Below, piece after piece: positions 1-64,000 of a stretch of DNA of 64,000 nucleotides. The DNA is from an uncultured Verrucomicrobiota bacterium (GTDB taxonomy: Bacteria > Verrucomicrobiota > Verrucomicrobiia > Limisphaerales > UBA9464), in the NCBI GenBank assembly GCA_964525755.1, contig CAZGIK010000021.1, positions 10,088 to 74,087 on the forward strand, in the 5' to 3' direction. A program made the translations under genes and the position numbers. Within the stretch, counting starts at the first letter, position 1. Every line of letters starts with the position of its first letter. The notes beneath the pieces are model-generated. The model was given only the letters and a program-made list of their open reading frames with translations, ran no database searches and was not told where the DNA came from.

Positions 1-630
1 GTAGGCGAAGGTCTGCCGGGCCCCGATGTCGGCGACGTACAGCGTCTTTCCGTCGGGCGTGCCGATCAGTCCGTTGGGCTGGCGCAGGTCGGTGGCGACC
101 GCACGGAGTTCCTTCCGGTCGGCGCCGAGGAAGTACACGTGCTGGCCGTCCTGCTGGCTGGCCTTGTCGCGCTCCCAGTACGGGCGCGCGTAGAGCGGGT
201 CGGTGAAGTACAGCCCGCCGTCGGGCCGCACCCAGACGTCGTTGGGCCCGTTGAGCAGCTTCCCGTCCCGGTCCTTCACCAGCACGGTCACCGACTTGTC
301 GGGGGCGATCGACCACAGCTCGTTCCGGCCGTCGGCACAGGCGAGGAGGTTGCCCTGCCGGTCGAAGTACAGGCCGTTGGACCGGCCGGCGGGCTTCATC
401 CAGTCGGTGAACGCACCGCTGGCGGCGTCCCAGCGGACGATCCGGTCGTTGGGCTGGTCGGTGAAGTAGACGTTGCCCGCCGCATCGGCCGTCGGCCCCT
501 CGGTGAAGGCGTAGCCGTCCCCGGCCTTCTCCGGTTTCGCCCCGGGCGCGAGCAGGTCGGAGTCGGCGGCCGACGCCGTGGGGTTCAGTGCCAGGAGGAG
601 GAGCGCGGGGAGGATTCGAAGGGGATGCAT
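1..630 (-). CDS. SMP-30/gluconolactonase/LRE-like secreted protein (N-terminal part; C-terminus runs off the window start)
   Basis: My own minus-strand translation from ATG at 630-628 gives MHPLRILPALLLLALNPTASAADSDLL (signal peptide). It continues GDGYAFTEGPTADAAGNVYFTDQPNDRIVRW...RSNGLYFDRQGNLLACA...LNGPNDVWVRPDGGLYFTDP...PNGLIGTPDGKTLYVAD, which are repeated propeller-blade motifs of this family. It is absent from the ORF track because no stop lies in the window. Confidence 0.7.
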   Translation of the reverse strand, partial: MHPLRILPALLLLALNPTASAADSDLLAPGAKPEKAGDGYAFTEGPTADAAGNVYFTDQPNDRIVRWDAASGAFTDWMKPAGRSNGLYFDRQGNLLACADGRNELWSIAPDKSVTVLVKDRDGKLLNGPNDVWVRPDGGLYFTDPLYARPYWERDKASQQDGQHVYFLGADRKELRAVATDLRQPNGLIGTPDGKTLYVADIGARQTFAY

Positions 631-945
631 GGGGCCAGGGGGATGAACGGGAGGAGGATGGCGGGATGAAGCCTCCGGGGAAGCCCATTCTCGGGGCCCG
701 TGCTGGAGGCCCCTGGGCCGGAATCCCATCCCGCGGAGACGCGGAGGCGCGGAGGAACCCGGTCGGCCATGGGCTGCGGAACTCCGAGGTGCGGCCCGGC
801 GATCTGGCGGTCGCGCCTGCGGAGGCGAGGGGATCCATGATCCTCGTCCCTCCGTGCCCTTTTGGGTTCTCTGTGATCTTTGCGGTCAGTTCTCCGCCCG
901 CCTCCCTGTATCCCCTCTGCTTCTCCGTGCAGGTCGTCCACCGAA

Positions 946-2034
946 TCAGCATCCGTCCGATCCCAGTCGGACCGGGAGGCGTCGGGATCCCCACGTGCCG
1001 GGCTGCGGATCGAAGTGGCCGGCGATCGGCTGGCTGCATCGGGTGCACCGTCCGTCCGCGACCGCCCACCGGGTGATCTCGTAGCCGTCGCGTCCGATCA
1101 CGCACGCGCCGCATCCGGGACACCCGGTGCTCCCTCCCTCCGGGTCGCGCACATTCCCCGTGTACACGTACCGGAGGCCCCGTGCCCGGGCGATGGCCCG
1201 CGCCCGGGTGAGCGTCTCCGGCGGTGTGGGCGGATGATCGCGCATCTTGTAGTCCGGATGGAAGGCGGTGAAATGCCACGGGACATCGGGTCCGAGATGC
1301 CCGGCAAACCAGTCGGCACAGCGCGACAGCTCGTCGTCGCCGTCGTTCTCGCCCGGGATCAGGAGCGTGGTCACCTCGAGCCATACCGAGGTCTCGCGAT
1401 GGAGGTATTCCAGCGTGTCGAGCACCGGCTGGAGCTGACCGAAGCACAGGCGGTGATAGAAGTCCTCGCTGAATCCCTTGAGATCCACGTTGGCGGCATC
1501 CATGCCGGCGAAGAACTCGGCCCGTGCCTCCGGGGTGATGTAGCCGGCGGTGACCGCGACCGTCCGGACATCCCGTTCCCGGCAGGCGCGGGCGACGTCG
1601 AGTGCGTACTCGGCGAAGATCACCGGGTCGTTGTAGGTGAAGGCGACCGAGCGGCAGCCAAGGCGGTGGGCGGTGTCGGCGATGAGTGCCGGCCCGGCGG
1701 CGTCGGCGAGGCGGTCGAACTCGCGGGCCTTGCTGATGTCCCAGTTCTGGCAGAACCGGCAGCCGAGGTTGCATCCGGCGGTGCCGAACGAGAGGACGCT
1801 GGTGCCGGGATGGAAGTGGTTGAGCGGCTTCTTCTCGATGGGATCCACGCAGAACCCGCTGCTGCGGCCGTAGGTGGTGAGGACCAGGTGGTCGCCCTCG
1901 CGCTGGCGGACGAAGCAGAACCCGCGCTGCCCGTCCTGGAGCTTGCAGAACCGCGGACACAGCCGGCATTCGATCCGGCCGTCGGGCAGCACCTGCCACC
2001 AGCGGGCCGGGTGATGGGATGGGATGGCGGTCAT
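946..2034 (-). CDS. amrS: AmmeMemoRadiSam system radical SAM enzyme
   Basis: C-terminal 362 aa of track ORF 946..2415(-), starting MTAIPSHHPARWWQVLPDGRIECRLCPRFC. It has the CNLGCRFCQNW radical SAM CxxxCxxC motif plus N- and C-terminal Cys clusters (CPGCG...CTRC). It lies 14 nt downstream of the AMMECR1 fusion gene. The upstream 127 codons of the track ORF are Arg/Gly/Pro-rich junk, so I chose ATG 2034. Confidence 0.85.
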   Translation of the reverse strand: MTAIPSHHPARWWQVLPDGRIECRLCPRFCKLQDGQRGFCFVRQREGDHLVLTTYGRSSGFCVDPIEKKPLNHFHPGTSVLSFGTAGCNLGCRFCQNWDISKAREFDRLADAAGPALIADTAHRLGCRSVAFTYNDPVIFAEYALDVARACRERDVRTVAVTAGYITPEARAEFFAGMDAANVDLKGFSEDFYHRLCFGQLQPVLDTLEYLHRETSVWLEVTTLLIPGENDGDDELSRCADWFAGHLGPDVPWHFTAFHPDYKMRDHPPTPPETLTRARAIARARGLRYVYTGNVRDPEGGSTGCPGCGACVIGRDGYEITRWAVADGRCTRCSQPIAGHFDPQPGTWGSRRLPVRLGSDGC

Positions 2035-2048
2035 GGGCCGGGTCGGGA

Positions 2049-3434
2049 TCAGGCCTCCGCCGCGTGGTCGACGCGGAAGCGTTCCAGCACGACCGGTTCC
2101 TCCGGGTCGAGGCCGGCCTTGCGTCGGGCGATGGCGACCTGCTGTTCCGGAGTGTCGACCCCCTCGATGCCAGGGAGCAGCACCCCGCGGCGTCCGCCCC
2201 GGCCGTTGACGATCACGCCGAAGCGCGATGGGTCGAGGTCGGCCGTCGAGTCCACCGGTTCCGGGGGATGCAGCACGCTCACCTCGATCCGCAGGTCCGG
2301 CAGTTCGGAGGGGTGGACCGGATCGAAGCGCGGATCGTGCAGCGCGGCCTGCCGGGCCATCCGCCAGGTTTCGGCCACGACGTCCCGATCCTGCGGGGTG
2401 AGGGTTCCGATGCATCCGCGGAGCGAGCCGTCGGGACCCCGCAGGGTGACGAAGGCGGCGCGCGGCCCGGCGAGGGGACCCACGCCCGGGGGCGGGCCCC
2501 CCGGGAGGCCGTCGAGGGCGGCGGCGATCGACCGTCGGGCCACCGCGGGCAGGTCCTCCATCCGCTGCGGGGCGGGGGTTCCCGCCGGGCCGGGGTCGGG
2601 AGGTGATGCATCGCCGGCCACGCCGAGCACCGCCACCCCGTAGCCGACGCCGAAGGGACCCTCATAGCTCAGCACCTCGGGGGCGCTGGCATCGGGTGGC
2701 AGGGCGGCGGCGGCGATGGCGGTGCTGTCCACTACGTCCTCGCCGGCGAGTTCCTGGAGTGCCGGGTCGAGGTGGACGGCGCCGTCGATGTCCCCGGTGC
2801 GGAGGCGTTCGATGAACTCGCGGTCGAACCGGGCGGCGCGCGGGTCGTAGCCCCCGGGAGCGCCGGGTTGGAGCCGGTGGCTCATGTCGCCGCTGGCCAC
2901 CACCGCCACCCGGCGTCCGGCCCGGACCGCGGCCGTGGCGATCGCACGGCCGAGGGCGGAACGGCCCGGTGCGCCGGGGTCGGACAGGGCCATCACCACC
3001 GTGGGACCCTTCCAGCTGGCCTCCACCAGGAACCAGAGGGGCACCAGGGCCCCGTGGTCGAGTTCGCCGCCATGGAGTTCCCACATCGGGACCCCGGCCT
3101 CCGACGCCTCCGACCCGAGCGCCTCGACGAGGGGCTCGTCGACCGGCAGACGGACGCCGACACCGGGGGAACCGAACGCCGCGAAGCTCCCCTCCAGGGC
3201 CGGCGTCCGCCAGACGCCGTAGGCACCATGGCGCCGGGGGGAATGGGGGGAGAGGACCACGACCGCATCGGGTCGGGACGCCACCACGGTGCCGGCGGCG
3301 GCCCGCAGGGCGGCGACCGACGAGCGGGCCTCCCGGCCCCGTTCCCCTCCCACCGGCGGAACGAGGATGGGGGCATGAGGCATCAGCACCGCCACGGCCA
3401 CCCCGGCCGGGCGCGATTCGATCCGGGCCTTCAT
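2049..3434 (-). CDS. Fusion protein: class III extradiol dioxygenase/Memo-superfamily domain + AMMECR1 domain (AmmeMemoRadiSam B+A in one polypeptide)
   Basis: Track ORF 2049..3509(-), with the start moved to MKARIESRPAGVAVAVLMPHAPILVP. The N-half has LigB/Memo-type motifs (MPHAP, VVLSPHSP, LDHGALVPLWFL, ASGDMSHRL). The C-half has AMMECR1 hallmarks (AAFVTLRGPDGSLRGCIGTL, EVSVLHPPEPV, GVIVNGRGGRRGVLLP). Confidence 0.8.
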   Translation of the reverse strand: MKARIESRPAGVAVAVLMPHAPILVPPVGGERGREARSSVAALRAAAGTVVASRPDAVVVLSPHSPRRHGAYGVWRTPALEGSFAAFGSPGVGVRLPVDEPLVEALGSEASEAGVPMWELHGGELDHGALVPLWFLVEASWKGPTVVMALSDPGAPGRSALGRAIATAAVRAGRRVAVVASGDMSHRLQPGAPGGYDPRAARFDREFIERLRTGDIDGAVHLDPALQELAGEDVVDSTAIAAAALPPDASAPEVLSYEGPFGVGYGVAVLGVAGDASPPDPGPAGTPAPQRMEDLPAVARRSIAAALDGLPGGPPPGVGPLAGPRAAFVTLRGPDGSLRGCIGTLTPQDRDVVAETWRMARQAALHDPRFDPVHPSELPDLRIEVSVLHPPEPVDSTADLDPSRFGVIVNGRGGRRGVLLPGIEGVDTPEQQVAIARRKAGLDPEEPVVLERFRVDHAAEA

Positions 3435-3552
3435 CGTGCCGTCGACGGTCGCATCCGGCCCACGATCGCGCCGCACCAATCTTGGTCGGGATGGCCCGGA
3501 TGCTGTCATCCGACCGAACGCCGGTTTGCGCTCCGGGCCGTCCGTCGGGAGG

Positions 3553-4425
3553 ATGGGGCGCGTGACCTCGCCTGACCTTCAGCCCGGTGCCCCGGTTCCC
3601 GAGTCCATCCGGAACCGCAAGGGTGCACGCACCACCCGCGATGTCCCGGCCGAGGTGCGGGCCCTGCTGGATGCCGGCCGGTTGGAGACCGTCAACCTGT
3701 GCGAGTGGCTGGTGGTCGACCTGGGCGTCCTCTCCCGGCACGTGCTGGCCGGGCTGGGGGTGGGGGACCGCCATGCCGAACTGGCGCGTCGGCTCGTCGA
3801 CGCCCCCCCCACGGCGCCCAAGCGCCACGCGGTGGTCGGGGCGTTCCTCGCGTCCGAGCTGGCGGTGGGGCGGGGCTTCGACCGGGTGTTCCGGCACCTG
3901 GCCGGGCACCCGTCGGATGTCGTCCGGGCGTGGGCGGCGGAACTGGTCGGACGCCGTCCGGGCTGGGACGTGCGGCAGCGCCTGGCGGCGGTCCGTCGCC
4001 TGGCCGCCGACCGGAACATGAGCGTCCGCGAGATGGCGTGGCTGGCGGTGCGGGACGCGATCCACGACGAACTGGACACGGCCATCGGCGAGCTCGCGAC
4101 CTGGACCGGGGATCCCGATGCGAACGTGCGGCGGTTCGCCTCCGAGGCCACCCGACCCCGCGGTGTCTGGTGCCGGCACATCCCGGCCCTGAAGTCCGAT
4201 CCCGGCCGCGGGCTGCCCATCCTCGGGCCGCTCCGGGCGGATCCGGCCCGGTACGTGCAGGACTCGGTGGGCAACTGGCTGAACGATGCCAGCAAGTCCC
4301 GGCCCGATTGGGTCCGGGAGGTGGCCGCCGCGTGGGAGGCGGAATCGGCGTCCCCCGCCACCGCCCGGATCGTTCGCCGGGGGCTGCGGACCCTGCGTCG
4401 GGCCCCGGGCGAAATCCCCGTTTGA
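3553..4425 (+). CDS. DNA alkylation repair-like HEAT-repeat protein (AlkD/DNA_alkylation family-like)
   Basis: Track ORF 3436..4425(+), with the start moved to MGRVTSPD (ATG 3553). The motifs DRNMSVREMAWLAVRD and DPDANVRRFASEATRPRGVW resemble the HEAT-like repeats of this family. The start is uncertain. Confidence 0.6.
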   Translation: MGRVTSPDLQPGAPVPESIRNRKGARTTRDVPAEVRALLDAGRLETVNLCEWLVVDLGVLSRHVLAGLGVGDRHAELARRLVDAPPTAPKRHAVVGAFLASELAVGRGFDRVFRHLAGHPSDVVRAWAAELVGRRPGWDVRQRLAAVRRLAADRNMSVREMAWLAVRDAIHDELDTAIGELATWTGDPDANVRRFASEATRPRGVWCRHIPALKSDPGRGLPILGPLRADPARYVQDSVGNWLNDASKSRPDWVREVAAAWEAESASPATARIVRRGLRTLRRAPGEIPV

Positions 4426-4469
4426 GGCCCGGTGCGGTTGCTGGTTCACTGGCCGGGAGGCTTCCGCCC

Positions 4470-4915
4470 ATGCTCAAGCACCAGCTCATCCATCCCGAGA
4501 TCAACGCCATCCTCGGCCGCGCCGGGCACCATGCCCGGATCCTGATCGCCGATGGCAACTACCCCGCGTCGACCAAGAAGGGGCCCAACGCCCAGGTGGT
4601 CAGCCTGAACCTGTCCCCCGGCCTGGTGACCGTTGCCCAGGCACTGGCCGCGGTCCTGAGCGCCATCCCGGTGGACGTGGTGAACACCATGGGAATCCCG
4701 GCCGACGATCCCTACGCCGCCCAAGGTGAGCCCCCGGTCTGGGCCGAGTTCCGTCGGATCCTCCGTGAGGCCGGAGTCCGGGCCATCCCCGAGCCCATCT
4801 CGAAGTGGGAGTTCTACGAGGCGGTCCAGTCGCCGGACCATGTCCTGACCATCCAGACCGGCGACCAGGCCCTCTGGGCCAACGTGCTGCTGAGCGTCGG
4901 ATGCCGCACACAGTC

Positions 4916-4919
<4 letters not shown>
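4470..4919 (+). CDS. RbsD/FucU family sugar mutarotase/pyranase
   Basis: In-frame tail of track ORF 3699..4919(+), from MLKHQLIHPEINAILGRAGHHARILIADGNYP. The GH...DxxxP N-terminal signature and ~149 aa size are typical of RbsD/FucU. The upstream part of the track ORF is Gly/Arg/Pro junk. Confidence 0.75.
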
Positions 4920-6616
<1,697 letters not shown>

Positions 6617-7906
6617 TCAGAGCGACCAGCCGGACCGGTACCGCGCCTGGAGGAACTCGTCGGCGGCGGGGCAGTTCACGGCCCGGGCCGAGGCGGCGTC
6701 CCATTCCAGCTCCTGTCCCACCCGATGGGCCACGTTGCCGAGGAGGATGGTCTCGGTGAGCGGTCCGGAGTAGTCGATCGAGCAGGTGGTGGGTCCGCCG
6801 TTTTTGCACGCGGCGATCCACTCGCGGTGGTGGCCGATCGAGTCGGGGATCGACGGGGCGGGCCGCTGGAAGTCGGCGAAGTCCTTCTCGGGAAGCAGGA
6901 GATGCCGGCCGTAGTCGGCGAGGAGGAGGCCCTTGGTGCCGACGAACAGCGTTCCTCCGCCCCATTTCGGGATGAGGCCCTCGGCCATGTGCGGAGGGCG
7001 CCGGTCGCCGTGGTACCAGCGGAGCCGCACCGGCGGCTGACCCGGTCGCCCCGCGTACTCGTACTCCACCACCAGCCAGGTCGGCGGGCATTCGGGATCG
7101 GGTGCGGGTCCGTCGACGATCCGGACCCGGCGTGGGGACCGGAGGCCGAGGGCCCAGTGAGACAGGTCGACGTGGTGGCAGCCGAGGTCGGCGAGGGTTC
7201 CCCCGGCGAAGGTCCACCAGTTGCGCCAGTGGAAGGGGAGGTACTCGGGGTGGTAGGGACGGGGTTCGACCGGGCCGAGCCAGAGGTCGTAGTTCAGGCC
7301 GGCCGGGATGGGCGGGGTGTCGGTGGGGCGCCGCTTGCCGCCGAACCCGCCGCCCACCCAGACGTGGACCTCGGCAATCGGGCCCACGGCGCCGGACTGG
7401 ACCAGTTCCACCACGCGGCGGTAGTTGGTGCCGGCGTGGATCTGGGTGCCGATCTGGGTGACGCGGCCTTCCCGGCGTGCCAGTTCGGTGAGGGCGCGGG
7501 TCTCGCCCACGGTCCGGGCGAGGGGTTTCTCACAGTAGAGATGGCGGCCGGACCGGAGGACCGCGGCCCCGATCACCGCATGGGTGTGGTCGGGGGTGGC
7601 CACCACCACCGCGTCGATGTCCTGGCGCTCGAGCATCCGCCGGTAGTCCACGTACCGGGCCGCCTTGGGAAAGTCCCGACCGGCGGCGGCGAGGAGGTTC
7701 TCGTCGACGTCGCACAGGGCCACCACGTTCTCGTGGGCGACGTTGTCGAGGTTGTAGCGTCCCTGGTTGGCGACGCCGACCACGGCGACGTTCAGTTTCC
7801 CGTTGGCCGAGGCGGCCCGGGCGCGGGGATGGACCAGGGGGGCGATGGCGGCGACGGCGGCGGCCCGGCGGAGGAATCCGCGGCGGGAGACGGATGGGGA
7901 CTGCAT
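6617..7906 (-). CDS. Tat-signal Gfo/Idh/MocA family oxidoreductase
   Basis: Track ORF 6617..8035(-), with the start moved to MQSPSVSRRGFLRRAAAVAAIAPL (Tat motif). It has a Rossmann segment LNVAVVGVANQG and the family motif HLYCEKPLA. The stop codon abuts the stop of the convergent FAD oxidoreductase (tga|tca). Confidence 0.85.
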   Translation of the reverse strand: MQSPSVSRRGFLRRAAAVAAIAPLVHPRARAASANGKLNVAVVGVANQGRYNLDNVAHENVVALCDVDENLLAAAGRDFPKAARYVDYRRMLERQDIDAVVVATPDHTHAVIGAAVLRSGRHLYCEKPLARTVGETRALTELARREGRVTQIGTQIHAGTNYRRVVELVQSGAVGPIAEVHVWVGGGFGGKRRPTDTPPIPAGLNYDLWLGPVEPRPYHPEYLPFHWRNWWTFAGGTLADLGCHHVDLSHWALGLRSPRRVRIVDGPAPDPECPPTWLVVEYEYAGRPGQPPVRLRWYHGDRRPPHMAEGLIPKWGGGTLFVGTKGLLLADYGRHLLLPEKDFADFQRPAPSIPDSIGHHREWIAACKNGGPTTCSIDYSGPLTETILLGNVAHRVGQELEWDAASARAVNCPAADEFLQARYRSGWSL

Positions 7907-7955
7907 GGGCGTCGTTCTAGCGGCCCGGCCTCGCGGGGGCAATGCCCCGCCCGGG

Positions 7956-8369
7956 TCATTCCCGGGAACTTCCCGTCGCCGGACACGCCGTGCCCCCGGG
8001 GAGGAACGGGCGCCGGAAGGCCTCCTGGAAATCATATCCCCCGCGGAAATGCTCGGGCCGGTCGTCGTCGGTCTTCGAGAGGATGCCGGACCCGACCAGG
8101 TTGAACACGATGTCGCCGAAGTCCTCGCAGCGGTGGATGCCCCATTCGGAGAGGACGGCGAGGGCCATCGGGCCGAACTGCTGGAGGGCGAGGGACCGGA
8201 TTCCCTCGAGGAGCTGGTGTCCGGAGACGTGGCGGGGCATCCCGCCGGTCTCGCGGGCGAGGGTGGCTTGGGTGTGGTCCAGGGCCTCGCGCACGAAGTG
8301 GTAGGCGTCGCGATGGAACCGCGGATCGCGCTCCAGCAGGGGGCCGAGGGCCGTGTCGAACTCGTCCAT
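7956..8369 (-). CDS. Conserved hypothetical protein, probably Minf_1886-like (Verrucomicrobia/Planctomycetes-restricted family)
   Basis: Track ORF 137 aa: MDEFDTALGPLLERDPRFHRDAYHFVREALDHTQ...HVSGHQLLEGIRSLALQQFG...WGIHRCEDFGDIVFNLV. The family name is recalled from memory, not searched. Confidence 0.55.
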   Translation of the reverse strand: MDEFDTALGPLLERDPRFHRDAYHFVREALDHTQATLARETGGMPRHVSGHQLLEGIRSLALQQFGPMALAVLSEWGIHRCEDFGDIVFNLVGSGILSKTDDDRPEHFRGGYDFQEAFRRPFLPGGTACPATGSSRE

Positions 8370-8372
8370 GGG

Positions 8373-8516
8373 TCACTCCTCCGTCACCGGCGGTGGCGCG
8401 CCGGCATCCGTCGCCGGCGGAAGGGAACCGATCCACGCCCGGCCGGCGATGCCGCCGAGGAAGAGCAGCACGACCACGAGGATCGTCCACTGTTCCTGCC
8501 GGGTGAGCCGCCACAT
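8373..8516 (-). CDS. Possible 47-aa single-pass membrane protein
   Basis: My own translation: MWRLTRQEQWTILVVVLLFLGGIAGRAWIGSLPPATDAGAPPPVTEE. It has one hydrophobic helix and fills the gap between the leuS stop (8527) and the downstream gene start (8369). It is below the ORF-track size cutoff. No other support. Confidence 0.3.
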   Translation of the reverse strand: MWRLTRQEQWTILVVVLLFLGGIAGRAWIGSLPPATDAGAPPPVTEE

Positions 8517-8526
8517 GGCCGGGAGT

Positions 8527-11199
8527 CTAGCCGGCCGGCTCGGCCACGACAATGTTCACCAGGCGGCCGGGCACGACGATCACCTTGCGGACCTCCCGTC
8601 CCTCGATGAACGGGCGGACCTTGTCGCTGGCGCGCGCGGCGGCCTCGAGGGCGGCCGCGTCGGCATCCGCGGCGACGCGGACCTTGTCGCGCACGCGGCC
8701 GTTGACCTGCACCGGCACCTCGCGGGTGTCCTCCACCAGCAGGGCGGGGTCGAAGGCCGGCCAGGGGTGCCGGGTGAGCACCGGTACCGCGGATCCGAAC
8801 GCGCGATGCAGCAGCGCCCACAGTTCCTCGCCGAGGTGCGGCGCGAAGGGGGCGAGGAGTTGGACGAACGGGCGCAGGACGGCCACGGGGCGCACCTCCC
8901 AGGTCATCGCCTCGTTCACCAGGATCATCATCGCCGAGATCGCGGTGTTGAACCGGAGGGCGTCGAGGTCCTCGGTCACCTTGCGGATGCAGGTGTGCAG
9001 GGCGCGGAGCTGGGCGCCGGTGGGGGGCAGGTCCTGGATGGACGGATGGATCCGGAGCGACGCGAGGAGGGCCTCGCCGGCGGCCGGATCGGACGCGTCC
9101 TCCTGGCCGTAGTCGGCCTCCGACGGCTCGTCCACGCACAGGCGCCAGACCCGGCCGAGGAACCGGTACACCCCTTCCACCCCGCGGGTGTTCCACGGCT
9201 TGGTCTCCTGGAGGGGGCCCATGAACATCTCGTAGAGGCGGAAGGCATCGGCCCCGAACTCGGCGAGGATGTCGTCCGGGTTGACCACGTTGCCCCGGGA
9301 CTTGGACATCTTCTGGCCGTCCTCGCCGAGGATCAGGCCCTGGTTGACCAGCCGATGGAACGGCTCCGGGCCGGAGACATGGCCGAGGTCGAACAGGACC
9401 TTGTGCCAGAACCGGGCGTAGAGGAGGTGGAGCACGGCGTGTTCGGTGCCCCCCACGTAGAGGTCCACCCCGCGGGTCGCGCCGGGCCGGGCGCCCATCC
9501 AGTAGGCCTCGACGTCCGGGTCGACGAACACGCGGTCGTTGTCCGGGTCGAGATACCGCAGGTAGTACCAGCACGAGCCGGCCCACTGGGGCATGGTGTT
9601 GGTCTCGCGCTCCGCGCCGTCGGGCAGGCGCACCCAGTCGGCGGCCCGCGCCAGGGGCGGCTGCCCGTCGGGCGTGGGCTTGTAGTCCTCGAGCGCCGGC
9701 GGGAGGACCGGGAGGTCCGATGCGGACAGGGCCTCATGGTACGGCGTCCCGTCCGCGTCCCGTCGCCAGACGATGGGGAAGGGTTCGCCCCAGTACCGCT
9801 GCCGGCTGAACAGCCAGTCGCGGAGCTTGTAGTTGACCGTGCGGCGTCCGAGGCCGGCGGATTCCAGCCAATCGGTGATCCGTCGCTTGGCCTCGGCGGT
9901 GGGCAGGCCGTCGAGGGAGATCCGGTCCGAGGTGGAGTTCACCGCCGTGCCGTCGTCGCAGAAACCCCGCCAGTCCGTGTCGGGATCCGGCGGACGGACC
10001 ACCTGGACCACGGGGAGGCCGAAGGTCTCGGCGAACTCGAGGTCGCGTTCGTCGTGGGCCGGCACGGCCATGATCGCCCCGGTGCCGTAGCTGGCGAGGA
10101 CGTAGTCGGCGATCCACACCGGGATCCGGCCGCCTGTCACCGGGTTGACGGCGTGGGCGCCGGTCCAGACCCCGGTCTTGGTCCGGGAGAGTTCGGTCCG
10201 CTCGAGGTCCGACCGCGCGGCGGTCCGGGCCTGGTAGTCGCGGACCGCGTCCGACCGGTCCGCGGGGGTGATCCGGGCCACCAGCGGATGTTCCGGCGCG
10301 AGCACCATGTAGGTGGCCCCGAAGAGGGTGTCGGGTCGGGTGGTGAAGACGCGGATCGGGGTCTCGTGTCCCTCCACGGCGAACGCCACCTCCGCCCCCT
10401 CGCTGCGGCCGATCCAGTGGCGCTGCATCTCCTTGAGCGAGTCGGACCAGTCGATGGTGTCCAGATCCTCCAGGAGACGCTCGGCGTAGGCGGTGATGCG
10501 GAGCATCCACTGGCGCATGGGGCGGCGGACGACGGGGAAACCGCCGACCTCGCTGCGTCCGTCGACCACCTCCTCGTTGGCGAGGACCGTGCCCAGCTCG
10601 GGGCACCAGTTGACCGGGGCCTCGGAGACGTAGGCGAGCCGGTGGGCGTCGCGATGCGCCCGGCGCCGGGCCTCGGTGTCGCAGTCGGCCGGGATCGGCA
10701 GGGTGTCGATCGGCTCGGCCCGGCGGGTCGCGGGGTTGAACCAGGCGTTGTAGAGCTGGAGGAAGATCCACTGGGTCCACCGGAAGTACCGGGGATCGGT
10801 GGTGTCCACCTCCCGCGACCAGTCGTAGCTGAACCCGAGCGAGCGGACCTGGCGACGGAAGTTGCGGATGTTCGCCTCGGTGGTGGTGCGGGGATGCTGG
10901 CCGGTGCGGATGGCGTACTGCTCGGCCGGCAGGCCGAAGGCGTCCCATCCGATCGGGTGGAGCACGTTGAACCCGAGGGTGCGCCGGTAGCGGGCGAGGA
11001 TGTCGGTGGCGGTGTAGCCCTCGGGGTGGCCGACATGGAGGCCGGCGCCGGAGGGGTAGGGGAACATGTCGAGGATGTAGCACTTCGGGCCCGGGTCGAT
11101 CCCGGGGGCGGGATTGACCGCCCGGAACACGCCCGATGTCTCCCACCACGCCTGCCAGCGCGCCTCGATGGCGGGAAACGGATACTGCCGTCGGCTCAT
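8527..11199 (-). CDS. leuS: Leucine--tRNA ligase
   Basis: C-terminal 890 aa of track ORF 8527..12765(-), starting [20 protein letters not shown]. It has the HIGH-type motif [13 protein letters not shown] and the KMSKS motif. The editing-domain and anticodon-binding regions are collinear with bacterial LeuS. The N-terminal 522 aa of the track ORF are antisense to miaB. Confidence 0.97.
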
Positions 11200-11220
11200 A
11201 AGGCCGGGGAATCTGCCGGA

Positions 11221-11273
11221 CCGGGGCGTCGGGGGGCAAGGGACAGCTGCGGGATGCCCGGGGCGTCGGGGGG
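11221..11273 (+). repeat. Perfect 16-nt G-rich direct repeat CCGGGGCGTCGGGGGG x2 in the leuS/miaB divergent intergenic region
   Basis: The copies lie at 11221-11236 and 11258-11273 (37-nt period). The stretch contains six or more G-tracts of 3-6 nt on the plus strand. Confidence 0.8.
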
Positions 11274-11331
11274 TGCATTCCCGCTTTTCAAGCCCGGGGG
11301 TGTTCCCTAGCTTGCCGCCTCTTTTCGCCGC

Positions 11332-12747
11332 ATGCCGCGCGTTTACATCAAGACCTACGGCTGCCAGATGAACGAGCGCGACAGCGAGGCGGTCGCCGCC
11401 CAGCTGGTCGCGCGTGGCTACGAGGTGGCGGCGTCCGAGGCGGTGGCGGACGTGGTCCTGCTCAACACGTGCAGCGTGCGGGACCTGGCGGAGCAGAAGG
11501 CCCTCGGCAAGATGGCGGCGGTGGTGGGCCAGGCGCGGCGGTCCCGTCCGGGGCAGAAGTTCGGATTCCTCGGCTGCATGGCCCAGAGCCGCGGGGCGGA
11601 GCTGCTCGAGGCGGTGCCCGGGGTGGACCTCGTCCTGGGCACCCAGAAGTTCCACCGGGCCGCCGGGCACCTCGACGACCTCCTCGCCGGACGGGCGGAC
11701 CGCGTGGTCGACGTCGGCGCGGAAGCTGGCAGCGAGTCGGCGATCCGCGACCATCTCCTGACGGTTCCCGGCGCCCCCGCGCCGGCCCCCCGGCAGGTCT
11801 CGGCGTTCGTCTCGATCATGCAGGGCTGCAACCAGCACTGCACCTTCTGCATCGTCCCCCACACCCGGGGCCGCGAACGGTCCCGACCCATCGCGGAGAT
11901 CGTCGACGAGGTCCGTCGCCTGGTCGACCGCGGGGTCCGCGAGGTCACCCTGCTGGGGCAGATCGTCAACAGCTACGGCCGCCGCGAGGTGCCGGTGGTG
12001 GACGGGCGGTCGGGTTTCGTCCAGCTGCTCGACGCGGTCCATGCCGTCGACGGGCTGGAGCGGATCCGGTTCACGTCGCCGCATCCCAGGGGCTACGGGG
12101 CGGACCTGGTGGAGGCGTACGGAAGGCTTCCCAAGCTGGTGGAAAGCGCGCACCTGCCGCTGCAGAGCGGGTCCGACGCGATCCTGCGCCGCATGCACCG
12201 CGGGTACACCGCGGAGCGGTTCCTCGGGATCGTCGGGGCCCTGCGGGCGGTGCGTCCCCCGATGGGGATCACCACGGACATCATCGTCGGGTTCCCCGGC
12301 GAGACGGAGGCCGACTTCGAGGACACGCTGCGGTTGTGTCGGGAGGCGCGTTTCGACATGGCGTACGTCTTCAAGTACTCGCCCCGGCGCGACACCCCGG
12401 CGGCGTCCCTGCCCGACCAGCTCCCGGGCGAGGTCATCGAGGAACGCCACGCGCGGCTGCTGTCGATGGTCAACGACATCGGACGCGAGCGATACGAGGC
12501 GTTGGTCGGGACCCGCCAGCAGATCCTGGTCGAGGGGCCGAGCCGGCGGAATCCCGCCCGGTACGAGGGGCGGACGCGGTGCAACAAGATCGTGGTCTTT
12601 CCCGGCGACGAACGGCACCGCGGGCAGGTGATGGACGTCCGGATCGAGCGCGTGGGCACTTTCACCCTGTATGCCGACCCCGCGGTGGTGAACCTGGGTG
12701 CCGACGGGGACGAACCCGCCCGGGTGCGGGAGCCGATGGTTGCATGA
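11332..12747 (+). CDS. miaB: tRNA-2-methylthio-N6-dimethylallyladenosine synthase
   Basis: [19 protein letters not shown] (UPF0004 N-domain), the radical SAM segment [15 protein letters not shown], and a C-terminal TRAM-like region. Confidence 0.95.
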
Positions 12748-13298
12748 CACTTTCCTCCGCCACATGGATCCTCGCCGGCGTTCACGCCGCGGTGGGTGCC
12801 TTCCTCCTCCTCCGGGGCCCGTCGGCCGTCCGCGTCCTGCGCGGGCTGCCGCGGAACGTTCCCGCCGGGGTCCTCCTGATGCTCCTCGGCACGGCGTGGT
12901 TCGTCTCGAACCTGTACCGGTCCGACCTGACCGATTTCGCCGAATGGCGGCCGGTGATGTACGGGGGGTTCGCGCTGCTGGGGATCGGGTGCTGTTTCTT
13001 CGTCCGGGACCACCTGTTCATCCGCGGGGCGTCGGTGGTGGCGCTGCTGGTGTGCGACCGCTTGCTCGACATCCAGCGCTGGCATCCCAGCGGGATGAAG
13101 AACGTGGTGACCGTCTGGGCCTACGTGGTGATCTGCCTCTCGGTGTGGTTCTCCATGTCGCCGTGGGTGTTCCGGGACGGGGTGGGCTGGCTCACGGCGA
13201 CGCCGGGCCGGCTCCGGGCCGGGGGCGGGATCCTGGCCGGCTTGGGCCTGGTCCTGGCGGTCCTGGCGGCCGTGGCGTACCGCCTTCCGGCGGGGTGA
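12744..13298 (+). CDS. Hypothetical multi-pass membrane protein
   Basis: In-frame tail of track ORF 11469..13298(+), from [23 protein letters not shown]. It has about 5-6 hydrophobic helices. The ATG overlaps the miaB stop (ATGA). Confidence 0.6.
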
Positions 13299-13406
13299 AT
13301 TCCCCCGAAAACGGGGCTTGCCTCCGGTTTCCGCCCCTGACTATCTTCCGCGCTCCCTTGCCGGGGACTCCTGTGCCCCCCGGTCGGAACCAGCTTTGTA
13401 ACCGAT

Positions 13407-13661
13407 ATGCCAGTCACCATTCGTCTCAAGCGCGGCGGCTCGAAGAACCACCCCCACTACCGCGTGGTCGTGTCCGATTCCCGCAGCCCGCGCGACGGCA
13501 AGTTCATCGAGGAGATCGGGACGTACGACCCGGTCAAGAAGGGCGACAACTTCGCCATCAACCTGGACCGGGCCCGTTACTGGGTCGGCGTGGGCGCCAA
13601 GCCGTCCGACACCGTGGCCAGCTTCCTCAAGAAGGCGGCCAAGGCGGCTCCGGCGGCCTGA
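13407..13661 (+). CDS. rpsP: 30S ribosomal protein S16
   Basis: [42 protein letters not shown] is the canonical S16 N-terminus. Confidence 0.95.
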
Positions 13662-13704
13662 GTTCGTCTCCTTTCCCCGCCCCCATCGCCCATCCCGCCC
13701 GCCC

Positions 13705-13944
13705 ATGTCCCTCCAGCCGTTCATCGATCTCGTCGTCCGAGGCCTCGTGGATGATCCGGAGTCCGTGGTGGTGGAGCCGGTGGATCGCCAGGGGGTCACC
13801 GTGTACGAGCTGCGGGTGGCCGACGACGATGTCGGCAAGGTGATCGGGCGGAAGGGGGCGACGATCAACGCGCTCCGGGCGATGGTCCAGGTGGGCGGTG
13901 CCAAGTCGGGTCGCCGCTGCGCGCTGGAGCTGATCGAGCGGTAG
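13705..13944 (+). CDS. KH domain RNA-binding protein (UPF0109/YlqC-like)
   Basis: 79 aa with [16 protein letters not shown] (the GxxG KH motif). Its position after rpsP is the conserved one. Confidence 0.85.
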
Positions 13945-13979
13945 GTGCGGCCGCCGGGGCCGGGTGGAGGCCGGCCACG

Positions 13980-14699
13980 ATGCGCATCGATGTACTGACC
14001 CTGTTTCCCGCGATGTTTGCGGGGCCGCTGGACGAGAGCATCGTCGGCCGGGCCCGCGAGCAGGGGGTGCTGGATCTCCGGATCCGGGATCTGCGGGACT
14101 GGACGCATGACCGTCATCGGACGGTGGATGACCGTCCGTTCGGTGGCGGGCCAGGAATGGTCCTCAAGCCGGAACCGATCTTTGAAGCGGTTGAATCCCT
14201 TCGTGGGGAGCAGACGCGGGTGGTGCTCACCTCGCCGAGCGGGCGTCCGTTCACCCAGGAGGTGGCACGGGAACTGGCGTCGGTGGGGCACCTCCTGGTG
14301 GTCTGCGGGAGCTACGAGGGGTTCGACGAGCGGGTGCGCGAGCACCTTGCGGACGACGATCTCAGCATCGGGGACTATGTGCTGACCAACGGGGCGTTGC
14401 CGGCGATGGTCCTCATCGATGCCGTGACGCGCTTGCTTCCCGGGGCCTTGGGGCATGCCGGGAGTGCCGAGGAGGAGTCGTTCAGCGAGGGGTTGCTCGA
14501 GTACCCGCACTACACCCGGCCCGCCGTGTTTCGCGGTTGGCCGGTCCCGGAGGTCCTGCTGTCCGGGAATCACGCCGACATCGTGAGATGGCGGCGCCAG
14601 CAGGCCATGAAGCGGACCGCCGAACGGCGGCCCGACATGTGGGACAAGTTACGGTGGGCCAAGCCCACGCCGAAAAGACAACGCAGGATTGAGCCATGA
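13980..14699 (+). CDS. trmD: tRNA (guanine37-N1)-methyltransferase
   Basis: [25 protein letters not shown]...[17 protein letters not shown]...[11 protein letters not shown]...[21 protein letters not shown] are canonical TrmD motifs. Confidence 0.95.
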
Positions 14700-15067
14700 A
14701 CAAAGGTGCATTGTTTGACAAGATCGAGACCGAGCAGTTCCGGTCCGACACGCCGAGCTTCCAGGTGGGCGACAGCGTCCGCGTCCACACCAAGGTGGTG
14801 GAGGGTGACAAGGAGCGGATCCAGGTCTTCGCCGGCCTGGTGATCGGCATCCGGGGACGGGGCCTGAACCGGACCTTCACCGTCCGCCGGATCTCCTACG
14901 GGGAGGGTGTGGAGCGGATCTTCCCGCTGCATTCGCCCCGGGTGGACAAGATCGAGGTCGACCGCGCCGGCAAGGTGCGGCGTGCCAAGCTGACCTATCT
15001 CCGCGGCCGGATCGGCAAGAGCGCCACCGCGGTCAAGGAGAAGGAGCGGGTGGTCAAGGCTTCCTGA
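14696..15067 (+). CDS. rplS: 50S ribosomal protein L19
   Basis: [64 protein letters not shown] overlap with trmD. Confidence 0.95.
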
Positions 15068-15068
15068 C

Positions 15069-15091
15069 GGACCCCGGTCCTTCCCGGGTCC
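15069..15091 (+). terminator. Weak stem-loop directly after the rplS stop (no U-tract)
   Basis: GGACCCCGG-tcctt-CCCGGGTCC forms an 8 bp stem with one mismatch and a 5-nt loop, starting 2 nt after the stop. No T-run follows, so it is not a classical intrinsic terminator. Confidence 0.25.
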
Positions 15092-15209
15092 CCCTCATCC
15101 GGCCGGATGCCCTTCCCGCAGCGCGGGCGGGGCTTCCGGCCGCCCTCATTCCGGGGGGAGGCAGTCCGACGCTGACAGGACGATCCTCTTCCGCTATCAG
15201 GAAGCCGCC

Positions 15210-15869
15210 ATGCGTTGCCTCGTCACCGCCGGTCCCTCGTTCGAGTGCCTCGACCGGGTGCGGCGCCTGACGAATTTCTCGACCGGCGGACTGGGCTCCC
15301 GACTGGCCACGGCGCTGCACGGGGCCGGGCATGAGGTGACCCTCCTCCGGGGGCGCCTCGCCACCGCACCCATCCCGTCGGCGGGCTTCCCGGTCCTCGA
15401 GTTCACCACCTCGTCGGACCTTGCCGCCCGGTTCCTCGAACTCTCCGGCGACGACCCCGTGGCCGTCTTCCATGCCGCCGCCGTGTCGGACTTCGGGTTT
15501 GGCGAGGTCATGGAGCGGACACCCGATGGTCGGACCCGTCCCGTTTCCGGTGGAAAGCTTTCCAGCCGTGGGGGCTCGCTGTGGGTGGAGCTCAAGCCGA
15601 CGCCCAAGTTGTTGAACGGGCTCCGCGACTGGTATCCGCGGGGCTGGCTGGTGGGGTGGAAGTACGAGGTCGAGGGGCCGGCCGGGCGGGTTGTCGAGCG
15701 GGGGATCGGGCAGTTGCGGGACTCCCGCACGGACGCCTGCGTGGTGAACGGACCGGGGTTCGGGCCGGGATTCGGCGTGCTCGAACCGGGGATGTCGCAT
15801 CCGGTGCCGATGCCCTCCGAGGCGGACCTCATCGCCTGGCTGTCGGCCCACATCCCGGACGGGCGCTGA
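15210..15869 (+). CDS. coaB: Stand-alone phosphopantothenate--cysteine ligase-like protein (CoaB/DFP domain only)
   Basis: MRCLVTAGPSFECLDRVRRLTNFSTGGLGSRLA matches the CoaB TAGPT-x-E-x-D-VR-x-N-xSSG pattern. GGKLSSRGGSLWVELKPTPKLL matches the KxKK...NPDIL region. There is no CoaC flavoprotein half. Confidence 0.65.
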   Translation: MRCLVTAGPSFECLDRVRRLTNFSTGGLGSRLATALHGAGHEVTLLRGRLATAPIPSAGFPVLEFTTSSDLAARFLELSGDDPVAVFHAAAVSDFGFGEVMERTPDGRTRPVSGGKLSSRGGSLWVELKPTPKLLNGLRDWYPRGWLVGWKYEVEGPAGRVVERGIGQLRDSRTDACVVNGPGFGPGFGVLEPGMSHPVPMPSEADLIAWLSAHIPDGR

Positions 15870-15910
15870 GTCGCATTCCGGGCGGGGGCGGTGCCGGGGC
15901 GACGGGCCGT

Positions 15911-16927
15911 TCAGCCCGCGTTGTCCATCGGGAGGGCGCTGATCTCGAGCATGCGCTCGATGGGGCGGCGGGCCCGGGCGATGAGTTCCGGGGACATCTC
16001 GACGCCCGGCGAGCGGTTCGCCATGCAGTCGTGGAGCTTCTCCAGGGTGTTCATCTTCATGAACCGGCACTCGTTGCAGGCGCAGGCCTCGGTGGGGGCG
16101 GGGATGAAGGTCTTCCCGGGGCACTCCCGCCGCAGGCGATGCAGCATGCCCGCCTCGGTGGCGATGATGAACTCCCGCGCCGGGCTCTGCCGGCACCACG
16201 TCACCATCTTCTCGGTGGAACATACCTCGTCGGCCAGCATCCGGACCGACCGGGTGCATTCCGGATGGGCCACCACCGGGGCGCCGGGATGACGTTCCCG
16301 GATCCGGGTGATGGCGGCATGGGTCCATTCCACGTGGACGTAGCAGTTGCCCTTCCAGAGGGTCATCGGACGTCCCGTCTGCTCCATCACCCAGGCCCCG
16401 AGGTTCTCGTCGGGCACGAACAGCAGATCCCGGTCCGGCGGGGCATGGCGCACGATCCGCACGGCGTTGCCGCTGGTGCAGATCACGTCGGATGCCGCCT
16501 TCACCTCGGCCGAGCAGTTGATGTAGGCGATGGTGTAGAAGTTCGGATTCGTCGCCTGCAGCTCGCGCAGCTTCGCCGCGGGGCAGCTTTCCTCGAGGGA
16601 GCATCCGGCGTCGCGGTCCGGGAGCAGCACCAGCTTGTCCGGGTTCAGGATCTTGGCCGTCTCGGCCATGAAGTGGACCCCGCAGAAGACGATGACATCG
16701 GCCGGGGTCCGGGCCGCCTGCTGGGCGAGCCCGAGGGAATCGCCCACGTAGTCCGCCACGTCCTGGATCTCCGGGATCTGGTAGTTGTGGGCCAGGATCA
16801 CGGCATTCAGGCGGCGCTTCAGGTCGAGGATCTCCCGCGAGAGGGTGTCGCGGTGTTCCGGGCCGGGGGAGGTGGCCCGCACCGGGAAACGGTCGACGCC
16901 GGAGGCGACGAGGGGGGACTCGGTCAT
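15911..16927 (-). CDS. nadA: Quinolinate synthase
   Basis: Track ORF 15911..16966(-). AVILAHNYQIPEIQDVADYVGDSL, VFCGVHFMAETAKILNP, CSLEESC, and HPEC plus the C-terminal CxxC region. The start is set at MTESPL (ATG 16927) to avoid overlap with the upstream MFS gene. 16966 is also possible. Confidence 0.9.
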   Translation of the reverse strand: MTESPLVASGVDRFPVRATSPGPEHRDTLSREILDLKRRLNAVILAHNYQIPEIQDVADYVGDSLGLAQQAARTPADVIVFCGVHFMAETAKILNPDKLVLLPDRDAGCSLEESCPAAKLRELQATNPNFYTIAYINCSAEVKAASDVICTSGNAVRIVRHAPPDRDLLFVPDENLGAWVMEQTGRPMTLWKGNCYVHVEWTHAAITRIRERHPGAPVVAHPECTRSVRMLADEVCSTEKMVTWCRQSPAREFIIATEAGMLHRLRRECPGKTFIPAPTEACACNECRFMKMNTLEKLHDCMANRSPGVEMSPELIARARRPIERMLEISALPMDNAG

Positions 16928-16940
16928 TCGGGGCGGGAGG

Positions 16941-18218
16941 TTAGGAGGCGTCCGCGGCGGGGTCAATCGACCCGGGCCGGGGAAGGGGTTTGCGCACCAG
17001 CCGTTGCCACGCCATCAGGCCGGTGGTGGCAGCCAGGAGGGCGCAGGTCAGGTACGGCCACGAGGGATGTCGGTCATAGAGCCAGCCCGCCAGGGGCGGA
17101 CCGAACATCCGTGCCAGGCTGCCGGCGCTCTGGGCCACCCCGAGCGTGGAGCCCTGGTCCTCGGAGGGCGTCAGGTTGGAGAGCAGTCCGAACAGCGGGG
17201 GACGGGTGAGGCCGGATCCGACGGCCAGGAGGGCGACGCTGGCGAGGAGTCCCCACCAGGGCAGGCCCGCCGGGGTGGCGAGGACCCGCCATCCGAGCGG
17301 CTCGGTGCCGTGGAGGAAGGGCAGGGGAACCAGGCTCACGGCGAAGATGAGCAGGCTGAGGGCGATCAGGCGCGGCTCGCCGAGGCGCTTGACGAGGCGT
17401 CCGATGGGGCCGCCCTGCACGGCGGCGCCGATGAGGCCGCAGAAGCAGAACAGGACGGCGTTGGTGGTGGCCGACGCCTCGCGGTCGAGTCCGAAGTTCC
17501 GCTGCACCAGCAGGCCGAGGGTGCTTTCGAAGCAGGTGAACCCGAAGGTGGCGAGGGCGAAGGTGAGGATGAGAAACCCGACGGTGGGCCGATGGAATAC
17601 GTGCAGGGCCTGCTCGAGGCGGGGGCGTCGGGCGACCGGGGCGTTGCCGCGGTGCCAGCTTTCCGGGAGCCGGACCAGGGCGAAGACGAAGTTGCCGGCG
17701 CAGAGGGCGGCGGCGATCCAGCCCGGTCCGCCCGGCCCGAACAGCTTCATGCCCACCGCGGCCAGCCCGGGGCCGACGGTGAAGCCGAGCCCGAAGGCCA
17801 TCCCGATCAGGCCCATGCGCTTCGACCGCTCGGAGGGCGGGGTGATGTCGGCGATGTACGCCTGGGCCACCGTGATGTTGGCCCCGCAAATCCCGGCCAG
17901 CATCCGGGAACCGAGGAGGATCCAGAGGCCGGACCGGTCGGTCATCCCCGAGGCGATGGCGAACACGGCGTAGGACGCGGCCGCGCCGGCCGTGCTCACC
18001 AGCAGGACCGGGCGGCGTCCGACCCGGTCCGAGAGCCCGCCCCACCAGGGGGCGAAGACGAACTGCATCGCCGAGTAGGCGGCGAAGATGAGCCCCACCT
18101 CGAGGCCGCTGGCGCCGAACGCCCGGCTGTAGACGGGCAGGAGGGGGATGACGAGGCCGAACCCGACCAGGTCGATGAAGACCGTGAGGAAGAGGATGAA
18201 CAGCGAGGGGCGTCGCAT
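16941..18218 (-). CDS. MFS transporter (DHA1/tetracycline-efflux-like)
   Basis: Track ORF 16941..18284(-), start at MRRPSLFILFLTVFIDLVGFGLVIPLLP. It has the MFS motif A-like GGLSDRVGRRPVLL and about 12 predicted helices. Confidence 0.85.
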   Translation of the reverse strand: MRRPSLFILFLTVFIDLVGFGLVIPLLPVYSRAFGASGLEVGLIFAAYSAMQFVFAPWWGGLSDRVGRRPVLLVSTAGAAASYAVFAIASGMTDRSGLWILLGSRMLAGICGANITVAQAYIADITPPSERSKRMGLIGMAFGLGFTVGPGLAAVGMKLFGPGGPGWIAAALCAGNFVFALVRLPESWHRGNAPVARRPRLEQALHVFHRPTVGFLILTFALATFGFTCFESTLGLLVQRNFGLDREASATTNAVLFCFCGLIGAAVQGGPIGRLVKRLGEPRLIALSLLIFAVSLVPLPFLHGTEPLGWRVLATPAGLPWWGLLASVALLAVGSGLTRPPLFGLLSNLTPSEDQGSTLGVAQSAGSLARMFGPPLAGWLYDRHPSWPYLTCALLAATTGLMAWQRLVRKPLPRPGSIDPAADAS

Positions 18219-18234
18219 GGGATGGCGCGGCGGG

Positions 18235-19599
18235 CTAGGGGGCGGTCTCGGTGAGGGTGACCCCCTCGCCCATGGCCCGCTCAAGGCGGGCCCGGGCCAC
18301 GGTGAAGTCCCGCAGCGCCTGACGGTAGGTGTTCCGGGCCTCGGTGAGGGCGGTCTGGGCCGACAGCACGTCGAGCTGGGTCCCGGAGCCGGCTTCCGAC
18401 CGCGCCACGGCGAGCCGGAGCGCCTCCTCGGCCTGCTCGGTCACCTTCTGCTGGGACTCGAGGACCTCGCGGGCCTCCTGGAAGGTCGAGTGGGCGGTGC
18501 GGACCTCCAGTTCCACGCGGCGCCGGGTGTCCTCCGTGTCGATGCGGGCCCGTTCCGCCCGGGCGCGGGCGGCGGTGACCCGGCCGCGGGTGAGGCCCGA
18601 GTCCCAGATGTTCCACGAGAGCTGGGCGCCGAGGTTCCAGCCCTGGAGTTCCTGGTCGAGGTCGCGGACGAAGTTGCGGTTCTGCCACCCATACCCGGCG
18701 ATCCCGGAGAGCTGGGGGAGGTAGTCGGCACGGGCCTGGCGGATCTCCTCGCGGCGCTGCCCCTCGGCGGCGGCGAGGGCGGCGAGCTCCGGGCGGCGGT
18801 CCAGGGCGCGTCCGATGGCCGTGGCGAGCGGGACCTCGAACGGTTCGGCCGCGAGGCGGCCGCTGAGCTCGAGGGGGATGTCCTGTTCCACACCCTCGGG
18901 GACGGAAAAGCCGAGGAGGACGGCCAGGTTGTTCTTGGCGATGCGGAGCTGGTTGCGGGCGCGGATGAGGCGCGGGCGGGCGTTGGCCAGCTCGACCTCG
19001 GCGCGGAGGACATTGAACCGGGGCACGGTCCCCGCCTCGAACCGTCGGGTGGTGTCGGTGAGTTCCCGTCGGAGCAGCTCGATGGAGGCCTCCTGGACGG
19101 CGATCTGCTCGGCGGCGAGGAGGACATCCTGGTAGGCCACGCGGACCTCCAGGAGGGAGTCGGCGACGACCGCCTGATGGGCGGCGAGGGCGGCCTCCCG
19201 GGTCAGTCGGGAGGCGCGGGCCGCGGACCGGAGCCGGCCGCCGGCGTAGATCGGCTGGCTCACGGTGAGGAGCGCGTTCCAGTTCTGGTTGTTGGCGAAC
19301 GGGACCGCCGGGGCTCCCGGGGGACCGAATGCCACCCGCTCGATCTTGCCCTCGTCGATCCGGTTGTAGGCGCCGGTGGCCTGGAGGCTGGGGAGGAAGG
19401 TGGCGCGTTGCTGGAGGGAGATCCCGTGGGCCTCCTCCACGTCCTGGCGGCTCCGGGCGATGGCCGGGCTCCGGTCCAGCGCCGCTTCCAGGCAGTCCTC
19501 CAGCGAGAGGGGCCGGTCGGGCCAGTCGGCCGCCTGGAGGCCGGCCGACAGCAGGCCCGCCGCCGCCCAGCGGGCCAGCCGTTTCCAGTGTCGTTTCAT
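18235..19599 (-). CDS. TolC family outer membrane efflux protein
   Basis: Track ORF 18235..19680(-), start at MKRHWKRLARWAAAGLLSAGLQAADW (signal peptide). LSLEDCLEAALDRSPAIA is followed by two OEP-type repeats rich in coiled-coil segments. Confidence 0.85.
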   Translation of the reverse strand: MKRHWKRLARWAAAGLLSAGLQAADWPDRPLSLEDCLEAALDRSPAIARSRQDVEEAHGISLQQRATFLPSLQATGAYNRIDEGKIERVAFGPPGAPAVPFANNQNWNALLTVSQPIYAGGRLRSAARASRLTREAALAAHQAVVADSLLEVRVAYQDVLLAAEQIAVQEASIELLRRELTDTTRRFEAGTVPRFNVLRAEVELANARPRLIRARNQLRIAKNNLAVLLGFSVPEGVEQDIPLELSGRLAAEPFEVPLATAIGRALDRRPELAALAAAEGQRREEIRQARADYLPQLSGIAGYGWQNRNFVRDLDQELQGWNLGAQLSWNIWDSGLTRGRVTAARARAERARIDTEDTRRRVELEVRTAHSTFQEAREVLESQQKVTEQAEEALRLAVARSEAGSGTQLDVLSAQTALTEARNTYRQALRDFTVARARLERAMGEGVTLTETAP

Positions 19600-19676
19600 G
19601 CCCGTCAGGCTGGAGGGCGGGGCCCCGGGGATCAAGGACCGGTGTGGCATCGGTTCGGCGGGGGGCATTCGGGGTG

Positions 19677-20624
19677 TCACTCGGCGGATGCGGACGGCGG
19701 ACGCTGGATGAACACGTCGACCTGCTGCCCCACGTAGAGCGGGAAGTCCGGGCGGTCAAACGCGTAGATCACCTGGAGGACCCGGGTGTCGACCCGTTCG
19801 AGGCTGTCGCCGGTGAGGTTGCGCTTGGGGACCACGTAGGGCTCCACCCGGACGAAGCGGAGGGGGAGCCGGAGGTCCGCGTAGCCCTTGGGCGACGCCA
19901 CGGCCGGGGCGCCCGGGCTGACGAGCAGGGCGTTCTGCTCGTCCACCTCGGCCCGCACCTGGAGGGTGTCGACATCGCCAAGAAGGATCAGGGGGTCCTG
20001 TTGGACGGCGGCCGGGGCGAACTCGCCCGCGCGGATGTTGATCTGGAGGATGCGGCCGTCGCGGGGGGCGCGGACGGTGAGGACCTCCAGTTCGGTGCCC
20101 GCCTGCCGCGCCTGCGCGGCGGCGGCGACGGCCGCGGCCCGGGAGGCCTCCAGCCGGGCCCGGGCCGCAGCCAGGCCGAACTCCCGTCGACGCAGCTCGT
20201 CGACGGACGCCGCCTGGTCCCGTTCGAGCCGGGCGAAGCGGGCCTGCTGGTCCTCCCAGTCCGCCACCTCCGCCGCCCGCACCGCCACGTCGGACTCGGC
20301 GGCGGCGAGCTGGGCCGACAGGGACGCCTCGCGGGCGCGGGCTTCGCGGTCGTCGAGCTGGATCAGCGGGTCGCCCTGCCGGACCGGGTCGCCGACGGCC
20401 ACGTGGACCTTGAGGACGAGGCCCTGCCGGGGGGCGGCGATGCGGACGTTCTCCCGTGCGGCCTCGATCAGGCCGGTGGCGGCGACGGTGCCTTCCCAGG
20501 GTGACCGTGCGGGCGGGGACTCGGGGAGCGGGGCCGGGGGGCGTTGGGAGCTGCGGCGGACGAGGAGGCCGGCCGCGAGGATTCCCAGCACGGCGAGGTA
20601 GAAGGTGGGCTTGCGGAGGAGCAT
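19677..20624 (-). CDS. HlyD/efflux periplasmic adaptor protein (DevB/MacA-like)
   Basis: Track ORF 19677..20681(-), start at MLLRKPTFYLAVLGILAAGLLV (TM anchor). It has a lipoyl-like segment GLVLKVHVAVGDPVRQGDPLIQLD, a long Ala/Arg/Glu coiled coil, and VRAPRDGRILQINIRAGE. Confidence 0.85.
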   Translation of the reverse strand: MLLRKPTFYLAVLGILAAGLLVRRSSQRPPAPLPESPPARSPWEGTVAATGLIEAARENVRIAAPRQGLVLKVHVAVGDPVRQGDPLIQLDDREARAREASLSAQLAAAESDVAVRAAEVADWEDQQARFARLERDQAASVDELRRREFGLAAARARLEASRAAAVAAAAQARQAGTELEVLTVRAPRDGRILQINIRAGEFAPAAVQQDPLILLGDVDTLQVRAEVDEQNALLVSPGAPAVASPKGYADLRLPLRFVRVEPYVVPKRNLTGDSLERVDTRVLQVIYAFDRPDFPLYVGQQVDVFIQRPPSASAE

Positions 20625-20628
20625 CGGG

Positions 20629-21381
20629 TCAGCGGTGGTTCTGGATGAAGGCGGCGAGCGCCCCGCCCTGGTGGACGCCACGCACCCGGCCGTCCTCCAT
20701 CTCGGTGAGCCGGTCGGCGTAGGCGTAGGTTCGCGGGTCGTGGGTGACGATCAGCACGCAGCGGTCCGGGCCGCGGGCCACCCCGGCGAGAAGGTCCATG
20801 ATGGCGTGGCCGGTGGTCGAATCGAGCGCGCTGGTGGGTTCGTCGCAGATGAGCAGCGCCGGTTCGTGGACGAGCGCTCGGGCGATCGCCACCCGCTGCT
20901 GCTGTCCGCCGGAAAGCTCGGCCGGCCGGCGGTCCGCCTTGTCCGCCAGCCCCACGCCGGCGAGGGCGGCCCGGGCCCGTTCGACGGCCCCGCGCCGGCC
21001 GACGCCGTTGATCAGCAGCGGCACGGCCACGTTCTCCGCGCAGTCCAGGGTGGGGATCAGGTTGAACTGCTGGAAGACGAACCCGATGTGCCGTCCGCGG
21101 AACGCGGTCAGGGCCGACGCGGCCAGGCCGTCGAGTCGGGTGCCGAGCACCTCCACCGTGCCGGAGTCCCAGGTCAGGGTGCCGGCGATGACCGACAGCA
21201 GGGTGGTCTTCCCGCAGCCCGAAGGGCCGACCACCAGGTGCAGTTCGCCGCGCCGGGCCGTGAAGTCCGTCCCCTTCAGTGCCACCGTGCGCGAGTCCCC
21301 CGTGCCGAAGGACTTGGTCACCGTACACACCCGGACGGCGGTTGCGTCGGGTGCGGGATTGTCGTCGGGCGCTGGGGTCAT
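20629..21381 (-). CDS. ABC transporter ATP-binding protein (MacB/LolD/DevA-like)
   Basis: Walker A GPSGCGKTT, Q-loop, signature LSGGQQQRVAIARAL, and Walker B LLICDEPTSALD. Confidence 0.92.
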   Translation of the reverse strand: MTPAPDDNPAPDATAVRVCTVTKSFGTGDSRTVALKGTDFTARRGELHLVVGPSGCGKTTLLSVIAGTLTWDSGTVEVLGTRLDGLAASALTAFRGRHIGFVFQQFNLIPTLDCAENVAVPLLINGVGRRGAVERARAALAGVGLADKADRRPAELSGGQQQRVAIARALVHEPALLICDEPTSALDSTTGHAIMDLLAGVARGPDRCVLIVTHDPRTYAYADRLTEMEDGRVRGVHQGGALAAFIQNHR

Positions 21382-22517
21382 CCGCGGAAGACGATGGCGG
21401 GTTCGAGCCGGGCCACCTTGCGGATGCCGAGCAGGGCGGCGAGGCCGCAGATGACCGCGATGGCGCCGCCGGTCTGGATCAGCGACTCGGCCCGGAGGAG
21501 GAACGGCGGCTGGCCGCCGGGCAGGACGAGGAAGCCGAAGAGCGCGGTCAGTCCGACCCCGATCCCGTAGCCGACGAAGCCCACGGTGAAGGCCTGCACC
21601 AGGAGCATCGCGGCGAGGGTTGCGTTCCCGGCCCCCATCGCCTTGAGGGCGCCGAGATGGCGCAGGTTCTCGAGGACGAACGAGTAGAAGGTCTGCCCGG
21701 CGATGGCCACGCCCACGATGAAACCGAGGATGATGGTCGTCATGAACGAGAACGGGATTCCGGTGTTCTTCCAGATGTAGTCGACGGTGACCCGGGTGAA
21801 CTCGGCGGTCGAGTAGGCCTTGAGGCCGGTCTCCCGGGCGATGCGGGCCGTGAGCTCGTCGACCGGCTGCCCGGGCTTGGGCTCGGCGAGGATCACCGAG
21901 AGCATCTTGCGCTGGCGGGGGGCGTACTGGAGTGCCTGGTCGTAGGTGGTGAAAACGTAGGGATACCCGAAGAAATGCCGCTCGGTCCGGCAGATGCCCA
22001 CCACCCGCGCCTCGCGGTCGTTGATCTCGAAGGTGTCGCCGATCCCGATCGGGGAGGGGCGCCCGGCCGAGAGCCGCTCCACGCCGAGTTCATCGAGGAA
22101 CACGGTGTTGGGCAGGCGCAGGTCGTCGAGCCGTCCGGCGAGGATCTCCGGGGGACGTCCGAAGAGCGTGGCGCCGTCGAGCCCGATCACCATGATCTGC
22201 TTGTCGGCACCGTCGGCCAGCTTCGCCTTGAGGATCCCCTGGAAGAGCGGCACCGCGAAATCCACCCCCGCCACGCTCCGGACGCGGTTCACGTCGGTGT
22301 CGCGCAGCGCCTTGGTCTCATTCGCGTAATCGACGTGGGCCTCGACCACCCAGATCGAGGCCCGCATGTTGCGCAGGTGGCTGGTGGTCCAGGAAAGCAG
22401 CCCCTGGAAGACGGCGTTCTGCTGGGTCATGAGGAGCGCGGCGAAGCTGAGTCCCCCGACCAGCATGAGGTACTTCCCCCGGTCCCCGGTGAGCATTCGC
22501 AGCGCAAGATGGAGCAT
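21378..22517 (-). CDS. ABC exporter permease, FtsX-like (DevC/MacB-type)
   Basis: C-terminal 379 aa of track ORF 21378..23939(-), from MLHLALRMLTGDRGKYLMLVGGLSF. It has a large periplasmic domain followed by the FtsX 3-helix bundle (LGALKAMGAGNATLAAMLLVQA). ATGA overlap with the ATPase gene. The rest of the track ORF is antisense to dapA. Confidence 0.88.
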   Translation of the reverse strand: MLHLALRMLTGDRGKYLMLVGGLSFAALLMTQQNAVFQGLLSWTTSHLRNMRASIWVVEAHVDYANETKALRDTDVNRVRSVAGVDFAVPLFQGILKAKLADGADKQIMVIGLDGATLFGRPPEILAGRLDDLRLPNTVFLDELGVERLSAGRPSPIGIGDTFEINDREARVVGICRTERHFFGYPYVFTTYDQALQYAPRQRKMLSVILAEPKPGQPVDELTARIARETGLKAYSTAEFTRVTVDYIWKNTGIPFSFMTTIILGFIVGVAIAGQTFYSFVLENLRHLGALKAMGAGNATLAAMLLVQAFTVGFVGYGIGVGLTALFGFLVLPGGQPPFLLRAESLIQTGGAIAVICGLAALLGIRKVARLEPAIVFRG

Positions 22518-22706
22518 GGTCGTGGGCGGGGCCTCCGCGGGTCCGTCGGCCGGAGGCGACGGGATGCCCCCCGAAGCCGGAAACGCGGGCGACGCTAGCC
22601 CGGTTCCCCGGGGAGTCAAACGGGCGCGGCCCGTGGGCGGCCGCCGCGGTGTTCCGACGGGAAAACCCTTCCCAAGCGGGGGCCGATCGGCACACTCCGG
22701 GGCCTT

Positions 22707-23597
22707 GTGAATCCCACGTTCACGGGCACCCATACGGCCATTGTCACCCCGTTCGACGACGCCGGCGCGATCGACGAGACGGCGCTCGGCCGGCTGATCC
22801 GACTCCAGGTCCGGGGCGGCGTCGACGGCATCGTGCCGGTCGGCACCACCGGTGAATCCCCGACCCTCGACTACGACGAGCACATCCGGGTGGTGGAACT
22901 GGCGGTGAAGTTTGCGGCGGGCCGGGTGCCGGTCCTGGCCGGGACCGGCGGCAATTCGACCGCCGAGGCCATCGAGCTGACCCGACGGGCCGAGAAGGCG
23001 GGGGCGGACGGCTCGCTCCAGGTGGCCCCGTACTACAACAAGCCGTCGGCGGAGGGGTTGTACCAGCACTTCGCGGCCGTCGCCCGGTCGACCCGCCTGC
23101 CGCTCGTCCTGTACAGCATCCCCGGCCGGTGCGGCATCGAGATCCCGGTCGACGTCGTCCGCCGCCTTGCGGCGGAGCATCGGACGGTGGTGGGGATCAA
23201 GGAGGCGGGGGGCAATCCGGACCGGGTGAGCCAGCTGCGGGCCGCCTGCGGGCCGCGGTTCACGATCCTCAGCGGGGACGACGCCCTCACCCTGCCGTTC
23301 ATGTCGGTGGGCGCCCACGGGGTGGTGAGCGTGGCGTCGAACGTGGATCCGAAGCGGGTCGCGGCCATGGTGCGCGCCTACGCCGCCGGCGACGTCCGCC
23401 GGGCGCTCCGGCTCCACGACCGGCTCCACCCGCTGTTCAAGGACCTCTTCGTCGAGACCAACCCCGTTCCGGTGAAGGCGGCCCTGGCGATGATGGGCCT
23501 GATGGGCGAGTCGGTCCGCCTGCCGCTCGCCCCGCTCCAGCCGTCGAGCCGCGAACGCCTGGAGGCGACGCTCCGGGCGCTGGGCTACCTGGGCTGA
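22707..23597 (+). CDS. dapA: 4-hydroxy-tetrahydrodipicolinate synthase
   Basis: GTG start. GTHTAIVTPFDDAGAIDETALGRLIRLQVRGGVDGIVPVGTTGESPTL...QVAPYYNKPS...GIKEA is the canonical DapA pattern, including the Schiff-base Lys context. Confidence 0.93.
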   Translation: MNPTFTGTHTAIVTPFDDAGAIDETALGRLIRLQVRGGVDGIVPVGTTGESPTLDYDEHIRVVELAVKFAAGRVPVLAGTGGNSTAEAIELTRRAEKAGADGSLQVAPYYNKPSAEGLYQHFAAVARSTRLPLVLYSIPGRCGIEIPVDVVRRLAAEHRTVVGIKEAGGNPDRVSQLRAACGPRFTILSGDDALTLPFMSVGAHGVVSVASNVDPKRVAAMVRAYAAGDVRRALRLHDRLHPLFKDLFVETNPVPVKAALAMMGLMGESVRLPLAPLQPSSRERLEATLRALGYLG

Positions 23598-24148
23598 GCC
23601 GGTTCGGGCGGCGGCCCGGCCGCCGCGGGTGCGCCGAGCAGCGGGGCCACCGCGCGTTCCAGTTCCGCGGCGGTCAACGCCCCCAGGTAGCGGGCCGCGA
23701 ACCGGCCGTCCCGCCCGATGACGAAGGTGGTGGGGATCGAGGCGATCCCGCCGAAACGTTCCTGGACCTCGGGACCGGCCATCAGCACCGGGTAGGTGAT
23801 CTTGTGGCGCTCGGCGAACCGGCGGACGGCGTCGGTTCCCCCGGCGTCCACCGACGCCCCCACCACCACCACCCCGTCGGCCTGCCGCCGCTGATGGAAC
23901 GCCTCGAGGTCGGGGATCTCCCGGACGCAGGGCGGGCACCAGGTGGCCCAGAAGTTCAGGACGACCACCTTGCCGGCGAACCGGTCCGAGCGGACCTCCC
24001 CGCCGTCCAGGTCGGCCATGACCCAGTCCGGGGCGGGATCCTTCGGCACCGGGACCGGCATGAACGATCCGCCCCCGGGTTTCATCAGCCAGAGCAGGAT
24101 CACCCCGATGGCCACCGGCAGGCCAAAGCTCACGACTTTCGGCGTCAT
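23585..24148 (-). CDS. TlpA/ResA-like thiol:disulfide oxidoreductase (membrane-anchored thioredoxin fold)
   Basis: C-terminal 187 aa of track ORF 23585..24496(-), from MTPKVVSFGLPVAIGVILLWL (anchor). It has the active site NFWATWCPPC. The 3' end overlaps the convergent dapA by 13 nt. Confidence 0.85.
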   Translation of the reverse strand: MTPKVVSFGLPVAIGVILLWLMKPGGGSFMPVPVPKDPAPDWVMADLDGGEVRSDRFAGKVVVLNFWATWCPPCVREIPDLEAFHQRRQADGVVVVGASVDAGGTDAVRRFAERHKITYPVLMAGPEVQERFGGIASIPTTFVIGRDGRFAARYLGALTAAELERAVAPLLGAPAAAGPPPEPAQPR

Positions 24149-24508
24149 GGCTCCGAGGCTAGATGACGGGCGGACCGGTTGCAGGAAAAAGTCCGGCCGG
24201 GTGGGCGACGGACCAGGGTCTTTTCCTGTGAAGAGGCAGGGATGCCACAACGACGAACTGGCAGTTGTTGGGCACCACCTACTCCCGCAGTTGCGTGGAC
24301 TTCTACCTTCCCAATGAGCGCCCAAGCGCCTGTGGTGTCTGGAACTGGATCCCAGGGCCCGCTCCATCCTCCGCAGCAGGGACCTGCCCGAAGAGTTCTC
24401 AAAGGCCCTCTCCCAGGTGCCCGGCGGAGTCCTGCCTGTTTCACTTCCGCAGTGTGACTCACTCTGCAGGGCCCTCGCGCGGCTGCCACCCCGCACCTTC
24501 CCGGGGAA
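24149..24508. other. 360-bp apparently non-coding, visibly lower-GC spacer containing a strong hairpin (24182..24228)
   Basis: No frame gives a protein-like translation. CAGGAAAA(24182-89) pairs with TTTTCCTG(24221-28), and an inner stem pairs GTCCG with CGGAC. The spacer lies between the tlpA-like start and the PPTase stop, both on the minus strand. Confidence 0.4.
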
Positions 24509-25291
24509 TCAGTCCCGGTCATCCGCGAGAGGCTCCCGTCCAACCCAGCCCTCGCCCTCGATGTCCTCAACTTCTGACCCCTCATAAGGAAAGAGCCTGG
24601 GGCGCCAGCCGGTCCCGCCCGCTGCCAGCGCCGCCGCCCAACCGTCGCCCAGCGGCAGGTCGACCAGCCCCCACCCGGAACCGTCCGGTGCCGTGAGTCG
24701 CCGGATCCCCCTGTCGGGGCTGGCATCGACCGGATGCCGGGCGAGTCCCCCGGCGATGCCGGTGCCCCGGGCCTTGAGCCATGCCTCCTTGCGGGTCCAG
24801 AGACGGAAGAACCGGCGGTCGAGGTCCGGTCCGCTGCACCCCTCCAGCGCCGCCGCCTCGGCGGGGGCGAACCAGCGCCGGGCCACCGGCAGGAGGTCGG
24901 CGGCCGGACGGATCGGCTCCAGGTCGATTCCCACCGGCCGGCCCCGGGAGATGGCGACGAGGACCCGGTCGCCGGCGTGGGCCACGTTGAACGTCCAGTC
25001 CCCGGGGACGGACGGATCGAGGGCGGGCTTGCCGTGGGGTCCGGGGCGGATGGGGAGCTCCGCGGCGGGGATCCCGGTCAACGCGGTGAGCCATGTCCGC
25101 AGGGCGCCGCGCGCGGTCTCGAAGCGGGCGCGGGCGCCGGGATGGACGATCCCGTCGGCCCGGCGCCGCTCGTCGCCGGTCAACCCCGCGCGTCCGGCCC
25201 GCACGGTGTCGGCGTCGACCGGGATGCAGCGCCATCCCACCACCGCGGGATCCGTCGGGAAGGGGAGCCGGTCGACGGGGACGGGGGTCAT
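24509..25291 (-). CDS. 4'-phosphopantetheinyl transferase, Sfp type
   Basis: C-terminal 260 aa of track ORF 24509..26827(-), from MTPVPVDRLPFP. It has the motifs FNVAHAGDRVLVAI, GRPVGIDLEPIR and FFRLWTRKEAWLKARG. Confidence 0.85.
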   Translation of the reverse strand: MTPVPVDRLPFPTDPAVVGWRCIPVDADTVRAGRAGLTGDERRRADGIVHPGARARFETARGALRTWLTALTGIPAAELPIRPGPHGKPALDPSVPGDWTFNVAHAGDRVLVAISRGRPVGIDLEPIRPAADLLPVARRWFAPAEAAALEGCSGPDLDRRFFRLWTRKEAWLKARGTGIAGGLARHPVDASPDRGIRRLTAPDGSGWGLVDLPLGDGWAAALAAGGTGWRPRLFPYEGSEVEDIEGEGWVGREPLADDRD

Positions 25292-26544
25292 CGGGCGTCC
25301 GATCCGAGGAGGAGCCCCGCCATGCACGCGGTGAGGTAGCAGGCGAGCAGTCCGCCCGTCATGGCCCGAAGGCCGAGGCGGGCGAGGTCGGAACGCCGTC
25401 CCGGGGCGAGGGCGCTGATCCCGCCGATCTGGATGGCGACGCTGGCCAGGTTGGCGAAGCCGCACAGGGCGTAGGTGGCGAGGATCCGGCTGCGCGGCTG
25501 GAGGGTGTCCTGCATTTCCGTGAGGGAGAGGTACCCGATGAACTCGTTGAGGAGGATCCGTTCGCCGAGGGCGGTGCCCACCGCCGGGCAGTCCTCCCAG
25601 GGGATCCCGATCAGCCAGGCGAAGGGGGCGTTCAGCCGGCCGAGGATGGCCTGGAGGGGCCGGTCGGTCTGCCATCCGACCAGGCCGACGATCCCGGCCA
25701 GGGCCCAGTTCGTGGCGGCGATCCCGGCGGTGAAGGCGATCAGCATGGCCAGCACGTTGAGCGAGAGACGGAGGCCGTCGGCCGCCCCGTGGCAGAGGGC
25801 GTCGAGGGGGTTGACGGTGTTCCGTTCCGTCGCGGCCACGCCGCCGGCCGCCGTGGGGCTGGTCTCGGTCTCGGGCACCAGGATCTTGGCCATCATCAGG
25901 CTGGCCGGGGCGCTGAGCACGGAGGCGGTCAGCAGGTGCCCGGCGTCGATCCCGAGGCCCACATAGGCCGCCAGCACCCCGCCGGCGATGGTTGCCATTC
26001 CCCCCACCATGAGGGCCATCAGCTCCGAGCGGGTCATGCCCTCGAGGTAGGGCCGGATCACCAACGGCGCCTCGGTCTGGCCCATGAAGACGTTCGCCGC
26101 CGCCGCCAGGGTCTCGCTCCCGCTGGTGCCGAGGATCCGTCGCATCCCCCACGCCATGCCCCGCACCACCGCCTGGAGGATTCCGAAGTGGTAGAGGAGG
26201 GCTGAAACCGACGAGACGAGGATGATGGTGCCGGTGATCGTGATCGCGAGGACCATCCCGTTCGCCGGCCCGAACTGTCCGGCGAGCAGGTCGTTCCGGG
26301 CGAGGGGGCCGAACACCAGCGTGGTGCCGTCGGTGGCGAAGCCGATGAAGCGGGTGACCGCCTGGTGGAAGCCGTCGAAGAGCCGTCGGCCGAGGCTCGA
26401 ACGGAGGAGGAACAGGCCGGCGGCCGCCTGCAGGGCGAGGCCCCAGGCGACGACCCGGAGGGGAAACCGTCGACGGTTCTCCGAGAACAGCCAGGCGAGG
26501 CCGATCAGGACGACGATGCCGAGGAGGCTGGCGGGGTTCCCCAT
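25288..26544 (-). CDS. NupC/CNT family nucleoside transporter
   Basis: Track ORF 25288..26763(-), start at MGNPASLLGIVVLIGLAWLFSENRR. It has conserved segments GTSGSETLAAAANVFMGQTEAPL and LNEFIGYLSL...ATYALCGFANLASV. The stop overlaps the PPTase ATG (ATGA). Confidence 0.9.
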   Translation of the reverse strand: MGNPASLLGIVVLIGLAWLFSENRRRFPLRVVAWGLALQAAAGLFLLRSSLGRRLFDGFHQAVTRFIGFATDGTTLVFGPLARNDLLAGQFGPANGMVLAITITGTIILVSSVSALLYHFGILQAVVRGMAWGMRRILGTSGSETLAAAANVFMGQTEAPLVIRPYLEGMTRSELMALMVGGMATIAGGVLAAYVGLGIDAGHLLTASVLSAPASLMMAKILVPETETSPTAAGGVAATERNTVNPLDALCHGAADGLRLSLNVLAMLIAFTAGIAATNWALAGIVGLVGWQTDRPLQAILGRLNAPFAWLIGIPWEDCPAVGTALGERILLNEFIGYLSLTEMQDTLQPRSRILATYALCGFANLASVAIQIGGISALAPGRRSDLARLGLRAMTGGLLACYLTACMAGLLLGSDAR

Positions 26545-26627
26545 GCCGGGCGGTGAGGGTGGCGGAGGGCGGCGGGGGGGGGCAAGCCCCGGAGTGTGGC
26601 GAACCCCGGCGGGCGCCACGCGGGCGT

Positions 26628-26719
26628 TCTCGTACTCGTTCTCGTCCTCGTACTCGGGTCCCGCGGCTTTCCCTGTCGAGTACGAGGACCGCCCCTGACG
26701 GGCTGAGTACGAGGACGAG
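26628..26719. repeat. Four-arm nested inverted repeat built from the motif CGAGTACGAG(GAC)
   Basis: The arms are A1 CTCGTACTCG (26629-38), A2 CTCGTCCTCGTACTCG (26641-56), B1 CGAGTACGAGGAC (26677-89) and B2 GAGTACGAGGACGAG (26705-19). A2 is perfectly complementary to B1 (13 bp) or to B2 (15 bp). A1 is complementary to either B arm (9-10 bp). The repeat lies in the nupC/thioesterase divergent intergenic region. Confidence 0.8.
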
Positions 26720-26789
26720 CTCCGGCGAACGCCATGCGGTTCCCCTCCGGGGCTCGACGGCACAAGGGAGGCCGGGGCAGGGTTCCGCG

Positions 26790-27230
26790 GTGGATCCCAT
26801 TCCCTTCCTGTACCCCCACCGGGTCACGTACGCCGAGTGTACGGTGGGCGATCACGTGTACTACGCCCGGTACCTCGACCTGTTCGAGGCGGCCCGGGGG
26901 GCGTTGTTCGCCGCGGTGGGGCAGCCGTTCCGTCGGATGCAGGACCAGGGGGTGATCTTTCCCGTGGTCGAGGCGGTGGTGCGGTACCGGTCGCCTGCCC
27001 GGTATGACGAAGTCCTGGGGATCGGGGTCACGGTGACCGAGGCCCGGCGGTTCCGGCTGTCGTTCGCCTACCGGGTGACCGGGCCCGACGGCGGGGTCCG
27101 GGTGGAGGGGGAGACCCGGCATGTCTGCACCGACCTGTCCGACCGTCCGATCCGGCTGCCGGCCCCCCTGGTGGACGCCCTGACGCCCCATCGGGTGGCG
27201 GCCGAAGCCGTTCCGGGCGCGGCCAAATAA
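26790..27230 (+). CDS. 4HBT/YbgC-like acyl-CoA thioesterase (hotdog fold)
   Basis: In-frame tail of track ORF 26553..27230(+), from GTG 26790: VDPIPFLYPHRVTYAECTVGDHVYYARYLDLFEAARGALF...GVIFPVVEAVVRYRSPARYDEVL. This has a YbgC/4HBT-like layout. The start is uncertain. Confidence 0.7.
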   Translation: MDPIPFLYPHRVTYAECTVGDHVYYARYLDLFEAARGALFAAVGQPFRRMQDQGVIFPVVEAVVRYRSPARYDEVLGIGVTVTEARRFRLSFAYRVTGPDGGVRVEGETRHVCTDLSDRPIRLPAPLVDALTPHRVAAEAVPGAAK

Positions 27231-27257
27231 GGGTTTGCCGGTAGGAGGCCCCCCCGT

Positions 27258-27485
27258 ATGCTGCCGCCGATGAAGATTCGGGCAAAGGCGGGCGCTCTCG
27301 GGGCCGTGTTGGTCCTGGCGTTGGCCGCCACCGGGTGCAGCGGGGTGAACGCCAACGGCAGCGTGTCCCCGGCCTCCTTCTTCCTCCCCGGGCTGATGCG
27401 GGTCCAGCCCCCCAAGCCCGCCCCGGCCGATGCCGACGCCCCGCGTCCGACCGAGCTGGCGTCCGTTCTTTCCCGGGAGCTCTGA
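27258..27485 (+). CDS. Small putative lipoprotein (75 aa)
   Basis: MLPPMKIRAKAGALGAVLVLALAATGCSG is a signal peptide with a lipobox-like ...AATG|C. The mature part is Pro/Ala-rich. It lies between the thioesterase and hpnH with 27- and 36-nt gaps. Confidence 0.5.
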   Translation: MLPPMKIRAKAGALGAVLVLALAATGCSGVNANGSVSPASFFLPGLMRVQPPKPAPADADAPRPTELASVLSREL

Positions 27486-27521
27486 CCTCCCGACCGTCTT
27501 GTTCCGACCGAGTTTCCCTCC

Positions 27522-28940
27522 ATGCGTTTCCCCCTCGCCCTGACCGTCAAGATCGCCCGGCACATCACGGCCCACCGGATGCGACGGAGTCCGAAGTTCG
27601 CCATGGTGCTGCAGCTGGAGCCGCTGCACACCTGCAACCTCACCTGCACCGGGTGCGGCCGGATCCGCGAGTACTCCACCAGCCTCAAGGACATGGTGCC
27701 GCTGGAGAACTGCCTGGCGGCGGCGGCCGAGTGCGATGCGCCGATGGTGTCCATCTGCGGTGGCGAACCGCTGATCTATCCCCACATCGAGCAGCTCGTC
27801 ACCGGGCTGCGCGCGCAGGGTCGGATCATCTACATCTGCACCAACGGGGTGTTCATGCGGAAGAAGATGCGGGAGTACCTCGCCGCCCATCCCGGGCCCC
27901 GTCGCGAGCCGATGCTCCGGCAGTTGCTGGACGAGGAGCTGATCACCGAGAAGGAGGCCGAGGCGATCCGATCGGCCGACGAGACCGCACGCGCCCGGGT
28001 GACCATCGCCCCGAGCAAGTGGATGTACTGGAACGTCCACGTGGACGGGCTCGAGTACACCCATGACCTCATCGTCGAGCGCGAGGGTGTGTTCAAGGAG
28101 TGCGTGGCCGCCATCCGGATGGCGAAGATCCTGGGCTACCAGGTCGCCACCAACACCACGGTGTACAAGGAGACCGACGTCGCCGAGATCGAGGAGATGT
28201 TCAAGTACCTCAGCTCGCTGGGGGTGGACGGGCACACGATCTCGCCCGGCTACGACTACGACGCCGCCAAGAAGGACATGGTGAAGCGGCTCGGGCGGGA
28301 TCCGAAGGAATTCTTCCTCACGCGCGATTTGACCCGGCAGAAGTTCCGCGACATCGAGCGCTGGGGCCGGCTGTTCACGATCTTCGGCACGCCGGTCTAC
28401 CAGGAGTTCCTGGCCGGCAAGCGTGAGCTCACCTGCACGGCGTGGGCGATTCCGACGTTCAACGTGCGGGGCTGGAAGGCGCCGTGCTACCTGATGACCG
28501 ACGGGCACTATCCGACGTATCAGGGGATGCTCTCCCAGGTGGAGTGGGACCGCTACGGGGTGGTGGACGGGGTGGCGCGGGATGCACGGTGTGAGAACTG
28601 CATGGTGCACTGCGGGTACGACCCGAGCGGGGCCCTGAGCACCAAGCCGCGGGACACGTGGATCAACCTCAAGTTCAACTTCAGCGCTCGCCCGGCCCGC
28701 TGGCCGTCGAGCCCGGAACTGGAGAAGGGGGCCTTCAACGGTTTCAGCATCGGCAAGGGCCACCTGGCCGAGGCCAAGGCGGCGGTGCAGCGGGAGATGT
28801 CGGGCGCCCGGTCGGTGTTCCAGCGGAACGGCGACCACGACCATGCGGCACCGCCGGCCGGCGGGTCGTCGGCACAGCGGGACGAGCTCCTGGCCCGCAT
28901 CCGGCCCGCCACGGCGCCGGCGCCGGAGCGTCCGGAATGA
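27522..28940 (+). CDS. hpnH: Adenosyl-hopene transferase-like radical SAM protein (HpnH family, DUF3463 C-domain)
   Basis: LQLEPLHTCNLTCTGCGRI (CxxxCxxC), SICGGEPL, GVDGHTISPGYDYD, VRGWKAPCYLM and CENCMVHCGYDPS are collinear with the proteobacterial HpnH I recall. It contains an extra ~42-aa segment after ICTN (see findings). Confidence 0.85.
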   Translation: MRFPLALTVKIARHITAHRMRRSPKFAMVLQLEPLHTCNLTCTGCGRIREYSTSLKDMVPLENCLAAAAECDAPMVSICGGEPLIYPHIEQLVTGLRAQGRIIYICTNGVFMRKKMREYLAAHPGPRREPMLRQLLDEELITEKEAEAIRSADETARARVTIAPSKWMYWNVHVDGLEYTHDLIVEREGVFKECVAAIRMAKILGYQVATNTTVYKETDVAEIEEMFKYLSSLGVDGHTISPGYDYDAAKKDMVKRLGRDPKEFFLTRDLTRQKFRDIERWGRLFTIFGTPVYQEFLAGKRELTCTAWAIPTFNVRGWKAPCYLMTDGHYPTYQGMLSQVEWDRYGVVDGVARDARCENCMVHCGYDPSGALSTKPRDTWINLKFNFSARPARWPSSPELEKGAFNGFSIGKGHLAEAKAAVQREMSGARSVFQRNGDHDHAAPPAGGSSAQRDELLARIRPATAPAPERPE

Positions 28941-28965
28941 CCGCGGGGCCCGCAGTCGCCCGGGG

Positions 28966-30393
28966 ATGAGCGCGCTGTTCCTCTCGCCGCCGAGCTTCGA
29001 CGGATTCGACGGCGGCGCCGGGTCGCGCTACCAGGCGCGTCGGGAGGTCACCAGCTTCTGGTATCCGACCTGGCTCGCCCAGCCGGCCGCCCTGGTGCCC
29101 GGGTCCCGCCTGCTGGACTGTCCGCCGCACGGGATCGGCCTCGGGGAGTGCCTGCGGCTCGCCGAGGGGCACGAGCACATCATCCTCCACACCTCCACCC
29201 CCACCCTGCGCAACGACTGCCGGGTGGCCGAGGCGATCAAGGAGCGGAACCCCTCCGCCCGCATCGGCTTCGTGGGCGCCCACCCGGCGGTGCTCCCCAC
29301 CGAGACCCTCCGGTCCTCGCCCGCCATCGACTGGGTGGGCCGCCGCGAGTTCGACTTCACCTGCCGCGAGGTGTGCGAGGGACGTCCCATGGAACAGATC
29401 GCCGGGCTCAGCTTCCGCAAGGACGGCCGGGTGATCCACAACCCGGAGCGCGAGCTGATCCACGACATGGATGCGCTGCCGTGGGTGGCCGACGTCTACC
29501 GGCGCGACCTCGACATCAGCCGCTACTTCATCGGCTACCTCCTGCATCCGTACATCAGCCTGTACACCGGCCGGGGATGTCCGGCCCAGTGCACGTTCTG
29601 CCTGTGGCCGCAGACGATCGGCGGGCATCGGTACCGGGTGCGTTCCGCCGGGAACGTGGCGGCGGAGATGGCCTACCTGAAGGCGGCGTTCCCGCAGGTG
29701 AAGGAGTTCTTCTTCGACGACGACACGTTCACCGCCAACCTGCCGCGGGCCCGGGAGATCGCGCGGCGGATCGCGCCGCTCGGGCTCACCTGGTCCTGCA
29801 ACAGCCGGGCGAACCTCGAGGAGGACACCATCCGCGAGCTGCGCGACGCCGGGTTGCGACTCTTCCTGGTGGGGTACGAGACCGGGAACGAGGACATCCT
29901 GCGCCGGATCAAGAAGGGGGTGACCCTGGACGAGATGCGCCGCTTCACCCGGGCCTGCCACCGCGCGGGGGTGGTGATCCACGGGACGTTCATCCTCGGC
30001 CTGCCGGTGGAGACGCCGGAGACGATCGAGAACACCATCCGCTTCGCCCAGGAACTGGATGTGTTCAGCATCCAGGTCTCGCTCGCGGCGCCGTATCCGG
30101 GGACCGAGCTGTACGAGATGGCCCGCCAGAACGGCTGGCTGGTGCGGCGGGACAAGTCCGACATCCTCCAGCAGCACGGCTTCCAGCACAGCGCCCTGGA
30201 GTACCCGGGCCTGTCGGCCGCCGAGATCTACGAGGGGGTCGAGCGGTTCTACCACCGGTACTTCCTCCGGCCCGGCCCGATCCTGCGCATCCTCCGGACC
30301 ATGCTGGAGGACAAGCAGGTGTTCGTCCGCCGCTGCCGCGAGGGCTTCGAGTTCTTCCGCAGCATGTCCCAGCGCCGCGACGGCCGGTCGTAG
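28966..30393 (+). CDS. hpnJ: Hopanoid biosynthesis-associated B12-binding radical SAM protein
   Basis: In-frame tail of track ORF 28843..30393(+), from MSALFLSPPSFDGFDGGAGSRYQARREVTSFWYPTWLAQPAAL. It also has YTGRGCPAQCTFCLWPQT and QVKEFFFDDDTFT. It is near-identical in pattern to the HpnJ I recall. Confidence 0.88.
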   Translation: MSALFLSPPSFDGFDGGAGSRYQARREVTSFWYPTWLAQPAALVPGSRLLDCPPHGIGLGECLRLAEGHEHIILHTSTPTLRNDCRVAEAIKERNPSARIGFVGAHPAVLPTETLRSSPAIDWVGRREFDFTCREVCEGRPMEQIAGLSFRKDGRVIHNPERELIHDMDALPWVADVYRRDLDISRYFIGYLLHPYISLYTGRGCPAQCTFCLWPQTIGGHRYRVRSAGNVAAEMAYLKAAFPQVKEFFFDDDTFTANLPRAREIARRIAPLGLTWSCNSRANLEEDTIRELRDAGLRLFLVGYETGNEDILRRIKKGVTLDEMRRFTRACHRAGVVIHGTFILGLPVETPETIENTIRFAQELDVFSIQVSLAAPYPGTELYEMARQNGWLVRRDKSDILQQHGFQHSALEYPGLSAAEIYEGVERFYHRYFLRPGPILRILRTMLEDKQVFVRRCREGFEFFRSMSQRRDGRS

Positions 30394-30523
30394 CGCGGGA
30401 GGCGCCGGGGGCTGGAGGGGCGGGATTCCGAAGTCGGGAGATTTCCAGTTGACCCCCGACGGGCGGTTTGGAGACAAAATCGTCCACTCGTTACCTGAGT
30501 CACCCTGTTCCGAAGATTTGCCC

Positions 30524-33500
30524 ATGCCCCGAGGTACACGCCGTCGAGCGATCACACCGCCGCGTCCGGTCAACACGACCAAGTACGACGCCCATCATCG
30601 CGTCCTCACCAGCACCTACGGGTCGTTCGCCGACCTGCGGCGCGAGCTGGCCGACTCCAAGGAGAAGGTGGCCGAGCGGGAGAAGGTGCTGGGGCAGCTG
30701 AGCGAGACCGTCGATCCGCAGCGGGCCTACCTGCTGTTCGACGACTACCTGGAGAAGCTGTCGCTGCGACGATCGGATTTCGGCCAGCACGACTGGTGGT
30801 CGCGGATCCAGGATGCCGCCGGGAACCGGCGGCTGGAGGAGGTGGCGATGCTGTTCCTGCGGTCGAACCGGTCGCTGCCCACCGAGCTGGTGCCGCATGC
30901 GAACTTCGAGCGGTTCGCCGAGGTGGAGCAGTCGGAGAAGGAATCGGGGTTTGTCGCGGCGCTGGAGAGCTGGCTGTTTCCGCCGAACCATTCCCATCTC
31001 GACTCCCCCCGGGCGGCCCTGCGGGTGGTGTGCGAGCCGCAGGCGTTGGCGCCCGACGTCAACCAGTGGCGGCTCGGGATCCGGTTCCTCCTGTTCCGGA
31101 GCCGGTCGGGCGAGAAGGAACGGTTCATCCCCGACCTGTGCGAGCTGCGCACGCGGGCGGCCCATGAGGCCGAGCTGTTCCCGGCCGAGGACTGGAGGGT
31201 GATCGACTGGCTCCATGCCAACTGGCCGACCCGGGTCGCGGCCGGGGAACGGCTGGTCATCGACGGCACCGACCTGCTGGTGTGGCTGGCGCAGTTCGGA
31301 CACGGCCAGCGGCTCGAGTGCCCGGGAATGTCCGACGGACTGTCCTTCCTCGGACGGATCGCCGAGCTGAAGCCGCGGCTGGACACGGTCGACGGCGAGC
31401 TGAGCTTCACCCACGTGCTGCACCTGCCCGACGGCCGGCAGGAGGCGCTGCCCGGGTGCCGGTTCATGTCGGGCGAGCCGCCGCTGGTGCTGGTGGGGAA
31501 CGAGTTCTTCCTCCTCCGCAACGCGCCCCCCCCCTCGCTCCTCGGCCCCTGGGCACAGCGGCCCATCGTTCCCGTCCGACGCCTCTCGCAGCGGCTCCTG
31601 ACCGAGCTGCGCCGGACGCAGTCGGTCGGCGACGGCGCCGCGGCCTGGGACCAGCTGTGCGAGACCCACACGGCCCGTCCGCAGTTCGTGTTCGAGCTGG
31701 CCGACGAGGTCGTGCGCCTGCGCCTCCTGGCCACCAGCGATGTGGACGGGTCGGAATGGCAGTGGAACGGGCACGAGTGGCAGCGGGTGGTGGCCCGGCG
31801 GAAGGACGGCGACGGCCGGCCGGAGCTGCTTGACGATCCCCGGCTGGCCCCGGCGGTGGAGTGGCTGCAGCGGCTCGACTGGTTCACGCCCGATCCGGGG
31901 CTGTGGGTGGGCGACGCCAACGAGAACTTCCTCTCCGCCCTGGCGTTCGCCTGGGCCGACCGCCCGGAGGAGGCCGACTTCCTCGGCAACCCGCCCTTCC
32001 AGCGCCTCTTCCTCAACCGCCGCGTGGTCAAGCCCAAGCTGGTCCTGCGCGGGTCGGGGATCGACTGGCTGTCGGTCTCGGCCGAGTGGGAGGCCGAGGG
32101 GATGCGGCTGTCGCCGGCCGATGTGCGTCGGCTGGCCCAGGCGACGACCCGTTTCGTGAAGCTGCCCGACGGGGGCTGGGTGGAGATCGACGTGGAGGCC
32201 AACCGCAAGGCCCATGAGACGGCGGCGACGCTGGGCCTGGAGGGGCTGAGCGACGAGTCGCAGAAGGCCTCGCTGCTGCATGCCACGCAGCTGGACGAGG
32301 CGACGCTGGACGAGATGGGCACCCGCAAGGTGGTGGCGGCGCTGCGGGAGAAGCTGGCGAACTTCCGCGGGGTGCCCGACACCCCGCTGCCGGACAACAT
32401 CCACGCGGAGCTCCGTCCGTACCAGAAGGAGGGCTTCGACTTCCTGTGCAACCTCTCGCGGCTCCGGCTGGGCGGGATCCTGGCCGACGACATGGGCCTC
32501 GGGAAGACGCTCCAGACGCTGACGTGGCTGACCTGGCTCCACGCCAATGCGCCGAAGAAGGACCGCAAGCCCTCGCTGGTCATCTGCCCGGCCTCGGTGC
32601 TGCACAACTGGCGGCGTGAGGCGGAGAAGTTCGTGCCGCACCTCAAGGTGCTCGTCCTCCAGTCCGGCCAGGCCCGCCACAACCTGCGTCGCCAGATCCC
32701 CGAACACGACATCGTGGTCACCAACTACGCCATCCTCCGGCGCGACCTGGAGGAGCTGGGCAAGTTCCCGTTCCGGGCGCTGATCCTCGACGAGGCGCAG
32801 TTCATCAAGAACCCGAACGCCCAGGTCACCCTGGCGGTGAAGGAGATCGAGGCCGACCAGCGGCTGGCCCTGACCGGCACGCCCCTGGAGAACCGGATGC
32901 TCGACCTGTGGTCGATCGTCGACTTCATCCAGCCCGGCTACCTGGGCAACCAGACCAGCTTCCAGGAGACCTACGAGCCCAAGGGTGAGGGGGCGGATTG
33001 GGAGCAGGCGACCGCCCGGCGCCGGCTCAGCGCGCGGCTGCGGCCGCTGATGCTGCGCCGCCTCAAGCGGCAGGTGGCGAAGGATCTGCCCGACCGGATC
33101 GAGGAGCGGCGGGACTGCGAGCTCGACGACGAGCAGCGCAAGCTCTACCTGGCCGAGCTGCGGCGGAGCCGTGAGCAGGTCATGAAGACCCTGCAGGAGA
33201 AGGGCGTGGCGAAGTCCAAGATGCACGTCCTCGCGGCCCTCACCCGCCTGCGGCAGATCTGCTGCCATCCGCGCCTGGTCGGCAACAGCACCCCCTCGGG
33301 CAAGACCGACACCCTGTTCGAGCTGCTCGAGCCGATCCTCGCCTCCGGCAACAAGGTCCTGCTGTTCTCCCAGTTCGTGGAGATGCTCAAGCTGCTCGAG
33401 GCGGCCTGCAAGGAGCGGGGGATCCCCACCCACATCCTCACCGGCGAGACCAAGGGCCGGCAGGAGGTGGTGAACGCGTTCCAGGCGGACCCGAATCCCG

Positions 33501-33805
33501 GCGTGTTCCTCCTCTCGCTGCGCGCCGCCGGAACCGGACTCAACCTCACCACCGCCAGCTATGTCGTCCTGTACGACCCGTGGTGGAACCCCGCGGTCGA
33601 GGCCCAGGCGATCGACCGCTCGCATCGCATCGGCCAGACCCGCACGGTGAACGCCTACCGGCTCATCACTCCGGGCACGGTCGAGGAGAAGATCTGGGAG
33701 CTCCAGCAGCGCAAGGCCCAGACGATCCAGGACGTGCTGGGCGAGGAGGGCTTCGCCACCAACCTCAGCCGCGACGACCTGGAGTACCTCTTCAGCGAGG
33801 ATTGA
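30524..33805 (+). CDS. SNF2-family ATP-dependent helicase with a ~620-aa N-terminal region (YwqA/SNF2-associated type)
   Basis: In-frame tail of track ORF 30059..33805(+), from MPRGTRRRAITPP. Helicase motifs are LADDMGLGKT (I), LILDEAQFIKN (II), LTGTPLEN (III) and QAIDRSHRIGQ (VI). The segment GIDWLSVSAEWEAEGMRLSPADVRRL...VKLPDGGWVEID resembles the bacterial SNF2-associated domain. Confidence 0.9.
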   Translation: MPRGTRRRAITPPRPVNTTKYDAHHRVLTSTYGSFADLRRELADSKEKVAEREKVLGQLSETVDPQRAYLLFDDYLEKLSLRRSDFGQHDWWSRIQDAAGNRRLEEVAMLFLRSNRSLPTELVPHANFERFAEVEQSEKESGFVAALESWLFPPNHSHLDSPRAALRVVCEPQALAPDVNQWRLGIRFLLFRSRSGEKERFIPDLCELRTRAAHEAELFPAEDWRVIDWLHANWPTRVAAGERLVIDGTDLLVWLAQFGHGQRLECPGMSDGLSFLGRIAELKPRLDTVDGELSFTHVLHLPDGRQEALPGCRFMSGEPPLVLVGNEFFLLRNAPPPSLLGPWAQRPIVPVRRLSQRLLTELRRTQSVGDGAAAWDQLCETHTARPQFVFELADEVVRLRLLATSDVDGSEWQWNGHEWQRVVARRKDGDGRPELLDDPRLAPAVEWLQRLDWFTPDPGLWVGDANENFLSALAFAWADRPEEADFLGNPPFQRLFLNRRVVKPKLVLRGSGIDWLSVSAEWEAEGMRLSPADVRRLAQATTRFVKLPDGGWVEIDVEANRKAHETAATLGLEGLSDESQKASLLHATQLDEATLDEMGTRKVVAALREKLANFRGVPDTPLPDNIHAELRPYQKEGFDFLCNLSRLRLGGILADDMGLGKTLQTLTWLTWLHANAPKKDRKPSLVICPASVLHNWRREAEKFVPHLKVLVLQSGQARHNLRRQIPEHDIVVTNYAILRRDLEELGKFPFRALILDEAQFIKNPNAQVTLAVKEIEADQRLALTGTPLENRMLDLWSIVDFIQPGYLGNQTSFQETYEPKGEGADWEQATARRRLSARLRPLMLRRLKRQVAKDLPDRIEERRDCELDDEQRKLYLAELRRSREQVMKTLQEKGVAKSKMHVLAALTRLRQICCHPRLVGNSTPSGKTDTLFELLEPILASGNKVLLFSQFVEMLKLLEAACKERGIPTHILTGETKGRQEVVNAFQADPNPGVFLLSLRAAGTGLNLTTASYVVLYDPWWNPAVEAQAIDRSHRIGQTRTVNAYRLITPGTVEEKIWELQQRKAQTIQDVLGEEGFATNLSRDDLEYLFSED

Positions 33806-34229
33806 CGTCCGGGCGACCGGGGCCCGGCCGGTGCCGGGCCCAGTCGCCGCCCGGGATCACCGGGAGGCCCCGCGGGTCCCGGTTGTACACGTAGACCCAG
33901 GCGTGCGGCACGGGACCGTCCACCGGACGCCATTCCCGCCGGTACAGCGAATCCTCCGGCCGGCCGGGATGGCAGTCCTCGTAGGCATCCAGGGTGGCGA
34001 GGACCGTCCGGTCCTCGGCGACGTGGATGTCGGCGACGATGCTCCCGGGGCCGTCCACCAGGGCGGGATACTCGCCGCAGTCGACCAGCGTCCCGTCGAT
34101 GCGTCCGGGCCCGAGGCGCCGCAGGCGCCCGGCGATGCCCAGCAGCTCCTGCGCGCCGAAGCCGGGCCGGAGCGAACCGTAGAAGGCCACGCACAGGCGC
34201 TCGGGGAGGGCTGTGGGGGAGGGGTTCAT
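33792..34229 (-). CDS. Gamma-glutamylcyclotransferase/AIG2-like family protein
   Basis: MNPSPTALPERLCVAFYGSLRPG has the YGSL motif. ...LVDCGEYPALV...DAYE... has the conserved Glu context. The 3' end overlaps the SNF2 gene end by 14 nt (convergent). Confidence 0.7.
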   Translation of the reverse strand: MNPSPTALPERLCVAFYGSLRPGFGAQELLGIAGRLRRLGPGRIDGTLVDCGEYPALVDGPGSIVADIHVAEDRTVLATLDAYEDCHPGRPEDSLYRREWRPVDGPVPHAWVYVYNRDPRGLPVIPGGDWARHRPGPGRPDVNPR

Positions 34230-34267
34230 TCCGGAGAGGGGTTCATGCCGGGGAGGGGATTGCTCAT
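34226..34267 (-). other. 13-codon mini-ORF (MSNPLPGMNPSPE) linked by ATGA overlaps to both flanking genes
   Basis: Its ATG (34267-65) overlaps the TGA of the bPH gene (34266-64). Its TGA (34228-26) overlaps the ATG of the GGCT-like gene (34229-27). It contains a 17-nt-period duplication of GAGGGGTTCAT (34219-29 and 34236-46), so it repeats the GGCT N-terminus MNPSP. Confidence 0.35.
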
Positions 34268-35082
34268 GACCGTCCTGTGAGCCCGTCCCGCAGGGCCCGC
34301 ACCTCGGCCAGCACCTCGCGGGCGGCGGCCAGCGCCCCGTCCCCGTCGACCGGGACGTCCGCGGGTCCGGGGTCGGATGCGGGTTCGTCGGGATCCCCCA
34401 GCCCGCTCTCCCGCAGGGCGCGGAGGCGGGCCAGCATGAGGTCGCGGATCTCCTCGGCGTTGTCGACCCCGCGGAGGACGCCGGTGTGGAAGGATTCGCC
34501 GACGTGCCCGCCGCCTTCCCCGTGGGCCGCGGTCCCGCCCCCGCCGCCGCCGGCGGTGGTGATGACCAGGTCGCGCAGGCCGAGGAGGCGTTGCAGCGGG
34601 CCCTGTCGGAGGCTGATGTTCTGGATGTTGGCGAAGCTCACCGTCATCTCCCGCACCCGGGTGAGCCCCTCGCGGATCCGGAGGCTGCGGTCGGTCACCA
34701 TGTACCAGCGCATCTCGTAGTCGAGGACCACCAGGGCGTAGGTGAAGGGCATCTGGACCAGGGCCACGACGAGGCCGACCACCTCGATGACGAGCATCCA
34801 GCCGAGGGCGCTGTCGAGGTGCAGGCCCTGGGGCAGGGTGGCCTCGCCCCCATCGGCAAGGTGGGCCGGGAGGACGGCGTGGATGGCGACCACCCACGCG
34901 GCGATGGCGGCGAGGACCACCATCTGGCGCATCGCCCAGAGGGCGCGCTTCAGGCGGAAGTAGTTCCAGGCGGCGCGGAAGCATCGGAGCGATCCCGGGG
35001 ACCCGGAGGGCGGCTCCGGCTCGGGGGGGACCTTCAGCGCCCGCAGGACCAGCGCGCGCGGGCCGGCGAACCCGTCGCTCAC
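34264..35082 (-). CDS. Membrane protein with bacterial PH domain (bPH_2; YdbT-like)
   Basis: In-frame tail of track ORF 34264..35952(-), from GTG 35082 (VSDGFAGPRALVLR...). It has two TM helices and then MTVSFANIQNISLRQGPLQRLLGLRDLVITTAGGG (bPH_2 signature). GTGA overlap with the upstream gene. Confidence 0.65.
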   Translation of the reverse strand: MSDGFAGPRALVLRALKVPPEPEPPSGSPGSLRCFRAAWNYFRLKRALWAMRQMVVLAAIAAWVVAIHAVLPAHLADGGEATLPQGLHLDSALGWMLVIEVVGLVVALVQMPFTYALVVLDYEMRWYMVTDRSLRIREGLTRVREMTVSFANIQNISLRQGPLQRLLGLRDLVITTAGGGGGGTAAHGEGGGHVGESFHTGVLRGVDNAEEIRDLMLARLRALRESGLGDPDEPASDPGPADVPVDGDGALAAAREVLAEVRALRDGLTGRS

Positions 35083-35636
35083 AAGCCCTCCCTCCCGCCC
35101 AGGTCCTCCCGCAATCCCCGCAACTCCGAGGCCACCTCGCGGAGCACCCCGGCGAGTTCGGCCGACCCGACGCCGGCCGACCCGGCCGGGGGGGCATCCG
35201 ATGGCCCCCGCCGCCGGACCGGATCCTGGGTGCCCCGCATCCGCCGGTAGAGGAACGTCCGGATCTCCTCGAACTGCTTCAGCCCCTCGATGGTCATCTC
35301 CGGGGTGGCGCTGCCGCTGGCCGTCTGGATCTGGATCCGTGCCAGGCCGAGCCAGCGTTCGATGAAGTTGGAGGTCAGGTGGATGTCCTGGATGCGGGCG
35401 TAGTTCAGGATGATCTCGCGTCGGAACAGGATCCCCCATCGCATCGACACCCCCTCGTCGTCGAACCGGTACCGGAGCGTGTGGTACCGGAAGTACCCGT
35501 GCAGCCAGACGGCGATGGCGAGCGGGGGGAAGAGCATCATGGGGATGCACCCCAGGGTGTAGTAGAGCAGCAGCGACCGGTCGGGCCGCTCGATCGCGAA
35601 CAGGTCGGAGTCGGGGTCGGTCGGTGGAGGATTCAT
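35079..35636 (-). CDS. Membrane protein with bacterial PH domain (bPH_2; YdbS-like)
   Basis: In-frame tail of track ORF 35079..36014(-), from MNPPPTDPDSDLFAIERPDRSLLLYYTLGCIP. It has a TM hairpin and then REIILNYARIQDIHLTSNFIERWLGLARIQIQTASG. Confidence 0.7.
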   Translation of the reverse strand: MNPPPTDPDSDLFAIERPDRSLLLYYTLGCIPMMLFPPLAIAVWLHGYFRYHTLRYRFDDEGVSMRWGILFRREIILNYARIQDIHLTSNFIERWLGLARIQIQTASGSATPEMTIEGLKQFEEIRTFLYRRMRGTQDPVRRRGPSDAPPAGSAGVGSAELAGVLREVASELRGLREDLGGREGL

Positions 35637-35942
35637 GGCGGGCTCCCGGGGGGGATGCTGCGGGAGTGTCGCCCGACGGGCAAGCCGGGGGCTCCCCGGC
35701 CGTTGCGGGGCGGAAGTGTTCCGTTCCCGCCGCAGGGCACCCGGCGACCTGCCCGCGCGGGATCCAAGTTGCCGCTTGAGACCCGCCGTCCCCCCCTCCA
35801 GCCTTCCTATGGTCCACCGACCGAATGACCCCGCTGAACGCCATCCGTCCGGGCCACCCGGCATCCCCGCGCGCGGAACATTCGGCGACGTGCTGCGGCC
35901 ATTCCTCCCGATCCGGTCCACCTCCGTCCTCGGAACCCTCCC

Positions 35943-38204
35943 ATGCGCCCATCCACCGTCACCCTCCTGGCCCTGCTGACGCTTTCCGGCGCGCTTCGGG
36001 CTGCCGGAACCCAACTGGGGCCGATTGTCCGGAAGGAGTCCGGGCTGGAACTGAACTGGTCCGGGGGAACCGGGCCGTTCCAGGTCGAGGAGGCGTCGGC
36101 GCCCGCCGGTCCCTGGCAGTCGGTCGGGACGCCTGCCGCCACCAACACCGCGATCGTCCAGCCGTCACAACCGCAGCGCTTCTTCCGGGTCCGGGACACG
36201 GGGGGCGGTGACCCGGCAGAGGATCCCGCCGCGGTGGCCCTACGGGCGACGTTGGACGCCGTGGGCACCTTTGTGGACGGCGTCCCCGCGTCCCCCCGGG
36301 CGGCCTGGCGTGCCGCCGTCCTCGCGTTCCTGCGCCAGCGGACGGACATCGACTCCGCCGGGGAATCCCCGGACGGGGTGTGGGCGATCACCACCGACGC
36401 CATTCCGCTGGCGATCTGGAACAACCGGAGATCCGACCCGGCGGGGCAGGATGATGTCGGGGGCGTCGGCCTTCCGGCGGGGACGGAGACCCCGGGCGGG
36501 AGCCGGGCGCGGTTTGCGACGACGGTGGGGCAGGGGTTCACCCTGGCGGCTCCGAGGTTGTCGCGCCAACTGGCGGGGAACGGCTATGGGACCGTGTCCG
36601 ATGATGCCCAGATGGACTCGTTGAAGGGCATGCGCCCGGAGTCGGTGTTCTTCTTCAACACCCACGGCGGGACGTTCCAGACGCCGCTTTACGGTGCCGA
36701 CGGGAAGCCGTTGCGCGATGGGGGCGGATTCGTCGCCTACGAGAACACCTTCGGCCTGTGGACCGGCACGCGGATCGATCCGCGCCGGACCATCCCGCTC
36801 TACCGGCACGACGAGCTGGTCGAGGAACTGAAGGCGAAGCGCCTGTGCATCGCGTTTGCCAAGGCCTCCGAGACGGTCTCGGAAACGGGGGTGAGGCGGG
36901 ACGTGAACGAGTGGCATTTCGGGATCACCGCCAACTGGGTCCGCCACTACATGAGGTTTGAGCCGGGGAACCATGCCAGCGTCTGGCTGGCCGCGTGCCG
37001 CAGCGGGTCCGCCGACGCCGCGCCCCTGCGCGCGGCATTCCGGGCCGTCGGCGCGGAGTTCGTGCAGAGCTGGACCACCTATGTGGACGGCGACGGGGTC
37101 CTGAACGCCACCAGCTTCGTGTGGGACCGGCTCCTGGGCGCCAACCGGTTTGCCGCGCCCGCCACCCCCCAGCGTCCGTTCGGCTACGAGGAGGTCTGGG
37201 AGGAGCTGAGATCCCGCGGCCTCCACCGGTATCCCTCGGTCGACGACAACGACAATCCGGCCACCACGGACATCGTTTTCGAGGGTGACTCGGGCGACGG
37301 CACGTTCGGCCTGTTCGCGCCCTCCCTGGCCTACGTGATGGTGGATGAGGTCGCCGACCGCCTCCACCTGGTGGGACTGTTCGGGAAGCCGCCCGAGGCG
37401 GAGCAGCAGGTGCTCGTCGGCGATGTGCCCGCGGAAATCGATTCGTGGGACCATCGGAAGGTGGTCGTGAAGCTGCCGCGCACCGGCCCCGGTTCGGCAG
37501 GCGACGTGCAGGTCATTGTCCGCGGGCATCGGAGCAACGTGCGACGCCTGACCCGTTGGACCCTCACCGGGACCTACCGGATGCAGGGGGACCAGGAGCC
37601 CCACGCCATCGACGGAACCCTCACCGTGATCTTCCGGGCGGACATCGGGGAGTACCGCCTGGTGCCGGGTAACGTCTTCATCCGGCCGACCCGCAGCGCG
37701 CCGGCCTCCCGGGCCTCCGAGGTGTACCTCGAGGCAAAGGGAATCGTCTCGAACTCCTGCGGTGACGGGCGGAACGAGACCGAGGTGTGGAGCGGCTCGG
37801 GGTTGTTTCCGACCTACGACCCCACCGGCCCTCAGATCGCGACCGTCTATTTCCAGGTCGACACCCTCACCGGCCAAGGAGCGCTGGCGCTCGTTTTCGG
37901 CATGCGGCACCTCGACCTGTTCCCGCTGAAGATGACCCTGACCCTCTGTGAGGGTCAGAAGTTCGAGTTCCCGCTGGCACCGCCGCCGCCGGGGGACGTG
38001 GACGTGGAGTTGGCCTTCCGGTCGCCGCTCGAGGAGAAGCTGCCCGACGGGTCGGCCTTCGAGGTGATCCTGCCGGGGGGCGGGGTGACCATCGGTCCGG
38101 ACTGGGCGATCCCCGCGGGGGAGATGTCCAACGAGCTCATGGCCACCTGGCGATGGAACCGGGCCGAGGCGGAGTTTCCGCCCGACCCCCAGGCGGCGCG
38201 CTGA
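35943..38204 (+). CDS. Secreted 753-aa hypothetical protein with clan-CD (legumain-like) His/Cys motif pair and an IPT/TIG-like segment
   Basis: Signal peptide MRPSTVTLLALLTLSGALRA. It carries ESVFFFNTHGG (His241), ASVWLAACRSGS (Cys352) and VLVGDVPAEIDSWDHRKVVVKLPRTGPGSAGDVQVIVRGHRSN. I cannot assign a family name. The confidence value refers to it being a real CDS. Confidence 0.75.
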   Translation: MRPSTVTLLALLTLSGALRAAGTQLGPIVRKESGLELNWSGGTGPFQVEEASAPAGPWQSVGTPAATNTAIVQPSQPQRFFRVRDTGGGDPAEDPAAVALRATLDAVGTFVDGVPASPRAAWRAAVLAFLRQRTDIDSAGESPDGVWAITTDAIPLAIWNNRRSDPAGQDDVGGVGLPAGTETPGGSRARFATTVGQGFTLAAPRLSRQLAGNGYGTVSDDAQMDSLKGMRPESVFFFNTHGGTFQTPLYGADGKPLRDGGGFVAYENTFGLWTGTRIDPRRTIPLYRHDELVEELKAKRLCIAFAKASETVSETGVRRDVNEWHFGITANWVRHYMRFEPGNHASVWLAACRSGSADAAPLRAAFRAVGAEFVQSWTTYVDGDGVLNATSFVWDRLLGANRFAAPATPQRPFGYEEVWEELRSRGLHRYPSVDDNDNPATTDIVFEGDSGDGTFGLFAPSLAYVMVDEVADRLHLVGLFGKPPEAEQQVLVGDVPAEIDSWDHRKVVVKLPRTGPGSAGDVQVIVRGHRSNVRRLTRWTLTGTYRMQGDQEPHAIDGTLTVIFRADIGEYRLVPGNVFIRPTRSAPASRASEVYLEAKGIVSNSCGDGRNETEVWSGSGLFPTYDPTGPQIATVYFQVDTLTGQGALALVFGMRHLDLFPLKMTLTLCEGQKFEFPLAPPPPGDVDVELAFRSPLEEKLPDGSAFEVILPGGGVTIGPDWAIPAGEMSNELMATWRWNRAEAEFPPDPQAAR

Positions 38205-38212
38205 GCCGGACG

Positions 38213-40510
38213 ATGCAGACTTTTTCTGGCCCGACGGGCCGGGGTGGGGGCAGCGTTCGGCCGATGCCGTCCTCCGTCACCGGATCCCTGCGGCCGGTCC
38301 TCTGGCCGCTGCTGGCCGTCCTCTGGGGCGGGTCCCTCGCGGCGGCGCCGGCGGCGTCGACCGTGGCCATGGCGGCCCGGTTGCGCGGGATCCACGAACG
38401 GTCGTCGCCCATGCGCAACCCGTTCGCCAGCGACCGTCGGGCGGAGATCCTCGCCCAGCGCCTTGCGGCCACGACGGACCCGGGGCGGCAGGTCGTCCTG
38501 CAGCGGGAACTCGGGGTCGAGCTGCTCAACGCCGGACGCAGCGAGGAGGCGATCGGGGCGTTCCGGGCGTACGAGCGGGCCGCACGGCTGCATGCGCCCG
38601 ACGACCTCGCGGCCAACCGGGCCCTGGTGCTGCTCCACCTGGCGACTGCATGGATCCGGCTGGGCGAGCAGGAGAACTGCCTCGCCAACCACAACGCCGA
38701 GAGCTGCCTGTTCCCCATCCGCGCCCGGGGTGTCCACCAGCTCCCCCGCGGTTCCCTCGGCGCCATCGCCGTGCTCGAGCCGGCCCTGGAGGAGTTCCCC
38801 GACGACCTCGCCCTGCGCTGGCTCCTCAACGTGGCCTACATGACCCTCGGCCGGTATCCGGACGACGTCCCCGCCCGTTGGCGGGTCGACCCGGCCCGGC
38901 TGGCGTCCGAGGCCCCCATGGCCCGCTTTCCCGAGGTCGCAGGCCCCGCGGGCCTGGACGTGGAGGGTTTGTCGGGTGGGGTGGCGCTGGACGATTTCGA
39001 CGGCGACGGGCGCCTCGACGTGTTGTGCACCGGGTTCGGTCCGATGGAACCGATGCGCTACTTCCGGAACGAGGGCGACGGGCGGTTCACCGACCGGACG
39101 GAGGCGGCGGGTCTCGCTGGCCTCACCGGCGGGCTCAACGTGGTCACGGCCGACTACGACAACGACGGGTGGCTGGATGTCCTCGTGCTGCGCGGGGCGT
39201 GGATGGGGCGTGAGGGGCGTTACCCGAACTCCCTGCTGCGCAACCGGGGCGACGGGACCTTCGAGGATGTGACCGAGGCCGCGGGCCTGCTGAGTTTCCA
39301 TCCGACCCAGGCGGCGGCGTGGCTGGATTTCGACGGGGACGGCTGGCTCGACCTGTTCATCGGCAACGAGAGCCAGCCCCGCGACCTGCACCGGTGCGAG
39401 CTGTACCGGAACCGGGGCGACGGGACCTTCACCGACGTCGCCGCGGCGTCGGGGGTGGCCCTGGCCGCGTTCGTGAAGGGGGTGGCGGTGGGCGATTACG
39501 ACGACGACGGCCGCCCGGACCTCTACCTCACGACCATCGGGGAACCCAATGTGCTTCTCCGCAACGAGGGGCCGGTCGACCCGGCCAACCCTTCCGGCCC
39601 GTGGCGTTTCTCCGACCAGGCATCCGCCCGCGGGGTGACCGGGCCCGAGTATGCCTTCCCCACCTGGTTCTTCGACTACGACCAGGACGGCCGGCTGGAC
39701 CTGTTCGTGGGCGGATACCGGACGTACGACGTGGGCACGCTGGTGTCCGAGTGGATGGGCATCCCCAGCTCCGCCGAGCGGCTGCGGTTGTATCGCAACC
39801 TCGGCGGGGGTGGGTTCGCCGAGGCCGCACCCGAGGTCGGGCTCGACCGCGTGGTGCATGCGATGGGGGCCAACTTTGGCGACCTGGACAACGACGGCTG
39901 GCTCGACCTGTACCTGGGCACCGGGGACCCGCCGCTCAGCACGCTGGTGCCGAACCGTGCGTTCCTGAACCAGGGGGGGCGGCGGTTCGCCGACGTGACC
40001 GCGGCCGCCGGGCTGGGGCATCTGCAGAAGGGGCACGGCATCGCCTTCGGGGACATCGACAACGACGGCGACCAGGACCTCTACGCGGTGATGGGCGGGG
40101 CGGTGTCGGGCGACGTCTACCGCAACGCCCTGTTCCTCAACCCCGGATCCTCCCATGCCTGGGTGACGCTGCGCCTGGTCGGGCGCCGCTCGCCGCGCGA
40201 CGCCCACGGCGCCCGGGTGATGGTCGAGACCGCCGGGCCCGGCGGGGTGCGTCGGCTGTACCGGTGGGTCGGGTCGGTCGGCAGTTTCGGGGCGTCGCCG
40301 CTCCGTCAGGAGATCGGCCTCGGCGACGCCACGGGCATTGCGCGGGTGGAGATCCGATGGCCGGCCGACGGCCGGACCCAGGTGATCACGAACATCGCGC
40401 CGCGCGGCTTCTGGGAGATCGACGAGGACCGGTCCGGGGCCCGTCGACTGGACCTGCGTCCGTTCGTCCTGCCGTCCCATCCCGAATCCGTCGTCCCTCC
40501 TCCCCCATGA
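38213..40510 (+). CDS. CRTAC1/ASPIC-UnbV family protein with FG-GAP/VCBS repeats and an N-terminal TPR-like region
   Basis: Track ORF 38153..40510(+), start at MQTFSG (ATG 38213). It has repeated DxDGDGxxD-type motifs (DDFDGDGRLDVL, DYDNDGWLDVL, DFDGDGWLDLF, DYDDDGRPDLY, DYDQDGRLDLF, DLDNDGWLDLY, DIDNDGDQDLY). The C-terminal ASPIC/UnbV-like segment is VTLRLVGRRSPRDAHGARV...GSFGASP. Confidence 0.88.
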   Translation: MQTFSGPTGRGGGSVRPMPSSVTGSLRPVLWPLLAVLWGGSLAAAPAASTVAMAARLRGIHERSSPMRNPFASDRRAEILAQRLAATTDPGRQVVLQRELGVELLNAGRSEEAIGAFRAYERAARLHAPDDLAANRALVLLHLATAWIRLGEQENCLANHNAESCLFPIRARGVHQLPRGSLGAIAVLEPALEEFPDDLALRWLLNVAYMTLGRYPDDVPARWRVDPARLASEAPMARFPEVAGPAGLDVEGLSGGVALDDFDGDGRLDVLCTGFGPMEPMRYFRNEGDGRFTDRTEAAGLAGLTGGLNVVTADYDNDGWLDVLVLRGAWMGREGRYPNSLLRNRGDGTFEDVTEAAGLLSFHPTQAAAWLDFDGDGWLDLFIGNESQPRDLHRCELYRNRGDGTFTDVAAASGVALAAFVKGVAVGDYDDDGRPDLYLTTIGEPNVLLRNEGPVDPANPSGPWRFSDQASARGVTGPEYAFPTWFFDYDQDGRLDLFVGGYRTYDVGTLVSEWMGIPSSAERLRLYRNLGGGGFAEAAPEVGLDRVVHAMGANFGDLDNDGWLDLYLGTGDPPLSTLVPNRAFLNQGGRRFADVTAAAGLGHLQKGHGIAFGDIDNDGDQDLYAVMGGAVSGDVYRNALFLNPGSSHAWVTLRLVGRRSPRDAHGARVMVETAGPGGVRRLYRWVGSVGSFGASPLRQEIGLGDATGIARVEIRWPADGRTQVITNIAPRGFWEIDEDRSGARRLDLRPFVLPSHPESVVPPPP

Positions 40511-41967
40511 GCCACCCGTCCACCGAGTCGGCCCGCCGCCATGCGGCGGGGTATCGCACCCACCGCGGCCTTCCCGCCCTGGCGGGGCTCGGTCGCCTGG
40601 TCGACGCCGTCGAGCCCGGCCTGTCGGTCGAGGAAAGCGTGCGCCGGCTCAAGGTCCACCACCACGTCCTGCGCCGCCTGCACCAGGCGTTCATCGCGTG
40701 GCTGCCGTCCGAGCCGGTCTACGAGCTGAAGATGGCGTTCAGCTACCACGCCCACCTGTGCGCGGAGCAGGTGACCGCGCTGCGGGGGCGGGTGGGCGAG
40801 ATGCGCGAGCCGCCCCTGGGACTCGAGGCGGTGCCCCATCCCGGGCTGGGGCTGTTCCTCGACGAGATCCTCGCGGCCCCCACTGTGGCGGAGCGGTTGC
40901 TCGGGGTGTACGAGGTGGCCCTGCCGGCCCTGCACGCGGCCCTCGTCCGGCACCGGGACGCGTGCCACCTCCTGGCCGACCAGCCCACGCGGCGGCTCCT
41001 GCGCGGTGCCCTGCTGGACGTCGAGGACCTGCTCGACTTCGGGCGCCGGGCGATCCAGTCGCTGGTGTCGCCGGCCGACCGCGAGGCGTCGGCGCCGGGC
41101 CGGGCGGTGCTGGAGGCGGCGCTGGCCGCGTGCGGCGGGATGGACGGGACCGCGGCGCCGTCCGGGTCGCTTCCGGAACCGCTCCATTCCCGGGAACCGT
41201 TCCGGTTCGACGGGGTGCCGCGCCGTGACGGGCGCTTCCCGGACCCGTACAACATGGGGGTCAACGCCGAGGTCTTCCTGTACGACGAGGAGCAGCCTGC
41301 GGACGCCCGGGTGCTCATGCTGTTCTACAAGCGGCTGCGCGAGATCGACGTGCCGGAGGTCATCGCCTCGATCCTGGCCGAGACTCCGGGGAAGCCGTGG
41401 GCCTACCAGCGGGACATGACCCGCCAGCTGTGGGACGAGGCCCGCCACGCGATGATGGGCGAGGTGGGGTTCGCCAGCCTGGGCGTGGACTGGCCCCGTC
41501 GGGTCATGGTCAACCACACCTGGTCCCTCGGGCTCAACACCCAGCTCACCCCAAAGGAACGCCATGCGGTCCTCTACTACATCGAGCAGGGCCTCATGCC
41601 CCGGACCGGCAAGCGGCACGAGTGGGAGGTCGGGATCCGCTCGGGCAACGCCCTTGCCGCCACGTTCCAGGACTTCGACTGGGCGGACGAGGTCCTCCAT
41701 GCCCGGGTGGGTCGCGACTGGTATGTGGCCGGCATGCCGGGTCCGCACGAGGCGGTGGAGTACGGCGACCGCTGCTGGAGCCGGGTGCTGATGGGCTGGA
41801 CGGAGTGGCGCGATTCCGGGCGGACGACGCACCGGAACTGGTGGCCGGACGCCTACCGGGAGTACTGCGTCCGGAACGGGGTCGAACCCGATCCCCGGGC
41901 GCTGGCCTACGGCACCAGCTACGAGTCGGTGCGGGCCGACCTCCGTGATCTGTCCGCGCCGGGCTGA
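40507..41967 (+). CDS. Ferritin-like (two ExxH motifs, DUF455-like) hypothetical protein, no signal peptide
   Basis: In-frame tail of track ORF 39319..41967(+), from MSHPSTESARRH. The ATG overlaps the CRTAC1 stop (ATGA). QLWDEARHAMMGE and DFDWADEVLHARVG are two ExxH motifs in helical context, as in diiron-carboxylate proteins. Confidence 0.7.
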   Translation: MSHPSTESARRHAAGYRTHRGLPALAGLGRLVDAVEPGLSVEESVRRLKVHHHVLRRLHQAFIAWLPSEPVYELKMAFSYHAHLCAEQVTALRGRVGEMREPPLGLEAVPHPGLGLFLDEILAAPTVAERLLGVYEVALPALHAALVRHRDACHLLADQPTRRLLRGALLDVEDLLDFGRRAIQSLVSPADREASAPGRAVLEAALAACGGMDGTAAPSGSLPEPLHSREPFRFDGVPRRDGRFPDPYNMGVNAEVFLYDEEQPADARVLMLFYKRLREIDVPEVIASILAETPGKPWAYQRDMTRQLWDEARHAMMGEVGFASLGVDWPRRVMVNHTWSLGLNTQLTPKERHAVLYYIEQGLMPRTGKRHEWEVGIRSGNALAATFQDFDWADEVLHARVGRDWYVAGMPGPHEAVEYGDRCWSRVLMGWTEWRDSGRTTHRNWWPDAYREYCVRNGVEPDPRALAYGTSYESVRADLRDLSAPG

Positions 41968-42803
41968 CCCGGGGCGGGACCGGGGGCGGCCGGCAGGCCG
42001 ATTCCGAGGCGCTCCGGGTGGGTGTAGACGTTGAACCGGCCGTCCCGCAGGAACCCCACCAGCGTCTGGCCCGAGGCCCGGGCGAACTCCACGGCGAGGG
42101 ACGACGGGGCGGACACCGCCGCCAGCAGGGGGATCCGGGCCGCGAGCGCCTTCTGCACCAGCTCGAACGACGCCCGCCCGCTCACCAGGAGCACGTGGCC
42201 GGCCAGGGGCCACGGACCGTGGCGCAGGCAGTGGCCGATCACCTTGTCGACGGCGTTGTGGCGGCCCACGTCCTCCCGCAGGCAGACCAGCGAACCGTCC
42301 GACGCGAACACCGCCGCGGCATGCAGGCCGCCGGTCAGGTCGAAGGTTTCCTGGGCCGCCCGCAGGCGCCCGGGCAGGAGCAGCAGGTCGGCAGGCGCCA
42401 GGCGCAGGTCCGACCGGACCGGCGGGAACCGGCCGTGGACCGCATCGATCGTCGCCTTGCCGCACAGGCCGCAGGACGACGAGGCGAACACGTGCCGGGT
42501 CAGCCGGGCGAAGTCGACGCGGACATCCGGTCGGAGCAGGACGTCGACCACGTTGCCATCGGCATTCCTCGGATAGGGCCGCACCTCCGCCACCTCGTCC
42601 CGCGCCTGCACCAGTCCCTCGCCGACGAGAAACCCGAGCGCGAGTTCCTCGTCGTGGCCCGGGGTCCGCATCGTCACGCTGACCGGCCGGGTGTCGACCC
42701 GGATCTCGAGCGGTTCCTCGACGGCCAGCGTGTCGGCGACCCGGTCGACGTCGCCGGTGCGCCAGCGGACGACCTGTGCGGAGACCCTGGCCGGGGAGGA
42801 CAT
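41919..42803 (-). CDS. fdhD: Formate dehydrogenase accessory sulfurtransferase
   Basis: MRTPGHDEELALGFLVGEGL, ASSSCGLCGK, GGLHAAAVF, EDVGRHNAVDKVIG, and SGRASFELVQKA are canonical FdhD motifs. The ~30-aa C-terminal tail overlaps the convergent ferritin-like gene by 49 nt. Confidence 0.9.
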   Translation of the reverse strand: MSSPARVSAQVVRWRTGDVDRVADTLAVEEPLEIRVDTRPVSVTMRTPGHDEELALGFLVGEGLVQARDEVAEVRPYPRNADGNVVDVLLRPDVRVDFARLTRHVFASSSCGLCGKATIDAVHGRFPPVRSDLRLAPADLLLLPGRLRAAQETFDLTGGLHAAAVFASDGSLVCLREDVGRHNAVDKVIGHCLRHGPWPLAGHVLLVSGRASFELVQKALAARIPLLAAVSAPSSLAVEFARASGQTLVGFLRDGRFNVYTHPERLGIGLPAAPGPAPGQPGADRSRRSARTDS

Positions 42804-42873
42804 GCGGGCAGCCTTCCCGGTGCGGGGGGCCTGCGAAAGGCGAAATACGGGGCGGGAACGGGGAATGTCCGGC

Positions 42874-43560
42874 TCAGGGCAGGGGGCTGACGGGTCGGGG
42901 GGTTCGGGCGAGGTGTTCGACCAGGCGGATGCCGACCACGAGGGCGAGGCCGATCAGCACGGCGCCGGTCAGGCGGTGGAGGCGGGCGAGGGCGGTGCCG
43001 GTGGCACGTCGGGAGGCATGGGTGACCAGCCAGGAGACGAGGCTGAACCAGGCGAGGCCGCCGCCGGCGACGCCGAGCACGAACGCCCACTTGCATTCCC
43101 AGTGGTCGGCCAGCCAGCCGCGGGACAGCAGCGTGGCGGCGATGGTGAGCCACCAGAGGAGGATCCCCGGGTTGCCCAGCACCCGCAGGAAGCCGGTCCA
43201 GAGGGCGGTGTGGGGATGGAACCGTTCCTCGACGAAATGTTCGAGCCGCTCCTCGCCCGGCAGGGGGACGCCCCGCAGGTACTTCACCCCGAGCCACAGG
43301 AGGAGGAGGAAGCTGGCGAGTTCCATGGCCGCGCGGACCCACCGGTTGTCGAAGAGGCCGGTGAACCCGGCGAAGGCGATCGTGCAGTAGGCGGTCTCCA
43401 TCGCCACCGCCCCCAGCCCGAGGAAGAGCGACCAGCGGAGGCCGCGACGGGGACCGTCGGCCAGGAGCGTGGCGTTGACCGGTCCCCCGGGGATGCTGGC
43501 GAGGAACCCGGCGGCGAAGCCGAGCCCGCCGCACCAGGCCAGGTCGAAGGTCGCCCCCAT
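42874..43560 (-). CDS. LysE/RhtB family translocator
   Basis: 228 aa with six hydrophobic helices. It has the N-terminal GFLASIPGGPVNA and the central GNPGILLWW motifs typical of LysE-type exporters. Confidence 0.75.
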   Translation of the reverse strand: MGATFDLAWCGGLGFAAGFLASIPGGPVNATLLADGPRRGLRWSLFLGLGAVAMETAYCTIAFAGFTGLFDNRWVRAAMELASFLLLLWLGVKYLRGVPLPGEERLEHFVEERFHPHTALWTGFLRVLGNPGILLWWLTIAATLLSRGWLADHWECKWAFVLGVAGGGLAWFSLVSWLVTHASRRATGTALARLHRLTGAVLIGLALVVGIRLVEHLARTPRPVSPLP

Positions 43561-43563
43561 GGG

Positions 43564-44469
43564 TCAGGGACGCCCGGCCGGTGTCGACCCGGACCCATCG
43601 CCCGCCCGCCCCGGCGTCTCGCCGTCGTCGTCGGGCTCGTCGTCGTCGTCCGCCTCGATCTCCCGCTGCATCCGCCGGGACATCAGGGGGCGGATGAACC
43701 CGTACACGAGGTAGGCGGTGAAGATCAGGGGGGCGACCACCGGGAGGACCTTGTTCCAGAGGAGGACGAAGAACCCGATGATGATGACGATGACGAGGGT
43801 TTTCTGGAACGGTTTCTGGGTGCGCCAGCTGATGCGCTTGAAGGTGGGGTACTTCACCTCGCTGACCATCATGGCCGAGAGGAACACGAGGAGGATGGGG
43901 AGGGCGTAGCGCCAGGGTCCGACGCGGAACTGTTTCTCGTCCCACCAGAGGAGCAGGAGGGTGAGCGAGGCCACCATGCCGGCGGCGGCGGGGATGGGGA
44001 CGCCGAGGAAGTAGCGGCCGCCGCCGCCGCCGGCCATGGCGGCGAGGCAGTTGAAGCGGGCGAGGCGGAAGGCGCCGCAGATCACGTAGAGCGAGGCGAT
44101 GAACCATCCCACCTCCGGGTGGTCGCTGAACACCGGCTTGAGCACCACCCGGTGCACGAGGAAGGCCGGTGCCACGCCGAAGCTGACGATGTCCGCCAGC
44201 GAGTCGAACTCCCGTCCGAACGGGCTCTCGAACCCGCCCATCCGCGCCACCCGCCCGTCGAGCAGGTCGAAGATGCAGGCGAGGAGGATGTAGAACAGGG
44301 CGTGGCGGATGACCGAGTTGAAGTTCGCCGCCGAGGGATCGGCCTCGACGATGCGGGTGAGGGCGAGGAAGCCGCAGAAGAGGTTCCCCGCCGTGAACAG
44401 GTTCGGGAGGAGGTAGATCCGGAGGCGGTCGGAATCCCCCGCCGGTGCGGGCTCGGGCAGGTGGCTCAT
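43564..44469 (-). CDS. pssA: CDP-diacylglycerol--serine O-phosphatidyltransferase
   Basis: C-terminal 301 aa of track ORF 43564..46599(-), from MSHLPEPAPAGD. It has the CDP-alcohol phosphotransferase motif DLLDGRVARMGGFESPFGREFDSLADIV. It ends in an acidic tail, EADDDDEPDDDGE. Confidence 0.9.
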   Translation of the reverse strand: MSHLPEPAPAGDSDRLRIYLLPNLFTAGNLFCGFLALTRIVEADPSAANFNSVIRHALFYILLACIFDLLDGRVARMGGFESPFGREFDSLADIVSFGVAPAFLVHRVVLKPVFSDHPEVGWFIASLYVICGAFRLARFNCLAAMAGGGGGRYFLGVPIPAAAGMVASLTLLLLWWDEKQFRVGPWRYALPILLVFLSAMMVSEVKYPTFKRISWRTQKPFQKTLVIVIIIGFFVLLWNKVLPVVAPLIFTAYLVYGFIRPLMSRRMQREIEADDDDEPDDDGETPGRAGDGSGSTPAGRP

Positions 44470-44682
44470 GGGCGTCGCGATGGCAGGCTGCGTCGGAGGC
44501 GGGCCGGGCCGGTGGGTTTCATCGCCCCGGAACCGTAGGGTGCGGTCCCCGGTGCGGGGAAGCCGGGAATCGGCGATTCCGTCGACGCGGGGTTGCCCGG
44601 GTCCGTTTACACCCCATGCTTCCCCCCGCCATCCTCCGGTTGAACATCCCGTCGCCGGGGGGAGTCTGCTTCGCCTGAGACA

Positions 44683-45858
44683 ATGCCAGCCCCCGAGACA
44701 CCGATCCTCGACTACCAACCCCGGACCCGACTGATCTTCGGTCCGGGTGAACTCGCCCGTCTCGGGGATCTGGCGGCCGGCCTGGGGGGACATCGGGTGC
44801 TGCTCGTCACCGATGCCGGCATCGTGGCGGCCGGCCATGCGGCGCGGGCCGTCGCGGGGCTCCGGGAGGCGGGCCTGGATGTGACCGTGTTCGACCGGGT
44901 CCGGGAGAACCCGACCACGGCCGACGTCGACGCCTGCCTGGCGGTGGCGCGGGAGGCCGGGGTGGACCTGCTGGTGGGGCTGGGCGGGGGGAGTTCGATG
45001 GACACCGCCAAGGGCACCAATTTCCTCCTGACCAACGGCGGGGAGATGCGGGACTACTGGGGGGTGGGGAAGGCGACGCGTCCGATGCTGCCGCTGATCG
45101 CCGTGCCCACCACGGCCGGCACCGGCAGCGAGTGCCAGTGTGCGGCGTTGATCGCCGACGAGTCGACCCACCAGAAGATGGCGTGCCTGGATCCGAAGGC
45201 GGCGGCCCGGGTGGCCCTGCTGGATCCGGAGCTGACCGTCTCCATGCCGCCGAGGGTGACGGCGGTGACCGGCATCGATGCCGTGGCCCATGCGGTGGAG
45301 ACCGCGGTGACCCGGCGCCGGAACCCCCTCTCCACGCTGTTCTCCCGGGAGGCGTTCCGGCTGTGCATGGGGGCCCTGCCCGGGGTGTTGCGGCGTCCGG
45401 ACGACCTCGGGGCCCGGGGGCGGATGCTCCTTGGGGCGGCGTTCGCCGGGACGGCGATCGAGAACTCCATGCTCGGGGCGGCCCACTCGGCGGCCAATCC
45501 GCTCACCGCCCACCACGGCGTGGTGCACGGGGCGGCGGTGGGCCTGATGCTGCCGGCGGTGGTGCGGTTCAACGCCGCCGATCCGGGCGCCCGGACGCAG
45601 TATGCCGACCTCGCCCGCGCCGGCGGCCTCGCGGGGAGTCATCGGTCCGACACCGCGGCCTGCGACGCGCTGGAGTCGGCCCTGCGGGAACTCCTCGCCG
45701 TGGCCGGCCTGCCGGCCACCCTGGCCGATGCCGGGGTGCCATCGGCCGACATCGACCGCCTCGCCGCCGGGGCGGCGGCCCAGTGGACCGCGCAGTTCAA
45801 TCCCCGGACCGTCGGGGAGGCGGAGTTCCGGGAGTTGTACCGGTCGGTGGCCGGCTGA
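44683..45858 (+). CDS. Iron-containing (group III) alcohol dehydrogenase
   Basis: GLGGGSSMDTAKG, IAVPTTAGTGSE, and VTGIDAVAHAVE plus the HxxxH region (HSAANPLTAHHGVVHG). Confidence 0.9.
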   Translation: MPAPETPILDYQPRTRLIFGPGELARLGDLAAGLGGHRVLLVTDAGIVAAGHAARAVAGLREAGLDVTVFDRVRENPTTADVDACLAVAREAGVDLLVGLGGGSSMDTAKGTNFLLTNGGEMRDYWGVGKATRPMLPLIAVPTTAGTGSECQCAALIADESTHQKMACLDPKAAARVALLDPELTVSMPPRVTAVTGIDAVAHAVETAVTRRRNPLSTLFSREAFRLCMGALPGVLRRPDDLGARGRMLLGAAFAGTAIENSMLGAAHSAANPLTAHHGVVHGAAVGLMLPAVVRFNAADPGARTQYADLARAGGLAGSHRSDTAACDALESALRELLAVAGLPATLADAGVPSADIDRLAAGAAAQWTAQFNPRTVGEAEFRELYRSVAG

Positions 45859-45894
45859 GCCGCAGGGAGACGGCTGAGGGCTTGAGCCGGGCCG

Positions 45895-46569
45895 GTGGCC
45901 GCTGTTGAGTGGGCGGACATGGATGTGATCGAGCCGGTCTCCCTTCCCCCGCCGCCGCCCCCGCCGGAGCAGCCGTCGGTGGAGGAGTGCCTGATCCTGC
46001 GGCCCGACGTGGTCCGCCGATTCGACTTCGCCGCGATCTTCCCCTCGGCCGGGCCGGTCGAGCTGGAGCTCGGCGCCGGCGACGGTTCCTTCATCCTCGC
46101 CCATGCGGAGCGGCATCCCGACCGGAACCTCCTCGCGGTCGAACGGCTCCTGGGGCGCCTCCGGAAGATCGACCGCAAGGGACGCCGCGCGGGACTGCGC
46201 AACCTGCGCGCCCTCCGGCTTGAGGCGGGCTATGTCCTCCACTGGATGGTTCCGCCGGGATCCCTGTCGGCACTGCACGTCTACTTCCCCGACCCATGGC
46301 CCAAGCGCCGCCATTGGAAACGGCGGCTGGTGGGCCCGGAGTTCGTCACCGATGCCGCCCGGGCCCTGGCGCCGGGAGGCTGCCTGCACCTGCGCACGGA
46401 TCATCCGGGGTATTCCGAATGGATGGAGGAGGTGCTCGTCCCGCGGGACGAGTTCCGTCGGGTCGATCCGCCGGCCGACCTGCTCGCGGTGAAGACCGAC
46501 TTCGAGGCCGGATTCAACGCCGAGGGGATCCCGACGCGGGCGTCCTCCTGGGAGAGGAGGCCTGAGTGA
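45895..46569 (+). CDS. trmB: tRNA (guanine46-N7)-methyltransferase
   Basis: VELELGAGDGSFILAHAERHPDRNLLAVE and VYFPDPWPKRRHWKRRL are canonical TrmB motifs. Track start GTG 45895. ATG 45919 (MDVIEP) is an alternative. Confidence 0.88.
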   Translation: MAAVEWADMDVIEPVSLPPPPPPPEQPSVEECLILRPDVVRRFDFAAIFPSAGPVELELGAGDGSFILAHAERHPDRNLLAVERLLGRLRKIDRKGRRAGLRNLRALRLEAGYVLHWMVPPGSLSALHVYFPDPWPKRRHWKRRLVGPEFVTDAARALAPGGCLHLRTDHPGYSEWMEEVLVPRDEFRRVDPPADLLAVKTDFEAGFNAEGIPTRASSWERRPE

Positions 46570-48023
46570 AGGGCGGGCGGTCGGGCCTGTGGGCGGCATG
46601 CCTCGCGGTCCTGATGGGCGTCGTGACGCTCCGGGCGGACGAGTCCGGTCCGCTGTCGGCCGACCAGTTGGCGGCGCTCGAGGGAGTCGCGCGCGACCGG
46701 TTTGCCATCCGGTGGACGGAACTGGGGACCAACGGACTGTCGGCCCTGCACACGCGGGCGGCCGCCTATGAGGAGGCCCTGCGGGAGCGTCACCTGCCGC
46801 ACGGGCTCCTCGTCAGCCTGCGCCACGAGGCGCCCGGGTCGGACACGGTGGTGGCGCTCCGGGATCTGGACCTGGCCTCCGGTTGGACCGGCTTCCTCCT
46901 CGCCTCGACCGCCTACCGGTTCTCCGTCACCCGCGACCCGACGGCCCTGGCCGACGTCCGTCGGGTCCTCGACGGCGTGGAGCGGCTGCTCGAGGTGTCG
47001 GGCCGACCGGGATTCGTCGCCGCGTACGCCGGTCCCGCCGCGGACCCCGCCTACCGGGCCGCCTACGCGGTGTATGGCGGTCCCGATCCGGACCGTCCCG
47101 GGATGGGTCGCCTGGCCTTCCGTGGGGAGGGTGGGGGTGCGGACACGGTGTGGCTGGCGGGGGCCGATGCCCGGAACCTGGCCGGGCTCAACTTCGGCCT
47201 GGCCATGGCCTATTGGCGGGTCCGGGAGCCGGTGATCCGCGGTCGGATCAGCAACGCGGTCGTCCGGGTCGTCGGACGGCTGGAGTCCGACGGCTGGCGG
47301 ATCCGCGACGGCCGGACACCGGACGCCTTCGTCGGGACGATCCTCTCCGCCGCCGTGCTCCGGACCGCGGCCACGGTGGATTTCCGACGGTACAACGCCG
47401 CGTACGAGGTGCAGGCCCGTCGGGTGCAGGAACTGGATCCCCCCGTGGCGCCCCCGTATGGCGACCTGCGGGACACGGCATTCACCGTGGGGAGTCTGCT
47501 GGCGTTGTCGGGTCTCGAGACCAACACCACGCGTCGACTGGTGTACCAGCAGCACCTGAAGGAGCTGTGGCGGTCGGCCAGTTCCCAGCTCAACCCGTGG
47601 TATGCCGCGGCCTATGTGAACGGTTTCGACGAGCCCCCGCGCGACGTGGTGGCCCGGGCGACCCTGCAGGGGGTGCTGGCCCAGTTCCCCGATCCGCCCC
47701 GGGTCTCGCCCCCGGTCGATCTCCTTTCGGATCCCGCCCGCGGACGGGTCGAGGCCAACGGCGCGACCTGGCTGGCGCTCCCCGCCCAGCTCCCCGACCG
47801 CCCCGCACGGGCATTCCAGTGGGCCTGGTCGGCCTGCATCCCCGCGGGCGGCGACGGGGCGGCGGTGACCCATCCCGGGGTGGATTTCCTGCTGCCGTTC
47901 TGGATGGGACGCGATGCCGGGCTGATTCCGAGTCCCGATGCGATGCCGGCGGTGCTCGGGGATCTTCGCGACCGGTTCCGGCGCTCGGCCCCGAGGGAAC
48001 GCCCGACCCGGACGGAGCGTTGA
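46566..48023 (+). CDS. Secreted hypothetical protein (485 aa)
   Basis: GTG start overlapping the trmB stop (GTGA). Signal peptide MKGGRSGLWAACLAVLMGVVTLRA. GC3-rich codon usage is consistent with coding. I recognise no motif. Confidence 0.6.
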   Translation: MKGGRSGLWAACLAVLMGVVTLRADESGPLSADQLAALEGVARDRFAIRWTELGTNGLSALHTRAAAYEEALRERHLPHGLLVSLRHEAPGSDTVVALRDLDLASGWTGFLLASTAYRFSVTRDPTALADVRRVLDGVERLLEVSGRPGFVAAYAGPAADPAYRAAYAVYGGPDPDRPGMGRLAFRGEGGGADTVWLAGADARNLAGLNFGLAMAYWRVREPVIRGRISNAVVRVVGRLESDGWRIRDGRTPDAFVGTILSAAVLRTAATVDFRRYNAAYEVQARRVQELDPPVAPPYGDLRDTAFTVGSLLALSGLETNTTRRLVYQQHLKELWRSASSQLNPWYAAAYVNGFDEPPRDVVARATLQGVLAQFPDPPRVSPPVDLLSDPARGRVEANGATWLALPAQLPDRPARAFQWAWSACIPAGGDGAAVTHPGVDFLLPFWMGRDAGLIPSPDAMPAVLGDLRDRFRRSAPRERPTRTER

Positions 48024-48068
48024 GCCGAAGACAGGACCCCGCGGATTTTCCCGCCCGGCCGCAACGAT

Positions 48069-50471
48069 TCAGGGCGGCGGCGGGCGGCGGGTGCCCGTGG
48101 AGAGGGCGATCCCGTCGGGTCCGATCGCCAGGGACACCGCACCGCAGAGGTCGGTGAAGAGCGGGGCCTCGGGGCGTTGGGCGAGGCGCTGGCGCTGGTC
48201 GCGGCTGCCCCGGGCGGACGCCGGGTAGTCGCCGGTGGCCACCACCACCCGGCGGGCGCCGATCCGGCCGAGGAGATCGTCCGGCAGCACCTGACCGTCG
48301 GATGGCACGGCCGCCACCACGACATCCGCCCGGAGGTCCGCTTCCCGTTCCATGAGGCGCTTCTGGCCGCCCCGACCGAGGGCCGAGAGCAGCAGGATCC
48401 GGTGCCCGGCGAACTCGCGACGGAGGACCACGGCGTTGTCGTCCGACCGGGTGAAGCGGTCGGACGGATCGGGGTGCAGCACGGTCCATCCACACCACTC
48501 CATTCCCCGGGCGAGGGCCGTGGGCGGGTGTCCGTTGGTGGTGAGGCCGGCCACGTGCCGGCGGAACGCCGGGCCGCGCAGGCGGGCGTCGGGCACGGCG
48601 GTTCGGTCGGCCGGCAGGGCCCGGAGGAGTTCGCCAACGCCCCCCACGAAGCGTTGTTCGCCGTGGGTGACCGCGTGGGCGGGAATGCGGTTCCAACCCT
48701 CGCCACGGAGGTACGGCAGGGTGATGAACTCCACCGTGCCGGCGCTTCCCCCGTCGAGGACCAACCGGTCGGCACCCATGGGTCCGGCCGCCACCAGCGC
48801 GCCGCCCCCGGGCAGCACGGTGAGGTGGAGGCGGGGATCGGGACGGAGGGATCGGGCCGTGAGTCCGGTGGCGGCGAGGACCAGGGCGGCGGTGCCGACG
48901 AGGAGCCATCGGCGCGGGATGCGTCGGGAGGCGAGTGCGAGTCCGATTGCGGTGTAGTACACGGCCCACCAGCCGGCATCCGGTGCCGCCACCCACCAGG
49001 CGCCGCCGGGCAGCGCGGCGAGGCGTTCCACCACGGCCAGCTGGCAGCGGACCCAGAACCACGCGCTGGCGGTGCACCCGGGGACCAGCGGCGGGGCGAG
49101 GATGCCGGCGGCGAGGGCGGCGACACCGGCGGTGAGGGCGAGTCCGGCGAGGGGAACAACGGCCACATTGGCCAGCAGGGCCACCGGGTTGAGGAGGTGG
49201 AAGTGGTGGAGGGCGAGGGGCAGGGCGGCCACCCAGGCCGCGACCGCCGTGGCCACGTTGGCTCCCAGCGCCCGGACCGGGCCCGCCAGCCACCGGTGCC
49301 ACCGGGGACGGAGTTCGTCGGGGACCAGGGGATCGGGTCGGAAACCCTGCAGCAGGCCGGCCTGGATCGGCGGGATGAGCAGGGCGAGGCCGGTGACGAC
49401 CAGGAAGGAGAACTGGAAGCCGATGTGGAACAGTTGGCCCGGGTCCCACGCCAGGAGCAGGGCGGCGGCGAGGGCGAGGGAGTTGAGGAGGTCCGGCGGA
49501 CGCGCCAGGAGCCAGCCCCCGGTGACCACCGAGGCCATGACCGCCGCGCGGACCGCCGACGGGGTCCATCCGGTCGTCGCCACGAACGCCCAGACCAGCG
49601 GCAGGGCCACGAGGCCGCACCCGGCCCGCGGCACGCGGGCCACCCGGAGAGCCTGCACCAGCAGGGCGGCGATCAGAGCCAGGTGGAGGCCGCTGATGGC
49701 GAACAGATGCAGGGTGCCGGTCCGCATGAACGGTTCCTCCAGTTCCTCGGTCAACGCCGTCCGCCAGCCGAGCAGCATCCCGCGGATCAACCGCGCCGCC
49801 TCGTCGTCGGGCAACCCCCGGGCGAGCACCTCGTGGGCGCCCCGGCGCCAGCGCTCGAGCAGCGGGGGACGCTCCGGGGCCGGACCGGGCAGGAACCAGT
49901 CCGCGGGTCCGTCGGCGACCACCTGCCGATGGACCCCGCGCACGGCGAGGTGGCGCCGGTAGTCGAACAGGCCGGGAGCCCGGGCTTCCGGCGGCGGGCG
50001 CAGCACGCCGTCCACCCGCACCCGTCGCCCCCGCCAGAGACCGTCGTCGGGCGGACCGGGCGAGCTGATCATCACCCGGCCCCGGACCGGCTGCCGGACG
50101 CCGTCGGCCGGAATCCACGCCACCGCCCGGGCGAGGACCGTCAGCCGGCCGCCCGAACGGTCCCGCGCGTGGGCCGGCCGGACCCGCGGGGGTTCGAGGA
50201 GGACGGCCTCGATCTGGCCGATCACCGGTTCGGCCGGGGTGAGGTGGCGCAGGTCGGCCGGATTCAGCGGTGCCTGCCAGAGGGTGTGGTGGAGAAGTCC
50301 GGAGGCGAGGCACAGGAACCACAGGGCGGGGGTTCGGAGCCGGGGAACGGCGAGCAGGGCCGCCGCGGCGGCAATGCCGGCGACCGCCGCCGGGATGGAT
50401 ACCGGCCAGCGGTCGGACACCAGGATGCCCACGGCGAGGGCGAGCACCGGGGGAACGAGGGGCTGGCGCAT
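48069..50471 (-). CDS. comEC: DNA internalization-related competence protein ComEC/Rec2 (C-terminal metallo-beta-lactamase motifs degenerate)
   Basis: C-terminal 800 aa of track ORF 48069..51086(-), from MRQPLVPPVLALAVGILV. The competence-domain core is TGTLHLFAISGLHLALIA followed by multiple TM helices. The C-terminal MBL-like domain reads VTHGEQRFVGG where the HxHxDH-type motif is expected. Confidence 0.85.
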   Translation of the reverse strand: MRQPLVPPVLALAVGILVSDRWPVSIPAAVAGIAAAAALLAVPRLRTPALWFLCLASGLLHHTLWQAPLNPADLRHLTPAEPVIGQIEAVLLEPPRVRPAHARDRSGGRLTVLARAVAWIPADGVRQPVRGRVMISSPGPPDDGLWRGRRVRVDGVLRPPPEARAPGLFDYRRHLAVRGVHRQVVADGPADWFLPGPAPERPPLLERWRRGAHEVLARGLPDDEAARLIRGMLLGWRTALTEELEEPFMRTGTLHLFAISGLHLALIAALLVQALRVARVPRAGCGLVALPLVWAFVATTGWTPSAVRAAVMASVVTGGWLLARPPDLLNSLALAAALLLAWDPGQLFHIGFQFSFLVVTGLALLIPPIQAGLLQGFRPDPLVPDELRPRWHRWLAGPVRALGANVATAVAAWVAALPLALHHFHLLNPVALLANVAVVPLAGLALTAGVAALAAGILAPPLVPGCTASAWFWVRCQLAVVERLAALPGGAWWVAAPDAGWWAVYYTAIGLALASRRIPRRWLLVGTAALVLAATGLTARSLRPDPRLHLTVLPGGGALVAAGPMGADRLVLDGGSAGTVEFITLPYLRGEGWNRIPAHAVTHGEQRFVGGVGELLRALPADRTAVPDARLRGPAFRRHVAGLTTNGHPPTALARGMEWCGWTVLHPDPSDRFTRSDDNAVVLRREFAGHRILLLSALGRGGQKRLMEREADLRADVVVAAVPSDGQVLPDDLLGRIGARRVVVATGDYPASARGSRDQRQRLAQRPEAPLFTDLCGAVSLAIGPDGIALSTGTRRPPPP

Positions 50472-50518
50472 GGCGGGACCGGCCAATAAGACCGAATCCG
50501 TCCCGGCGGCCAGTCCGC

Positions 50519-50968
50519 CTATCGGCGTCGGCCGGCCATCAGGAGCAAGGCCGTCGCGGCGAGGCCGGCCCCGAGGGCGTCGAAGCCCACGTCCCGGAGC
50601 GCTCCCTCCCGGCCGTCGACGAACGACTGGTGGAACTCGTCGCTGACCGCATAGGTCACCGCCCAGGCCCAGGCGAGGATGGCGCGATGGGTTGGGGTGG
50701 CGGCGATGCCGGGTGGGCGGCCGACGGCCCGCCAGACACCGGCGGTGAGGACGGCGTACTCGGTGAGGTGCCATCCCTTGCGGGCGACGGTCTGGACCAG
50801 GCCCACGAGGGCGTCCGACGCCCCCGGATGCAGCCACAGCACCAGGGGGCGGATGAGTCGCGAGGTCTCGGACGAGGCGAACAGCCCGGTGGAACCCCAG
50901 AAGATCAGGCCGGCCCAGAGGCCGACCGGAAGCCAGGCCCCGAGCCAGGGGCGGAGGAGACGCGTCAC
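50519..50968 (-). CDS. VanZ family membrane protein
   Basis: 149 aa with four helices. GWHLTEYAVLTAG and YAVSDEFHQSFVDGREGALRDV match VanZ-like conserved segments. Confidence 0.7.
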   Translation of the reverse strand: MTRLLRPWLGAWLPVGLWAGLIFWGSTGLFASSETSRLIRPLVLWLHPGASDALVGLVQTVARKGWHLTEYAVLTAGVWRAVGRPPGIAATPTHRAILAWAWAVTYAVSDEFHQSFVDGREGALRDVGFDALGAGLAATALLLMAGRRR

Positions 50969-51001
50969 GCGGCGGATGACAGCACAGCCGGACCCCGGCC
51001 G

Positions 51002-51799
51002 TCAGTCCCGCGTGTTGCCCCGGTCGGGCGCCCAGGTGCCGATCTCCATGTGGGGCTCGTTGTCGTTGTTCCAGCGCCGGCGCCACTCGAGGTTGTTCGG
51101 GTCGACCACCATCTGGCGGATGGCCGATTCGGCATGGCCGTCGGCGAACTGGATGTTCGTCCGCTTGTCATGGCGCTTGGACGGCCACTGGTTCGATTCG
51201 CGGGCGTCGATGTTGCCGTCCCAGTTCGTGTCCGTCCGGCTGTCGGCCAGCATGATCATGTTCGATGGCGAGACCACGTCCGCCTCCTTGACCTCGGGCA
51301 CGGCGCCGATGTCTCCGCCGAGGCCGAGCTGGGGCATCTGGAACGGGTTGCGGAGCCCCCAGTCGTTGTACCCGTAGGTGAAGGCGGCCGGGACGTTGCC
51401 GCCGATGGGGGTGCCGATGAAGTTCATCCCCTTGCGGAGGGTGCGGTTGACGTTGGTGTCCCAGCGCCACTCCGGCTTGCCCGACGGGCACCAGAACGGC
51501 GTCCGGTTGGTCCCCATCTGGCTGAAGAGCCGCAGGGGCCAGAGGTAGGATCCGTAGGTGGGGCTGCCCTGGCGGACGTCGATGGCTCCCGGGTACTTCT
51601 CGTACTCCTGGACGTACATGATGGTCGCCAGGCCCATCTGCTTGCAGTTGTTCAGGCAGGCGATGCCCTTGGCCTTCGCCTTGGCCTTGGCCAGCGCCGG
51701 CAGGAGCATGCCGGCGAGGATCGCGATGATGGCGATCACCACCAGCAGCTCGATCAGGGTGAACGCCGTCGGCCGGCGGCGGGAGGAGGGTCGGTTCAT
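51002..51799 (-). CDS. Prepilin-type N-terminal cleavage/methylation domain protein with H-X9-DG motif (type II secretion pseudopilin-like)
   Basis: [25 protein letters not shown] is the N-methylation domain. [12 protein letters not shown] is an exact H-X9-DG motif near the C-terminus. This family is expanded in Planctomycetes and Verrucomicrobia. Confidence 0.88.
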
Positions 51800-51949
51800 G
51801 GGGGCGGACGTCGGTCGTTCGGAAAGGGATCATTGGCAGCAAGACAGGTCGACGCCACCGATGCCATGCCGCTGACCCACGGCGGGCTATCTGAAATGCA
51901 CGGCCGGCGGCGACCTTGCCCGGAGCGGGTCGCCTGTTAGCGTCGGCCC

Positions 51950-53023
51950 GTGACCGGTCATCGTGGATACCTCTGGCGGGCTTGGATCATGGCGGTGCTG
52001 CTGGCGGGTGCGCCGGTGGAGGCGGCCGAGCGGTTCTTCGAGTTCGAGAAGGCCGACGAGGGCGGCGTGCCGCCCGGTTGGCGTTCCCTGCTGGCCGGGG
52101 CGGGACGTGTGCCGGAGTGGAAGATCCTCCTCGAGGACGTTCCGCCGACCTTGCGCCCCCTTTCCGACAAGGCCCCGGTGGTGACCCGGCGCGCGGTCCT
52201 CGCCCAGGTCTCCCGTGATCCGGCCGACGAGCGGTTCCCGCTGCTCGCCTTCGACGGCGAGCGCTACGGCGACTTCACGGCGGCCGTCCGGTTCAAGATC
52301 GTGGACGGCGTGGCCGAGCAGATGGCGGGGATGGTGTTCCGGTTGCAGGACGAGCGGAACTTCTACGTGGTCCGGGCCAGCGCGCTGGGCAACAACGTGC
52401 GGTTCTACAAGTTCGTGGACGGCCAGCGGTCGGCGCCCATCGGACCCGAGGTCCCCGTGGCCCGGGGCGAGTGGCATGAGCTGGAGGTGGCCTGCACCGC
52501 GAACCGCATCCGGGTGCGGTTCAACGGCGCCGAGGTCCTGCCGGAACTCACCGACAACTCGTTCAGTGCGGGCCGGGTCGGGTTCTTCACCAAGTCCGAC
52601 ACCGTGGCGTACTTCGCCGACCTGCGGATGGACTACCGTCCGCTGCAGACCCTGGCCGAGACGCTGCTGCGGGCCACGCTCGAGGACCAGCCGCGGCTGC
52701 TCGACCTGCGGATCTACGGCAGCACGCCCGAGCGGGCGGCGATGCACGTGATGGCGGCCAAGGACCCGGCGGTCGTGGGCGAGGCGGCGGGGGAGGTGGA
52801 GGAGAAGGTCTTCACCGAGGACCGGGCCTACTACTCCCGGAGCCGGTCCGAGGCCGTGGTCACGGCGCCGATCCATGACCGCAACGGCGAGGTGCTGGGT
52901 GTGGCCCGCTTCGTCCTCAAGCCCTATGCCGGCCAGATGGAGAGCGTCACCATCTCCCGCATTCTGCCCATGGTGCGCTCGATGGAACAGGCCGTCGGCG
53001 CCGCCCGGACGCTGGTCGAGTAG
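51950..53023 (+). CDS. Secreted hypothetical protein: LamG/DUF1080-like jelly-roll domain + C-terminal GAF/PAS-like domain
   Basis: GTG start and signal-like MTGHRGYLWRAWIMAVLLAGAPVEA. YGDFTAAVRFKIVDG...GMVFRLQDERNFYVVRA...WHELEVACTANRIRVRFNG fits a concanavalin-like fold. The C-terminal segment VVTAPIHDRNGEVLGVARFVL looks GAF-like. Domain calls are tentative. Confidence 0.55.
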   Translation: MTGHRGYLWRAWIMAVLLAGAPVEAAERFFEFEKADEGGVPPGWRSLLAGAGRVPEWKILLEDVPPTLRPLSDKAPVVTRRAVLAQVSRDPADERFPLLAFDGERYGDFTAAVRFKIVDGVAEQMAGMVFRLQDERNFYVVRASALGNNVRFYKFVDGQRSAPIGPEVPVARGEWHELEVACTANRIRVRFNGAEVLPELTDNSFSAGRVGFFTKSDTVAYFADLRMDYRPLQTLAETLLRATLEDQPRLLDLRIYGSTPERAAMHVMAAKDPAVVGEAAGEVEEKVFTEDRAYYSRSRSEAVVTAPIHDRNGEVLGVARFVLKPYAGQMESVTISRILPMVRSMEQAVGAARTLVE

Positions 53024-53118
53024 CCGCGAACCCGCCTCACGGCCGTCACGGAAAGGTTTCCCGGGACGGGGCCGAATCCTCTCGGCGTCTTGGCAGGCCG
53101 CCTGCTCTTCTCTCAGGC

Positions 53119-53667
53119 ATGAAAGGAGCGGTCTTCTTCGAGCGGGACGGGATTCTCAACCTCTGTGCCGAGGTGGGCGGACACCAGGTGCCTCCCCGCA
53201 GCCTGGACGAGTTCCGGGTCAACCCGGCGGCAGGCCCCCTGATCCGGGAGCTGAAGTCGGCCGGCTTCGTCGTCATCGGCACCACGGTCCAGCCGGGGGT
53301 CGCCCGCGGCGACTTCACCCGGAACGAGATGGACCTCATGCACCGGGTGCTGCGGCACCAGCTGCCGCTGGACGACCTGTTCCACTGCTGTTCCGACGAC
53401 CCCACGCACCCGTGCTACAAGCCCGAGCCGGGGCTCTTCGTGGAGGCGGCGTTCAAGTGGGGGGTGGACCTCGACCGCTCGTTTGTCATCAGTGACAAAT
53501 GGGCCGATGCCCGCGCCGCGCACGTGGTGGGTTGCACCTCGGTGATGGTGGCCTCGCCGTGGGTCGGGGACGACCACCACGACTTCGTGGTTCCCGACCT
53601 CGAGTCGGCGGTCCGGAAGGTCCTGCAGCTGCATGCCGCGCCCCAGGGTGTGGTGGCCCACGGCTGA
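53119..53667 (+). CDS. HAD-IIIA phosphatase-like protein (GmhB/histidinol-phosphatase family) with Glu in place of the nucleophilic Asp
   Basis: MKGAVFFERDGILN versus the family motif FxDRDGT(I/L)N. It is collinear with E. coli GmhB as I recall it (FVVIGTTVQPG vs VVVTNQSG; CYKPEPG vs CRKPHPG; ISDKWADARAA vs VGDKLEDMQAA). Confidence 0.7.
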   Translation: MKGAVFFERDGILNLCAEVGGHQVPPRSLDEFRVNPAAGPLIRELKSAGFVVIGTTVQPGVARGDFTRNEMDLMHRVLRHQLPLDDLFHCCSDDPTHPCYKPEPGLFVEAAFKWGVDLDRSFVISDKWADARAAHVVGCTSVMVASPWVGDDHHDFVVPDLESAVRKVLQLHAAPQGVVAHG

Positions 53668-53778
53668 CAAGATCGGAGGCGAAACACTCCGGGCCGCCGG
53701 AAGGGTCTCCGCCCATTCCGGGTGTGCGAGCTGGTACGGGATCATGGCGGGGAGGAGGCGGCTTGACGCTCCCTGGTT

Positions 53779-53798
53779 ATGCGTTATTTCCATGCGTT
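53779..53798 (+). promoter_or_regulatory. Direct repeat ATGCGTT-N6-ATGCGTT immediately upstream of the antitoxin start (candidate operator)
   Basis: ATGCGTT occurs at 53779-85 and 53792-98. It is preceded by TTGACG (53763-68) in a locally AT-richer stretch. The -10 assignment is weak (TATTTC). Confidence 0.3.
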
Positions 53799-54041
53799 GT
53801 GAAAACCGTCTCGATCATGGAAGCCCAGCACAACCTCTCGCGGGTCTTGAAGCTGGTGGAGTCCGGGCACGAGGTTGGCATCACCCGGAGGAACAGGATT
53901 GTGGCACGCCTCCTTCCCCCGCGTGACGCGGGCGCGGTCGAGTTCCCCGATTTCGGTGCCCGTGCGCGCGCCATCTGGGCGGGAGGATGGAAGGGGGCGT
54001 CCTCGGATGCCCTGCTTCACGAGGGTCGTGGTGACCGATGA
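53799..54041 (+). CDS. Type II antitoxin, Phd/YefM (prevent-host-death) family
   Basis: In-frame tail of track ORF 53499..54041(+), from GTG 53799: VKTVSIMEAQHNLSRVLKLVESGHEVGITRRNRIVARLLPP is the typical antitoxin N-terminus. ATG 53817 is an alternative start. Confidence 0.78.
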   Translation: MKTVSIMEAQHNLSRVLKLVESGHEVGITRRNRIVARLLPPRDAGAVEFPDFGARARAIWAGGWKGASSDALLHEGRGDR

Positions 54042-54493
54042 CGACCTATTACGACACGGGCCTGCTTCTCAAGCTGTATACCTCGGAGCCTGCCTCCGAA
54101 CTCGTGGAGGCGTTCGTCAAACGGAGACGGACGCGTCTGCCGGTCCACGCTCTGCACCTGGCGGAGATGACTGCGGCTCTCCGGTTGAAGCAGTTCCGGG
54201 GAGAGTGTCTGTCGGCCGAGGCGGAACGGGCCCTGGCCTGTATCGACGAGGACCTCGGTGCGGGGATTCTGAACTCGGTGCCGCTCGATTGGGACGAGGC
54301 ATGGCGCCAATGTCGGGAGCTGTCCCGACTGCATGCCGACGAGGCAGGCTGTCGCACACTCGACACCCTGCACGTCGCGTGTGCGATCCAGCTGCGTTTC
54401 GGCGAGTTCGCGACATCCGATGCCCGTCAGGCGGGTTTGGCGCGGAGGTGCAAGCTGCGCGTCGTGGACCCCGCCGGGCGTCTGACGACCTGA
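54038..54493 (+). CDS. vapC: Type II toxin, PIN-domain ribonuclease VapC
   Basis: ATGA overlap with the antitoxin. MTTYYDTGLLLKL supplies the first acidic residue. Further conserved acidic positions are in HLAEM, TLDTLHVA and ATSDARQ. The 151-aa size is typical. Confidence 0.8.
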   Translation: MTTYYDTGLLLKLYTSEPASELVEAFVKRRRTRLPVHALHLAEMTAALRLKQFRGECLSAEAERALACIDEDLGAGILNSVPLDWDEAWRQCRELSRLHADEAGCRTLDTLHVACAIQLRFGEFATSDARQAGLARRCKLRVVDPAGRLTT

Positions 54494-54513
54494 ACTGACC
54501 CGAACGAGAGGCG

Positions 54514-54550
54514 TTTCCAGGCCCCGTCGGAGTTTCCGGTCGCCTGGAAA
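54514..54550. terminator. Hairpin between convergent vapC and ribD-like genes (possible bidirectional terminator)
   Basis: TTTCCAGGC (54514-22) and GCCTGGAAA (54542-50) form a perfect 9-bp inverted repeat with a 19-nt loop. A/T-rich stem ends give U-runs on either strand. Confidence 0.3.
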
Positions 54551-54609
54551 GCCAGGTCGAGGGACGGCGAGCGCCATCCGTCCGAAGGCATGGACGCCGG
54601 GGTGGGAGA

Positions 54610-55371
54610 TCACGGTCCCGGGCTGCCGGGGACTGCACGGCCGCGCCGGACCACCCGGTAGACCAGGAACATCTCGTCCCCCGACCGACGGGCCCGGACC
54701 AACTCGAGGCGGGTCGCGTCGGCAAGCCGGTCGAATCCCCCGCCGCCCGCCAGGGTCGGGGCGGTGCGCCCGCCGAAGACCCGGGGGCAGACGGTCAGGT
54801 GGAGTTCATCGACCAGCCCCGCCCGGAAGAGGGCGAAGTTCAGCTCCCCGCCGCCCTCGGCCAGCAGGTGACGCACCCCGTGCTCCCGACGAAGCCAGGC
54901 GAGGGCCGCCGCCAGGTCGACGCCGGCCCCCGGGCTCTCCCAGACGGCGTCGGCACGTTCCGACAGAGTACGGCGTCGGGCGGCCGTCAGCCCGCCGCCG
55001 GTGATCACCAGGAGGGGGCTGCCCCGATACGACCAGACCGGCGCCTGCGGGGAGACCGTGCCGCGGCCGGTGACCAACACCCGGAAGGCCGGCCGGTCCA
55101 GGCCGAGACCCCGGCGGATCCGCAGGTACTTCTCCCCGCCGTGATCCATCACCGCACCGCTCTCCTCGACCGTCCGGGCACCGCACAGGATCGCATCGGC
55201 CCCGGCCCGGAGCCGGTGGAGGTTGTCGATGTCCCGCGGGCTGCCGAAACCGGGGACATTCCGCGCGGCGGTGTTGATCTTGCCGTCGGCCGTCATGGCC
55301 ATGTTGATCCGCACCCGGGGACGGTCGACCGACTCCGGTGGCGGCGCGGCGGGGGTGGGGCGCGGCGTCAT
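54610..55371 (-). CDS. RibD C-terminal-domain (DHFR-fold) pyrimidine reductase-like protein
   Basis: RPRVRINMAMTADGKINTA...SPRDIDNLHRLRAGADAILCGARTV...HLLAEGGGELNFALFRAGLVDELHLTVCPRVFGG fits the 2,5-diamino-6-ribosylamino-pyrimidinone 5'-phosphate reductase family pattern. There is no deaminase domain. Confidence 0.78.
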   Translation of the reverse strand: MTPRPTPAAPPPESVDRPRVRINMAMTADGKINTAARNVPGFGSPRDIDNLHRLRAGADAILCGARTVEESGAVMDHGGEKYLRIRRGLGLDRPAFRVLVTGRGTVSPQAPVWSYRGSPLLVITGGGLTAARRRTLSERADAVWESPGAGVDLAAALAWLRREHGVRHLLAEGGGELNFALFRAGLVDELHLTVCPRVFGGRTAPTLAGGGGFDRLADATRLELVRARRSGDEMFLVYRVVRRGRAVPGSPGP

Positions 55372-56447
55372 TGGAGGAGCATGGCGTCGCCGTAGCTGAA
55401 GAACCGGTACCCGTGCCGGATCGCCTCGCGGTAGGCGGCGAGGATGCGGTCGCGTCCCGCCTCGCCGCCCGGGTCGGCAAACGCGCTGACCAGCATCAGG
55501 AGGGTGCTTTCGGGCAGGTGGAAATTGGTGATCAGGGCGTCGACCACGTGGAACGGTGCCGGCGGGTGGAGGAAGATGTCGGTGGTTCCCGGCCCGGTCG
55601 GAAGCCCCTCTCCGGGAGGCACCCGACGGGCCAGGGTTTCCAGCACCCGGACGGTGGTGGTCCCCACCGCCACCACCCGCCCACCGGACGCCCGGGTCCG
55701 GGCGATGGCGGCCGCCGTGCCGGTGGGAAGGTCGAACCTCTCGGTATGCATCCGATGCTCCGTCACCTGGTCGACCTTCACCGGGAGAAACGTGCCCCCG
55801 CCCACGTGCAGGGTGACATGGGCGATTCCAATGCCCTGTGCCTGGATGTCGTGCAGCAGCCGTTCAGTGAAGTGCAGGCCCGCGGTCGGGGCCGCCACCG
55901 ATCCGGGATGGCGGGCATAGACGGTCTGATAACGTTCACGGTCCCGTTCCGATGGTCCACCGGCCGGGTGGATGTACGGGGGGAGTGGGGGTTCGCCGAT
56001 CGTCTCCAGGTTCCGGGCGAGTTCGAGGGGATCGGCGAAGCGGAGCTGGCAGTGGCCGTCGGAGTTCTTGGCCTGCACCTCGGCGGTGAGGTCCGTGGGT
56101 TGGCCCTGCCGGTCGTGGAACCGCAGGCGGGTTCCCGGTCGCACCCGTTTGCCCGGTCGGAGCAACGTCCACCAGGTGCCCGGGGAATCCTCCGACAGCA
56201 GCAGCACCTCGATGGAGCCCCCGGAGTCCTCCTTGGCGCCCCGGAGGCGGGCGGGGATGACCCGCGAATCGTTCAGGACCAGCAGGTCGCCCGGGCGGAG
56301 GTGGCGGACGATCCCGGGGAACCGTTCGTGCGACGTCCCCCCCGAGGCCCGGTCGACAACCAGGAGGCGGGACCCGTCGCGCTCGGGTGCCGGTTCCTGG
56401 GCGATGAGTTCCGGGGGCAGGTCGTAATGGAAATCGGCGGTCCGCAC
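55368..56447 (-). CDS. queA: S-adenosylmethionine:tRNA ribosyltransferase-isomerase
   Basis: Track ORF 55368..56489(-). The start is moved to GTG 56447, giving MRTADFHYDLPPELIAQEP (compare E. coli MRVTDFSFELPESLIA). It also has GHCQLRF, VAAPTAGLHFT, LHVGGGTFLPV and VVAVGTTTVRVLE. The stop overlaps the downstream ATG (ATGA). Confidence 0.92.
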   Translation of the reverse strand: MRTADFHYDLPPELIAQEPAPERDGSRLLVVDRASGGTSHERFPGIVRHLRPGDLLVLNDSRVIPARLRGAKEDSGGSIEVLLLSEDSPGTWWTLLRPGKRVRPGTRLRFHDRQGQPTDLTAEVQAKNSDGHCQLRFADPLELARNLETIGEPPLPPYIHPAGGPSERDRERYQTVYARHPGSVAAPTAGLHFTERLLHDIQAQGIGIAHVTLHVGGGTFLPVKVDQVTEHRMHTERFDLPTGTAAAIARTRASGGRVVAVGTTTVRVLETLARRVPPGEGLPTGPGTTDIFLHPPAPFHVVDALITNFHLPESTLLMLVSAFADPGGEAGRDRILAAYREAIRHGYRFFSYGDAMLLQ

Positions 56448-56587
56448 GCGGGCCAAGAATTGCGCGGGGCCAGCCCGCGACAACGTCAATCTGACGTCCC
56501 CCCGTTCCGGCAGCCGCCCGTGGAAGGGGGGCGGCGGACATGGAGCCGTCTGGCCGTCAACGGGTTGTCAGCACAGGGTTGTCGGGT

Positions 56588-56702
56588 CTGGGGGGTAAAG
56601 TGTCTGTGAGTAATTCCAAGGGGTAAATTATTGACCCTTTGGGGGGCTTAGGAGTACCAAGGGTTCGCTGTCCGAAGTTGTCGCCGCACCCCCGGCTCTC
56701 CC
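56588..56702 (+). promoter_or_regulatory. AT-richer island upstream of mraZ with G-tract direct repeats (candidate dcw promoter/MraZ operator region)
   Basis: GGGGTAAA occurs at 56592-99 and 56620-27. CCAAGGG occurs at 56617-23 and 56658-64. There is a TTGACC -35-like hexamer at 56631-36, but I could not find a convincing -10. Confidence 0.35.
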
Positions 56703-57233
56703 ATGACCTCCGCCCCCCTTCCTGAAGCCGCGATGGCGCCGGATTCCCCCGGCGGTGCGGCGCGTGGGGGTGGGGTGGCGAGGCCGTTGTTCACCTACCG
56801 GTACAAGCACGGGGTGGACACCCAGGGGCGGATCCAGTTTCCGAGCCGATGGAAGCTCCGTGCGACCGACACCGAGCTGGTGGCGGTGCTGGTGCATCAT
56901 CGACTGCTGAAGCAGGACTACGTGCTGGTGCTGCCCTACGACCTTTTTGATGTGTTCACCGGGCCGCTGCGGTCCGGTGGGTTCACCGACACCACTGCCC
57001 AGGCGTTCCGGCACGAGTACGCGGAGCGGATGATGACCATCGACCTCGACGGTTCGGGACGGTTCAGCCTGCCGTCCGAGCTGCGGGGGCCCGCGGGGCT
57101 GGAGAAGGAGGCCCTGCTGGTGGGGTGTGTAGACCGGTTTGAGATCTGGAATCCGGCCGCCTACGAGGCGGCGAGGGAGCGGGAGCGGGGCTTCATCGAC
57201 GGCATCAAGGCGACCGACCGCATCGAGCTATGA
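56703..57233 (+). CDS. mraZ: Transcriptional regulator MraZ
   Basis: YKHGVDTQGRIQFPSRWK and DLDGSGRFSLPSELR are the two SpoVT/AbrB-like MraZ repeats (DxxGR-hydrophobic-x-hydrophobic-P). It is the first gene of the dcw cluster. The N-terminal ~25 aa are an extension, and the true start may be internal. Confidence 0.88.
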   Translation: MTSAPLPEAAMAPDSPGGAARGGGVARPLFTYRYKHGVDTQGRIQFPSRWKLRATDTELVAVLVHHRLLKQDYVLVLPYDLFDVFTGPLRSGGFTDTTAQAFRHEYAERMMTIDLDGSGRFSLPSELRGPAGLEKEALLVGCVDRFEIWNPAAYEAARERERGFIDGIKATDRIEL

Positions 57234-57583
57234 ACTGGTTCAAACGACTTTTTCGCCGGAAGACCTCCCGGCAGGCGACGACCCCTGCGGCTTCCCCGAT
57301 GCCTGCGGGGCGGCGGGGGTGGTGGGCGCGGTGGCGTCGTCGGGGCGAGGTCCCGGTGCGGAACCCACGGCAGCTGGAGATGCTGCTCAGTGGGGTACGG
57401 CCGGTGCGCAATTCTCTTCTGGATGACGATGTCGAGGTCGTGAAGCGGCCCCGGTCCCGTCTGATCTATGAGACCAAGCCGGCCTCCGGCGCCCAGCGTG
57501 CGCACCTGGAGGAGGAATCCAACCGCGCGTGGGAGCGTCTGCGGGGCCGGCAACTGGATCGGTTGAAGGTTTCGGCCGACTGA
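57230..57583 (+). CDS. Hypothetical Arg-rich 117-aa protein inserted between mraZ and rsmH
   Basis: The ATG overlaps the mraZ stop (ATGA) and the ORF ends 13 nt before the rsmH GTG. Codons mostly end in G/C, as in neighbouring genes. I recognise no motif. Confidence 0.45.
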   Translation: MNWFKRLFRRKTSRQATTPAASPMPAGRRGWWARWRRRGEVPVRNPRQLEMLLSGVRPVRNSLLDDDVEVVKRPRSRLIYETKPASGAQRAHLEEESNRAWERLRGRQLDRLKVSAD

Positions 57584-57596
57584 ACCCCGGGCATGC

Positions 57597-58526
57597 GTGC
57601 AGCCTTCGTTCGACCACATCCCGGTGATGCTGCCGGAGGCGCTGGCGGCGCTGGGAGTGCGCCCGGGCGGCCGCTGGCTGGACGGTACGGCGGGTGGCGG
57701 CGGGCATTCCGAGGCCATCTTGGCGGCGACGTCGCCGACGGGCTTCCTGTGGGCGTGCGACCAAGATGGCGACGCGCTTGAGGCGACGGCCCGGCGCCTG
57801 GCCGGGTACGCGGGCCGGTTCGAGCTGCGTCGGATGAATTTCGCCGAGATCGGCACCTGGGTGCCGGCGGGCTCGTGCGACGGCGTCCTGCTGGATCTCG
57901 GCGTCAGTTCGCATCAGCTCGATACCGGCGACCGCGGGTTCAGTTTCCAGCAGGACGGGCCGCTGGACATGAGGATGGACCGTCGGTCGGGGCTGACGGC
58001 GGCGGATGTGGTGAATGACTGGCCGGAGGCCGACCTGGTGGCGGTGCTCCGGGAACTGGGAGAGGAACCGGCGGCCCGGCGGATCGCCCGGGCCGTGGTG
58101 GATGATCGGCAGGTGAGACGGATGACGACAACGGGGCAACTGGCGGCGTGTGTGGCCCGGGTGATCCCCCGGCGGGGCCGCACCCACCCGGCCACGCGGA
58201 CCTTCCAGGCCATCCGGCTGGCGGTGAACCGGGAGCTCGACGTCCTGCCCCTCGGCCTCGAGGCGGGGTTCGGGGCGCTCGCGCCCGGCGGGCGGCTGGT
58301 CGTCATCACTTTCCACTCCCTCGAAGACCGGATCGTCAAGCGGACGTTCCGTGATCTCTGCCGGGACTACGATTTTCCGGGCGCGGTGGACGTGCCTGAG
58401 CTCCGGGTGCCGCGGGTTCCCCGGGCGCGGGCGGTGACCCGCAGCGCGCTGGCACCGGGCGACGCGGAGCTGGCGGTCAATCCCCGCGCGCGGAGCGCCC
58501 GGCTCCGGGCGATCGAGAAACTCTGA
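57597..58526 (+). CDS. rsmH: 16S rRNA (cytosine1402-N4)-methyltransferase
   Basis: FDHIPVMLPEALAAL...WLDGTAGGGGHSEAIL...LLDLGVSSHQLD...FHSLEDRIVK are canonical RsmH motifs. GTG start. Confidence 0.93.
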   Translation: MQPSFDHIPVMLPEALAALGVRPGGRWLDGTAGGGGHSEAILAATSPTGFLWACDQDGDALEATARRLAGYAGRFELRRMNFAEIGTWVPAGSCDGVLLDLGVSSHQLDTGDRGFSFQQDGPLDMRMDRRSGLTAADVVNDWPEADLVAVLRELGEEPAARRIARAVVDDRQVRRMTTTGQLAACVARVIPRRGRTHPATRTFQAIRLAVNRELDVLPLGLEAGFGALAPGGRLVVITFHSLEDRIVKRTFRDLCRDYDFPGAVDVPELRVPRVPRARAVTRSALAPGDAELAVNPRARSARLRAIEKL

Positions 58527-58533
58527 GACGACG

Positions 58534-58968
58534 ATGGCAAGGAATCGAAAACGGGAGGATGTCGCCCTGCGGTGGGGCACGTTGGTGCGGTCGTTGCTGG
58601 CCTCGCTGGCGATCGCCGGACTCGGCGTCGGCTACGTCCGGCAATCCATCGTTCAGGATCGCCTGGGCAGGGAATGGAACAAGCTGGAGCAGCAGAACGA
58701 GGAGCTGACCCGGGCCATCTCCGCCCAGCGGCACCAGCTCAGCCAGCTCAAGTCGGGCGAGGGCCTGAGGGTCCTCATGGCCCGGCACGGGATCTCCCTG
58801 ACGAATCCGTCGCCCGCCCGCCGGATCTACCTGGAACTGCCCGTCCGTCCGGTGGAGGGCATGTCCGCCCCGGCGATGGCCCGCGGCCGGTCGATCACCC
58901 CGGCTCGCGTCCTCCCGGCACGCACCACCTCCGCCCTCGCCACGCTCAACACGCCCACCCCTCCCTGA
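58534..58968 (+). CDS. ftsL: FtsL-like cell division protein (single TM + coiled coil)
   Basis: Its position between rsmH and ftsI fits ftsL. It has a TM helix LVRSLLASLAIAGLGVGYV followed by the coiled-coil-like LGREWNKLEQQNEELTRAISAQRHQLSQL. The call rests on position and architecture only. Confidence 0.6.
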   Translation: MARNRKREDVALRWGTLVRSLLASLAIAGLGVGYVRQSIVQDRLGREWNKLEQQNEELTRAISAQRHQLSQLKSGEGLRVLMARHGISLTNPSPARRIYLELPVRPVEGMSAPAMARGRSITPARVLPARTTSALATLNTPTPP

Positions 58969-58970
58969 CC

Positions 58971-61082
58971 GTGCCCGACGCGCCGTCCACCCACCGACGC
59001 CTGCACTTCATCACCGCGCTGTTCGTGGTGGTGCTGTGCGGCCTCGCGGTGCGGCTGGTCCATGTCCAGGGGATCGCCCCGATGCACGCCGGGCCGGCGG
59101 AGGACGCCCTCCAGAAGATCCCGCTGCCGGCGCGGCGCGGTGCGGTCCACGACGTCCATGGAACCCTCCTGGCCCATTCGCGCTTCGTCTACGACCTGAA
59201 GGTGGATCCGGTCCTGCTCGGCCCTCACGCCGCCGAGTTCGCCCGCTTCACCGCACCGTTGCTCGGGATCCCCGAGGAGCAGCTCGTGCCGCTGTTCACG
59301 CCCCGCGGGGAACGTCGGACCCGGAAGGAAGTGGAACGGGATCCGGGCGGGCGCTGGCGGACCAACGAGGTCGCCTTCCTGTTCACCAACCGGGCGGTTG
59401 CGGTGCGTTCCCAGGTGGAACCCCGGGAGTGGGCGTCGATCCGGAGCCAGATCCGCACCAACTTCCAGCTGGCGGCCCGGGCCGAGGCGGCCCGCGACCT
59501 GGCCGCGGTGGCCGCCGTGTCGCCCAACCTCGCCGGCAAGCTGCGGCTCGTCGCCTCGGGTGACCTCGCCTCGCTGAACCGGTTCAAGTCCACGCTCAAG
59601 GAGGCCCGGCGCCGACGGGACGCCCTCCGCCTGCAGGAGCTCGAGATGCGGGTCAACGGACTCACGGCCCATGAGGTCGAGATGCGGGCCTATCCGCTCG
59701 GCGGCCTGGCGGCCCACGTCCTCGGCCACACCGACGAAAGCGACACGGCCGCGGCACCGGGCCTTCCCCCGCGACTGAAGGGGATGATGGGCATCGAGTG
59801 GCGCTTCGACCCCGAACTCCAGGGGGTTCCCGGCCAGCGGGTGATCCATACCGCCCGGGGACGGGAACTCGCCTTCCTGCGCGAGCGGGACATCCCGGCG
59901 CGGAACGGTCTTGACGTCCACCTTACCCTCGATGCCCGCGTCCAGATGGCGGTCGAGCGCGCCCTGGACGCCGGGGTCGAGCGGCTCTCGCCCCAGGGGA
60001 TCTCCTGCGTCGTGATGCGTCCCCAGTCCGGTGAGATCCTCGCCATGGGAAGCCGTCCGACCTTCGACCCCAACCGCTTCCGCAAGTACCCGGTCGACTG
60101 GCGCCGGAACCGGGCGCTGGTGGACCCGGTTGAGCCGGGGTCGACGTTCAAGATGGTCACCTATGCCGCGGCCTTTGACCTCGGTCTGGCGACCCCGGAC
60201 TCCCTGGTGGACTGCGAGCACGGGCTGTGGAGTCCCCCCAGCGGGCGGGCGGTCCGGGATGTCGAGGGACACGGGCTCGGGGTGGTCACGGTCGAGGAGG
60301 CGTTCGCCAAGTCCTCCAACGTGGCCGCAGCCAAGTACGGCCTCCAGATCCCCATCCCGGTGTTCCGCGAGTACGCCGGTCGGATGGGCTTTTTCCAGCG
60401 CACCGGAGTCTTTTTCCGCCAGCAGGTCGACACCAACGGCATGCCCTTCGCCAGCTTCGGGGCGGAGGATCCGGGTTCGTTCCCGCCGGTCCGCCGGATC
60501 AACACCGAGCTCCACGGACGGCTCAGCTACGGCTACGGCCTGAAGGCCACCCCGCTGCAGATCGCCGCGGCCATGTCGACCATCGCGAACGGTGGACGGT
60601 ACATGCGGCCGCACCTGGTGCGGCGGCTGACGGCACCGGACGGAACGGTGGTCCGTGAGTTTTCCCCGGAGATGGTGGGCCAGGCGATGCGTCCGGAGAC
60701 GGCGGAGCGGATGCGTCGGATGCTCCGGCGGGTGGTCTCGGATGGCACGGCGCGGCGGGCGGCGCTGGAGGATTACGCCGTGGCCGGAAAGACGGGCACG
60801 GCCCACAAGTTCGTCAACGGCCGCCAGAGCAACGAACACTACACCTCCACCTTCGTCGGCTACCTGCCCGCGGGGAAGCCGGAGCTGTGCATCGTGGTGG
60901 TGGTGGACGAGCCCCGCAAGCGGGGTGCGGGCAGCCACTACGGCGGAACGGCCTGCGGGCCGATCTTCCAGCAGGTCGCCCGGGAGGCCGCAGGCTACCT
61001 GGCCCTGCCGCCCGACATCGAGGAACTGCCCGAGGACCTCACCGTGGTGCGCACGGTGGCCGGACGGGGGAGGGGGGGATGA
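58971..61082 (+). CDS. ftsI: Peptidoglycan D,D-transpeptidase FtsI (class B PBP)
   Basis: In-frame tail of track ORF 58572..61082(+), from GTG 58971 (VPDAPSTHRRLHFITALFVVVLCGLAV, TM anchor). It has an intact SxxK (GSTFKM), SxN (KSSNV) and KTG (GKTGTA). Confidence 0.9.
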   Translation: MPDAPSTHRRLHFITALFVVVLCGLAVRLVHVQGIAPMHAGPAEDALQKIPLPARRGAVHDVHGTLLAHSRFVYDLKVDPVLLGPHAAEFARFTAPLLGIPEEQLVPLFTPRGERRTRKEVERDPGGRWRTNEVAFLFTNRAVAVRSQVEPREWASIRSQIRTNFQLAARAEAARDLAAVAAVSPNLAGKLRLVASGDLASLNRFKSTLKEARRRRDALRLQELEMRVNGLTAHEVEMRAYPLGGLAAHVLGHTDESDTAAAPGLPPRLKGMMGIEWRFDPELQGVPGQRVIHTARGRELAFLRERDIPARNGLDVHLTLDARVQMAVERALDAGVERLSPQGISCVVMRPQSGEILAMGSRPTFDPNRFRKYPVDWRRNRALVDPVEPGSTFKMVTYAAAFDLGLATPDSLVDCEHGLWSPPSGRAVRDVEGHGLGVVTVEEAFAKSSNVAAAKYGLQIPIPVFREYAGRMGFFQRTGVFFRQQVDTNGMPFASFGAEDPGSFPPVRRINTELHGRLSYGYGLKATPLQIAAAMSTIANGGRYMRPHLVRRLTAPDGTVVREFSPEMVGQAMRPETAERMRRMLRRVVSDGTARRAALEDYAVAGKTGTAHKFVNGRQSNEHYTSTFVGYLPAGKPELCIVVVVDEPRKRGAGSHYGGTACGPIFQQVAREAAGYLALPPDIEELPEDLTVVRTVAGRGRGG

Positions 61083-61083
61083 G

Positions 61084-62388
61084 ATGATCCTGGACCAGCT
61101 CATCCGCAGCCTGCCCGAGGTGGAATCGACCGGTCCGGCGTGGCGCGGTGCGGGTCGACGGGAGGTGACCGGGGTCACGTCGGACGGCCATCGGGCCGGG
61201 CCGGGGGTGGTGTTCGTGGCCCTGCCGGAGCAGCTCCGCGCCGATCCGCACCTGGTGGAGGCGGCCGTGGCGCGCCGGCCCGCGGCGGTGATCGCCCCGG
61301 TGGGGGTTCCGGTGCCGTCCCGGGCCGCGTCGGTGGCGGTGCGCGATTCCGCGCGGGCCCTGGCGGTCGCCGCGGCGACGCTCCACGGCTATCCCGGACG
61401 CGATCTCCGCGTGATCGAGGTGGACGGTGCCTCCCGGGGGCGCGGGGCGGCGGCCGACTACCTCTTCCAGTTCCTCGGCCACCTCATGCCGCCGGCGGGC
61501 CTGCTGGCCGCCGACCGTTGCCTGCTGGCCGGCAGGGTCCTTGCCCAGCCGGCGGCCGGGCTGGACCCCTTCGAACTCCAGCGCTCCCTCGCCGCCCACC
61601 GCGGTGCGGGAGGAACCCATGTGGTCCTCGAGAGCCCGGGCGCCGCCGTCCCGTCCCTCGGGATCGAGGTGCTCCCGCGGGGCCTGCGGGTGGATGCCGA
61701 TGCCGACGCAATGCCGCATCGGGTTGTCCAGTCGACCCGTCGCGGAACCGTGCTGGCGCTGGCCGGGGCGTCGGGCGAGGTCCGGGTGGCGGCCCCGGTG
61801 GTGGGCCGACGCCAGGTGGAGGCGCTCCTCGCCGCCTTGGCGGCGGGATGCCGGCTGGGCATTCCGCCCGAACGGCTCCGGGCCCTCATCCCCCGGCTCC
61901 AATCGCCGCCGGGTTGCCTGGAACCCGTTGCGGCCGGACAACCCTTCGAGGTGCGGGTCGACGCCACGCCGGATCCGGAGGCCCTCGCCGAGGTGCTTGC
62001 GGAATTGCGTCCGCTCACGCCCGGCCGACGGATCCTCGTCCTCGGGGCGCGGGCCGACTGGTCCGGGGAGGTCTGGGCGGCCTGGGCCGGGGCCGCCCGG
62101 GGCGCCGACCTGCTGGTGGCCACGGTGGACGATCCCGGGCATGCCGACGCCCCCGACCTCGCCGCGCGCCTCGCCGGGGGACATCCGACGGCCCGTCCGG
62201 AGGCCGACCGCGGGGCGGCGATCCGTCGGGCGGTGGGCCTGGCGCGTCCCGGCGACATCGTGCTGGTGGCCGGCAAGGGGCGGGCGTCCCGATTGGACCT
62301 GGGACACATCGTGCTGCCCTGGGACGACCGCCGGGCCGTCCGCCATGCCCTGGCCGGGGCCGGGTATCCCGGGGAGGATTGGACCTGA
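61084..62388 (+). CDS. MurE-position Mur-ligase-like protein lacking the ATP-binding P-loop (possibly non-catalytic)
   Basis: In-frame tail of track ORF 60655..62388(+), from ATG 61084 (MILDQLIRSLPE). It is collinear with MurE at both ends (GVVFVAL...; DIVLVAGKGRASRLDLGHIVLPWDDRRAV). It reads VIEVDGASRGRGAAADY where GxxGKT is expected. The confidence value refers to it being a real CDS. Confidence 0.8.
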   Translation: MILDQLIRSLPEVESTGPAWRGAGRREVTGVTSDGHRAGPGVVFVALPEQLRADPHLVEAAVARRPAAVIAPVGVPVPSRAASVAVRDSARALAVAAATLHGYPGRDLRVIEVDGASRGRGAAADYLFQFLGHLMPPAGLLAADRCLLAGRVLAQPAAGLDPFELQRSLAAHRGAGGTHVVLESPGAAVPSLGIEVLPRGLRVDADADAMPHRVVQSTRRGTVLALAGASGEVRVAAPVVGRRQVEALLAALAAGCRLGIPPERLRALIPRLQSPPGCLEPVAAGQPFEVRVDATPDPEALAEVLAELRPLTPGRRILVLGARADWSGEVWAAWAGAARGADLLVATVDDPGHADAPDLAARLAGGHPTARPEADRGAAIRRAVGLARPGDIVLVAGKGRASRLDLGHIVLPWDDRRAVRHALAGAGYPGEDWT

Positions 62389-63785
62389 TGGAACCGCGCA
62401 ACCTGCAATGGGTGGCGGGGATGGCGGGGGGACGTCGGGTGCGGGGCGCGGAGGGCGACCGGGTGTGCCGCGTGGTGACCGACTCCCGGCAGGCCGCGGC
62501 CGGCGACCTTTTCGTGGCGCTGGCGGGTGTCCGTTCCGACGGTCATGACCACCTGGCCGATGCGGTCGCCGCGGGGGTGGCGGCGGTGATGGTGTCCCGT
62601 CCGGTCGGGATCGTGCTCCCGGCCGCGGTGGGGGTGGTGGAGGTGGCGGACACGCGGATCGCCCTCGGCCGGATGGCGGCCGCGTACCGGGGCGAGTTCC
62701 ATCCGGTGGTGGTCGCGGTGGGCGGCTCGAACGGCAAGACCACCTCGAAGGACCTGCTGGCCGCCCTGCTCGGGACCGCCGGCCCCACCCTCCGCAGCCC
62801 GGCCAGCTTCAACAACGACCTCGGGGTTCCGCTCACCCTGCTCGGCCTCGAGGACCGCCACCGGTTCGCCGTGCTGGAGGTCGGGACCAACCATCCCGGT
62901 GAACTCGATCCGCTGCTCCGCTGGATCCGTCCGGACCACGGCTGGATCACCAGCATTGGACGGGAACACCTGGAGCACTTCGGCGACCTTGACGGGGTGG
63001 TGGCCGAGGAGGGGGTGCTGGGCGGGCACGTGCCCGGGAAGGGGATGCTGTTGCTCCCGGGCGATTCCCCCCACGCGGCGGCACTGGCGGCGCGAACCTC
63101 CGCCCGGGTGGTCCGGGTCGGGATCGGGGAGGGACTGGACTGGTCCGCCGAAGTGCTCGGCGGGGACTGGTCGGGGATGGACTTTCGGCTGGCGGGCCCG
63201 GTGTCCGGGTGGGCCGGACGCTGGCGGGTGCCGCTGCCCGGGGTGCACTCGGTCCGGAACGCCGTCGGCGCGCTGGCGCTGGCCGCCGGGCTCGGCGTGG
63301 ACCCGGCGGCCGCCCGCGAGGCCCTGGCGGCGTTCCGTCCCCCGGCGGGCCGGATGAACCGCCGGATGGCCGGCGGGGTGCAATTCCTGGACGACACCTA
63401 CAACGCAAACGCCGACTCCGTCCGGGCGGCGATCGAGACTTTCTCCGGCCTCCCGTGCGCGGGCCGCCGAGTGGCGGTGCTGGGTGACATGGCGGAACTG
63501 GGCCGCCACACCGAGACCGCGCACGGTGAGGTCGGAACCCTGGCGGCGGGCCGGGTGGACGCGCTGTTCGCCGTGGGACGCCATTCCCCGCTGGTGCGCG
63601 ACGCGGCGCAGCGGGCCGGGCTGGGCGAGTCCCGGGCGTTCGCCGACACGGCGGCGGTGGTGGACGCCCTCGCCGGGTACCTGCGACCGGGTGACACCGT
63701 GCTGGTCAAGGCCTCGCGGTCGAGCCGTCTCGAGGAGGTGGTGACGGCCCTCGAACACCGGCTCGGAACGGGAGGGGAGGGCTGA
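62388..63785 (+). CDS. murF: UDP-N-acetylmuramoyl-tripeptide--D-alanyl-D-alanine ligase
   Basis: In-frame tail of track ORF 61140..63785(+), from MEPRNLQWVAGMAGG. It has VVTDSRQAAAGDLFVALAGVRSDGH, an intact P-loop VGGSNGKTTSK, EVGTNHPGE and DDTYNANADS. TGATG overlap with the preceding gene. Confidence 0.92.
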   Translation: MEPRNLQWVAGMAGGRRVRGAEGDRVCRVVTDSRQAAAGDLFVALAGVRSDGHDHLADAVAAGVAAVMVSRPVGIVLPAAVGVVEVADTRIALGRMAAAYRGEFHPVVVAVGGSNGKTTSKDLLAALLGTAGPTLRSPASFNNDLGVPLTLLGLEDRHRFAVLEVGTNHPGELDPLLRWIRPDHGWITSIGREHLEHFGDLDGVVAEEGVLGGHVPGKGMLLLPGDSPHAAALAARTSARVVRVGIGEGLDWSAEVLGGDWSGMDFRLAGPVSGWAGRWRVPLPGVHSVRNAVGALALAAGLGVDPAAAREALAAFRPPAGRMNRRMAGGVQFLDDTYNANADSVRAAIETFSGLPCAGRRVAVLGDMAELGRHTETAHGEVGTLAAGRVDALFAVGRHSPLVRDAAQRAGLGESRAFADTAAVVDALAGYLRPGDTVLVKASRSSRLEEVVTALEHRLGTGGEG

Positions 63786-63787
63786 CG

Positions 63788-64000
63788 ATGCTGTACCATC
63801 TGTCCGAACGCTTTCCGTTCCCCCCGTGGTCGCTCTTCCAGTACACGACCTTCCGGAGCGCCGGGGCCCTGGTGACCGCCCTCCTGCTTTCGTGGTGGCT
63901 GGGCCCCCGGGTGATCCGCTGGCTCCGCGAGCTGCGGTACCGTCAGGAGTACACCCCGAAGGATGCCGCGGCCGGGGTGCCCGACGTGGCGTCGGACCTG
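63788..64000 (+). CDS. mraY: Phospho-N-acetylmuramoyl-pentapeptide transferase (N-terminal 71 codons; continues beyond the window)
   Basis: My own translation: MLYHLSERFPFPPWSLFQYTTFRSAGALVTALLLSWWLGPRVIRWLRELRYRQ. This is the typical MraY N-terminus and the expected position after murF. Confidence 0.88.
   Translation, partial: MLYHLSERFPFPPWSLFQYTTFRSAGALVTALLLSWWLGPRVIRWLRELRYRQEYTPKDAAAGVPDVASDL

What the first reader, a model, noticed from the sequence alone, without database searches (positions are those of the whole stretch)
61084..62388. The murE slot of the dcw cluster holds a Mur-ligase-like gene with no P-loop and eroded catalytic motifs
A 434-aa ORF lies between ftsI (stop 61082) and murF (ATG 62388, TGATG overlap). 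It follows MurE order at both ends: ...VTGVTSDGHRAGPGVVFVAL... at the N-terminus and ...GDIVLVAGKGRASRLDLGHIVLPWDDRRAV... at the C-terminus.

Where all Mur ligases carry the ATP-binding GxxGK(T/S) loop, it reads LRVIEVDGASRGRGAAADYLF. No GKT or GKS occurs anywhere in the protein.

Other positions differ from E. coli MurE as I recall it:
- DYAHTPDAL reads VDATPDPEAL.
- GCGGDRDKGKR reads GARADWSGEVW.
- DNPR reads VDDPG.
- GKGHE reads GKGRAS.

The neighbours are intact. murF has GGSNGKTTSK, ftsI has STFK/SSN/KTG, and mraY follows. So this is not general decay of the peptidoglycan pathway.

The other two forward frames across this interval (track ORFs 61140.. and 61427..) show no hidden P-loop, so a simple frameshift artefact is unlikely. 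The ORF is translationally coupled on both sides, which suggests it is expressed.

Possibilities are a MurE-derived non-catalytic scaffold or regulator of the divisome/Mur complex with the real murE elsewhere, or a very divergent ligase chemistry.
Basis: partly seen in the sequence, partly recalled or inferred. Interest (0 to 1): 0.75.

Follow-up and report, generated by a model that had tools for sequence, protein, structure and literature searches.

The report
Conserved catalytically dead MurE in dcw operon
The gene sitting where the cell-wall enzyme MurE should be encodes a MurE-shaped protein that has lost its ATP-using active site. Natural selection still preserves it in a large group of Verrucomicrobiota, so it probably has a non-enzymatic job and the real MurE activity must come from elsewhere.

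Summary
ORF 61084-62388 (434 aa) lies between ftsI and murF. It has the MurE fold (AF2 pLDDT 88; TM 0.79 to MurE) but no P-loop, and only one Lys in the whole protein. About 60-65 residues are missing, including the DHLDYH and carbamyl-lysine segment, and the C-terminal motifs are eroded.

It is not a pseudogene or an artefact. A second strain shows 33 synonymous against 5 non-synonymous changes (dN/dS 0.05). Ten other species pairs give 0.08-0.25, similar to murF.

It belongs to a large, apparently undescribed family. At least 45 clusters (50% identity) of degenerate MurE were found, both short and full-length. They occur in at least 28 GTDB Verrucomicrobiota species (Limisphaerales/Pedosphaera-like), and the gene lies between ftsI and murF in every locus whose flanks were held. 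Degeneration seems to have happened repeatedly.

The absence of murD and murC from the cluster is a trait of the clade: a relative with a canonical MurE lacks them too. One relative pairs a dead MurE with an intact murD, which implies MurE activity is encoded elsewhere.

The most likely role is a non-catalytic MurE derivative that acts as a scaffold or precursor-binding partner of MurF. I could not test whether a second murE or mpl exists in these genomes.

The parts
61084..62388 (+). Gene for a 434-aa catalytically dead MurE homologue (pseudo-MurE) in the murE slot.
   Evidence: ORF and translation. Family scores: Pfam finds Mur_ligase_C only, and TIGR01085 gives 130 bits, below its 257 cut-off. 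Fold: AF2 pLDDT 88.3, and Foldseek TMq 0.79 to MurE 4c12 and to PAP11 8r6s_Q. Selection: dN/dS 0.053 against strain L001.
61084..61383 (+). N-terminal domain (aa 1-100), equivalent to the UDP-binding domain of MurE. It is well conserved.
   Evidence: It aligns to MurE domain 1. It is 82% identical to P0002, against 47% for the central part. Mean column identity in the short family is 0.38.
61420..61455 (+). Remnant of the P-loop (aa 113-124, VDGASRGRGAAA). It replaces GVTGTNGKTT.
   Evidence: Alignments to MurE. This segment varies in both sequence and length across the family. No GK[ST] occurs in any frame.
61384..61908 (+). Reduced central domain (aa 101-275), the former ATPase domain. About 60-65 residues are deleted near aa 186-205. 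EVSSH, DHLDYH and the carbamyl-Lys are lost.
   Evidence: Alignments. It is the least conserved part of the protein: column identity is 0.27 overall and 0.23 in its second half.
61909..62328 (+). C-terminal domain (aa 276-415). Its motifs are eroded: DATPDP for DYAHTP, RADWS for GGDRD, DDPG for DNPR, GKGRA for GKGHE. The fold is conserved and K398 is the protein's only Lys.
   Evidence: Pfam Mur_ligase_C over aa 281-399. Motif table. It is the most conserved domain, 0.41. The family-invariant residues are G277, G314, G321, T347, R376, D391, G397 and P412.
62329..62385 (+). C-terminal tail (aa 416-434, ...ALAGAGYPGEDWT). Its last codons contain the murF Shine-Dalgarno sequence GGGGAGGA (62371-62378).
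   Evidence: Sequence. The tail motif LAxRG[YFHW]xGxE is conserved in the family, and canonical verrucomicrobial MurE has a similar tail.
61066..61078 (+). Purine-rich Shine-Dalgarno-like run (GGGGGAGGGGGGG) inside the end of ftsI. It lies 5-17 nt upstream of the pseudo-MurE ATG.
   Evidence: Sequence.
58971..61082 (+). ftsI (class B PBP, 703 aa by the gene call on the identical contig L169).
62388..63785 (+). murF, intact. It has the P-loop GGSNGKTTSK and scores 371 bits on TIGR01143.
   Evidence: dN/dS is 0.20.
63788..64000 (+). Start of mraY, which runs off the window. On the identical contig L169 the cluster continues with a LysM protein, ftsW, murG, murB, ddl, ftsQ, ftsA and ftsZ. There is no murD and no murC.
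56703..58968 (+). Start of the dcw cluster: mraZ (56703-57233), a 117-aa ORF with no family hit (57230-57583), mraW (57627-58526) and an ftsL-like ORF (58534-58968).

Best explanation
**What it is.** The ORF encodes a MurE orthologue that has become a pseudoenzyme.
- It keeps the three-domain MurE architecture, and its N- and C-terminal domains are conserved.
- Its ATP/Mg site is destroyed: the P-loop, the EVSSH Glu/His region, DHLDYH and the carbamylated Lys are gone, and about 60-65 residues are deleted.
- In this particular lineage the DAP pocket motifs (DNPR, and the Arg of GGDRDxxKR) are eroded as well.
- It is co-translated with ftsI and murF and is held by purifying selection as strong as that on murF.

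**How it most likely works (inferred).** It acts without catalysis, as a structural partner. The likeliest form is that it docks on MurF and the Mur/divisome assembly through its C-terminal domain. It may also still bind a UDP-MurNAc-peptide. The DAP-adding reaction would then be carried out by another enzyme encoded outside the dcw cluster.

**Shown versus inferred.**
- Shown: MurE ancestry and fold, loss of the catalytic apparatus, selective constraint, family-wide conservation and the fixed gene position.
- Inferred: the scaffold or binding role, and the existence of a second MurE activity.
For: **Fold and ancestry.**

**Loss of the catalytic apparatus.**

**Selection.**
- Against strain L001 there are 33 synonymous and 5 non-synonymous differences. 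NG86 omega is 0.053, with binomial p = 3e-13.
- In 10 further species pairs omega is 0.08-0.25, against 0.12-0.24 for murF.

**Size and spread of the family.**
- 45 of 141 single-length representatives are degenerate.
- 28 GTDB Verrucomicrobiota species carry one pseudo-specific motif. The gene lies between ftsI and murF in every locus whose flanks were held.
- The same operon layout is seen in four sublineages.

**Pattern of constraint.** The N and C domains are conserved and the central domain is relaxed. This fits a binding or docking role.

**Published support for a docking role.** In the Bordetella MurE-MurF chimera, the MurE C-terminus covers a hydrophobic patch of MurF. The MurE C-domain and the first two MurF domains bind MurC and MurD (PMC10214165).

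**Evidence that MurE activity exists elsewhere.**
- L133 pairs a dead full-length MurE (GTRGRTT, no DH, no KCX) with an intact murD.
- Several degenerate forms are closer to canonical MurE than to each other. For example, P0024 is 68% identical to canonical P0217 but 54% to its nearest degenerate relative. This implies repeated loss, and therefore a redundancy that was already present.
Against: - No second murE was seen. There is none in the 64-kb window, in about 8 kb downstream, or in the flanks of any related locus.
- No whole genome of the clade could be searched.
- No interaction with MurF was tested.
- At long range the protein is the fastest-evolving member of the cluster: 34% identity between the window and L007, against 47-69% for its neighbours. 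A tightly co-evolving scaffold might be expected to change more slowly.
- The C-terminal tail is shared with canonical verrucomicrobial MurE, and it partly encodes the murF ribosome-binding site, so its conservation is ambiguous.
Confidence: 0.6

Rival explanations
1. **Pathway rewiring.** The clade has no canonical MurE activity at all. UDP-MurNAc-tripeptide would be made by another route, either Mpl-type ligation of a scavenged or recycled tripeptide or an unknown ligase. The pseudo-MurE would survive as an adaptor or substrate-presenting subunit for that route or for MurF.
For: - murD and murC are absent from the dcw cluster in all short-form lineages.
- L035 carries a murD with substitutions at catalytic positions: E157D, K198I, D317N and T321M in E. 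coli numbering.
- No other Mur ligase was seen in any DNA that I held.
- The DNPR motif and nearby residues persist in many family members.
Against: - L105 has a fully canonical MurE and also lacks murD and murC in its cluster, so their absence is a clade trait and not a loss.
- L133 keeps an intact murD beside a dead murE. Its product is useful only to a MurE activity.
- Intact murF and ddl imply a normal tripeptide substrate.
- De novo synthesis of the free tripeptide is not known (established knowledge).
Confidence: 0.12
2. **Still an enzyme.** The protein would be a highly divergent ligase or transferase that uses a relocated or different nucleotide site, or that borrows catalytic residues from a partner.
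For: - Strong purifying selection.
- The P0018-type short forms keep GxHGKTT.
- Family-invariant R151, E183, D293, T347, R376, D391 and K398 could form a site.
Against: - The P-loop segment is hypervariable in sequence and length across the family.
- The segment with the Mg-binding His and the carbamyl-Lys is physically deleted, including in the forms that keep GKT.
- The former ATPase domain is the least constrained part of the protein.
Confidence: 0.07
3. **Pseudogene or spacer.** The ORF would be a decaying remnant, an assembly or frameshift artefact, or kept open only to preserve translational coupling and the murF ribosome-binding site.
For: - Long spurious ORFs are common at 71% GC.
- The murF Shine-Dalgarno sequence lies inside the last codons of the ORF.
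- The catalytic motifs are gone.
Against: - dN/dS is 0.05-0.25 over the whole gene, in 11 comparisons.
- GC3 is 0.88, as in the neighbouring genes.
- The length and reading frame are preserved across lineages that share only 30-60% identity.
- The structure model is confident.
- The same sequence is found in independent assemblies.
Confidence: 0.03

Closest known systems
[quoted passage not shown] E. coli 1E8C, S. aureus 4C12, M. tuberculosis 2WTZ)
   Same: - It has the three-domain Mur-ligase fold (Foldseek TMq 0.74-0.79).
- Its best sequence matches are MurE.
- It occupies the same operon position between ftsI and murF.
- It keeps remnants of the TxDxR, PGxxE, DRxxAI and AGKG motifs.
   Different: - It lacks the P-loop, EVSSH, DHLDYH, the carbamyl-Lys, DYAH and GGDRD, and DNPR has become DDPG.
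- About 60-65 residues of the central domain are deleted.
- It scores below the family cut-offs.
Plant MurE-like protein PAP11, a structural subunit of the plastid-encoded RNA polymerase (PDB 8R6S chain Q, 8XZV, 8W9Z)
   Same: - Both are MurE-fold proteins kept for a role other than peptidoglycan ligation.
- PAP11 is the top structural match (TMq 0.79) and the second-best sequence match.
- Angiosperm MurE acts in plastid gene expression (PMC9434261).
   Different: - PAP11 is eukaryotic and carries long extensions.
- It still shows a GTNGKT-type loop in the alignment.
- It works in a transcription complex, whereas the window's gene stays inside a working bacterial dcw operon.
MurE-MurF chimera of Bordetella pertussis (PDB 8F5D)
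   Same: - It is the best PDB sequence hit.
- MurE and MurF are tightly coupled, with the MurE C-terminus docking on MurF (PMC10214165). In the window the two genes overlap and are translationally coupled.
   Different: In the chimera both halves are active enzymes and they are covalently fused. In the window the MurE half is dead and is a separate polypeptide.
Stand-alone MurE-like genes of Planctomycetota (Pirellulales, Thermoguttaceae, Planctomycetaceae), seen here
   Same: Both share the altered GQPFGVFVDAAR(T/S)P motif in place of VDYAHTP, and both have eroded GGDRD and GKGHE motifs.
   Different: - The planctomycete proteins keep the P-loop GKT, are about 490-546 aa long, and are more similar to E. 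coli MurE (100-245 bits).
- They mostly lie outside any dcw context.
- Whether they are related by descent to the verrucomicrobial family was not tested.

Membership tests
MurE ligase (TIGR01085 / EC 6.3.2.13) | Three-domain Mur-ligase fold | tested here: met
   AF2 pLDDT 88.3 and pTM 0.85. Foldseek E 2e-27 and TMq 0.79 to 4c12.
MurE ligase (TIGR01085 / EC 6.3.2.13) | Gene position between ftsI and murF in the dcw cluster | tested here: met
MurE ligase (TIGR01085 / EC 6.3.2.13) | ATP-binding P-loop GxxGK(T/S) | tested here: not met
   The aligned segment reads GASRGRG. No GK[ST] occurs in any frame, and the protein has a single Lys.
MurE ligase (TIGR01085 / EC 6.3.2.13) | Mg2+/catalytic residues of the central domain (EVSSH, the His of DHLDYH, the carbamylated Lys) | tested here: not met
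   EVSSH reads ESPGA. The DHLDYH...AAK segment is deleted.
MurE ligase (TIGR01085 / EC 6.3.2.13) | C-domain substrate motifs DYAHTP, GGDRDxxKR, DNPR and GKGHE | tested here: not met
   They read DATPDP, RADWS/GEVWA, DDPG and GKGRA. DNPR survives in some other family members.
MurE ligase (TIGR01085 / EC 6.3.2.13) | Score above the curated family cut-off | tested here: not met
   TIGR01085 gives 130.5 bits against 257.3. The equivalog models give 154 against 476. There is no Pfam Mur_ligase_M hit.
MurE ligase (TIGR01085 / EC 6.3.2.13) | DAP-adding activity | not testable with these tools
   This needs an enzyme assay or complementation.
Pseudogene | Disrupted frame or neutral evolution (dN/dS close to 1) | tested here: not met
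   The 434-aa frame is intact in three assemblies. Omega is 0.053, and 0.08-0.25 in ten other pairs.
Pseudoenzyme (a conserved homologue of an enzyme that lacks catalytic residues) | Homology and fold of an enzyme family, loss of its catalytic residues, and conservation under selection | tested here: met
   Lack of activity itself was not measured.
Mpl (UDP-MurNAc:tripeptide ligase, TIGR01081) | MurC-like sequence with a P-loop | tested here: not met
   NCBIfam gives no mpl hit for the ORF. The best hits are all MurE models.

The most novel reading that the evidence does not exclude
An abundant environmental clade of Verrucomicrobiota may build its peptidoglycan stem peptide without any canonical MurE. 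The third residue would be added by an unrecognised enzyme or by a salvage (Mpl-like) route. The conserved dead MurE would be an obligatory non-catalytic subunit that presents the UDP-MurNAc precursor to that enzyme or to MurF. In the weaker form of this reading, a true murE exists elsewhere. The family would then be the first bacterial case showing that a Mur ligase has an essential structural role separable from catalysis, which would be direct evidence for the long-postulated cytoplasmic Mur complex.
Probability: 0.12. Interest if true: 0.9.

Novelty: new variant of a known kind. Interest (0 to 1): 0.62.

Why it matters
**Why it is unusual.** Mur ligases are textbook essential enzymes and antibiotic targets. 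Here the enzyme in the murE slot is dead, yet selection preserves it as strongly as it preserves murF, and this holds across dozens of species and seems to have arisen repeatedly. That points to two things:
- MurE proteins have a function that can be separated from catalysis, such as assembling the Mur/divisome complex or handling the precursor.
- These bacteria obtain MurE activity from an unidentified source.

**Practical consequences.**
- It offers a natural experiment for testing the Mur-complex hypothesis.
- It warns against automatic annotation, because JGI labels such proteins as MurE.
- It affects metabolic reconstructions of abundant soil and freshwater Verrucomicrobiota.

**Prior reports.** I found no paper describing this family in the library I searched.

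Tried and rejected
1. **Frameshift or hidden P-loop.** Rejected. No GK[ST] occurs in any of the six frames.
2. **Pseudogene.** Rejected on dN/dS.
3. **murC, murD and murE all lost together.** I first read the missing murD and murC as joint loss of the tripeptide branch. I rejected this after finding L105, which has a fully canonical MurE in the same cluster without murD or murC, and L133, which has an intact murD next to a dead murE.
4. **V. spinosum as a cultured example.** The RS36300/RS36305 locus tags suggested that it keeps a real murE/murD pair elsewhere plus a remnant in the cluster. Rejected: the older locus tags and the ordering in the supplement show a canonical cluster.
5. **Cultured Opitutaceae as carriers.** Rejected. 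O. terrae, Lacunisphaera and Coraliomargarita have normal MurE, MurD and MurC/B.
6. **Search for a second Mur ligase.** phmmer with MurC, MurD, MurE, MurF and Ddl against six-frame translations of the window and all related loci found only the pseudo-MurE and murF.
7. **Scans that led nowhere.**
   - The genome scan with the window protein found no family member.
   - The scan with a family alignment was swamped by canonical MurE of other phyla.
   - One alignment was too divergent for the tool to use.
   - The metagenome scan with the L133 MurD gave four loci, none of them informative about a second murE.
8. **Exact look-ups.** Look-ups of the window protein, P0002 and P0190 found nothing on record.
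9. **Rfam.** No RNA family was found in the window.
Full report
**1. The observation**

The ORF runs from ATG 61084 to TGA 62386-62388 and is 434 aa long. It starts one base after the ftsI stop (61080-61082), and its stop overlaps the murF ATG at 62388 (TGATG). No GK[ST] or Walker A motif occurs in any of the six frames of the interval. The protein contains a single lysine, K398.

Its neighbours are ordinary. murF scores 371 bits on TIGR01143 against a cut-off of 288.6. ftsI carries STFK, SSN and KTG. The ORF itself behaves differently:
- Pfam recognises only Mur_ligase_C (E 1e-15) and not Mur_ligase_M.
- The best NCBIfam models are all MurE, but they score far below their cut-offs. TIGR01085 gives 130 bits against 257.

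Alignments to solved MurE structures and to canonical verrucomicrobial MurE show the following:
- GTNGKT is replaced by GASRGR.
- EVSSH is replaced by ESPGA.
- About 60-65 residues are missing, including DHLDYH and the carbamylated lysine.
- DYAHTP reads DATPDP, GGDRD reads RADWS, DNPR reads DDPG, and GKGHE reads GKGRA.

Its motif positions agree with the PDB alignments.

**2. A real, folded, constrained protein**

An AlphaFold2 model built on an 18-sequence alignment is confident (pLDDT 88.3, pTM 0.85). Its best structural matches are the plant MurE-like protein PAP11 and bacterial MurE, with TMq 0.74-0.79. The three-domain MurE architecture is therefore kept.

Codon GC3 is 0.88, the same as in murF and ftsI.

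The sequence is reproducible:
- A Logan assembly of run SRR14492188 is identical to the window over 11.6 kb.
- A contig from ENA sample ERZ1283842 (L001) differs at 2.8% of positions and carries the same 434-aa ORF.

Between the window and L001 the gene shows 33 synonymous and 5 non-synonymous differences. NG86 dN/dS is 0.053, and the binomial p against neutrality is 3e-13. The same comparison gives 0.20 for murF and 0.30 for the ftsI segment. In ten further species pairs of the family, omega is 0.08-0.25, against 0.12-0.24 for the adjacent murF. This excludes a pseudogene, an artefact, or an ORF kept open only as an operon spacer.

**3. One member of a large family**

I ran a profile search of 1.84 billion representative proteins and then scored seven canonical motifs in each hit.
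- 45 of the 141 single-length sequences are degenerate (4 or fewer of the 7 motif checks), and 25 of those keep none.
- About 17 of these clusters are short (396-452 aa, with the central deletion).
- About 27 are full-length (481-536 aa).
- Nearly all lack the P-loop lysine.
- One short subgroup, the P0018 type, still has GxHGKTT. It carries the same deletion and has eroded C-terminal motifs.

I then searched one genome per GTDB species for a DNA pattern encoding GQxFGV[FL]xD[AG]A, which is specific to the degenerate forms. It matched 28 Verrucomicrobiota species. The gene lies between ftsI and murF in every locus whose flanks were held. The records include:
- a complete 7.9-Mb chromosome labelled Limisphaerales bacterium (OZ260084.1, L151),
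- "Pedosphaera sp." Baikal-deep-G220,
- UBA6176.

Other sources label these proteins UDP-N-acetylmuramyl tripeptide synthase, glutamate ligase domain-containing protein, or hypothetical. I found no paper describing them.

**4. Context**

The operon has the same layout in the window lineage (L001, L169), L007, the P0033 type and the P0018 type:

mraZ - (small ORF) - mraW - ftsL - ftsI - pseudo-murE - murF - mraY - LysM protein - ftsW - murG - murB - ddl - ftsQ - ftsA - ftsZ

There is no murD and no murC. Chthoniobacteraceae clusters, V. spinosum (by its locus tags) and cultured Opitutaceae have a normal murE and murD, with murC fused to or adjacent to murB.

I first read this as joint loss of the MurC-D-E branch. 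That reading is wrong. L105 lies on an 838-kb contig and has a fully canonical MurE (P0217), yet it shows the same cluster without murD or murC. Their absence is therefore a trait of the clade, and those genes must lie elsewhere.

Two intermediate cases are informative:
- L035 has a full-length dead MurE. Its murD carries substitutions at catalytic positions (E157D, K198I, D317N, T321M in E. coli numbering).
- L133 has a dead full-length MurE (GTRGRTT, no DH, no KCX, DGARTE) followed by murF, mraY and a fully intact murD.

An intact MurD is useful only if something adds the third residue. A MurE activity must therefore exist outside the cluster, at least in that lineage.

**5. Evolutionary pattern**

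In an NJ tree the short forms and the L035 MurE group apart from canonical verrucomicrobial MurE. Bootstrap support is only 56%, and long-branch attraction is likely.

Pairwise identities over the N and C domains give a different picture. Many full-length degenerate proteins are closer to canonical P0217-type MurE than to any other degenerate protein. P0024, for example, is 68% identical to P0217 but 54% to its nearest degenerate relative. A second subfamily, recognisable by an N-terminus beginning MIGYL, also contains both canonical and degenerate members.

Loss of the active site therefore seems to have happened repeatedly. That is expected if MurE catalysis is redundant in this clade while the protein itself is still needed.

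Within the short family the N and C domains are more conserved than the former ATPase domain. Mean column identity is 0.38 and 0.41 against 0.27. Over long distances the protein is the fastest-evolving member of the cluster.

**6. Mechanism**

Shown:
- The protein is a MurE-derived, folded and selectively maintained protein.
- It lacks every element needed for acyl-phosphate chemistry.
- It is encoded in an otherwise intact peptidoglycan and division operon.
- Its gene sits one base after the ftsI stop and overlaps the murF start, so it is probably translated together with them.

Inferred:
- It works without catalysis. The most likely role is as a docking or scaffolding partner of MurF and the Mur/divisome assembly.
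- It may still bind a UDP-MurNAc-peptide through its conserved N and C domains.
- The real DAP-adding enzyme is encoded elsewhere.

The Bordetella MurE-MurF chimera gives a structural precedent. There the MurE C-terminus caps a hydrophobic patch of MurF, and the MurE C-domain together with MurF binds MurC and MurD (PMC10214165). Angiosperm MurE/PAP11 shows that the MurE fold can be kept for a non-ligase structural role (PMC9434261).

One caveat concerns the conserved C-terminal tail. It also encodes the murF Shine-Dalgarno sequence (62371-62378), and canonical verrucomicrobial MurE has a similar tail. Its conservation is therefore not specific evidence for docking.

**7. Rival explanations**

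- Pathway rewiring (no MurE activity in the clade, with an Mpl-like or unknown route) cannot be excluded, because no whole genome could be searched. L105 and L133 argue against it.
- A divergent enzyme is unlikely. The former nucleotide site is hypervariable and partly deleted, and it is the least constrained region of the protein.
- A pseudogene, artefact or spacer is contradicted by the selection data.

**8. Limits**

- I could not determine whether a second murE, murC, murD or mpl exists in any genome that carries the pseudo-MurE.
- The dN/dS values use stop-to-stop ORFs and the NG86 method. dS is saturated in the more distant pairs.
- The count of independent degeneration events rests on identities and an NJ tree, not on a proper phylogeny.

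**9. Verdict**

- "Real murE elsewhere" is supported only indirectly, and the scaffold role is a hypothesis.
- This is a new, bacterial and apparently undescribed variant of a known kind: a pseudoenzyme derived from a Mur ligase.

Noticed in passing
L114, L119, L121, L125, L128, L132, L137, L138, L141, L154-L157, L161, L164 (Planctomycetota MAGs): Pirellulales, Thermoguttaceae and Planctomycetaceae carry MurE-like genes that mostly stand alone. They keep the P-loop GKT but read DAAR(T/S)P in place of DYAHTP, and their GGDRD and GKGHE motifs are eroded. These lineages are reported to have lost most other mur genes (PMC12283558). This may be a second repurposed MurE family.
   Followed up: partly
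L035:14031-15446: The murD of a Verrucomicrobiia MAG sits next to a dead full-length murE. It has substitutions at positions that are catalytic in E. coli MurD (E157D, K198I at the carbamyl-Lys, D317N, T321M). It could be a pseudo-MurD.
   Followed up: partly
L105, L001, L007, L098, L100, L169 (dcw clusters): In this verrucomicrobial clade the dcw cluster lacks murD and murC, even where MurE is canonical (L105). murB is not fused to murC, unlike in V. spinosum, Chthoniobacter and Opitutus. Where murC and murD lie in these genomes is unknown.
   Followed up: partly
window 57230-57583 (+): A 117-aa ORF with no Pfam hit lies between mraZ and mraW. An ORF of 106-219 aa occupies the same place in related clusters (L104, L105, the P0201 locus, L169). 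These two genes are usually adjacent.
   Followed up: no
L001:5022-5861, L169:12892-13734 (just downstream of the window): A LysM-domain protein is conserved between mraY and ftsW in all verrucomicrobial clusters I examined. In lineages that have murD it lies after murD.
   Followed up: no
window 62371-62378: The murF Shine-Dalgarno sequence GGGGAGGA is encoded within the conserved C-terminal PGEDW codons of the pseudo-MurE. Part of the tail's conservation may therefore reflect translation signals.
   Followed up: partly
L106, L129, L136, L139, L145 (record titles): Several MAGs that carry the family are labelled Akkermansia sp., Akkermansia muciniphila or Candidatus Kapaibacterium. They have 66-70% GC and a Limisphaerales-like dcw cluster, so they are probably mislabelled or mis-binned.
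   Followed up: no
window 27486-30390 (+) and 29978-33802 (+): Two radical-SAM genes (one with DUF3463, one with a B12-binding domain) are followed by a 1275-aa SNF2-family helicase. They are unrelated to the finding.
   Followed up: no
window 22599-23594 (+): A dihydrodipicolinate synthase (dapA) gene is present, so the DAP/lysine pathway exists in this genome.
   Followed up: no
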